DNA of 64,000 bases, from positions 38,303,999 to 38,367,998 of the forward strand of contig NC_068995.1 in the NCBI RefSeq assembly GCF_001194135.2, read 5' to 3'. The stretch is from Octopus bimaculoides. Its lineage: Eukaryota. Below the pieces are notes generated by a model. It saw only the letters and a program-made list of their open reading frames with translations. It had not been told where the DNA came from and did not search any database. The position numbers and the translations under genes are program-made. This document shows, piece after piece, positions 1-64,000 of this stretch. How positions within the stretch are numbered: the stretch's first letter is position 1; each line of letters begins with the position of its first letter.

Positions 1-14045: not shown

Positions 14046-15215
14046 ATGTTTATACTTCAGATGCTTTGGTATATTTTGCTATGTATTTTGCACTCTTCCT
14101 CGAGGGATTCGCAGCGTGAGTTGAGAGAGCTCCTGTTTAAGAATTATAGCAACAATATAAAACCCGTTCTGTACACAGACACAATCATTGATGTGCATTT
14201 ATTTGTCTTTCCCTCTAAGATTTACAAATTAGATTTAGGAGCTGGATTACTTACTGGAAAATTCCTTATTGGTTACAGATGGACTGATGAATTCTTAAGG
14301 TGGAATGAAAGCCAATTTGATAATATATCATCAATCAAAATGCCTTTGAATAAAGTTTGGGAACCTCATGCATATGTGTGTAATGCTGAAACAATATATA
14401 ACGTCAGTACTCCAATACCCGAAGCAGTGATGTTATCCAATGGCACAATAAAGACATCCACTACGTTGGTATATACCATCCACTGTAAAATTGACAATAC
14501 TAAATATCCTTTTGACAAGCAGGCTTGCGAAGTACACATTTGTTTACCGTTAAGTAAACTAAATAACGTGAGAATAAAAACAATTACAACATTTAAAAAA
14601 CAAGTTACCTTAAGAAACTGGAATGTAGAAATAGACAAAGTTTTACAAAATCATAATGAAAGAATATTTTACGCGTCGTGGCACTTAACACTAACAAAAT
14701 TATCAGCACAGTCCAAAATAATAATACTTATTCCACCTTTCTTACTAACATGTGTAACGATTGCTACTTTTCTTTTGCCCCCAGATACGAAACAGAAAGT
14801 CACTTTTTCTACAACCAGTTTTCTATCAATAATGCTTTATTTGTCAAAAATGTCGAAGGATTTAGCATCCCACACAGCCAACCATTCCCTTCTATGGATA
14901 TATGTCTTTTGCTTATCATGCATCAGCGCCATATCATGTATTGAATCAATACTAGTTTGCCGCATTTATGTTTACCAAAAGTGCGAGGATCAATGCCAAA
15001 TGACTGAACGAACTATATCATCGAATGGAGACGTAGATAAAAGTGAAACATGTAACAAACACTTGAATAAGAAATGGTTCGTTGAAAGGGGCTCGATGAA
15101 GAAAAATTGCAAACATTTAAAATTTTTTCAATATAGATATATTGATAAATTCTGCTTGGTCTTCTTCACGTTGCTCTTTTTAATAATAGGTATAATTTTG
15201 AATTCCATTGCTTAG
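14046..15215 (+). CDS. Divergent Cys-loop ligand-gated ion channel subunit, chemotactile-receptor-like (CR-A in this report), single coding exon, 389 aa
   Basis: Uninterrupted ORF. The ORF-track start at 13959 is TTG; the first ATG is at 14046 (MFILQMLWYILLCILHSSS, signal-peptide-like). Contains WEPH..CN (WxP motif), Cys-loop CKIDNTKYPFDKQAC (C-x13-C), M1 (IIILIPPFLLTCVTIATFLLPP), M2, M3 and a C-terminal M4. No vicinal Cys-Cys in loop C. Confidence 0.9.
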   Translation: MFILQMLWYILLCILHSSSRDSQRELRELLFKNYSNNIKPVLYTDTIIDVHLFVFPSKIYKLDLGAGLLTGKFLIGYRWTDEFLRWNESQFDNISSIKMPLNKVWEPHAYVCNAETIYNVSTPIPEAVMLSNGTIKTSTTLVYTIHCKIDNTKYPFDKQACEVHICLPLSKLNNVRIKTITTFKKQVTLRNWNVEIDKVLQNHNERIFYASWHLTLTKLSAQSKIIILIPPFLLTCVTIATFLLPPDTKQKVTFSTTSFLSIMLYLSKMSKDLASHTANHSLLWIYVFCLSCISAISCIESILVCRIYVYQKCEDQCQMTERTISSNGDVDKSETCNKHLNKKWFVERGSMKKNCKHLKFFQYRYIDKFCLVFFTLLFLIIGIILNSIA

Positions 15216-15423
15216 ATCATTCCTTATAAAACGTTCAGAGTAACATTAAGTGTCGCATATTAAATACTTTATGTTGTGTATCACTAGTTACATACATCCA
15301 AATGTTTACTGTTAATTGTTATTATTCTTACTGTTATAATAACTATTATAACCATTTTTCTTGCTGTTGTGGTTGTTGCTCATTTTGTCGTTATTGTTGT
15401 TGTGATTATTGTTATCATTATTA

Positions 15424-15600
15424 AGGTAGCGAACTGGCAGAATCGTCAGCAGGTCAAGCAAATTGCTTAACGGCATTTCATTCGATTCTACGTTCTGAGC
15501 TCAAATTTCCCCGATGATGACTTTGCTTTTCATCCTTTCAGATTCGGTTAAAAAAAAAAAAAAAAAAACATATTGGCTTAATGTTATAGACCGACCCCAC
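15424..15600 (+). mobile_element. SINE, second family, just 3' of CR-A
   Basis: GAACTGGCAGAATCG A-box-like head and the family body. Confidence 0.7.
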
Positions 15601-16000
15601 TCCGGAATTTTGGCCTTGTACCAAATTTTAAAGTCCTTCTTCTTCTTCTTCTTCTTNNNNNNNNNNNNNNNNNNNNNNNNNNNNNNNNNNNNNNNNNNNN
15701 NNNNNNNNNNNNNNNNNNNNNNNNNNNNNNNNNNNNNNNNNNNNNNNNNNNNNNNNNNNNNNNNNNNNNNNNNNNNNNNNNNNNNNNNNNNNNNNNNNNN
15801 NNNNNNNNNNNNNNNNNNNNNNNNNNNNNNNNNNNNNNNNNNNNNNNNNNNNNNNNNNNNNNNNNNNNNNNNNNNNNNNNNNNNNNNNNNNNNNNNNNNN
15901 NNNNNNNNNNNNNNNNNNNNNNNNNNNNNNNNNNNNNNNNNNNNNNNNNNNNNNNNNNNNNNNNNNNNNNNNNNNNNNNNNNNNNNNNNTATCATTATTA

Positions 16001-16185
16001 AGGCGGCGTGCTGGCAGAATCGCTAGCACGCCTCGGGCGAAATGCTTAGCGGTATTTCGTCTGCCACTACGTTCTGAATTCAAATTCCGCCGAGGTCGAC
16101 TTTGCTTTTCATCCTATCAGGGTCGATTAAATAGGAACCAGTTTCGCACTGGGGTCGATGTAATTGACGTTATCCCTTTCCCCAA
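16001..16185 (+). mobile_element. SINE, second family
   Basis: GGCGGCGTGCTGGCAGAATCGCTAGC...AATTCAAATTCCGCCGAGGTCGAC. Confidence 0.8.
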
Positions 16186-16599
16186 ATTGTTATCATCATC
16201 ATCATCATCATTATTATTATTATTATTATTACTATTATCTTTTCCTTTCAATTTTTGTTTCCATTTCTTGATGAATGTCTTTAAAACATACACATGAGAT
16301 TGTTCATTTAGGATTGTTCGTTTAGGAAAGGTGTATAAAATTACATGCGTGGTAATCATTCTCATGGTAATCATTCTCATGATAATCATTCTCATGTGTG
16401 TGACATTCCCCTTAAAATAACCTTTTGCACTATTTGCATGGATATAAACGGAGGTATCATTCTAAAAACATAATTTCCATGGCGATCAAACACACTTTAT
16501 TGTTTTGGTCTTTCAGAACAACATCCCGTTGCAACCTTAAGATGGTGATTATACCACTCGTCGGCAGTTTGATGTGAAAATGCCGACATCTTAACCGGT

Positions 16600-16674
<75 letters not shown>

Positions 16675-17252
16675 TTATTATTCAGTATTTTTATTCAGTA
16701 GTTTTATTTTTATAACGTGCTTTCACTTGACTACCGAGCGCAGCTCNNNNNNNNNNNNNNNNNNNNNNNNNNNNNNNNNNNNNNNNNNNNNNNNNNNNNN
16801 NNNNNNNNNNNNNNNNNNNNNNNNNNNNNNNNNNNNNNNNNNNNNNNNNNNNNNNNNNNNNNNNNNNNNNNNNNNNNNNNNNNNNNNNNNNNNNNNNNNN
16901 NNNNNNNNNNNNNNNNNNNNNNNNNNNNNNNNNNNNNNNNNNNNNNNNNNNNNNNNNNNNNNNNNNNNNNNNNNNNNNNNNNNNNNNNNNNNNNNNNNNN
17001 NNNNNNNNNNNNNNNNNNNNNNNNNNNNNNNNNNNNNNNNNNNNNNNNNNNNNNNNNNNNNNNNNNNNNNNNNNNNNNNNNNNNNNNNNNNNNNNNNNNN
17101 NNNNNNNNNNNNNNNNNNNNNNNNNNNNNNNNNNNNNNNNNNNNNNNNNNNNNNNNNNNNNNNNNNNNNNNNNNNNNNNNNNNNNNNNNNNNNNNNNNNN
17201 NNNNNNNNNNNNNNNNNNNNNNNNNNNNNNNNNNNNNNNNNNNNNNNNNNNN

Positions 17253-17298
<46 letters not shown>

Positions 17299-18190
17299 TT
17301 ATGTTTGACTTTTGTTTTGCATTTGTACAAGTTGGATCCAAGTCTCACTCAGAGACCTCAAGAGAGAACAAGTTAGAAGTTCATGTAGGTGTTATGCCTA
17401 GGGTACCATATATTTGGATTTGTACATAGTGTTGTTCTAGAGAATGTTTAAGAAACCATAAGAAAATTATGTGTTTGTTTTAAAATTTGAGATCACATAG
17501 ACAGTAATTTACGTAGGATATGGGCAGTTTCCATGAGCAGTATCTTTTGAACTTCAGCCATTTGGGGTTTCCCGGTATCTGAGCTAGGTAGTAATCAGCC
17601 CGTTTCGCTGTCATTCCCAGGGCACCAATGAAAATAGGTATTGTTTTAGTCTTCAGGTCCCACATTTTGCTAATTTCTTTCCAAGATCTTTATATTTGCT
17701 CAGTTTTTGGTAGGTCTTGACAGATACGTTTATATCGATTGGGACAGTCATATCACGGAGGAGGCATGATTTTTGTCTGAAGTCTTTCAGTATGATGTCT
17801 GGCCTATTTGCATCTATCTTTCTGTCAGTTTGAATGGTGAAGTTCCAGAGGAGTGCGATGTGAGCATTTTCAAGTACTGGGGGTGGTTTTTGTTCCCACC
17901 AGTTTTTATCATGGGGCAAGTCCAGGTTTTTGCATATTACCCAGTGAATATATTGTGCAGCTCTATCATGCCTGTTGAGATACTCTGTAGGTGCAAGCAA
18001 ACTGCACATGAAGACAACATGATCAATGGTCTCATTTTGTTGTTGGCATATACGACATAATGGGGAGCTGCCGTTCTTTAATATGTTGGCCTGGTAATTC
18101 TTTGTAGGTAGGCATTGATTTTGGGCTGCTATGATAAACCCCTCTGTTTCTGATTTTAATCCAGAGGCCATTAACCATTGATGGGTAAGG
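17299..18190 (-). mobile_element. 5'-truncated R4/Dong-like non-LTR retrotransposon with (TAA)n on both sides
   Basis: ORF 17653-18171 has a CCHC knuckle (CRIC-x8-H-x4-C), RHDRAA and an RPDIILKD RLE core. The family 3' UTR follows; (TTA)n tracts lie at 17252-17298 and 18192-18257. Confidence 0.88.
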
Positions 18191-18192
18191 GC

Positions 18193-18257
<65 letters not shown>

Positions 18258-18499
18258 GATTGATTGATTGATTGAGAGAGCAATGCATACCATCAAAGTG
18301 ACACGGCTAAAGTATTCAAAGCCCAGTATACCCATCATGACTACTCGCCTGATAAGGGCACACCAGATACATGACTCATAACCATATGTGCGAGGAATCT
18401 CATACAAAGATAAACAGTACATAATCTTTCAGATGAGGCCCAGTTAAAATTTTCTTCTGGTTGAGTAGCCCGTTCCGCTCAAAGGCTCCATGAATAAGG

Positions 18500-19270
18500 G
18501 TTGTTTGAGGATGTTTTTTAAATCTGTCGTGAAGAGCTTCATTGTAGTTTTACATACCATTATTTTACATTTCCGCATTATTTTTTAAAGTTTTATTTTT
18601 TGCGAAATTTTGCCCAAGAATTGAACTCGTTCCCCGGACACGCTGTGAACTATCCTAGTAGTATTTTTGTATACCGGCGTTCCTATCTCAATCCATGCTG
18701 CTGTATTAATTATCGATACTTCTGAACCGGTATCTAATTGCATTTTTGTCTGAAAACGATTTATTTCTTCCGATACAAAATTTTCGGTTTTGTATGGTAT
18801 AATTTATTTTTGCTGAGTAGACTATCTTCGGTTTTATATTTTTCTTAAAACTTTCGACTGTCTATGCCCAATTTTACCGCACATAGAACATTTTTTATCT
18901 TTAAAGGGGCAATCTTTCTTAAAATGCAGGTCTCCGTAACTATAGCACGGTTTTGGATTGATATTTTTTTTGTTTCTGTACTTTCTTTACACGTTTGTAC
19001 ATTATTATTCTTATCATTATTGACTTCTATTTTTCTTGTATCTCCTCGAAGGTTCATTATTTGTTGGCATTCCTCAGCCACTTTCTGCAAGGTTAGTATC
19101 ACATCTTGATTTAACTTTGATAATATTCTTTCTCTAATTTCTGCGTCTTCCGTTGCCACAAGCCCGTTAACGAATATTAGGCACTAGAACATATCTGGCG
19201 TTAATTCTTCTAGTGTAAACCTTTCACAAGCCTTATTAACAATACCAGACTCATTTTTCTGTAGATTTAA
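18500..19270 (-). mobile_element. Ty3/Gypsy-type LTR retrotransposon gag-protease fragment
   Basis: EDAEIRERILSKL...EECQQIMNLR gag region, degenerate zinc knuckles and FQTKMQLDTGSEVSIIN (aspartic protease DTG motif). Confidence 0.7.
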
Positions 19271-19373
19271 ATATTCCCACCGAATGTTAAACAGCGAACT
19301 TTTTCGCTAAAAATATTAGTCAAAAAAATATATATCATATCATATGCACACCGTTGTTCTGGAAGAAGTTTAG

Positions 19374-19456
<83 letters not shown>

Positions 19457-20436
19457 AAGGGCTGTGTTGTCATGTATACGAACATACATAAATAAATATG
19501 CATAATCTTTTTTTGTGTGTGTTTGTGGGTGTGTATGAGAGAGACAGAAAGCGAATATCACTTAAACATCACTCTCTGTGTGTTTCTCCGTCCCTCTCGC
19601 TCTCACACACACGCACACATACATACAAGAAAGATGTGTGGATATGTATTTATGCATGTACGTATATATGACAACGCAACATTTGACTCACTCTCTATCT
19701 CTCTCACACACGCACACAGAGACAAACACACACACATACATAAATGTATATAAACGTACTTGCAAAAACACACGTGTGCGTGTGTAATTGACATGTGTGT
19801 GTGTGAGAAAGAGACAGGGAGAGAAAGAATATTGCGAACAATTAATGAAAGAAACATGAAATGGAAAAGTCGTATAAATAAAAGCCCTTGGACGGAATAT
19901 TTAAATTTGTGAACTTAGTACATATTTCTTTCAGTAATTTGTCGTAATTGTTTGCAAGTAATGAATTAAAACTTGAAATGAAAACGTTAAAATAGAGAAT
20001 GAAGCTTTTTGTCGTTGGTTCGTCAATAACGGAAGTTGACATTGAGAAACATTTTTAAAGAAGTGAATCATATATCTATAGCAATATTATTTATTTGTAA
20101 TAAAAGAAATCAAGGGACGAGGTGAAATGATTCATGCATCACAAGTATGGAAGCAATTCGCGGAGCCGTTTTCGCGTGATAAAGAACGATCTGTCTATAG
20201 GTAAAAGAATAAGTTGCAGCAATCACGAAAGTATCTACAACTAATTTGACATCTTGGGAACGTCGATGCTTAGATTAATCGTCGTGGCATAAATTGTGTC
20301 ATGATACATCCAAACAATTTAGGTTGAAGAAACAGAGCAATAAAAGAATTTTGTCTTGGAATCAACAGACACATTTTCACAATTCCAGACAACAACAAAA
20401 TCATCTGTGTCACCATTGTGACTTCGTAGCATTACG

Positions 20437-20645
20437 GTAAGCTGCGAGAAACGTTAGCGCGCCGGGTGAAATGCTTAGCCTTATTTCTTCTGTCTTCATG
20501 TTCTAAGTTCAAATTCCACCGAGGTCGACTTTGCCGTTCATCCTTTTGGGGGGTCAATAAATTAAGTACCAGTTGCATACTTGGATCGATCTAATCGACT
20601 GGGCCCACTACCCAAAAATTTCGGGCTGTGTACCTAGAGTAGAAA
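20437..20645 (+). mobile_element. SINE, second family
   Basis: AAGCTGCGAGAAACGTTAGCG...GTTCAAATTCCACCGAGGTCGACTTTGCC...TAAGTACCAGTT. Confidence 0.8.
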
Positions 20646-21983
20646 AAAAAATAAACAAAAGTAAACAAAGAAAATATACGTTGTGAATTCATAGCAAAAG
20701 TCATAAGTAAACGCAAAGTGCATTCACATATCCGTTGCAAAACGTTGCAACATCATTTCTTTTTATCTCTCTGTCTCTCATTATTTCTCTCTCTCTCTTT
20801 TTATCTATCTCTCTATCTCTCTCTTTAAAATCTCTCTCTTTAAAATCTTCTCCTCCATAAGACAAAATCTGAGGGTATGGCCATCATTTGTCTACGTAAC
20901 TATAAGCTTGATAGTTATATAATCATATCTCATGCAACTATTTTAAATTCCACCTAAATTAGAAAGTCTACATATACATCTACTTAATGTCAGTTGATAT
21001 CGTCGGCCTTTTCCCTCTTGGATGATAGCCAGAAACTTTGTAGCTAGATATTCAGATGAATTTATACCAAGCAAGTGATTAACCAGCGTTTCTATTAATT
21101 CTCATCTATTTTTAATGCCGTTATGTTCTTTTCATATGTAGTTCTATTTGGCAACATCTTGTTCAGTTTTATTGCTTTCCCTGACGAAACCAATGTAATT
21201 TGTTCCAATTCTGTCAGTCCATACATTGTAAATATAAACAGTGAATTTTGTATAATTACAGTCAAGCTGTTGTAGCCAATATATTCTTCTTATCTGATGA
21301 GATAGCTTTCTGTATTGGCACGACTTTGTGAATTTACAACTGTATAGTATTATGCAGAACATATATATTAAAACAAACATATACGTATATTTTCTTGCAC
21401 ATTGTAATTAATACTACAGGAAGACGGTTGCCAGAAGGCCGTTATTGACATAGAGAAACTCAAATTTTATTCTCTGCAACATCGCCGTGAGCACTAATTC
21501 ATCTGTATTAAATGGAAAATATTCCAACAGCATTGCTCAAATGTTTTCATCCATTTTAAAATTCACATAAAACACGATCCCCTTGCTATCCGTCATCTAT
21601 GAAAATGGTGCTGGTGTCAGAACACAACGCAGCACTAAGGCAGATCTATTTCACCTTAGATGGTCCAGCTCCCTTTAACATCATTCCAAGTCACAAGAGA
21701 GAAGGAGACATCTCAAAACATTGAGACGGTGCTCAGAAAAGTTATCTCCGACAAGTTCCATATGGAGCAACTAGATCCGGATATATCTCTGCAGGTCATT
21801 AATTCTTTACGCAGAAAGACCTTGGTGCCGAAGAATCATTGAAATTGTTTTTCGTAAATGATATTTCCTGAAATGTTTTTCCATGTGGCATAATTACGAT
21901 AGTCACGGCCTGGGTCAATTCTAGCCGAAACTATTCTAAGTTTTCTAAGTATCTCTCATATATGTATATATATATGTATATAC

Positions 21984-22022
<39 letters not shown>

Positions 22023-22173
22023 NNNNNNNNNNNNNNNNNNNNNNNNNNNNNNNNNNNNNNNNNNNNNNNNNNNNNNNNNNNNNNNNNNNNNNNNNNNNNN
22101 NNNNATATATGTATATATATATATAAATATAACTATATATATGTGTGTTTGAGTATATATAACTGTATGTATG

Positions 22174-22212
<39 letters not shown>

Positions 22213-22344
22213 GAGCTGACGTTGCTGTGTTGGAAGAGTCTTGCTTCCTGCCCAGATGGATCCGAATCTAATGTTGAAGGAAAGATGTACTGGATATAGT
22301 CTGAGGGTGGGGGATTAGGAAAATCTGCATTATTAGAGTGCATG

Positions 22345-22975
22345 TGCAGGGTGCGGCGAATACATTTTCGAGTAAATTACGTAGAAATGAAAATAACATT
22401 GACATCTCATTTTAACAGATATATTTACCAAAACTACATAAAAATATCTTGAAATACTAAAGAGTATATAATTCAATAAAATCGCCATTTGCTTCAATTT
22501 TGACCTCCAGATGACTTTGGAATCTCCTGCAACTCTTCTGGACTTTCTCGTTGTTTAAGGTGGTGAATGCTACTATAATCTTCACCTTCAGTTAATATTT
22601 GGCGTTACAAGCAGTTTTGTTGGTTTCTCGTTCAACTGCACCTCACATGTAATAATGAATGGGGTTGCACTCTGGGGAATTAGGTAACCAGATATTAGGT
22701 GTGATCTGATCGCACAAATTGTCTGACTGTCATGACTGGGTTCTCTTGTTTGTATGGCATGGTGGAGAGTCCTGCTGCCTGATATAGGGACTTCCAGCTG
22801 CCACCCTCTTGAACCAGGAAGAACTAACACTTGCAGGCACTTGGTGTAGACCTCGGCATTGAATCTTTGGCTGCGTGTGGAGATGAATGGAAGCATAACA
22901 TCGCCGTCACTAGTGATCACTCCAAATACCGTAATGCTGATTGTATGTTTGATGTTTAACACTCTCGGTACCTGT
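22345..22975 (-). mobile_element. maT-like (DD37D) transposon fragment
   Basis: HTISITVFGVITSDGDVMLPFI...NAEVYTKCL and the C-terminal region. Confidence 0.8.
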
Positions 22976-23089
22976 CCTCAGATTGTACTTTTCCCAGATT
23001 GAGACACAAAGACACTGAAATCTTCGTATTCCAGATTCAAACTAAAGTTTATAAATATAACACTTAACTTAATAATTTAATACTATAAC

Positions 23090-23345
23090 ACAGTACCCAG
23101 ACCGGGCGTTGTGTGTGTTTATTAGCGAAAACACTAAAAGCTCCACGAGGCTCCGACATGGGGTGGTGGCGACCCCTGTTGTACTCTTTCGCTCCAGCTT
23201 TTTCTCACTCTTTCTTCCTGTTTCTTGAGTAACGCTGCGATGGACTGGCGTCCCGTCCAGCGGGGAGGAATATATACGCCATAGAAGCCGGGAAACCGGG
23301 CCCATGAGCCTAGCTAGGCTTAAAAAGGGCGAGAAAAAATACAGG
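23090..23345 (+). mobile_element. SINE with a V-domain-like core
   Basis: CTGCGATGGACTGGCGTCCCGTCCAG resembles the conserved V-SINE central domain (recalled, not searched). Confidence 0.5.
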
Positions 23346-24560
23346 ACCATTCCTCTAATACTTTATATCTAATATTCTACAAGCTTTATCACTGAATAAC
23401 TATAAGTTAGCAAAACAAACAACCACTACCCTTCCGGTCCGGTCCACCTTGGTCCCTATTCACGAAATCTTCCTTCTGCCTTCCGACAACAATGAATCCC
23501 CTATCCAACTCCTATATTACGTTTAACTATATACAGTACATTCCCCCCGTAGATAGGTATATGTTTTATATTTTTATACGTTTAAACTATTTTTTTTTCT
23601 TATGCTGTCCTTTAGGATCCTCTTCCCTTTGTACTGTTATTTTAGTTATGGCACTTACATATTTATTTGTTTTTAAATCTATTTTGCTCTTTTACTTACC
23701 CATACTGGCAATGGTTTATATATTTATTTGATTTGTTTTTGTCTTATCGGTTAACCATCAGCGAACCGGAACCATGTCATGGTTTTCAAGAAAGTAGCTG
23801 ACCAATTAGACTGTAGGATTGACCATGACCCCACCCCACGAAACAAAGCGATTCAGAGACTTGTCGATCAGCAAAAAACTAACTAACACTAACATCGCAC
23901 TCTAGTCACCACCTGGTTCCTTACGCTCATAAGTACACTTATATACCAGATTTTCCCATAACGGGCTCACATTCATTTGGCTCCAAAACTTAAAGTCCAC
24001 CACTGTATTTCTATGTAAACATAACGTGAATTTCTATATAAACATAATGCGAACTACTACCTAAATTCATCCTTCCAAAAAACTCTTCCCAAAAACGAAT
24101 ATACTCACCTATCCAGCATTGGACGAAGTAACATGGATCCTGGAATACATCACGAGAAATTTGTAGCGTATTTCCTCTTCCTATACCTAATTCATTTTAA
24201 TAAGTTATACCTCTGTCACAGTCTCATGTCTGCTCGGATTCTTTTTCTGCTATTTTTAATAATGACAAATACACTGTACCTATTGTTAACTGTTTATTAT
24301 ATGTATTGGCATAGAGGATTTCGATGACCGTTGGCTGAAACGGCCGTAAGGAACTGATATTTTGCTCTTTCCTGTAATATTAATACATGTATGTGTCACA
24401 CATAGTTCCTACATTTGTATATTTTCTTCCAATACTTTCTTATGCTTTGGAATAAATAGACACACTGGAATCTCTACCGGATGATGTATGTTGTTTTATT
24501 TCCTCTCCATTTTCTTATTTGTCGCAAAATAAAAATATACAAGGAGCAAAACAGTAAGTA

Positions 24561-24664
24561 CATACACTGAGTAATTACGCATACACTGAGTAATTACGCA
24601 TACACTGAGTAATTACGCATACACTGAGTAATTACGCATACACTGAGTAATTACGCATACACTG
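24561..24664. repeat. Perfect 19-bp minisatellite (CATACACTGAGTAATTACG) x5.5
   Basis: Five identical units plus a 9-bp partial unit, read directly. Confidence 0.97.
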
Positions 24665-24949
24665 GAAAGTCTACACAATCATATATACATTTTAATACGC
24701 AAGGGACTATACAAACGTCCCAATGTTTACACAACTACGTAAAATTTACAGGACACGCATACACGCATATGAAAGCACGTGTCACAAACGAAGCAAAAAC
24801 AAAAAAAAAACAGAACAAACAGAACAAAACAAAACTATTTTTTTAGCTTCTGAAGTATCACAGATAGAATGAAACATAAGATTTAAAGTAGCATAAAAAA
24901 AACTCTGCCCAGAGTTAAATATATTAACAAAAAATAATACATGCAGAGA

Positions 24950-26690
24950 AATCGGAGACGGTGGTTCTCACAAAATTAACCCGAAATAAACAGATCCGTC
25001 CACTAATGTCAACGTCCAAGCTTGTCATGCCTCAATGATAACAAAACAAAAAACACACCGGTTTGTTCGTAATCCGGAACACCAAGGACGACGTACTCGA
25101 ATGATGAACCAGATTCAATTCGAAAAATCAGCTACTGCTTAAAGTTTTCGCGTAACACAGAAGCTGGAAGTATCCCACAACCGGAATATTCCAAAAGATG
25201 GTCATCCATGCTCGTCATCAAATAACCAAAAATAAAAAAGAAAGAATGAAAAAAGGTCTAGAGCAAATAATAAAGAAGTTCTTACGGCCTTCTATCATGA
25301 AATATATTTCCCCACAAATAAATATAATACACTATAGACCTACTTAAACTGGAGACAGAAATACCTTGAAGTAAGACCCTACATACACGGTAACAAATTT
25401 GCCAACGTCAGAGGAAATATTATGAAAAAGAAAGTACTAACTAAATTAGAGATTGACCAAATTTTAAAAATCAGTGAGTTATAAAAGGAACGAAGCTGCA
25501 GCTATAGAAGATACTACGGAGGAAATAATTATAGACCAGCCTAGGTCTGAGGAAAATGCAATAATGATTGAAAGAGTTAATGTAACTGATAGGCAAAGTG
25601 AAATACTCTATGAACCAACCACAAGCACTAAGACAGATGAAAATCAAATAGATGAAGAAAGTCACACAGCAATTGACCCAACAGAACTACATATTCTAAA
25701 ACATCAAATCATGTTTGAATGGCTGAAAATTAAAGAAACAAGTATGATTGAACGCCACACTCTCCCAAACATTCGCAATTCTAACTAAAAACCGAAAATA
25801 ACTGGTAAAATCCACCTGGGACTTGGGGATATAATTTCAGGTATTGATGCTAATATTACAGATCTCAACCATCTGTACTATGCATCCGTGAAAATTTCAA
25901 CGATTCTATGAGGTTAAAACATTAGAAAATGACAACATTTCCACAAAAACCTTCTTGGCAAGGGCGTATCTGATACCAAATTAAGCTACTTAGGTCTGAC
26001 CTAGAATGTTTAAAAAACCTTTAAGTTTTATATGACTATTCAAACCTACAAAAACACGAAATTTAATGAACAAAATATAATATGTAAACCATTTTTGACA
26101 TTGATACCACCATAGAAACCATCAAGCAAAAGGTATCTGCTAAAGCTGTCCGCATAGCAACGTATGAAAAGCGCTTCAGATTCTTCAAGGACAGCAAGAT
26201 GTTCAAAAATAACCCAAAACATTTCTACAGGAAGATAAGGAAAATACCTGTTACAGTAAAGTTTATCCCATCAAAAGAAGTGCTGGAATTTTGCAATAAA
26301 ATTTGGGCAGAACAAAAAACACACAATGAAAATGCCCCTTGGATTGATAGAATATCTACAGGGTTAGACTCCTTGGGAGAGCAAAAGTGAGAGGGTTTCA
26401 GTGTAGAGATGTAAGATCTTCTCTCAGGAGGTCAAGCAAATTGACGTCTCCAGGAAAGGATAAAATTCCTAACTTCTGGTTGAATGCCTTCCAGAGAGCC
26501 ATGAACTGCTAATAAAACATTACAATAATGTTTTGCAACATCCTAGTATAATTCCATCTTGGCTAGTTGATGGTGTACCATTCCTAATTCCCAAAAATGA
26601 ACGAACAAATTCACCAAAAAATTATCGACACGACCTGCTTAACAACAATGTATTAAACGCTAACATCTCTCCTGACTAAATATTGTTATT
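24950..26690 (+). mobile_element. R4/Dong-like retrotransposon 5' half (N-terminal region and start of RT), degenerate
   Basis: IETIKQKVSAKAVRIATYEKR..MFKNNPKHFYRK, PGKDKIPNFWLNAF, PSWL..LIPK..PKNYR. Ends at a (TTA)n tract. Confidence 0.75.
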
Positions 26691-27710
26691 GTTATTATTA
26701 TTATTATTATTATTACTACTACTATTATTATTATTATTCGACTAAAAAAATCGCAAAATAAAAAAAAACGGATAATAACCGAAAAGTATAACTTACGGAG
26801 CATTGTCCACTTCCCCATTTTAACTACGGGGCTTTTATCGGGATTTGGGTGTCGAAATGGATTTTTGCCCGCGGGAGATAAAATCTCCCTCGGGCAGTGA
26901 CAGATAAACTGGAAAAACTAGTGTTCGGTAGCAGTCCATATATCACGCATCTTACGCCTTCGTTTTAAATTAATAATATATATACACTCACACGTATGTG
27001 TGTATGTAAGTATGTATGTGTGTGTAACTGTATTTGTGTATGCGTATGTGCATTAAGTAAATATATATGTAATATTGCCACATTATTCTTAATGTATAAT
27101 ATATTGTTACCTTGATAATACATGGAAGTGCTTATTTTCCCATGAGATTGACGCGAGTAATTGCATGGAAATAATACAGTCACAGAGGCAAAGACAATGA
27201 CGACGGTTATCTTTGTTGACAATCAATTACTATAATGCAATTTAATGACAGCGATGACCACAAAAGAATATACGTTTAGCAATTTTACTTTGCAGTCAGG
27301 TTGATACATGTTCGATACCCAAGATAGGGAACCGAGAAATTTTTGGCTACATAGTCATCAATATAGACGTATCTATCAGTCTACATTGTAATCAATTATA
27401 AGAGTAATGTAAGTTAAGTTGTCTATGTAACTGAAAGGCTGAATGATAAAATTTTTTGGTGTAAAATATATCTGTACATAAAGTTTGGCCTTTAGAATGC
27501 TGAATATAGTCATTTAATCACAAGAGCCTCACAGTATTACGTCGGATGCACCCCTTGAATTCTGTGTAGGACTTTATCTTATATGATATGAGTTTATATA
27601 GGAAGTAAATATGATGTCAATAATAATAGAGCCATAGTATAACTCTAATATGATGTTTACGTGTTCTCAAACAAGTGAATGTAATTTTGTCGACTTCCCA
27701 CCTTACATAC

Positions 27711-27747
<37 letters not shown>

Positions 27748-28503
27748 ATATATATCTATATANNNNNNNNNNNNNNNNNNNNNNNNNNNNNNNNNNNNNN
27801 NNNNNNNNNNNNNNNNNNNNNNNNNNTATATATATATATATATATGTAAAAGTTAATTTTGCATACATATTTAGGGGTAAAAGTTTGATGTAACCATGAT
27901 GTCACGGTCAACTGATAAGCTACTTCTGTTCCTTTCCATTAATATATAATTGTATTGTATAAATGCTAAGACAACACATTAATACAAACGTACGGATAGG
28001 GTATTGTATACAGAAATTAACATAACGTATAGAAGTTTGCGAAACGTTCGCAATCGTATGCAAGCCCATGATTAATTAAGTCCATATTCACCTCTAGTAA
28101 TTTATGATACTATGTATATATACACACACACGAGCATACATACGTAGGTATGCATATACATACACATGTTCGTGCGCACATATGCAGGTATCTATACATA
28201 TCTACATATGCAGGTTGATGGTAATAAGATGCCAAATGAGTTCAGATTCTTATGAATGTAAAGGTGGATATTTTGCCTAAAATCCACCGTTAAGTACAAC
28301 GTTGTAGTGCTTACTTAATGAAAGATTGGCTATAGGATCAAACTTGTATATGTTTTGATGAGCACAGGCGTAAACGTTGTAGAAACTTAGCTGTTTCAGC
28401 CCTTCTCACTAGCAGAGCTGTCACATTAAGAAGCTTCACTGGATTGCTTCAAGAACCACTGCCAGTTTTACACTGTGGGGTGAGCATAGTTGGGAGCAGT
28501 ATT

Positions 28504-28571
<68 letters not shown>

Positions 28572-28679
28572 CGCGCGTGTATGTGTGTGTGTGTATGTGT
28601 GTGTGTTTCTTATATTTCTATAAGATAATGAGGAGCTGACGTTGAGAGACATCCAAGTCTAGAATTATTTGATTCGACA

Positions 28680-29070
28680 ATCAGAAGAGCTTACTCTCTG
28701 CATCCGAGTAACTATGAATGTTTGTTTTTGAGGATACTTCTACATGAAATAAAAATACCGCATTCCTCCTCCTTCCTAAGAACGCTTGATGGTCAAACTG
28801 TTCGTACATATAGAAAAACCTGTTTCGCCTTAAATTTGTTAGGAGATCACAATCGGTGGGATAGCATGATTGCTGAGGCTTCAGTGTCACGCATTCGTAT
28901 GTCTTGGAGAGATCTTACATCAATTCTTATGAATTACGAAGTAAGTAATCTGTTAGCGTTGTGGCTCAAATATAAGAATGATTTATCAGAAGACTACAAA
29001 TATCCAACACAATTAACTTGGCATTGATTCATATTGAAGATCGCGTTGTTGCAGCTCAAAACAATATATT
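28680..29070 (+). mobile_element. Helitron Rep-helicase coding fragment
   Basis: FLRILLHEIKIPHSSSFLRTLDG...LNLLGDHNRWD...LALWLKYKNDLSED resembles the conserved Helitron linker (YLRLLL..V.GP.SF..LRT.G...LGLLEDD..W...LW.KY...LSED). Confidence 0.75.
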
Positions 29071-29073
29071 ACA

Positions 29074-29174
29074 GCAACGTTCGTCCTAAACCAGGACTGC
29101 CATGTTATGTTAGCAAACAATCTTTACTACAAAGTACTGTTGCCGAATATCCCTCCTTGTGAGATTTAAAATTA
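29074..29174. repeat. 101-bp direct repeat, copy 1 (copy 2 at 33034-33134)
   Basis: Ungapped alignment with about 13 mismatches in 101 nt by manual count. Confidence 0.9.
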
Positions 29175-32100
29175 GCAATTTTCGAATTTATATATCAGTG
29201 ACTAGTTGTCACTTTGAAACAACATATTTCGAACAGGAATTTGGCAGCACCACCCCTACCCAAACAAATCCACAAGACGGACAAGGCTGGCATCGTGAAT
29301 AACATCCCGGTGTTCTATAGAGGGCTGGTAGATGTAAAAACGATGACGTCCTAGGAGTGGCTCAGGAGTTCGATGAGAACCAACTTGTCAACCTGTTCAA
29401 AAAACTTTCTGGCCGGGGTACAAAGACTACTTCCCAACATCTCTAACCTGGCAGTTGTACAGGAATGCATTACCTGTTCGCGATAAATCATCCAGGCACG
29501 GTTTGTCAGTGTCACCGATGTGTCCAAGATGCGGGCTGGACGATGAAACCGTTCAGCACGCTTTTGTACAATGTCGGGAGCTTTTGAGCTTGATAATTGA
29601 TGCTGAACACGTGTCGTCGCATCTGGGACGAGTACAGCTGTCGGCTGGATCTATAATAAAGGCGACACTGCCAACTGGACTCTCAAAGAAAGGTAAAGCT
29701 TGTTTTTACAGCACAGTTGCAGTACTGAAAGAGTGTATTTGGAGGATTAAAATGGAAGATTTTGTGACAGGGTCTTTCTTCTCTGTCCCCGCTTTGCTAT
29801 CTTACTTCAGATGCCATCTGAAGAGCAAGATTGGGTTGAAGAGGAAGGCTTGCCACCGAGTGGTTATAATTTGTAAATTTGTCATTTGTGACAAAGATTT
29901 TTAAAAGTATTTTTGTGATGGAATTCAACATTGCATCCCGAAAGGATTTCCCTGCCAATGAGGAAACACAGGGAAAAAAACATGTTTTTCGGCCGCAGTA
30001 GGCGGTAACGTGACTGTTTCAGCCTCCTGAAATGATACAAGCAATTAATGCTAGAATCTTGGTATATAAAATCTACAATCTGAAGGAAAAGCGAATTATG
30101 GAAGCCGAGAACGAAGTGGCGGAGAGGTGCATGGCAGCAATGTTGAATCAGGTATGCTACGCTAGCAGTGGAACGCGAAGGATGACTGTCGAAACGCAGT
30201 TCTAAACGGATAACGTAGCCAAGGACACTAAAGAACGAGGAGATAATGTTGCTACCTACGTACTTGGGACGCAGAACTGCAAACATTACGGCCGGAGAAA
30301 TCCCAGCAGGATATGAAGTCATGTGGGTTACAACGGCTGTGATTTACGATGTAAAGGAGAAGGTGTCAATCTTGGAGATGAAAAAAGAAGGACGCAATAA
30401 ACTGGAAAGGCCAGACACTAGAAATGGTAGTCCAAGCTGCGAATTAAACCCTAGAAAATTTACCCGATAGGGTATTGGTAGGGGAGGGGCTATCAATGCG
30501 AGTAGTCGCTGGGGAGGGGGCGTAGGTCCTGATACTTCAAATGTGAAAAAAAGGCTCACGTTTGCGCCAAGTGCACTCAAATGAAAAAAGAGAATAAGGC
30601 CCTTCCCCAAAAAGCTAGAAAGGAGGTGAAAGCGAAAATATATAAAATGGAAAACGCTTCAGAGAAGAAGGAAAAGAAAGTAGCTGAGGAGAAGTCACAA
30701 CTAAAGAAATGGATTTTACCACAGTTCCTCATAAACGAAAACTGACACATGTCTCTGACTCCCCTTCCCAATCCAAAAAAAATCAATAAACCATGCAACA
30801 GACACACACAATGAAACTCCCCAACCCCACGGTAAAATCGTTTATCATCCCACCCTCCCAAAATAACACGCGAAAAAACAGTGGCCTTTAGAGAGAAAAA
30901 TGACGTATTGTCTAAAATAATTAGAGCACACCATAAGGAACGCATGTGCAACATATTGAAAGACAAACCGACAAGCATTAGATTTGCAATAATGGACGAA
31001 AACCTACTGAGAGACCAGAAAGTGCGTTACCTGGACGATATACGAGATGTTAGCACTGAAGTGGTGGAGAGAAAATTAATTGTAAGCTCGGCAGCCACAC
31101 CAATGAAAAGCCCAACAGCTACACCAGAAAAAGAAAAGGATGGGGAGGCGGGCGAATTTGTGCAGCCCCTCCCCAAACTTAAATTGTCAGTAATTCCTTT
31201 CTTTAAAATTTCATCATGTCAATTAAGCTAGGGTGCATAAATATGCGTGGGTTGGGGTCGAAATGGAAATAAGCTTGTTTCCTGAACGACCTCAGGTCAC
31301 GAGATGTGGCCATTATAACTGAGTGGACCACAAGATGAGTGGACCACAAGCGTTCTCGTCTCTTCTGAATGAATGGCTATGAGAAATTTATTTCTCCTAG
31401 CCGACTAGGAGGAGGAGAGCGTGGTGGTCCTACTTAGGATGACCTTGGACTTACAGGTAAGTACTGTCTTTCTGAAACCAGAATGTAGGCTGTTCGTCCT
31501 AGATTTAACTTACAAGAGCAAATAAACAGTCCTTCAGGTTGGTAGCTGTCTATGCTCTTAAGGATTGTAGGCAGTCTGGTTTTTATCCAGACCTAGAGCA
31601 CTTTCTAACGACATCGAAAATGGCAGTCCTGTTAGGAAACTTTAACACTATCCTCGATGCACGGGTGTCTGGAGTGATAGGAAGAGAAATCCTGGCCTCA
31701 AGGGTCTACTAGACAGCTATAATCTAGTAGACCGTTACAGACTGGATGAGCCAAGCCTTCCACAGTGGACGTGGAGTAATAACGACGGCTCACGCAGATC
31801 TTACATAGATACGGCATTCGTTGGAGATAGAAATAACGATACTTTTAGCTGTCCACAATTTTGCATTGTACCTTACACGGATCACAAATTTGTTACGTGT
31901 GAGATGCTTATAGATAAATGTCATAGACAGGGACCCGGGCACTGGAAGATGAACAAGTCTGTTTTGACTTGTGAAGCTTTCTGTACCCGGATTAAGGAAT
32001 TAGTACAGAAGGTACTATGTGGCGCCATCATTAATAATAGATGGTGGCACGCTCTTAAGAGAGCCATTCGTTTAGAATGCATTAGATTTAGCAAGCAGCT

Positions 32101-33033
32101 AAATTTAGAAGGAACCGGAAAAAGATAGACGAAAGAAATGAGGAAGATGGAAGGCAAGATACGAGAAGAAAACAAAGGAAGAGTAAAAAGGAAAGCTTAA
32201 GCCCGTACCAACCCCACCCATATCAAACCCACCCTTCGCCTGCAGACACCAAACACACCCATTCCCCTCCGACACAAAAAAGAAGAAAAGAACAACAGTC
32301 ATACAAAAAAACCGCGAAACGACCTTCCCACTTGTTTAGCTTGCGCTTTATTGAAAAGTTAAGAAAAAAAAGGATGTGGTGGATAAGTTAGTACGATGGA
32401 AAGATGTAAAACTGACAGAGATGAAGGGAAAGAAACAAGAAAAATGGTTTTAAGTGCATTGGTGCCAGAACACAGAATGAAAATAATAGGAGACTGTAAA
32501 GAAAACGCGGAATACAGCCAAATGGTAGTCGACATAAATGAAGTACCGGACGGAATATTCTATGATAAGTTACTGGAGATATACGGTATTAACTTTAAAT
32601 GGATGTGAGTTCGTTTCAGAAAAAGAACGATACAAAAAGGAAAAAAAGAAAGAAAAAGACTGTAAGAACTTTTGATTTAATTGTATAAAAAGGTTCCCGT
32701 TGAAATGGGTGGTTGAAATGAAAAGGGAGGTCAGGGTTTCGTCTCGGAACTGGGCTGAGATGGTGTCTCATATAATTGTATTATATTCATTTATTCATTT
32801 TTACTTGTTTTTCCCCGCATGTCTGTGTATGTCCCCTTTGTGTTTAGGCCTTGTGTCTGTAATAAAGAATATACCTCTAGCCGAACAATTATTCTGTGCT
32901 GATGAAGGGAAATAACCTGGAAATCGTGATACACAGATATTATTTTGAACTGATTTGGGTTCGAGATTCCCTTGTTCGAAAATATAGAGACACGGATCGT
33001 GTACCTCTGAATGTCTCCTGGGGCTAAATTAAG
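29175..33033 (+). mobile_element. Degenerate, rearranged Tx1/L1-clade non-LTR retrotransposon
   Basis: zf-RVT (LPVRDK..CPRCG..ETVQHAFVQC, 29455-29900); ORF1-like segment (about 30000-31200); APE endonuclease (CINMRGL, GNFN, IDTAF, TDHK, GPGHWKMN, 31230-32130); ORF2 C-terminus and 3' UTR with AATAAA (about 32700-32870). Confidence 0.8.
32893..32937 (+). ncRNA. Minimal type I hammerhead-ribozyme-like motif (probably degenerate)
   Basis: TCTGTG-CTGATGA-A-GGGAAATAACCTG-GAAA-TCGTGAT-A-CACAGA: 6-bp stem I, intact core, short near-palindromic stem III and an AUA triplet. The stem II closing pair is G/G. Confidence 0.5.
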
Positions 33034-33134
33034 GCAACATTCGTCCTAAAACAGAACTGCTATGTTGTCTAGGCAAACAATCTTTACTACAAAGTACTGT
33101 TGCTGAATATCTCTCGTTGTGAGGTTTAAAATCA
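33034..33134. repeat. 101-bp direct repeat, copy 2
   Basis: Matches 29074-29174. Confidence 0.9.
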
Positions 33135-34529
33135 GTTGGCTATATGACAGTTAACAAATATGTCTTATACAGCTTCAATACAATTTAAGTGAATAATTTT
33201 CAATATTTATAGTACAATTTTTGCACCTGCNNNNNNNNNNNNNNNNNNNNNNNNNNNNNNNNNNNNNNNNNNNNNNNNNNNNNNNNNNNNNNNNNNNNNN
33301 NNNNNNNNNNNNNNNNNNNNNNNNNNNNNNNNNNNNNNNNNNNNNNNNNNNNNNNNNNNNNNNNNNNNNNNNNNNNNNNNNNNNNNNNNNNNNNNNNNNN
33401 NNNNNNNNNNNNNNNNNNNNNNNNNNNNNNNNNNNNNNNNNNNNNNNNNNNNNNNNNNNNNNNNNNNNNNNNNNNNNNNNNNNNNNNNNNNNNNNNNNNN
33501 NNNNNNNNNNNNNNNNNNNNNNNNNNNNNNNNNNNNNNNNNNNNNNNNNNNNNNNNNNNNNNNNNNNNNNNNNNNNNNNNNNNNNNNNNNNNNNNNNNNN
33601 NNNNNNNNNNNNNNNNNNNNNNNNNNNNNNNNNNNNNNNNNNNNNNNNNNNNNNNNNNGTTAAATACGCAAACAGAGATGAAAAATGGAAAACAGTACAA
33701 GTGAACACAGCAAATGACCATTCATACTGTTGTCGGCTTTACTATCTACTCCTATTTTCGAGCATTCAAAAACGATATGTGTCTTCAAAAGCAGTTGCTC
33801 CCATAAGTTCCAAAATAAGATTTAGGATTTCTGGGGGAGGGGGGAGGGTCAAAGTGTAGAACAAAATAGTGGAGACATACAAGGAAATCTAGAGAAAACA
33901 AACATGCAGGTTCGTTAGATCAGAACAAAAGGAAACTGATGAATGCTGCGAGAAATGATAGAAGAAAGAAAGAGAAGTCCTGTCCTTTGAAGGTCCGTGC
34001 TGGAAAAGAAAGATTGTCACGTGAAGAAAACAAAGACGGACGATGGTCATGGGAGAGCATCGAGAGACAGAAAGAGAGAAAGAGGGGAGAGAGAGACACG
34101 TAGAAAACAGTGAAAGGGAAGAAAGGGGGAATTGAGAAGAATTGCGGAAGAAAACAATACAGAGTAGAGTCGCATCATAACGGTTATATGTATGAACGAA
34201 TTTGACAAACTGAGTACATATAAGGACCTTGGCAGAGGGATGTCAGACATATCTACAAAACATCCCAAGAGAACCATATCTCCGAGAAATTCAGAAGATT
34301 TTTCTGAGGATAAATACCAACATACTTTGAAAAAATTGATATCAATTTAGATATATGTGCTGTATTTCATGGAGAGATGTCACTACATCCCCTGTCACTT
34401 GCCCTCCTCAAGCTTTCAGTCATACTGTAAAATCTCCTTTCCTTCACTTGCCGTATTGCGCTGGATGAGCCTGGGTAAGTGATTGTAAGTAACGTGCAAA
34501 TTAAAAGTAAACAACAGCAATTAACAATA

Positions 34530-34844
34530 ATGACAGCGAAACGGGCTGATTACTACCTAGCTCAGATACCAGGAAACCCCAAAATGGCTGAAGTTCAAAA
34601 GATAGTGCTCATGGGAACTGCCCATATCCTACGTAAAATACTGTCTATGTGATCTCAAATTTTAAAGCAAACGCATAATTTTCTTATGGTTTCTTAAACA
34701 TTCACTAGAACAAAACTGTACAAATCCAAATATATGGTACCCTAGGCATAACACCTACATGAACTTCTAACTTGTTGTCTCTTGAGGTCTCTGGGTGAGA
34801 CTTGGATCCAACTTGTACAAATGCAAAACAAAAGTCAAACATAA

Positions 34845-34908
<64 letters not shown>

Positions 34909-34909
34909 T
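34530..34909 (+). mobile_element. R4/Dong-like 3' end with (TAA)n tail
   Basis: Reverse-complement match to 17299-17600 (ACAGCGAAACGGGCTGATTACTACC...AAACATAAAATAATAA). (TAA)n at 34846-34909. Confidence 0.85.
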
Positions 34910-35339
34910 ATTTAGTAAGTGACGACGCACAAAATTCTCGTTACAATAGACACTCTGTTAATTCTGCTAAATATATATATATATGTGTGTGTGTGTTATA
35001 AATTAGAGCAAACACTAAGCGGTTTTCATTACAGTACTCAGGGTTTTGAATGACGGAGCGAAGAGCTACGATGCACTCTCGTCGGCTATTAATGACAACA
35101 GACGCTAAGAAAAACCGTGAAATATAAGGGAAGTAACTCTAAGGAATGGAGAAAGAAAAAAGATTTAAAAGTTCGATGGAAATATATAAAATTATACGCA
35201 CAACCATATTCTCACAAAAAATAACAGACACACAGCACCCGCGTTCAAAATGTCTACATATGCACACGCATACACAAACAAGTATGCGTATATGCACACA
35301 CACAAACATATAAGTATACACACATAGCCGCTGGCTATG

Positions 35340-35900
35340 TCCCAGTTGATTGTCCCTGTTTTGCTCTTATTTAATTTCTAACCGACTTCTTTTACCTCTC
35401 ATATCATGAAATCATTTGAGAATGTAGCGGGTTCCTGAGTAACTCAATGTAAATTACCCTCTTATTCCTACCAGCATGTGCTGGTTGTCATATAGTGCTG
35501 TTTCAAAGGCATTATCTGAGTCACACAAATCCTGCATCTCTTTGATTACATTCTAGAGGTTATGGCAGAAGTTTCCAATATAAATTACTTGTATAGTAAT
35601 TTTAGTAAGGCTTTGACAAGTTTGATCACAGAATCCTGTAAGAGAACCTGTCAGACATCAGGGTCTGGGGAACCTATGAATGTGAATTGAGTTCTTTTTT
35701 TACTTCTGAACCGATCCTAGCATGTGTTGGTCGATGTCTATCAATCAATCTCATCAAGAGTCATTAGCGGTGTCCCACAAAAGGCTGTTTTGTATCAACA
35801 CCTCGTATTTTTTTTAATTAATGACATCAGTGACATCATTAAACACTGATATATAAAAAATCCCCTGACGATTCCAAAACACTACGCTTACATTAGCGCT
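35340..35900 (+). mobile_element. Degenerate CR1/Jockey-group LINE RT fragment
   Basis: Remnants of xDFxKAFD (SNFSKAL), SGVPQ and INDI motifs in the expected order. Confidence 0.6.
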
Positions 35901-37175
35901 TACATGACCATCGAGTGTAAGTGACATGCATTCAAACACCACCAGGAGCCTTGGAGTGGCTTTTGGTGACAACTTTAGCTAGAGGACACACAAAATGAGC
36001 AAATATATAGGCCATAGTTCACCCTTCCGGAATTTTCAGGACTTTCCAATATAGAGCTGCTCTTGCAAGTATCCTTCTTTACCGGCTCTCATCGTCAATA
36101 CTGTCGACGGCTATGTTCATCCTTAATGAAATAAAATATAACAGGTTTTCATTACTAGGATCGGCTGGTGCGGCTCATGCTATATTCCCATCAATGACGC
36201 GAGAGCGTTATATCATTTGTATGATATGGAAATATTCCTTCAACAATATTAGATTCAAATTTATAATTCATTTCAGGATTGGCATGGTGTCATCTGTTCT
36301 CTACAAAATATGTTCTCGCGTCATATCACGACACTAAGAACTAATTACTTTAACTGGTCCTATTGTAATTAACAGCGTAGTATGCCACATTAAGCAAGAA
36401 AAGGATCTCATAGGATTCAAACGGTTACTAAATGAATTCTGTTAACTAATTCCGGCGGGATATATCACTGAAAACAATCAATTTTTACTCCAATGCTCTA
36501 TGGCATTTTGAGTAAGACTGTAAAATGAAACTTGATAAAATGTCTTCCCCGGCTCGTACCATTGCGTTAATCATGGAGTCGGCCAATTCTAGCTGAAACC
36601 TATCTAACTATTTAAACTTATACTGAATTTCCCGATTTATACAATCAAGTGTTGCATATTTTACTCATTATTCTAAACCCCAAATTACGGTCAGCCGGAA
36701 GATTAAGTCAAGACAATTGAAGCTTCACTTTCACACCGAACAAGAAACCTTGAGATTGTGAAATATCTTTTTAGCGGCAAACTCCTTTCTGTCGCTATCG
36801 ATCTATTCCAATTGTATACTGTTGATTTACAACAATTAACTGTAGTCTTTGTTTCGAAGCCTGTGCATTGTATATTCCAGTGTGTTTACCCGAGTCAATC
36901 TTATGGGAAATCTAACACTTAATTTCATTATTTACCAATTTAATTATATATATATATATNNNNNNNNNNNNNNNNNNNNNNNNNNNNNNNNNNNNNNNNN
37001 NNNNNNNNNNNNNNNNNNNNNNNNNNNNNNNNNNNNNNNNNNNNNNNNNNNNNNNNNNNNNNNNNNNNNNNNNNNNNNNNNNNNNNNNNNNNNNNNNNNN
37101 NNNNNNNNNNNNNNNNNNNNNNNNNNNNNNNNNNNNNNNNNNNNNNNNNNNNNNNNNNNNNNNNNNNNNNNNNNN

Positions 37176-37222
<47 letters not shown>

Positions 37223-37646
37223 CAATTAAATATACGCTGACATATACATATTTTGTATTAATTAATATCGAGAAATTAGAAAATATCTTATATAACGTGG
37301 CTCTAAGCAGTAGTTTCCATTATATATCTTTGCACATAGAGAGACACACACAATGAGAACGAGAGAGAAGATAGAAACGTGGAAAGATGATGAATGACTT
37401 ACAAAGAGTTAGTGTTTTAAATTCGGTTGTATTAGAGACTATAATTTAAAAGATAAACACTTAGAAAATATCACTTCTTCCTATCACATTACGTCTTAGG
37501 CCTGATGACTAAATGATACTCAAAAACTTTAATGGTATCAAATGCTAACAAGTTAAATAATGTGATTGCATTTCATACTCACATCATAAAGAAATCACGA
37601 GGTATTTTGATTTATTTCTATCCAAAACCTTTCATACAACTGTATC

Positions 37647-37681
<35 letters not shown>

Positions 37682-37820
37682 GAGCACTATTATTTCAAAT
37701 TCTTAATCGAATATTATTGACATCCATAATTTGAGGAAATATTTCAAAATCACGATATCTATTCAAAGGTCAAGCATTCATAAAAAGAATATAGGATAAA
37801 TAATCCATAAATTAATCACA

Positions 37821-38969
37821 ATGCAATTGCTAATTGTCTTAGTTTTTGTGTTAATTGGAAGCGATGCCTCGGAAAAGAATGCCTTAAAATACAGATTATT
37901 AAGAAATTATGATAAAACAAACAGACCTGTTCATAACGATAATGATATTGTATTGGTAAATGTAACACTTGTCATATTGGACATTATTGAATTTGACATA
38001 TTGAATGGTGTACTGACAAGTGATCTGACTTTGGGACTACAATGGAACGATATTAATCTTACGTGGGACGAATCGGTAAACAATATAAGTTACATAAGTC
38101 TTGCACTACAATATATATGGCACCCTACCATACAAATGTGTAACGGCGTAATGGATAGATTCAAACTTGACGAGGACACAGAAATCTTTTTGACTAATGA
38201 AGGAACCGTTTTCTTGTATATAGACAATGTTTTCCAAACTTATTGTCGGATTAATGTAAATAAATATCCATTTGATGAACACGAATGTGATTTATTAGTT
38301 TGTTTGAATCATCAAGTATTTTGGGTAGCATCTATCAGTGAATTTGATCATTTTTCGATGTTAGAATCCACATCCAGTAACTGGGATTTTAGGTTTGAAA
38401 TGAGAGAACGTAAAAGAAAGCCCAGCAAAGCAGCTGGCGTTGTAGTTCACAGCAAAAGAAAAGTTACTAGCGCCACAATAACAAAAATAATACCCCCAGT
38501 AATGTTAACATTCTTGATACTCTCTGTTCATTTTTTGCCACCTGAATCTGGAGAAAAGGTTTCTGTTGCAATTACCGTGTTCCTTGCAAATATTGTATTC
38601 CTTTCTGAAACTGAAAAATTATTGGGCAATAAGTCTCGTGAAGCATCTATATATCTAATATATCTCCTGATTCTGACATTTGTAAGCGGAGTGTCTACTA
38701 TCGTCTCAGTTGTTATATCTAAACTGTATGCACAACCGAGAGGTACCAACATAAAATCATCGCCAGAAACAACACAAAACTCAGGCTTTTCGAAGAATAA
38801 AGTTGGGATTTTAGAATCTTCAAGTGAGCTAACCGTAAAAACAAAATTCAATAATTATTTTAAGAAACATTTTCTAACCCACCAGAATCTTGATAAAATA
38901 TTTTTCTTACTAATTATTATATTCTTACTACTCTATATTATAATTGCTTTAGCCTCTTCTGAGAAATAA
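37821..38969 (+). CDS. Chemotactile-receptor-like Cys-loop ion channel subunit (CR-B), single coding exon, 382 aa
   Basis: Signal peptide MQLLIVLVFVLIGSDAS; LLRNYDKTNRPV N-terminal helix; WHPTIQMCN; Cys-loop CRINVNKYPFDEHEC; LPPESGEKVS M1-M2 linker; four hydrophobic segments; no ACh-binding aromatics or Cys-Cys. Confidence 0.95.
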   Translation: MQLLIVLVFVLIGSDASEKNALKYRLLRNYDKTNRPVHNDNDIVLVNVTLVILDIIEFDILNGVLTSDLTLGLQWNDINLTWDESVNNISYISLALQYIWHPTIQMCNGVMDRFKLDEDTEIFLTNEGTVFLYIDNVFQTYCRINVNKYPFDEHECDLLVCLNHQVFWVASISEFDHFSMLESTSSNWDFRFEMRERKRKPSKAAGVVVHSKRKVTSATITKIIPPVMLTFLILSVHFLPPESGEKVSVAITVFLANIVFLSETEKLLGNKSREASIYLIYLLILTFVSGVSTIVSVVISKLYAQPRGTNIKSSPETTQNSGFSKNKVGILESSSELTVKTKFNNYFKKHFLTHQNLDKIFFLLIIIFLLLYIIIALASSEK

Positions 38970-39554
38970 CAAGCAAAAGACATTTTTTGCACATTTCTCA
39001 TTAATTTCAGACAATAAGTAATGTTTTGAAAGAATACCTAGCGTAAAAATTATCCAGGGAAAAGCGTAAGTCATTTACGATTATACTGAAGGACAAGTAA
39101 AGCAGATTCTCACCAAAGTGGAGTAATTATGAACATCGTGTATCAAATCACTGACGGTTTCGATGACATCATGTCCATCTAAAATGATCCGACATTGTAA
39201 ATTACATTTTTCTTCACGGTTAGCAATTTTAATAACACGTGTGTTTCTGCATTTAGATATCTTTTGATAATATACACAATGTACATCATTAACAATAACA
39301 TTTGCGTTTGGTTCCGTACTAACACAACTACTAATTTTCCAGAAATAACGAAATCTTTTTACCTAGTGTGAAAAAAGGTGTGCATACTGAAGCACATTTC
39401 TACTGTTTTGCATACACATGAGCACACACACACACAGGGGCATATATATATATATGGGTATATGTATATATGTACATTTATGAGTATATGTATATATATA
39501 TATATATATATATNNNNNNNNNNTATATATGTGTGTGTACATAGAAATCTTAAG

Positions 39555-39740
39555 GGCTGAAATTCTGGAGGAGGATAGTCGATTACATTGCTTTCAGCAT
39601 TCAACTAGCACTTATTTCATTGACCGCGAAGGACTGAAAAGCAAAGTTGGCTTCGGACAAATTTCAATCGAAAGGATAAAGACGGGTGAAATGACACTAG
39701 GCATTTAATGCGGGGTGCAAACGATTCTAAAAGCCTGTCG
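39555..39740 (-). mobile_element. SINE, second family, 3' of CR-B
   Basis: Degenerate reverse complement of the 16001-16185 element. Confidence 0.65.
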
Positions 39741-41349
39741 CATTTTTGCTTATTGAAAAGACGACACTACGTTACAACTGAATGTAAACACGTAACTTAA
39801 TTTCATTCTAAACAGAAAATGTATATAACACAAACTATCAATCTTTGAATTATAAAGATCTTGGGCACTTGCATCTACTATACCTAATGGAAATAACATT
39901 CCCGTGAAGTCAAACACTATCTTGAAATGAACAGTGGTATATACATTCAGGAGCTGGTAGAATTAAATAATACTCACGAAAAGGAAATCATATTTCTCAC
40001 TGCTTGTACGAATTTTCTTTGATCACATTTATTCTCAAACATGGTGTATCTCCAGTTAAACAGCAGGAGGGGAAGCAACAAAAACTACAACAAAAACACA
40101 GCTCTCCACTACAAATATGCTTGCATCTAAGATTATATTTGGTTGCAAAACAAGTCTTCACCAAAATGTGTTCGGTTAATCACAACATGTATAAACAGGA
40201 AAATAGAAAATAGTGAACTGTTACATTTGCGAATGTTTTTCCGCTAAGGTATATATATTTATTTAACAATTATTTGATATAACTGCTCAGCAATATTGCA
40301 TTGTTACCGAACTACAATAAGAATTGTGGTTATTTTTGCGCTACTTAATACATTTTTCCTAAAATCAATTCATGTATATCTGTGATTGAACAAATACATA
40401 TATTATACACGTTTCAAATTAAAGAATAATATACATAATTGATCATTACTAGAAAATAACTTTGATTTTCATATCCAGTTTTCGGCAAAACGATTGTTAT
40501 TGCCTTACATTGCTTAATTGCGTGCGTGTTTTCTGAAGTTGTTTTACCTTATGAATCACCAAATAAAATTGATTGAAAATATTTTTACTTCAACAATAAT
40601 TATATTTTTAAACGTATGTGAGATAATTACTTTATATTTAGTTGCTGCATGATATGCAAATTTAAACAGAAAAAATATTTTCTCCTATTTTGCAACATCA
40701 CGATATGATTATATTTACTGCTCGGTTAAACATTCCAGTTATCAACACACTAAATATATTTTGCTTATGAGTAATTGAATTCAGTGTTATACAGCTTCAC
40801 AATATCTAAAAAATTATGTAAAAACATCGTTCGTTATGAATAAAAACAGACAAAATAATACTATCAACATTGTTATTTTATTTCTCATCATCCGTCATTT
40901 TACATTGTTGCAATGTTGGAACAATGCCCTCAAGTTTTAATCAATCTTATCGACATAATACATACTTATATCGGTATTATATATTTCCAAGAATTTTTAT
41001 CGAATCACTAGTTAGAGGAAACAAACTCAACACATAAACGTATGCTAGCATGCATACACATATAAAATATTTATACTTATATACATGCATTCATACATAC
41101 ATATATAAAAGAATCGGCATTCGGAACAAATCCTCTCTAAAAAATTAAATTGAAAAGTGCTCGTCAAATCGAGATTATAGTAAAATTTGGAGTAGAATTG
41201 CAGGCTTATTGAAATTCTAATGCGGTACCTAGCGTATAATCGTATTATAGCACAACATCTAACATTGCTCTTTACACCAATTCATTAAATCAGTCAGAGT
41301 ACCTCTATAATCTTTCGGTATCTTCTATATATAATTGTCAAATTATGTC

Positions 41350-41570
41350 CACTCTATTCTTTTAATCTTTTACTTCTTTCAGTCATTTTTACTGGGGGAA
41401 CCGCCTTGAAAGCTTTTAGTCGAACAAATTGACCTTCAGGCTTATTTATATTTTTTAAAGCCTAGCATTTCTATTCAATTCTTTTGTCGAACCGCTAATT
41501 TCCGGGGGTGTAAACACACCAACACTGCTTGTGAAGCAGTATTTGGAGTACAAGCACAGACAAAAAGACA
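41350..41570 (-). mobile_element. SINE 3' body (same family as 7205-7588)
   Basis: CTTTTACTTCTTTCAGTCATTT...AAACACACCAACAC shared with 7205-7400. Confidence 0.65.
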
Positions 41571-41639
41571 CATACATATGTATTATAATGCTGCATTAGA
41601 AAGGTCCAACTTCAAGAATAAGACATACTACATTATTTA

Positions 41640-41885
41640 CATTACTTACAATTAATGGATATTTGTCCTCATCTTGTTTGTTGTAAACACAACGTTTCGG
41701 CTAATATACCCTCCAGTCTTCATCAGGTGTCTTGTGGAAATTTTAAACCTGGGTTCTCATTCCTAAGACATTTTTCGATGTTATTAATATTATTACTATT
41801 ATCATTGAAGTCACTGCCTGGAATTGAACTCGGAGAATTGTGGTTAGTAGCCCGCGCTCTTAACCACTATGCCATATGCCCGTGG
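41640..41885 (-). mobile_element. tRNA-derived SINE (third head type)
   Basis: Minus-strand TGGCATAGTGG (A box) and GAGTTCAATTCC (B box) with no complete acceptor stem. Confidence 0.65.
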
Positions 41886-41996
41886 GCATGTAAATATGAT
41901 GATGATGATGATGATGATGATGCCATAAATAGTAGATAGATAGATAAATAGATTGATAGATAGATTGACATACAGACAGGAATGCAGAGAGATAAT

Positions 41997-42057
<61 letters not shown>

Positions 42058-42632
42058 GCACAGTGTTATTTTGTTTAAATGCACTATAAACCCATTCACA
42101 ACGTGTCACCCAACCCATGAGTATAGTCGTAGGCATCACTCATATATATTTTAGCAGTGCGATCAAACACGACACGGAATAAGAAAACAAGATATGAACG
42201 ACGCCTCCCTGATAGCTTCTGCTGTTCAATATATAGCATTAAATATTTATCAATAAAGTGAGTAATTATTCTTATTTCTAACCATATATGACGAGAAGAC
42301 ATCGGCGTGCCTATTCACGTTTAACAATATGAGACGGTGTTTTAAACGGTACATGATATATCATTAAAAAGAAACGATGGACAATAATAACACAAAAACT
42401 GACATTACAAGCATAAGATTTTACTTTACGTGTAATGAATCATTAATCGATAAGTGTAATCTTCTATTACATCAAGTGATTGTAGTGTTTTCCAATATGT
42501 ACGCGAAATTTAAAACATTTGACATGTTTGGGCTTGATACAAATACATAAGTAGATGTACACAGAATGAAGGAAAAGGTGTCAAGAAAAATGAGAAAACG
42601 ACAGTCGTAGGCTAGCATGACTAGCAGACTTG

Positions 42633-42667
42633 TATTTAAGGGCGTTAATGTTTCACAGTCGTCATTT
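42633..42667 (+). promoter_or_regulatory. Putative core promoter of CR-C (TATA-like TATTTAAG plus Inr TCATTT)
   Basis: TATTTAAG at 42633; the A of TCATTT (42664) is 31 nt downstream, canonical TATA-Inr spacing. TGTATTTAAGGGC is shared with the CR-D upstream region. Confidence 0.5.
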
Positions 42668-43049
42668 TTCTCTTCACACCTACACTGATACGGAGATGAT
42701 CTACACGGCTACATGTACACGAAGACCAGTATATAGGGCACGGTATGCTGAATTAAAAAAAACTATTTTCGTTTGAATTTAAAAATATAGACTGCAACGT
42801 AAGGTATTTCGAACTGTTTCAATTTAAATGTTCTTATTTAGATTTGTGGAGCAATTGTTTTGAACACCTCATGTCTATTAAAATACTCTAACGAGTATAA
42901 TAACAAGAAGAAAAAAAAGAAGTTACTCATCAAATTCCCTGATGTGTTTCGTATATATAGATGAAATATATCTAACTATGTAATATATAGTCAAACTTCA
43001 GAAATTGAGCGCAAGAATAAAAGGGAATATTTTCATTTAATCAAGAAAC

Positions 43050-44195
43050 ATGAAATTAATAGCTGTCTTAATTTTTACGTTAATTGGAAGCATTTCGTCC
43101 AAGAGAAGCGCACTCCGAGATATGTTATTAAAGAAGTACGATAAAACAAAGAGACCAGTTGAATACGATGATGACATCCTATACGCAAATGTATCACTTA
43201 CTCTAAAGAAAATTATAGAATTAGATATTCTAAAAGGTGACATCGCAAGTAATCTTATACTCGGCTTCGAATGGAACGACGTTAATCTGAAATGGACTGA
43301 TTCACAATATAATATAAGTTACATAAATGTCAAATTAAGTGATGTATGGTATCCTAACATACAAATATGTAATAGTGTAACAGGTAAATTTAGTTTTGAT
43401 GATAACAAGGAAGTAACAGTAAATAGGAACGGAGACGTTAACTTATATATAGACAAAATATTCGAAACTTACTGCAGGATTAACGTTGAAAAATACCCTT
43501 TTGATGAACACGAATGTGATATATCTGTTTGCTTTGAGCATCAGATGTATGTGGAAGAAACAGTGGGGGAATTTGATTACGAAGTAAAACTCCAATCTGC
43601 ATCCAATCAATGGGACTTTAATTTTGAAAAATCTGACGTTGAAAATGATAATATTGTAGCAGTTGGTTTTATAATTTACGGCAAGAGAAAAGTTAGCAGT
43701 GCAACAATAACTAAAATTATACCTCCAATAATGTTAACATTATTGGTCCTTTCTGTCCATTTACTGCCACCTGAATCTGGAGAGAAAGTTTCTGTTGCAA
43801 TCACTGTTTTTCTTACAAATATCGTTTTCCTTTCTGAAACTGAAAAAATATTGGGTAATAATTCTCAAGACGCCTCCATATATCTAATGTATCTCTTAAT
43901 TCTGACACTTGTCAGCGGATGTTCTTCTGTTTTCTCGATAATAGTGTGTAAATTGTATGCGAACCAGACTGGAGCCAACACCAATTCAGCTCCCGAAATT
44001 ACTCAAGAATCAAATGGACAAAGAAATAGAGTTGGTGTCTCAGAAATTTCAGACGAACAAAATATTAAAATAACAGCTACAAAGCCTTGTAAAAAGCATT
44101 TATTAACCTATAAGAAACTGGACCAAATAATTTTGTTAATAATTGTTATATTTCTACTACTCTTTATCATTATTTCTGTGTCGACGTCTTCGTAG
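43050..44195 (+). CDS. Chemotactile-receptor-like Cys-loop ion channel subunit (CR-C), single coding exon, 381 aa
   Basis: Signal peptide MKLIAVLIFTLIGSISS; WYPNIQICN; Cys-loop CRINVEKYPFDEHEC (Cys codons 43473 and 43515); LPPESGEKVS; four TM segments; collinear paralogue of CR-B and CR-D. Confidence 0.95.
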   Translation: MKLIAVLIFTLIGSISSKRSALRDMLLKKYDKTKRPVEYDDDILYANVSLTLKKIIELDILKGDIASNLILGFEWNDVNLKWTDSQYNISYINVKLSDVWYPNIQICNSVTGKFSFDDNKEVTVNRNGDVNLYIDKIFETYCRINVEKYPFDEHECDISVCFEHQMYVEETVGEFDYEVKLQSASNQWDFNFEKSDVENDNIVAVGFIIYGKRKVSSATITKIIPPIMLTLLVLSVHLLPPESGEKVSVAITVFLTNIVFLSETEKILGNNSQDASIYLMYLLILTLVSGCSSVFSIIVCKLYANQTGANTNSAPEITQESNGQRNRVGVSEISDEQNIKITATKPCKKHLLTYKKLDQIILLIIVIFLLLFIIISVSTSS

Positions 44196-45982
44196 TAGTA
44201 ATAAAAAATGAAACTACCATTATTTTCACTGTGTACGACAAGTTTTGAAATAGTAACTAATATAATAATATTTTCTGTATCACAAATTAGAAACCTTAGA
44301 AATGATAGTAAACAACAAATATTAAAGCCACAACGGATGCCATTATTTCTATATTTCGCCTCTGAATGATTGAAATCCACGCAATCTCGCGTATTTAGAG
44401 TATTTCCGCATTGTTTACGGAGCTTTCCTGTAAAACTTCCGAATGAGTTTTATAAGGACATTGACACATAATCTTTCAACTACTCTTTTGAACTATATAC
44501 CATGCATAGAATGAAATCATAACATCGAGAATCAAAATATAAAGAGAATGAAAAAGGAACGACGTAAAAGATACGCAACTCTGTCATTTGATTTTATCAC
44601 AATTAGTTTTCTCGAGAACGTATAGAAATATCTGCTTCTTTTGTGAAGGCACAAATCTTTTATACTTCCATATTCAGAGATGTAAATAGTGAAGTGCATT
44701 GTGTTTTAAATTCATTGCATATGTTCTTTGTGTAAAACTGGTACTTGGAACTGTCCATTTGTTTACACTCTATACAATTATTAGATTTTGAAATTGCTGA
44801 GAAAATGGAATTTAAGACACTACATTCTATTCGTAAATTTACACAGGAAATCGGAGATAGTGTGGAGTTTGTTAAAAAAAAATCGGCAACCTACATCTAC
44901 GAATTCTCTTTTGAAAGACAGATAGAGGAATGTTAACATCAAACTCATGGTATTGGACCTGAGAAAGTAATACTATCATATCTATCAGCAATTTAATTAT
45001 ACTTTCTTCTATTGATTGTCCTTTGCAAAACGTTGAAACATCCTTTTCTACGATTTATACTTTCGATGTTTTTGCTATCGCACCCATAAAGCAACAGTTT
45101 TGATATATCATTGGGTGCCGTTTTAGTGATGGGTATGTGTGTGTATGCGCATACTGACTTATGTATATGATTTCTTGTGCTGCTTTTAAATTTCTTCTCA
45201 CATAACATTAAAGAAATAGTAATATTAAAGTCTTATTGAAATTGATTTTACTGTAATAAGTATATTAAATTTCTACCCTTCTCTCTACATTGGCTGCATT
45301 ATTAACTTTTCTTCCATTATCATTTTCATGTTACTGTTTTCTGTTTTTACATTTCCTTTCATATAATCAAACAACTCTATGCGCTTTACAGACTCTCTCA
45401 TCTCACAGAATATTATCTTTGTACCACTGTTGTATTGTAAATATTTTGTTCCTTATTCTTGTCTCAATCTTTTCTCCCACTTATCTAACACCATTATTTC
45501 ATTGTTTGCTATTATTTTTTATAGGGAAATTCCATACAATATTGTCTCACTCACTACACCCACATAGCTTTACATTTTGGTTGTACCCCTTCTGAACGCA
45601 TCTACAACAAATGACATATCCACCACGACCTTAGAATAACACACACGCAAATATTAAAAATGATAAACTCTAAAGAGATACTCAAGGAATTATATAAAAA
45701 ATATATATTTATATAAAAACAACCCTAACCACTGCTCACTCGACTAGATACTAACACACTATCTTCTTCTCCGTCGTCTTCTTCGTCTTCTTCTTCATTT
45801 CTACCACCTCCTCCCTTACTTTATTACTACTACTGATGTTTAGGATAACACCTTCGCAAATATTATAAACAATATATTTAAAAGGGATTTCTCAAGAATT
45901 CAAATCACTACTCCCATCAACAATAGGTCACTCTGCTACTATCATAGCGCTCCCGTTTCTTCTTCTTCTTCTTCTTCTTCTT

Positions 45983-46013
<31 letters not shown>

Positions 46014-48259
46014 GCCAAGAATTCACAACGACCTCGAACCCACAAGAGTTAAGAGAAATGGAGACAGACAGAAACAAGGAAAATGCCTCTGGTATTTGAA
46101 TACTATGCAAAGATGTTTTTAAAAAGTCTTTTCATTTAAATTTGCCAAAATTTAACTTTTCCAGAATTTGTGATCCATATTTATAGTTGAAAACTTCGCA
46201 AGGATCGAAACCGGTACTGATATGTTTTTTATAAAAGTATTTTAGCATTTTCTACGTTGACTTTTTTCCNNNNNNNNNNNNNNNNNNNNNNNNNNNNNNN
46301 NNNNNNNNNNNNNNNNNNNNNNNNNNNNNNNNNNNNNNNNNNNNNNNNNNNNNNNNNNNNNNNNNNNNNNNNNNNNNNNNNNNNNNNNNNNNNNNNNNNN
46401 NNNNNNNNNNNNNNNNNNNNNNNNNNNNNNNNNNNNNNNNNNNNNNNNNNNNNNNNNNNNNNNNNNNNNNNNNNNNNNNNNNNNNNNNNNNNNNNNNNNN
46501 NNNAAATAGAGACATATATATACATACATATATATTTATATATGTAGATGTGCATATAAATACATACATATATATATATACATACATACACAAATATATA
46601 TATGTATATATATATATGTATATATATATTTCCCTGGCTATCGCCAAGCAAACACGGGAAATTACTTCGTCCCGCTTTCAGTCCGTGCCTCACAGCGTTC
46701 ATATACACATAATTTTTCACGTCTGGCCGCATAGCCTTTTCCGTTTGTTTTCCTGTCTTGTTTTCTGTCCGCCACTACATTCCTCCATGGCACAGGTTTA
46801 ATTTGTGTATACAAATTTATTTGCGGTCCATGGGAAGAGCCATTTTAACGATGCGTCGTGCCCAACTCTTCGAAACGCCGGTGTTAAAATGGGGATAGCC
46901 GATGAAGGAATATGTTCTCTATGTGGCTTGTGTGTTTTCTGTACTCTGGTTATTATTATTTTCTTGTGTACGTTTTGTTTGCAATGTCCTGTACCCAGAT
47001 ATGCACCTATATATACAGGTAGACGTAGGTATGCACATACCTGTACGTATATATGCATACACTCATTTGTTATTTGTATTTTATATATATATACGTATAT
47101 ATATAAAGTGAATTGGTAAGGTACCGAGTACCGTATGAGGGAAAATATATATGAAAGAAGGTTTGTAAATGCAATTCCAAAGTTGTTTATTGACTTGACC
47201 GGTTTCACTTTTTTAGAAAATGATTGTCAAATGTAAAATGTAAAGCTGTGTTGTGTTAAGTACTGGTTATGACTAAATTATTAAAATACAGTTATACATT
47301 CTTTGATAATAAGAAGAAAACGTTAAAAGTAGTTTACAAGAAAATATTTAAGAAAGTATTCAACAAAAAGTATTATGAGTTCAATAAAAATCATGTTTGA
47401 TTGGTAGTATATATATTCACAGAAGGAGCTATATTTAAGAATTTACAAAATTTTGGAGAGCAATTGACCTGTCTTTCTGACATTTTCTGTCTTGTGTGAG
47501 GCTAAGAAATGTTTGCTATTTTAAGGGACAGTATGGGAAGTTGGTCAGGGGAGGAGGAAGGAAGAGCAATGTTGAATCAGAAGGATTCTTTTTGTTTCTG
47601 GGATAGTTTGTCATGGGTCAGTGGTTTTTGAGACTGGTCTTAGAGGTCAGAATTGTGTGAGTGCGTTTGTGTGTATGTGCACATCTCTATGTGTGTGTGT
47701 ATATACATGTGCTTGCGTTTGTGTGTGCGGGATATTTTTGATTGGTCCCAGAGTTTATATGGGTCTGTGTGTGTTTTATATTTGGTAGGATGATGTGTGT
47801 ATATGTGTACACGTTTGTGTGTGTGTGTCTGTGTGTATGTATGTGATTAGTATTTGTCAGAGCAGTGTGTGTGCATGTGTGCGTCTGTGTTTGTTCGCGT
47901 GTGTGTATCTGTGCGTCTGTGTGTGCATGTGTATGTTTATGTGTTTTGTGTTGGTGGGGATGCTATGTGTGTGTACGTGAGAGTGTGTGTGTCCCTGTCT
48001 GGGTATGTTTGTGTTGTTATAATTGTCCTTGTGTTGCGCGCATGTGCGAACAACTGTATGTGTGTGGGTGTGGGTGTGCATGTGCATGTGTTTGTGAACG
48101 TTTTGTATTTTTCAGGGGATCTGTGTCTGTCCGTGTGTGCTAGTTTATCCGGGTGGAGTGTATGTGTGTGTGTGTGCGTGTACGTTCTGTGCATGTTGGT
48201 ACTGAGTATGCGTTTGTGTGTGAGTCCATATATGTGGGTATGGTTTATGTAGTTTCCTG

Positions 48260-48318
<59 letters not shown>

Positions 48319-49089
48319 AGTTGTGAGTGATTTGCTTTGTTTGTATTGTTAGTGCAGTGTGTGTATACGTGTGGGTGTGTTTGTGTGAGTATGTCTGTGT
48401 GTTGTTTTTGTCGGGGAGGTGTGTGTTATTGTGTGTGCATGTTTGTGCGTTATTGTGTGTGAATGCTTGTGTGTATGTGTGTATGTTTGTGTGTTTGTGA
48501 GTGTTTGTTGTGATTGTTGGCTTTGTATTGGGTTATATGTGTGAGTTTTTTTTTCTTTTGAGTGTGTGTGTGAATTTTACTGGGGAACGGCCTATTGTGT
48601 TTGTATGTGTGTACATATGTATATATGGGTGTGTGTTTGTGTGGGTTGTTTTGTATTTGCGTGGTAGTGTGTGTATCTGTGTATATGTGGGTATATTTCT
48701 GCGAATGTGATTCGTAATTGTCAGGGTGCGTTTGTAGGTGCGTGCATGTACGTGTTTATGTATCTGTGTATGTATGTGTGGGTGTTGATTATGGTTGCTA
48801 GAACGTATTACAAGTCTATATATGTATGTATTTTTTCTTGGAATATGTATGAGTTTGTGGTCTAGTGTGGGGATATTGTGTTTGTGCGTATGTGTGTTTG
48901 TTTGCGGGGGAGATTTGCATTGTATCTGTGTGTTCGTGATTTTCTACATCTGTATGTGTTTCTTTGTGTGTTTGTTGTTTGTGTGTACCTGGCGGGGGGG
49001 GGGGGGGGGGTTTAGAAAAGGTTGAGTTGTGGTCTGTATTTTTGAATAAGATTATTTTCCCTATCTTATGGTGTTTGGTCAGTGGTGTT

Positions 49090-49830
49090 GTGAGATCCCT
49101 GATACATGTCTGCAGGTATTATTATTAAAATTTAAAAAGTTGTTTTGTAGGATAAACTTAAGGCCCCCGATGAAAAATTCTTTTTCTATTCTTTCCGGGA
49201 CCTCATTGGGGTATTTTTCTAGCCAGAATTTAATGACGTCCAGTCCATATTGATGTGGGGTCGTAGTGTAAAGCTATATAACATCAAAGGAGACAATGAA
49301 AATGTCTTTATTGGTATGTTTGGGGAGATGATTTAGTAGGTTCAGGTCATACTATACCTAGTATGAGTTTGAGTATTGGTTTTAAGAGGATATCATATCG
49401 ATACAGTTGCTTAATCTGTGTGTTTCACAGTTTGGGCCTGCCACAATTGGTTTCAGTTTAAGATCAGTAGGATGTGGTAAAGTGATGCATGTTTTAGTGG
49501 ACTTTTTGCAAGCTTCGGTAACTATTTTGCTCTTGTGGATATTTGGAAGCCCGTAGAGGATGCTGGTATGGCAATTAAAATTTGTTAGGTAGTAGCATAA
49601 GTTTGCCATTAAGTTATTTCGATATTGGCAAATGAGTGCGTTTAATTTGGTAATTGTTTTTGATTGTTGATAGTTGACTACCGTTTCAAAGTAGGTAGTA
49701 TCTTGTAAGAGGTGAGATACAGAGTTTTTATATTGTTCAGTATCCATAATGACAAAAGTACTATCCTTATCTGCTTCCTCTATTGTGATGTCATGATTGT
49801 TTCGTAACTCATAGATGATTTCCTATTCCC
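49090..49830 (-). mobile_element. Penelope-like element reverse transcriptase fragment
   Basis: EADKDSTFVIMD..Y, LYGLPNIHK, LKPIVAG, VSFDVIALYTTIPH and FILQNNF are typical PLE RT motifs. Confidence 0.88.
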
Positions 49831-49961
49831 TTTAACGGGTATTGGGTTTGGGTTTAGATTGTGAAAGTTCATTAAAAATAAGCAAGCGCTTGACGGTTTT
49901 ATAGCGATTTCAAAAATATGATGCTATGATGCTAGCTGTTTCCATTATTTTGTCCAACCCC

Positions 49962-49992
<31 letters not shown>

Positions 49993-50123
49993 NNNNNNNN
50001 NNNNNNNNNNNNNNNNNNNNNNNNNNNNNNNNNNNNNNNNNNNNNNNNNNNNNNNNNNNNNNNNNNNNNNNNNNNNNNNNNNNNNNNNNNNNNNNNNNNN
50101 NNNNNNNNNNNNNNNNNNNNNNN

Positions 50124-50185
<62 letters not shown>

Positions 50186-50883
50186 AAGTTACCACATCTG
50201 CTTAGCACTATTCATATCCTGAACAATTAGAATAATCATGGATATTAATGCACAACATATCGATTTTTCATTGCAATAATGAATGTCTTTTTTAACTATA
50301 AATCATTCATATATTTGTTACTTTATATTTGCACAAACATATTTTAATAGGGTCTTCAAAATAAATTGATTTTCTTGTACAACGTGTCACGGGGACGTTT
50401 TTATCTATTTTATATCAATATTCCACTTTTTCTTTCTTTTTTTGTCAAAGTTATATCACTTTTCAGTTCTGAAAGGGGACGTAAAAGATATGTACAACAT
50501 TATTAGATTTATACATAATATCTCATATTTTAAGAACAATCTATTTTCAGATATCTATAACATATTGTATTTTTCCAGTCATAATTTTTAAAAGAGGCAC
50601 AAAATGAAATAAAATGAAATAAGACCAAATGAAACAACTGAATAAAATTTGCAAAACTTTCATAAATACAAAATAACATTAAAATATTAAATTTATCTCC
50701 GAACATAAATGTTTGAATGGTGAGAGCTTGAGTAAAGTTAAATAGAGCATACGATTTGCAGCGGTTAAAGATGGTGTCCATTTCATGTATGCGTGTGCGT
50801 TTTAAGTATGTATGTATGTATGTATGTATGTATGTATGTATGTATACATGCAAGTGTGCATGTATGTATGTGTGAATGCATGC

Positions 50884-50940
<57 letters not shown>

Positions 50941-52772
50941 ATACGTACACACACACATTCTTTGAGACAGAAACGATGGCCACATTGACGTCAATAGTAT
51001 GTTTTCAGTAATAATACCAGAAGCAGCATATTGTTCGCTAAGTTACGTTCACGCAGTATAAGTACTAGTCAACATAGCCATAGGAATAATAAGAAACATA
51101 GGAGAAGCGGCAATAGCTGTTAAACGAAAGTTGATAAGAAATGAAACTTTAGAACATTTGATAAATGATCATGGAATTGTTATCGGGTGAGTTATAATGT
51201 GGTATGTAAATACACCGTACATATTTGATAAAACAACTCTACTATAATTAATATAGTTTGATTGGCAGACTTTAAGAGAATTTTCTTTATTATATATTGG
51301 GTCATTATCACCTACGAAGAGGAAGAATTCCACTGTCTTAGCCAGCCACCTTCCTTTGAGATATTAATTATTATAACAAAAACTGTAAAGAAGTGACTGG
51401 ACTTCCTTTCATCTTTATTGCAATAAATCCACTGAGATTCCAAGTATAAATTCACACTCTCTTTTGTAGCGACAAGAAGATGCTGTCATCTTATGCAGAT
51501 ATTATTACTTTCAATTATTTATTGTTCATCATTAATAGATGTGTTCGACTCGACTGATATATCCACATATTTTTTATCATTTTTATTATTTATCTGTTTC
51601 TTAAGCTTATACTTAGCATTATCTATCATCTCACCTTATGCTTGTAGTCCTGTTGAGCTTAATTTGTTATTATGTAATATGTATGTACAAGATTATATTT
51701 TTTATGGTTCTGTAATGTCTTCTAGTACCATCTTTTAAACTCCACTAAAATTAGAGCATCTTAAGTTGCATTTACATTCACTTAACCTTCAGTTAAGTTC
51801 GTCTCGTTTTGGCACACTTGGGTGGTATCCAAAAATTTAGCAGCAAAATTTCACTCAGGACTATATTCTGCTGGTGACTGAATAAGTCTTGCTAGTCATG
51901 CTCATCCCTCTCTTTCTAACCCTTATGCTTCTTAAAACTCTACTTGTTACGAAGTAAATCTCTTGTCTGTTGTTTTTCTTCTACTAACAAAATCCATGTA
52001 ATTTCATCCCATTCCGATCTTCCATACATTGTAAATTTAAAGAGTGATCTAACCATGTTTAGGTGACCTAAATTTTCAATGGCCAGATAACTGAAGAGAT
52101 GGCGGCGTGGGTTTCTGCCCCGGCATCTGAAACTCGGAGTCTTATCATGGCTACCAAATAATTGTAACATAGCTTTACCGATATATCTATATATATATAT
52201 ATATATATTTATAAATATAATTAAGGGATCAGCAGATATTTGCTTCACCATATACCGAAGTTCAGAAATAGCAGCTAAAAAAGCTGAGAATCCCACAGAT
52301 AGCATCAGTTGTAACTCACAAAGGCAAAAACAAGAAGAAAAAACAATGAAAACTAACCAATTCCGATGTTTAACAGTAAACGCGTTTCTAGATCATGATT
52401 GATAATAATCAATTTCCTTCATCAGTACTGTATTCCAGTAGTAAATTCGACTATGCTAGCAAACCGTGTAAGCATGGACTAGTAACTTTCGACACCGACA
52501 CAGGTCTGAAAGCATAACCGAATCCACCTCGGTCAGCCAGTCCAACTGTCCTTCCCTCAAGAAATTACCATGTGCGCGACAAGTGATATCGCAGAGAATC
52601 TGCGTACCCTTTTAATTTGTAAAAATTGATAATCCTTTACCCTTTTAATTTGTAATAATTGTATATATATATATATATATAGGNNNNNNNNNNNNNNNNC
52701 AAAAAACAACAACGTGAGGACGTGACACAGATTGTGTTACTAGACACTGGGGAAAGGAAAGCGAGAGAATAT

Positions 52773-52799
52773 GACGTTTCGAGCGGAGCTCTTCGTCGG
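52773..52799 (-). ncRNA. Penelope-type minimal hammerhead-like motif
   Basis: Minus strand CCGACGA-A-GAGC-TCC-GCTC-GAAA-CG-TC: 4-bp stem II, palindromic ACGT stem III and a GUC triplet. Stem I pairing is poor. Confidence 0.4.
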
Positions 52800-54325
52800 A
52801 AACAAGGAAAGTCCAAAGACGGGAAAAACAGAGGAAGAAAAAATCGCCACCGAAGACCACAAGGTTACATTGTGGAAGGACCGGAAGGGGAAGGGGTGGA
52901 GGAAAAGTTATTTCTAAGACAGGAGAGTGCAAGAGAGAGGTAAGTAGGTGTGCGTGCGCGCAGATCCGTGTGTGTGTGTGTAATAACAGAACTTGTGTGT
53001 ACGTATGCATGTGTGTGTGTTTGGTTTGGCTGTTTATCTGTTAGTATGTGTGTGTTTCTGTGTGTTTGTTGTGTGACGTTGTGGAAGGAATTCGTAGCAG
53101 GAATAATTTGGGAGTGTGTGTGGACAATGGTCAGTAGAAAGCGGGCAGGCTGTTTTTGAGTATGTGTATGTTGTGTGGGTGTTATTTTCTAGCAGTGTGT
53201 GCCTGTATTTTTGTGTGTGTGTGTGTATGTGNNNNNNNNNNGTTATTTTCTAGCAGTGTGTGCCTGTATTTTTGTGTGCGTGTGTGTATGTGTATATATA
53301 TGTGTGTGTACGTGTGTGTGTATATGCGTGCGGTTTGCTCTGTGGATCGCACCTGGGTTATTTCGTGTGTGAGTGTGGGTGCATGTATATGCGTCGTATC
53401 TGTACGTATGTGTGTTAATGTTTGTTGTGTGTGTATGTGAGTTATGTGTGGGTTCATTTGCGTGTGTGTCCATGTATGTATACCTGTGTGTGTGTGTGTG
53501 AATGTGTGTTGTGTGTGTAGGAGTTATGTGTGGGTTCATTTGCATGTGTGTGTGTGCATGTGTATGTGTGTGTGAGTGTANNNNNNNNNNNNNNNNNNNN
53601 NNNNNNNNNNNNNNNNNNNNNNNNNNNNNNNNNNNNNNNNNNNNNNNNNNNNNNNNNNNNNNNNNNNNNNNNNNNNNNNNNNNNNNNNNNNNNNNNNNNN
53701 NNNNNNNNNNNNNNNNNNNNNNNNNNNNNNNNNNNNNNNNNNNNNNNNNNNNNNNNNNNNNNNNNNNNNNNNNNNNNNNNNNNNNNNNNNNNNNNNNNNN
53801 NNNNNNNNNNNNNNNNNNNNNNNNNNNNNNNNNNNNNNGGGTTCGTTTGTGCATGTGTGTGTATGTGTCTTTTGTGTGTATGCATGTGTGTGTGTGTGTG
53901 TGTATGTGTCTTTTGTGTGTATGCATGTGTGTGTGTGTGTGTGCGCGTATGATGTGTGTTCGTGTGTATGTAGATAGGGGGTTTGTGTGTGGAGGTATAT
54001 GTGCGTTTTTTTCGCGCCTATGCATGTGTATGTGTATGTGTATGTGCGTGTATGTGTGCGTGCATGTGTGCATAGGAAAATGGATATGAAAGTAAACATG
54101 AACAGACAAGCACACATACACACACACGCAAATGAAGTTGAATCACACGATCATATATACACACACTTTACTTCACACAAAGACAAATATAGACACACAT
54201 ACATTCACACACATGGAGATACACATACAGACACCGTACATAGTCACAAAAACCCATGCACACAAACATACACACTCAGACATACACACACAAGGAGACA
54301 GAGAGAGGTACACACACATACAAAT

Positions 54326-54329
<4 letters not shown>

Positions 54330-54371
<42 letters not shown>

Positions 54372-54640
54372 ACACACATAGAAACACACAAACACATGAA
54401 TATGTAGAATACGTACGTATATGTGTATGCGCATATATAATAACCCAAGCACATGCACGCAAAAGAAAATAAAATAACACAGCTCGGATAACGGACAGAG
54501 TAAACAACTATTGAAAAGATTGCAAGGCGGATCGAACATTTTAGAAGAATATATAAGTAGATGAGTGGAAACTTTACCGGTGTGTGTATTAAATTATAAG
54601 ACACTTAAAGAGAATCACTCTCCCAAGACACAACAGTATG
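54330..54640 (+). repeat. Unclassified dispersed repeat; inverted copy at 63158-63570, partial copy at 63576-63693
   Basis: ATAACGGACAGAGT..ACTATTGAAAAG.TTGCAAG and GGTG.GTGT..TAAATTATAAG.CAC blocks shared among the copies. Confidence 0.8.
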
Positions 54641-54845
54641 TATGCATGTAATCAGAACAAGGTGTGCATTCAGAAAAGCATGGAGCTATTACAGTAAGCA
54701 CCTCGTAAGGACTCTGCCAACTGTATAGTGTAAATTGTCCATGTAACTGAAACCCAGAAAACCCGACCGATGAAAATATATATCAGAGATTGTATTACTT
54801 CGTTATTAATTAATGGTGATATATCATATATATGCATGCATATAC

Positions 54846-55770
54846 ACAGCCTGCGGTGGGTACACTTTTGTCATTTTACAATTTTAATTTCGCGCATGCG
54901 TCTCTTTTGTTTTTAGTTATTGTCGCTTACACAGTATAGTAAGGTCAGTTGGGCACCGTCTGTGAGAAAAACTGCACCATGACGCAATTTACTCTGTTAG
55001 ATATTTTGGAAACGATATGCTGTGCTGCATGACATTCGTGCCAGAAGCACCAATACGAACATTTCAGATTGTTTGGGTGTCAATCTGAGAACAATGCAAA
55101 TGATTTTGAAAGAGTTGGATGAGACTAAAGGAAATTATAAATGTACAGCAGCTCGGAAAACTCATTCGGCTTGTTCTGATAAGAAAGAACCCCTGAATTT
55201 TTTGGTGAGATCCAAGCCATGATTGACAACAATTCCTCTAAGCCCATCGCCAGGGACATGGGAGTGTCTGAGTTTCTTATCAGGCTGGTAGTTCATGAAG
55301 ACACAAGGTGAAAAAGGGCCAGATTTTATCTCCAGCCATCAAAGACATGAGAAAAGACCGCACTAGGAAACTTCTGAACAAACTCAAGCATCCCCTTCGA
55401 ACGAACATGCTTTAGTTTTTCTCAGGCGAGAAAAAATTCTGCCATGATCAGATGGTGAACACAGAACAACCATTCACTTGCCGTATCCCAAAATCATGTA
55501 CGGAGTGTGATAAAAATCAAACATCCAATTAACATCATGCTGCTTGGAGTGATCACCAGCGATGGTGATATTATGCTTCCATTCATCTTCCTATACGGCC
55601 TTAGACTCCACACCAAGGCCTACATCAAGTGCTAGGAGGAGTTAATGCTGCCCTTGGTCAAGAGGGTGTTTGCTGGAAGAACTTATGTCTGGCAAAAGAT
55701 TTCTGTGCTATGCCACACAAGCAGGAGAACCCAGCCATGGCGGTCAGACAATTTCTGCGACCACATCACT
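54846..55770 (+). mobile_element. maT-like (DD37D) transposon, degenerate
   Basis: N-terminal CLGVNLRTMQMILKEL, then HPINIMLLGVITSDGDIMLPFIF and GRTYVWQ. Confidence 0.8.
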
Positions 55771-56669
55771 AGTTTGCTTATTTTCAAACAGAAAAGGAAT
55801 CGTTTTTTAAAAGAAAACTGGTGAATTTAAAATCATTTACCTTGTCCCCAGCACCATAAATTCTAAAATTTCGCCCTTTTTTCGAAACGTGTATTCATCG
55901 TAATTTTAAAATAAGTATAGTCCGATATTGCAACTTATACAGATGTCTATAATTTTAGATAATTTTCAGATGCAAAGGTGTGTGATTTAAGGCAGATTTA
56001 GCTATTATTTCCAGCACATCCCACAACCACCTGGTAGCTTCCTTGATTCTATGCCACTATGGATTTTATTGATGCTTTCCATTTTTTCTTTTAGTAAAGA
56101 CATTTTATGAAATGATTAATTGGAAGTTTTAACCCGAGTGCGGTCCACTGGTGGTGTTTAAGCAACAACAGCAATAAATTTTCCAATTTAAATATTTAAA
56201 CCCCACCCTACACCAAGCGTGTGTGCGCGTGTTTGTGTCTGTCTGTCATCGTAAGAGAAATCATATTTTCTAAGAGAAAAGTGTTTTATTAAAATAAGTT
56301 ATCATATACATAGCTGTTTTAATTACCCTGTCACGCTAATGGAATTCCTGTCACACATGCATACACACACTCTGATACAAATACGTACACACTCTCAGCA
56401 TAAGGGGTATACATATATAGAGTGAGCTGGAGTCTGGTAAATATATATAGAGAGAGGAATGTTTCAATGAGAAAAGAGAAAAAGGAAAGAATTGGAGAAA
56501 TAAAGAGAGCGTGGGAAAGAGAGAAAGAGAAATATCAAGATAGATAGATATAGAGAGAGTTGCTGTTAGAAGTTTTAACATTTTTAAATTAAGAGAACAT
56601 TTTCCAGTTCGGTGTAATGGTGTAATTTTTCACGATGGATTTGTCTGTCTGTTTGTCTGTCTGCGTATC

Positions 56670-56784
<115 letters not shown>

Positions 56785-57459
56785 CTCTTCATATGACATG
56801 CTTTCATCTTGTTTAAAATCTGTAACAGCAACAGAATAGATCTCTCTCTTGCCCTCTCCTCCTCTCTCACTCTGTCTATTTGTCTAACTCTTTCGTTTTT
56901 CGCATTTCTGATTTCCCTTCTCATCATACATCAGCAAATATCAAGACAGTTTTATTATCGGAATGAGCAGCAAGTGCAATGATGATTTGTTGATCACCAT
57001 GCTTTAACTTTCCATTTGATCATTGTCTTTTCCCCGTAAAGCTTTGGGAGATGAGAGAACATGTAATCACAAGTTAAGATATGAACTATACACTCCTAAA
57101 CACATCTATTGTTCAGTATTCATTCTGTAATATTCAATAGTTACCATATAGATATATTTATAAGTGGAACATTTCGGAGTGTCCATTTGCGTTTAACCTT
57201 ATGGGAAAACTAACACTTGACGGCTGAAACAACATATTACGTATAACAAAAGAATAAAATTACTTATAGCAATTTATTTAATGTATTTTTAATAATACAT
57301 AAAATTACTAACAAAATATTTTTTTGATGTATAACTAAGTGGAAATATCTTTTGCAACATATAATTGTAGTTTTCAAACATTAAATGCATATTCGATCTT
57401 CAGATCATTTAAAGTATGTGCTTCAAACATATTATATAATGACCCATGGATAAAGAGGA

Positions 57460-57462
<3 letters not shown>

Positions 57463-57554
<92 letters not shown>
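57463..57554. repeat. (GA)n microsatellite about 50 bp upstream of the CR-D TATA-like box
   Basis: Direct reading of the sequence. Confidence 0.97.
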
Positions 57555-57603
57555 AATAAAAAAAACATGAATGACGACAGTGGGGATGAGATAAAAAAAT
57601 CTG

Positions 57604-57640
57604 TATTTAAGGGCATTGACGGTCAGAACGAATACTTTCC
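57604..57640 (+). promoter_or_regulatory. Putative core promoter of CR-D (TATA-like TATTTAAG)
   Basis: TGTATTTAAGGGC identical to the CR-C motif, at the homologous position upstream of the conserved splice-donor-like site. Confidence 0.45.
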
Positions 57641-57829
57641 TACTTCCTATTGCACACCTACACATATCTGCAGACCAACTGCCCCTTTACATAGATCCAA
57701 AGACCATCTAAAATGGTACAGACATTTGAAGACCTGATAATGTATGATAACGTTCATGATAAGCAGTGCTGAATTATATGATCTTCGTTTGATTGCATAA
57801 CATAAACACAGAATCCCATGAAACGCAAG

Positions 57830-57966
57830 GTAATTGGAACTCTTTTTAGACGTTTGTGTATTAATTTGGACACAAAATACATTGTCAGTACATACGTAAT
57901 TTACATCATCCCTATTATTAGGATACTTTTAATAAAAAATACTTCCTATATGTTTTAACTATGCAG
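57830..57966 (+). other. Predicted 5'-UTR intron of CR-D
   Basis: Donor CAAG|GTAATT at 57830 and acceptor ttttaactatgcAG|G at 57966. Homologous donors precede CR-B (37602), CR-C (42804) and CR-psi (60829). Confidence 0.5.
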
Positions 57967-58059
57967 GAGAAATATATAGAAAGACGCAACACATGCACAG
58001 ACTTAAATATACTAAGAAAAAAAATTATCAAGCGCAATATTTCCTTTAAATTGATCATC

Positions 58060-59205
58060 ATGAAATTGATAGTTGCCTTAATTCATATTTCAATTGCAAG
58101 TGCTTCTTCAGAAAATATACCTCTAAAAACAGTGTTATTCAGCAATTACGATAAAACAAAGAAACCGGCTAATGAGGAAGATGGCTTAGTATATGTAAAT
58201 GTGTCACTATTCGTAGAGAACATTATTGGATTAGACATCAAGCAAGGTGTACTGGCAAGTAATTTAATACTCGGCATAAACTGGCGCGACACTAATCTCA
58301 AGTGGGATAACTCAAAATACGGGAAAAGTCTCATAAATGTTGAATTAGTTAAGATATGGTACCCTAATATTCAAATATGTAATAGCATAACGGGTAAATT
58401 TCATATGGATCCGAACATGGCAGTCACTATAAATTCTACCGGGTACATTCACTTGTATATAGACGAAATATTCAAAACTTACTGCAGGATTAACGTTCAG
58501 AAATATCCTTTTGATGAGCACGAATGTGATATATTGGTTTGCTTTGCGCATCTGATGCATATGGAGGAAAGAATAGGTGCGTTTGAGTACGATATAGAAT
58601 CCAAATCCAAATCAAAACAATGGAATTTCAAATTTGAAGAGATTGACACGGGAAAGACGAATATTACAGCAGTGGGCCTTACAGTTCACAGCAAGAGAAA
58701 AATTAACAGTGCAACAATAACAAAAATTATACCCCCAATTATGTTAACATTTTTGATCTTTGCTGTCCATCTGCTCCCGGCTGACTCAGGAGAGAAAGTT
58801 TCACTTGCAATCACTGTTTTTCTTACAAACATAGTTTTCCTTTCTGAAACTGAAAAAACATTGGGTAATAATTCTGAGGAACCATCTGCATATCTAATAT
58901 ATCTCTTAATTTTGACATTTGTCAGCGGTTGTTCTACTGTCGTGTCAGTAATTATATGTAAAGTGCATGCTCACCAGACTGGATCGAAAAATAACTCAAC
59001 TCCAGAAATTGCAAACGAAACAAATAGATCAAGAAACAGGGTTGGTGTTTCAGAAATCTCAGATGAACAAAATATGAAGATAAAGGCGAAAACTGCGTAT
59101 AAAAAACATGTTATAACATCTCAGAAACTAGACAAAATATCTGTGTCAATAATTGTCGTATTTCTCATGCTCTATATCATAATTGCTTTGTCAGATATTA
59201 AGTAA
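58060..59205 (+). CDS. Chemotactile-receptor-like Cys-loop ion channel subunit (CR-D), single coding exon, 381 aa
   Basis: The ORF track starts at 57961, but the ATG at 58060 (MKLIVALIHISIASASS) aligns with the paralogue starts and gives the same length as CR-C. Contains WYPNIQICN, Cys-loop CRINVQKYPFDEHEC, LPADSGEKVS and four TM segments. Confidence 0.95.
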   Translation: MKLIVALIHISIASASSENIPLKTVLFSNYDKTKKPANEEDGLVYVNVSLFVENIIGLDIKQGVLASNLILGINWRDTNLKWDNSKYGKSLINVELVKIWYPNIQICNSITGKFHMDPNMAVTINSTGYIHLYIDEIFKTYCRINVQKYPFDEHECDILVCFAHLMHMEERIGAFEYDIESKSKSKQWNFKFEEIDTGKTNITAVGLTVHSKRKINSATITKIIPPIMLTFLIFAVHLLPADSGEKVSLAITVFLTNIVFLSETEKTLGNNSEEPSAYLIYLLILTFVSGCSTVVSVIICKVHAHQTGSKNNSTPEIANETNRSRNRVGVSEISDEQNMKIKAKTAYKKHVITSQKLDKISVSIIVVFLMLYIIIALSDIK

Positions 59206-59399
59206 TAATGACAAAGAAGAAAATCGCCAATAATTTGAGTTGCGAGGTAATGTTTGGAAAGACTAACACATGGTGTCCTGAAATTAAGACAACGAAGTCT
59301 CGATCTTTAATAACTGACAATGAATGTGATAAGATATGAAGATTATATATAATTATAGAATATTAATGTGTGTACTTTCTGTTTCGGACTAAAGTCAAT

Positions 59400-59800
59400 T
59401 AGATAATGGCTATACAACGAAATACAATCCTAACCCTCCACAAGGACAAAAGTATCGCAGCAATAGCAAACAAGCTTAAAATTAAGAAAATAACAGTCTG
59501 GAAAATTGTCAAGAAATTGAAATAGTCTGGTTCCATCACCAGTCGACCTGGACAAAAGTAGTGTCCGGGCGCCTCAGCCTATCAGATGTTCTAGAGAAAT
59601 GATACGCCGAAATTCTCATTGTTCCGTCAATAAAACTGGCTCTCACAGCAAAAGTAAGACGAACATCGATCTATCGAATGTTGTAGAAAAATCTCAGGAC
59701 TTACCACTAGATGATCTGTCGTTACGAGCTCATATATTTTTATAAGGCCATGAGATTAGAGATAAGAACACATGCAGACAGGCACTTCCGTGAAGAAACA
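59400..59800 (+). mobile_element. Tc1-like transposase N-terminal fragment between CR-D and CR-psi
   Basis: MAIQRNTILTLHKDKSIAAIANKLKIKKITVWKIVKKLK*SGSITSRPG is a paired-like HTH followed by a GRP-like motif, with stops. Confidence 0.55.
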
Positions 59801-60298
59801 TCTACGAAAATGCTAGACCCGAGAGCTCACAGTGCATATCATGGCAATACAGCGCAACAGAGGCAACCTTAGAATCTCCGAAGACATATATAATTTTTTC
59901 ATGTATGTAACATTGTCTGACATTTTCATCTTGAAATAAATTGTGTTCAAGAGTTTTGTATCTAACGTCGTAAGGACTACTCAAAAAACATGCTTTCCCA
60001 ACGAGCGGTACTCCACGTGAGTGAGACCATGTAGGAGACCAAGCTGCATCTTTGCATGGTTCCTAATTCTACTCTTTAAGGTCAGTATGAGCAGCAGGTT
60101 CCATGCAGATTTGTCGATAACGAACTTGAACCATTTGATCCGTGTCATTTCCTCAAATACATTTTCCTTTGTGATCAGACAGGACAAGAAACGACAAGGT
60201 AAAATATAAGCTTACACACTCCTAAAAACATCAATTGTTCAGTAACCATTGTGTAATCTTCAGTAGTTAGCAACAGACAAAATAATTGTTAACTTTTG

Positions 60299-60332
<34 letters not shown>

Positions 60333-61068
60333 CTGGAAAATTCCTGAGTGTCCATCAGAAAAGAATATAATTACCAATTACACGATATGTATTTTATGTA
60401 TTGTTTATTCATGACAGATAAGCGAAAATATCTATTACGGCAAGTGATTGTAGTTTACAAGTCTTAAATTCATATTCTATGTTTGACACATTTAAGGCTT
60501 GTGCTTCAAGTATATTATATATTGGCTTATGCATAGTGAGAAAAGTACAGTCATATGAAAGAAAAAGAAAACGTGTGCGACAGTCTGGGAGAGACTGAAG
60601 AACACTTGTTTCAGAACGAATAATTTCATACCTGGTAGTGCACTTCTACATACACATGCAGACCATACACATTATCTCACAGATCCGAAGGCCATGAAGA
60701 CCATCTAAAATGCTACAGACATTTGAATACCTGATCATATATGATAACATTCCTGATAAGGCATACTGAACTATAAGATATTCTTTTGTTTGCATTACAT
60801 AAACACAGATAATCCTATGAAACGCAAGGTAATTGGAACTCTTTTAATTTAGACGTTTATTTATCAATTTGGACAGAAAATAGATTGTCAGTACATATGT
60901 AACTTATACCATTTCTATTATTAGAATACTTTTAATAAAAAATATTTGTCAAGGTCTTCTATACGCTTCACATATATAGGAGAAATATATAGAAAAATGC
61001 AATACATTTGCAAACTTCTAACATGATGCGAAATAACAAAACGGAATATTTCCCTTTAATAAATCATC

Positions 61069-62166
61069 ATGAAATTGATAGTTGCTCTAATGTTTATGTC
61101 ATGTGGAAGCGCTTCTCCATACGAAAACGGCTTTTTTCCCAACGTATTAAAAAATTATCATAAAACAAAGAGACCTATTGATGACGTTGAGAATATCATA
61201 TTCATAAATGTGTCACTTAACGTAAAGCGTGTTATTGAATCGGGTATTAACCAAGTACAGCATAAAATGGATGGTCGTTAATCGGAAATGGGAATATTCA
61301 GTTTATGGTATAAATCATACGAATGTTTTCTTATATGAAATTCAGTATCCTAACATACAAATATGTAATATTAATATCGTATCGGGGGATTTCAGTTGTT
61401 TTGATCTGTTCAAAGTAGTCACTGTCAATGCTGATAGGATCGTTCACTTATATATGGACAAAATATTCAAAACTTTGTGCAGGATTAACGGTAAAAAATA
61501 TCCTTTCGATGAGTACGAATATGATATAACGTTTTGCTTTGTATGTAGAGGAAAACACCTAAATCAAATCAATGGGATTTCAATTTTTAAGAGAGTGACG
61601 GCGAAAAGGAATATATTATAGCAGTTGGTCTTACAGTTCAGGGCAAGAGGAACGTTAGCAGTGTAACAGTAACAAAAATTATACACCCAACAATGTTAAC
61701 GTTATTGATATTTTCTGTCCATTTATTTCCGCCTGCATCTGGAGTCAAAGTTTCTCTTGCAATTATTGTTTTTCTTACAAACATCGTTTTCCTTTCTGAA
61801 ACTGAAAAAAAAAAAAATATTCGGTAATAATTCTCAGGATCCCTCCATATATCTAATATAATTTTTTAATTCTGAAATTTGTCCGGCGAATGTTCTACTG
61901 TCGAGTCAGTAATTGTGTGTACACTTTTTGCTCACAAGACTGGATCGAACATTAATTAAGCTCCAGAAATTGCACAACAATCAAATAGATCAAGAAAAAG
62001 TGTTTGTGTCTCAGAAACCTCAGATAAACAAAATTTTAAAATAAAAACTCTGAATTCTCATCAGAAATATTTTCTAACGCATCAAAAAGTAGACAAAATA
62101 GTTTTGTCAATAATTGTTGTATACCTCTTACTCTATATCATCTTTGCTTTGTCAGACTCTTGGTAA
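61069..62166 (+). pseudogene. CR-like Cys-loop channel pseudogene (CR-psi)
   Basis: Starts MKLIVALMF like CR-D and is collinear to the end. Lesions: frameshifting deletion near 61255; second Cys-loop Cys to Tyr (61520); deletion after loop B; TAA at 61588; GEK to GVK (61744); A6 to A13 run (61805-61817); TAA at 61859; +1 nt in M3. Confidence 0.92.
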
Positions 62167-63157
62167 TAATGACAAAATAAGGGTAAGTTTCCAGTCATTT
62201 CAGCTGTTAAGCAAGATTTGGAAAGACTATCTCACATGTTAAATATTCGTGTCCACAATGGAAGACTGATTCAAAATTATAGTAATAAAAAAACCATAGC
62301 AAACTCGCAAGATGTGCATCAATTGTACATTTCGTCTAAGAGTCACTAAAGATACTGGCACAGTCTTATTTATATATATAGAAGATTCCGCTTTGCAGAT
62401 AACGTTTTTTCTTGGTACTTCTCAATAAGAATTGTATATAGTAATATCAGAAAGTGCTCATCTGTCATATTTTAAAACTATATACGACTTACATTACAGT
62501 TCATATCCTTAAAACCAAAATAAAACATTACGGACATGTATTTTCATAGCAAGTAAACTTATCTGAGATCGTGTGCTGGAACGAAAACAATTGCAGCGTG
62601 GAAGGTGTTTATAAGCCATTTAAGAAACACATAAAAATCGTTAGAGTCACTTCAACATTTAAATTTAATTTACCAACATATATACGTCGCTTTGAGAACC
62701 GCAACCTGTTCACTGGCAACATTTCGAACTGCATCTCAATAAAACATATAGAAAGAGAATATAACAATGAAGTAAAAAGAATGAATTAAAAAGAATTAGA
62801 AGAACAATGAATTTAACGAACACGGTTATATGCGTTGGGCTGTTATGAATTTGTTTATTTCGACAACATTAATGAATACATGCTTGTTTTGAGAAGGCAA
62901 AATATCTTACATATTTAGAAATCAGACATCAAACAGTGATGTCCATTTTGTTTTAAATTGTGTTTTAAACGCATTTCATATACATTTTCTACAAAACTTG
63001 AAGTCGAAATCATGTCATTTTATTCGCATACTATGCGATTACTGCTTGTTGAAATTGTTGAGAAAATAAATTATAAGTCATTATATTGTATTCTTATTTC
63101 GTTTTTGGATTTGGTTTGCAAGATTCTTAATGTGAGTTCGTGTGTTGAAGCATATTT

Positions 63158-63693
63158 TGTTGTGCCTGGGGAGAGTTATTTTATTTTAGTGCCTTATAAT
63201 TTACCACACTCACCGCTAAAATTTCCACTTGTTCCTCATTTTATTTTCCTAAAATTTTCGTTGCGTCTTGCAACCTTTTCAATAGTTTTGACTCTGTCCG
63301 TTATTTACACTGTGTTCCTTTTTGTTTGTTTGTGTGTAAGTGAGTAGGTCAGTGTGTGTCCGTGTCTATGCATGCATGTATGTATGTACGTATGTATGTA
63401 TGTATGTATGTATGTATGTATGTATGTATGTATGTATGCATGTGTGTATGCATATATGTGTGTGCATGCATATATATATATATGTATGTATGTGTGTGCA
63501 TCTGTATGTAGGTATTCTGCATATTCATGTGCTTGAATGTCCGTGTTTGTGTATTTTTATGCATGTGTGTGTGTGAAGGTTGCAAGATGCAACGAAAATC
63601 TTCAGAATATAAAAATAAGGAATAAGTTGAAATTTTTCCGGTGAGTGTGTTAAATTATAAGGCACAAAAATTAAATGACTCTCTCCAGACAAC
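63158..63693. repeat. Inverted repeat with about 120-bp arms (63158-63277 and 63576-63693) and a (TATG)n-rich spacer
   Basis: The reverse complement of the left arm aligns to the right arm at roughly 80% by eye. Confidence 0.85.
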
Positions 63694-64000
63694 AGATGAT
63701 ATTCTTAATTTCCAAAGAAAATCCGTTTTACGCCGAAGAATGCCAAAACAATCGCTTATCTATACTTACGAAATATTTTATGGGTGTCAGTAGACAAATA
63801 ATAAGCTGATATTGGTGATATTTGAACTGAAAATGTAATACGATCATGTTGATCGGCGTTTCATTTATTCTTTCTTATTTGTGTTTGCAATACGATGAGA
63901 CACGTATTATATATTTCATACGTTCGGTATTTTTGCTACAGCACGCATCACACAAATATTGAAATTAAAAAAAAATGTTATGAGAATGTGCTTTAGACAT

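What the first reader, a model, noticed from the sequence alone, without database searches (positions are those of the whole stretch)
14763..14870. CR-A has lost the cation-selectivity filter: GEK replaced by KQK, with extra lysines along M2
Seen: the M1-M2 linker is LPPDTKQKVTF (KQK at 14790-14798), while CR-B/C/D have LPPESGEKVS or LPADSGEKVS. This gives -2' Lys and -1' Gln, plus Lys at 17' and 20'. The normally invariant pre-M1 Arg is Lys (LTKL versus KRK). Known: the -1' Glu ring is the main determinant of cation and Ca2+ selectivity in Cys-loop channels. Inference: CR-A may be anion-permeable or low-conductance, or a modulatory subunit that changes the selectivity of heteromeric CRs (a possibly inhibitory chemosensory channel).
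Basis: partly seen in the sequence, partly recalled or inferred. Interest (0 to 1): 0.75.

Follow-up and report, generated by a model that had tools for sequence, protein, structure and literature searches.

The report
Octopus taste receptor with charge-inverted pore
One gene in an Octopus bimaculoides cluster of "taste-by-touch" receptor channels has swapped the acidic ring that makes such channels pass cations and calcium for lysine-glutamine-lysine; a second octopod keeps the swap under selection, so this subunit probably changes which ions the channel conducts.

Summary
CR-A (window 14046-15215, +, 389 aa, no introns) reads LLPPDTKQKVTF, with KQK at 14790-14798. CR-B, CR-C and CR-D, octopus CRT1 and squid CRB1 all read SGEK.

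It is not a private defect or an assembly error. A locus from another species, alignable through both flanks, keeps KQK and an identical M2 from -6' to 16'. Its Gln codon differs synonymously (CAG/CAA). dN/dS is 0.12 over M1-M3 and 0.45 over the whole gene.

Among 145 M2 segments from the 129 nearest cluster representatives, -1' is Glu or Asp in 143. None has Gln there, and none has a basic -2'.

The lineage also changes the pre-M1 Arg to Lys and the M2-M3 loop Pro to Ala. Its pre-M4 stretch carries a net charge of +7.

- K20' is shared with the GEK-type CRs, so it is not "extra".
- K17' is Asn in the orthologue.
- The -4' Asp is retained.

The classical anion motif (Pro-Ala-Arg, 13' Thr) is absent, and Gln at -1' also occurs in the cation-selective muscle nAChR gamma and epsilon subunits.

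Most likely CR-A is a working subunit that removes high Ca2+ permeability and strict cation preference. How far it does so would depend on stoichiometry. Full anion selectivity is possible but unproven. I found no expression or electrophysiology data for it.

The parts
14046..15215 (+). CR-A coding sequence: single exon, 389 aa plus stop. It is a chemotactile-receptor-type pentameric ligand-gated channel subunit.
   Evidence: ORF and translation. Pfam Neur_chan_LBD scores 99.4 bits. The best PDB match is octopus CRT1, 8eis/9e6b, at E 4e-49. The ORF is also intact in the orthologue P0002.
14400..14408 (+). N119-V120-S121 in the extracellular vestibule loop. V120 aligns with CRT1 E104, and the triplet is an N-x-S glycosylation sequon.
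   Evidence: HMMER alignment to 8eis_A. The role of E104 in Ca2+ permeation comes from bioRxiv 10.1101/2025.03.03.641191. The orthologue also has Val here.
14484..14528 (+). Cys-loop, C147 to C161 (C-x13-C, containing YPFD), intact.
   Evidence: Translation. C147, P155, F156, D157 and C161 match the conserved columns.
14697..14699 (+). K218, in the column of the pre-M1 arginine.
   Evidence: The column is R in 107 of 108 relatives and K in both CR-A and P0002. The codon is AAA in both. The preceding codon is ACA (Thr) in CR-A and AGG (Arg) in the orthologue.
14784..14798 (+). M1-M2 linker and selectivity-filter positions: D247 (-4'), T248 (-3'), K249 (-2'), Q250 (-1'), K251 (0').
   Evidence: These residues are identical in the orthologue, with a synonymous CAG/CAA difference in the Gln codon. 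The aligned columns in relatives are G (101/108) and E (105/108).
14790..14861 (+). M2 pore helix, K249 (-2') to D272 (21'). The inferred pore-facing residues are K-2', T2', T6', L9', L13', S16' and K20'. Net charge is +3.
   Evidence: The AF2 secondary structure gives a helix at 249-272, at low confidence. Charge count. The stretch from -6' to 16' is 100% identical in P0002.
14847..14858 (+). K268 (17') and K271 (20') at the extracellular end of M2.
   Evidence: Position 17' is Asn in P0002. Position 20' is Lys in CR-B/C/D, CRT1 and squid CRB1 as well.
14865..14867 (+). A274, in the column of the conserved M2-M3 loop proline.
   Evidence: The column is P in 98 of 108 relatives and Ala in both CR-A and P0002.
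15060..15149 (+). Pre-M4 (MA-like) stretch, residues 339-368: HLNKKWFVERGSMKKNCKHLKFFQYRYIDK. It has 9 K+R and 2 D+E, net +7.
   Evidence: P0002 is also +7, while eleven other CRs range from -2 to +5. That this stretch lines cytoplasmic portals is inferred, not shown, because the AF2 model is unreliable here.
15150..15212 (+). M4 transmembrane helix (residues 369-389).
   Evidence: Hydrophobic segment and AF2 helix 364-388. The public 335-aa gene model P0001 stops before this helix.
37821..38969 (+). CR-B, a GEK-type paralogue used as comparator (LPPESGEKVS).
43050..44195 (+). CR-C, a GEK-type paralogue used as comparator. The identical protein is on record in O. bimaculoides GCA_001194135.2, CM046615.1.
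58060..59205 (+). CR-D, a GEK-type paralogue used as comparator (LPADSGEKVS).

Best explanation
CR-A is an intact member of the octopus chemotactile receptor (CR) family that selection has maintained. Its ion path has been electrostatically inverted at the cytoplasmic selectivity filter: G(-2')E(-1')K(0') has become K-Q-K.

Shown: the motif is real. It is derived inside a GEK/GER family. It is conserved with the whole M2 in a second species, under purifying selection. It comes with conserved changes at two gating-interface residues (pre-M1 Arg to Lys, M2-M3 Pro to Ala), a basic pre-M4 stretch, and loss of the acidic vestibule residue that tunes Ca2+ entry in CRT1.

Inferred: each CR-A subunit removes one -1' carboxylate from the ring and puts an ammonium group at the narrowest constriction. 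Channels containing it would then lose the high Ca2+ permeability and strict cation preference of CRT1-type CRs, by an amount that depends on stoichiometry. With one or two copies among GEK-type CRs it would act as a pore-tuning subunit, giving lower PCa and lower cation conductance. As a homomer or the majority subunit the pore would become non-selective to anion-preferring. The ligand-binding domain evolves faster while its inner pocket residues are kept, so CR-A probably still senses a ligand.
For: Sequence: KQK at 14790-14798.

Orthology: the Logan contig L001 aligns to window 13890-15419 at 78.8% identity, flanks included (5' 75.9%, 3' 75.3%, CDS 83.9%).

Selection: dS is 0.36. dN/dS is 0.45 overall, 0.59 in the ECD and 0.12 in M1-M3 (Fisher p = 1e-7). 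An ORF survives the observed number of random substitutions in only 1 of 10,000 simulations.

The filter itself: the Gln codon is CAG in the window and CAA in L001, and M2 is identical from -6' to 16'.

Rarity: -1' is acidic in 143 of 145 related M2 segments, and no relative has a basic -2'. Of 26 columns conserved at 80% or more, the lineage departs at six. All six lie at the pore or the gating interface, and the orthologue departs at five of them (all but S277T).

Charge: M2 is net +3 and pre-M4 is net +7 in both species. V120 replaces the CRT1 E104 equivalent.

Precedent: in 5-HT3A, E-1'A gives PNa/PCl 0.89, and adding one basic ring (S19'R) gives 0.37. Vestibule and MA charges set conductance and PCa but not charge selectivity (PMC3091210). 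CRs form both homo- and heteropentamers (PMC11526382). Established knowledge not re-read here: Imoto 1988, Galzi 1992 and Bertrand 1993 on the -1' ring.
Against: There are no expression data and no current recordings for this gene.

Only one orthologue was found, from an unidentified species. The annotated O. sinensis and O. vulgaris proteomes in the database returned no close match, which could mean the gene is unannotated there or has been lost.

The -4' Asp is retained. Squid CRB1 and CRT1 also carry K20', so the outer end of M2 is not diagnostic.

Gln at -1' is compatible with a cation-selective pore in muscle nAChR gamma and epsilon.

A ring of -2' lysines may be partly deprotonated or may point away from the axis. 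The structural model was too poor to judge this (pLDDT 53.7).

Coleoid A-to-I RNA editing could recode AAA or CAG codons. This was not tested. No strong local RNA structure was found (z = +0.96).
Confidence: 0.5

Rival explanations
1. CR-A forms a truly anion-selective (chloride) chemotactile channel. This would be a natural cation-to-anion switch made with a K-Q-K filter instead of the Pro-Ala-Arg motif. It would give suckers an ionotropic signal of opposite sign, or an excitatory one by Cl- efflux, depending on E_Cl.
For: A homomer would have no acidic residue from -3' to 20' and ten lysines at the cytoplasmic mouth. M2 is net +3 and pre-M4 is net +7 per subunit, and both are conserved in the orthologue. 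In 5-HT3A, neutralising -1' and adding one basic ring already gives PNa/PCl 0.37. The residue aligned to muscle alpha1 D97 is Lys in P0002, which is the sign seen in anion-selective channels according to PMC3091210. Anion-selective nAChR-type channels are known in molluscs (cited in PMC13174522).
Against: The motif that defines known anion-selective Cys-loop pores is absent: there is no -2' Pro, no -1' Ala and no 13' Thr (it is Leu, as in cationic CRT1). D247 at -4' is retained. CR-A has Thr, not Lys, at the D97-equivalent position. Homomeric assembly has not been demonstrated.
Confidence: 0.2
2. CR-A works only as an accessory subunit of cation-selective heteromers, like muscle nAChR gamma/epsilon or 5-HT3B. 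Charge selectivity stays cationic, and the subunit mainly adjusts conductance, Ca2+ permeability, gating or trafficking.
For: Gamma (PAKAGGQKCTV...VAKK) and epsilon (PAQAGGQKCTV) carry Q at -1' and K at 0', and gamma also has K at 20'. Both sit in cation-selective pentamers. CRs heteromerise. The changes at the pre-M1 Arg and the M2-M3 Pro suggest coupling that differs from ligand-driving subunits. From memory and not verified here (5-HT3B is not in the PDB): human 5-HT3B reads R-A-R at -2' to 0', does not function alone, and lowers Ca2+ permeability in 5-HT3AB receptors.
Against: No co-expression or co-assembly data exist. Gamma and epsilon keep Gly at -2', whereas CR-A adds a Lys there. The conserved inner-pocket residues and fast-evolving ECD look like those of a ligand-sensing subunit rather than a purely structural one.
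Confidence: 0.2
3. The substitutions are functionally neutral or compensated. The -4' Asp and other acidic residues maintain an ordinary cation channel, and KQK is lineage-specific drift held in place by structural constraints on M2.
For: D247 is retained. CRT1 is cation-selective and Ca2+-permeable despite K20'. Conservation alone does not show what is being conserved.
Against: Position -1' is acidic in 143 of 145 relatives and -2' is never basic, so drift to K-Q at exactly these two positions, followed by freezing, is unlikely to be neutral. Neutralising -1' alone abolishes cation preference in 5-HT3A.
Confidence: 0.07
4. Artefact or decaying gene: an assembly or sequencing error, or a pseudogene on its way out.
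For: The assembly is a draft with 18 N runs in the window. The public gene model is truncated at 335 aa. Pfam Neur_chan_memb scores below its threshold (19.3 vs 28.1 bits). A true CR pseudogene lies in the same window.
Against: The CDS is gap-free. The same motif appears in independent reads from 3-4 runs of another species, with identical CDS. Both ORFs are intact although the chance of that under neutrality is about 1e-4. The TMD has dN/dS 0.12.
Confidence: 0.03

Closest known systems
Octopus bimaculoides CRT1 (CR518), PDB 8eis and 9e6b
   Same: It is the best solved-structure match, at E 4e-49 and about 32% identity over 289 columns. Both have the Cys-loop, M1 Pro, L9', L13', Y14' and K20'. 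Both are intronless and lie on chromosome CM046615.1 with other CRs. Inner-pocket positions can be aligned.
   Different: CRT1 reads PPESGEK; CR-A reads PPDTKQK. CRT1 has E104 in the vestibule, where CR-A has V120. CRT1 keeps the pre-M1 Arg and the M2-M3 Pro, where CR-A has Lys and Ala. The pocket aromatics W122 and F124 are S138 and T140 in CR-A. CRT1 is a demonstrated Ca2+-permeable cation channel. CR-A is untested.
Muscle nicotinic receptor gamma and epsilon subunits
   Same: Gln at -1' with Lys at 0', and Lys at 20' in gamma. These sequences were verified in PDB chains 9avu_B and 9ye6_B. They are natural examples of a subunit that removes one carboxylate from the intermediate ring.
   Different: They keep Gly at -2' and have an extra linker residue (GGQK). 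They keep the pre-M1 Arg. They are obligate members of a cation-selective heteromer gated by acetylcholine.
5-HT3A pore mutants (E-1'A, and E-1'A plus S19'R) and the 5-HT3B subunit
   Same: Experiments show that neutralising -1' makes a cationic Cys-loop channel non-selective (PNa/PCl 0.89), and that one added basic ring makes it anion-preferring (0.37) (PMC3091210). Basic MA-stretch residues depress conductance. From memory, 5-HT3B has a basic-neutral-basic triplet (R-A-R) at -2' to 0'.
   Different: These are engineered mutants of a vertebrate serotonin receptor. The 5-HT3B sequence and behaviour are recalled, not checked here. In CR-A the change is natural and conserved, and it lies in a chemosensory family.
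Anion-selective Cys-loop channels (GABA-A, GlyR, GluCl; molluscan anion-selective nAChR-type subunits)
   Same: No acidic residue at -1', a basic residue at 0', and basic residues near the outer end of M2.
   Different: Those channels have the Pro(-2')-Ala(-1')-Arg(0') motif and usually Thr at 13'. CR-A has Lys-Gln-Lys and Leu at 13', and it retains Asp at -4'.
TM2-motif survey in the MolluscaGenes preprint (PMC13174522, May 2026)
   Same: [quoted passage not shown] Non-GEK CRs have therefore been noticed at clade level.
   Different: The held text names no motif, gene, orthologue conservation, selection analysis or functional test, and its supplements are not held.

Membership tests
Cys-loop / pentameric ligand-gated ion channel (nAChR-like) | Neurotransmitter-gated channel ligand-binding domain | tested here: met
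   Pfam PF02931, E 2.5e-28, 99.4 bits against a cut-off of 26.
Cys-loop / pentameric ligand-gated ion channel (nAChR-like) | Cys-loop C-x13-C containing the (F/Y)PFD motif | tested here: met
   C147-KIDNTKYPFDKQA-C161. The columns are conserved.
Cys-loop / pentameric ligand-gated ion channel (nAChR-like) | Four transmembrane helices with M1 Pro and 9' Leu | tested here: met
   P230 and L260 match conserved columns. AF2 gives helices at 231-243, 249-272, 278-317 and 364-388, at low confidence. Pfam PF02932 scores only 19.3 bits, below its 28.1 cut-off.
Cephalopod chemotactile receptors (CRs) | Closer to characterised CRs than to canonical nAChRs | tested here: met
   CRT1 scores E 4e-49, against about 1e-20 for 5-HT3A and nAChRs. 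The NJ tree places CR-A and P0002 inside the CR group, but without bootstrap support.
Cephalopod chemotactile receptors (CRs) | Intronless gene in a tandem cluster of CR genes | tested here: met
   A single uninterrupted ORF. Three intact CR paralogues and one CR pseudogene lie on the same strand within 48 kb. PMC13174522 describes the intronless structure as characteristic of CRs.
Cephalopod chemotactile receptors (CRs) | Loss of the acetylcholine-binding signature (vicinal Cys in loop C) and a hydrophobic pocket | tested here: inconclusive
   There is no CC pair in the loop-C region (NHNERIFYASW). Pocket positions aligned to CRT1 Y39/Y58/W122/F124/L153/L191/F192 read F55/L74/S138/T140/L169/R206/I207, which is less aromatic than CRT1.
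Cephalopod chemotactile receptors (CRs) | Expression in sucker sensory epithelium and gating by poorly soluble ligands | not testable with these tools
   No expression data could be reached, and exact-protein look-ups found no transcript contigs.
Cation-selective nAChR-type pore | Glu (or Asp) at -1', the intermediate ring | tested here: not met
   Q250. The position is E or D in 143 of 145 relatives.
Cation-selective nAChR-type pore | Small residue (Gly) at -2' | tested here: not met
   K249. The position is G in 132 of 145 relatives and is never basic.
Cation-selective nAChR-type pore | Acidic residue at -4', the cytoplasmic ring | tested here: met
   D247.
Anion-selective Cys-loop pore (Pro-Ala-Arg type) | Pro at -2' and Ala at -1' | tested here: not met
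   Lys and Gln occupy these positions.
Anion-selective Cys-loop pore (Pro-Ala-Arg type) | Basic residue at 0' | tested here: met
   K251. This is also true of cation-selective members (K in 90 and R in 52 of 145), so it does not discriminate.
Anion-selective Cys-loop pore (Pro-Ala-Arg type) | Polar Thr at 13' | tested here: not met
   L264, the same as in cationic CRT1.
Pore-modifying accessory subunits (muscle gamma/epsilon type) | Neutral residue at -1' in an otherwise nAChR-like M2 | tested here: met
   Q250, compared with GGQK in PDB gamma and epsilon chains.
Pore-modifying accessory subunits (muscle gamma/epsilon type) | Functions only when co-assembled with GEK-type subunits | not testable with these tools
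   This needs co-expression and electrophysiology.

The most novel reading that the evidence does not exclude
The CR-A lineage forms chloride-conducting chemotactile receptor channels. This would be a natural cation-to-anion conversion inside a sensory receptor family, achieved with a Lys-Gln-Lys filter rather than the Pro-Ala-Arg motif. Octopus suckers would then have an ionotropic taste-by-touch signal of opposite electrical sign, and Ca2+-imaging deorphanisation screens cannot see it.
Probability: 0.2. Interest if true: 0.85.

Novelty: new variant of a known kind. Interest (0 to 1): 0.6.

Why it matters
Every CR characterised so far is described as a cation channel. For CRT1, Ca2+ permeation is treated as part of the sensory code. 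A conserved CR subunit without the cation filter implies a second electrical output, or a way of tuning the pore from within the receptor complex. That fits the idea that much signal processing in octopus arms happens at the periphery.

There is also a practical consequence. [quoted passage not shown] A subunit that is impermeable to Ca2+ or prefers anions would score as dead in such screens.

For channel biophysics, CR-A offers a natural K-Q-K filter that selection has maintained. It could be used to test how much of charge selectivity is set by the first turn of M2 alone.

The public 335-aa gene model omits M4, so anyone cloning from that annotation would obtain a non-functional construct.

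Tried and rejected
1. More orthologues. Three homologous-protein searches (single sequence, two-sequence profile, 18-sequence CR profile) returned only P0001, P0002 and two distant CRs. KQK conservation therefore rests on one other species.

2. Identity of that species. The run accessions SRR11869384, SRR11869390 and SRR11869394 appear in no held paper. The contigs end in microsatellites and align through both flanks, so I read them as genomic and do not count them as evidence of transcription.

3. Transcription or a second assembly. Exact-protein look-ups of the 389-aa, 384-aa and 335-aa forms found nothing.

4. Structure. The AF2 model built from a 5-sequence alignment was poor (pLDDT 53.7, pTM 0.35). 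I used it only for helix boundaries and did not run a fold search.

5. Primary literature. The CR papers (PMC7605239, PMC10228259, PMC10262778, PMC11055638), van Nierop 2005 and Cymes & Grosman 2012 and 2016 are not held. Statements about them rest on memory or on secondary citation.

6. 5-HT3B. It has no PDB chain, so its recalled R-A-R motif could not be verified.

7. RNA editing. There is no unusually stable local RNA fold around KQK (z = +0.96). That is weak evidence either way.

8. Outer end of M2 as an anion signature. Rejected as diagnostic, because squid CRB1 (DNLSK) and CRT1 (QIDK) are similar there.

9. Rfam scan of the window: no hits.
Full report
**Observation.** The window is Octopus bimaculoides. 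The CR-C protein is encoded identically in GCA_001194135.2, record CM046615.1. Window 41050-46195 matches that record base for base, which puts window position 1 at about 38,303,999. Proteins on a contig of the same length are named O. bimaculoides.

CR-A is a single uninterrupted ORF on the + strand (ATG 14046, stop 15213-15215, 389 aa). It lies wholly inside a gap-free contig, 13849-15656, between two N runs. Its M1-M2 linker reads FLLPPDTKQKVTF, with aaa cag aaa at 14790-14798. With K251 as 0', the residues are D247 (-4'), K249 (-2'), Q250 (-1'), L260 (9'), K268 (17'), K271 (20') and D272 (21'). CR-B, CR-C and CR-D read SGEK at the same place. So do octopus CRT1 and squid CRB1 in the PDB.

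**What the gene is.** Pfam finds a strong Neur_chan_LBD domain (99 bits) and a sub-threshold Neur_chan_memb match (19.3 against 28.1 bits). The best solved-structure relatives are octopus CRT1 (8eis and 9e6b, E 4e-49), far ahead of squid CRB1, 5-HT3A and the nAChRs (about 1e-20). The Cys-loop, M1 Pro, 9' Leu and M4 are all present.

CR-A is only 26-28% identical to CR-B/C/D and about 32% identical to CRT1. In a neighbour-joining tree it forms, with its orthologue, a long-branched pair inside the CR family. Its sister is a GER-type sequence, and GEK/GER groups surround it. KQK is therefore derived. The tree has no bootstrap support.

**Is it a private defect?** No. One close relative exists in the protein collection. 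P0002 (381 aa, 71% identical) is encoded on contigs of about 1.57 kb assembled from SRA runs SRR11869384, SRR11869390 and SRR11869394. The CDS is identical in all three. The contig aligns to window 13890-15419 at 78.8% identity, including 170-200 bp of flank on each side (5' 75.9%, 3' 75.3%, CDS 83.9%). It is therefore the orthologous locus of another species.

P0002 reads FLLPPDTKQKVTFSTTSFLSIMLYLS, identical from -6' to 16'. Its Gln codon is CAA where the window has CAG, a synonymous difference at the key position.

Nei-Gojobori estimates give dS 0.36. dN/dS is 0.45 overall, 0.59 for the ECD and 0.12 for M1-M3 (non-synonymous against synonymous, p = 1e-7). Applying the observed number of substitutions at random leaves the ORF open in only 1 of 10,000 trials. 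By contrast, the fifth CR-like locus in the window (about 61069-62160) is full of stops and frameshifts.

**How unusual is it?** phmmer against 1.84 billion cluster representatives gave 4135 hits. Of the 149 best, 129 gave 145 alignable M2 segments.
- Position -1' is E in 138, D in 5, S in 1 and A in 1.
- Position -2' is G in 132 and is never basic.
- Position 0' is K in 90 and R in 52.

I also audited the 26 columns conserved at 80% or more in 108 relatives. CR-A departs at six of them:
- pre-M1 Arg to Lys (R in 107 of 108);
- -2' Gly to Lys;
- -1' Glu to Gln;
- 13' Val to Leu, which CRT1 shares;
- M2-M3 loop Pro to Ala (P in 98 of 108);
- S277T.

The orthologue departs at all but the last. 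At the preceding pre-M1 position the orthologue has Arg (VRKL) where CR-A has Thr (LTKL). With a one-residue register shift, the orthologue could therefore be read as keeping the Arg.

**Other charges along the path.** M2 from -2' to 21' carries net +3 in both orthologues, against -2 to 0 in eleven other CRs. The 30 residues before M4 carry +7 in both, against -2 to +5. CRT1's E104, reported to form a vestibular ring that favours Ca2+ entry (bioRxiv 10.1101/2025.03.03.641191), aligns with V120 inside an N-V-S sequon. The orthologue also has Val there.

- K20' is shared by CR-B/C/D, CRT1 and squid CRB1.
- K17' is Asn in the orthologue.
- The outer end of squid CRB1's M2 (DNLSK) is similarly non-acidic, so that end is not diagnostic.

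**Mechanism.** Established work places the determinants of conductance and charge selectivity at the cytoplasmic end of M2 (Imoto 1988 and Galzi 1992, cited in PMC5715906). In mouse 5-HT3A, E-1'A alone makes the channel non-selective (PNa/PCl 0.89), and adding one basic ring (S19'R) makes it anion-preferring (0.37). Vestibule and MA-stretch charges change conductance and PCa but not charge selectivity (PMC3091210).

Each CR-A subunit deletes a -1' carboxylate and adds an ammonium group at the constriction. My best reading (confidence 0.5) is a working subunit that removes high Ca2+ permeability and strict cation preference, by an amount that depends on stoichiometry. As a minority subunit it would tune the pore. 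As a homomer or the majority subunit the pore would become non-selective to anion-preferring.

The ECD evolves faster than the pore, but the residues aligned to CRT1's inner pocket are kept between the orthologues: F55, L74, S138, T140, L169 and I207. Only R206 differs, being Gly in P0002. This matches the pattern of a conserved inner pocket and a variable outer pocket described for CRs, and it suggests that CR-A still binds ligand.

**Rivals.**
- Full anion selectivity (0.2). Argued against by the absence of Pro-Ala-Arg and 13' Thr and by the retained -4' Asp.
- A purely accessory role in cation-selective heteromers (0.2). Supported by muscle nAChR gamma and epsilon, whose PDB sequences read GGQK. 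CRs do heteromerise.
- Neutral or compensated change (0.07).
- Artefact or decay (0.03).

**Caveats.**
- I could reach no expression data.
- There is only one orthologue, from an unidentified species. No close match came from the annotated O. sinensis or O. vulgaris proteomes.
- The structural model was poor.
- Coleoid A-to-I editing could recode AAA or CAG. This is untested, and no strong local RNA fold was found.

**Novelty.** A May 2026 preprint reports that the CR clade shows 'mixed ion selectivity patterns' in a TM2-motif survey (PMC13174522). The held text gives no gene-level, conservation or functional detail. I found no paper linking CRs to anion permeation. I classify the finding as a new variant of a known kind, with interest 0.6.

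Noticed in passing
window 61069-62160 (+): A fifth CR-like locus, closest to CR-C and CR-D (46-58% identity in pieces). It is broken across three reading frames by several stop codons, so it is a pseudogene. Its M2 reads PPASGVKVSLAIIVFLTNIVFLSETEK, with -1' Glu replaced by Val. It makes a useful contrast to the intact CR-A.
   Followed up: partly
window 14046-15050 (public protein P0001, 335 aa): The only public protein for this gene (source MetaClust) ends at ...DVDKSET. It lacks the pre-M4 stretch and M4, although the genomic ORF continues in frame to 15215 and the orthologue is full length. The exact 389-aa, 384-aa and 335-aa products are not on record as gene calls. The gene therefore appears mis-modelled or unannotated in current annotation.
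   Followed up: partly
window 57961-58059 (+): The CR-D ORF can be extended 33 codons upstream to an ATG at 57961 (MQEKYIERRNTC...). The signal-peptide-like start MKLIVALIH at 58060 matches the starts of CR-B and CR-C, so 58060 is the more likely initiation codon.
   Followed up: no
window 17656-18171 (-): A 172-aa ORF with a weak match to zf-RVT, the zinc-binding region of reverse transcriptases (E 2.8e-5, below the Pfam cut-off). It is probably a retroelement fragment between CR-A and CR-B.
   Followed up: no
window 7149-53838 (18 N runs; e.g. 13087-13848 and 15657-15989 flank CR-A): The draft-quality assembly has 18 gaps of 10-762 N. Most ORFs of 150 aa or more listed mechanically in the window are artefacts that run through N stretches.
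   Followed up: yes
window 15373-15422; L001 about 1520-1572: A (TTG/TTA)n-type microsatellite about 160 bp downstream of the CR-A stop codon is present at the same place in the orthologous contig of the other species, where it ends the contig.
   Followed up: no
CR-B/C/D M2-M3 loops (window about 38610, 43840, 58850): CR-B, CR-C and CR-D also lack the conserved M2-M3 loop proline (they read LLGN, ILGN and TLGN, with Gly in that column). Loss of this Pro is therefore not unique to CR-A within the CR family.
   Followed up: partly
representatives P0050, P0123, P0134, P0048: A few related nAChR-like representatives carry Pro at -2' together with Glu at -1' (PEK or PER). This hybrid of the anionic and cationic signatures was not examined further.
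   Followed up: no
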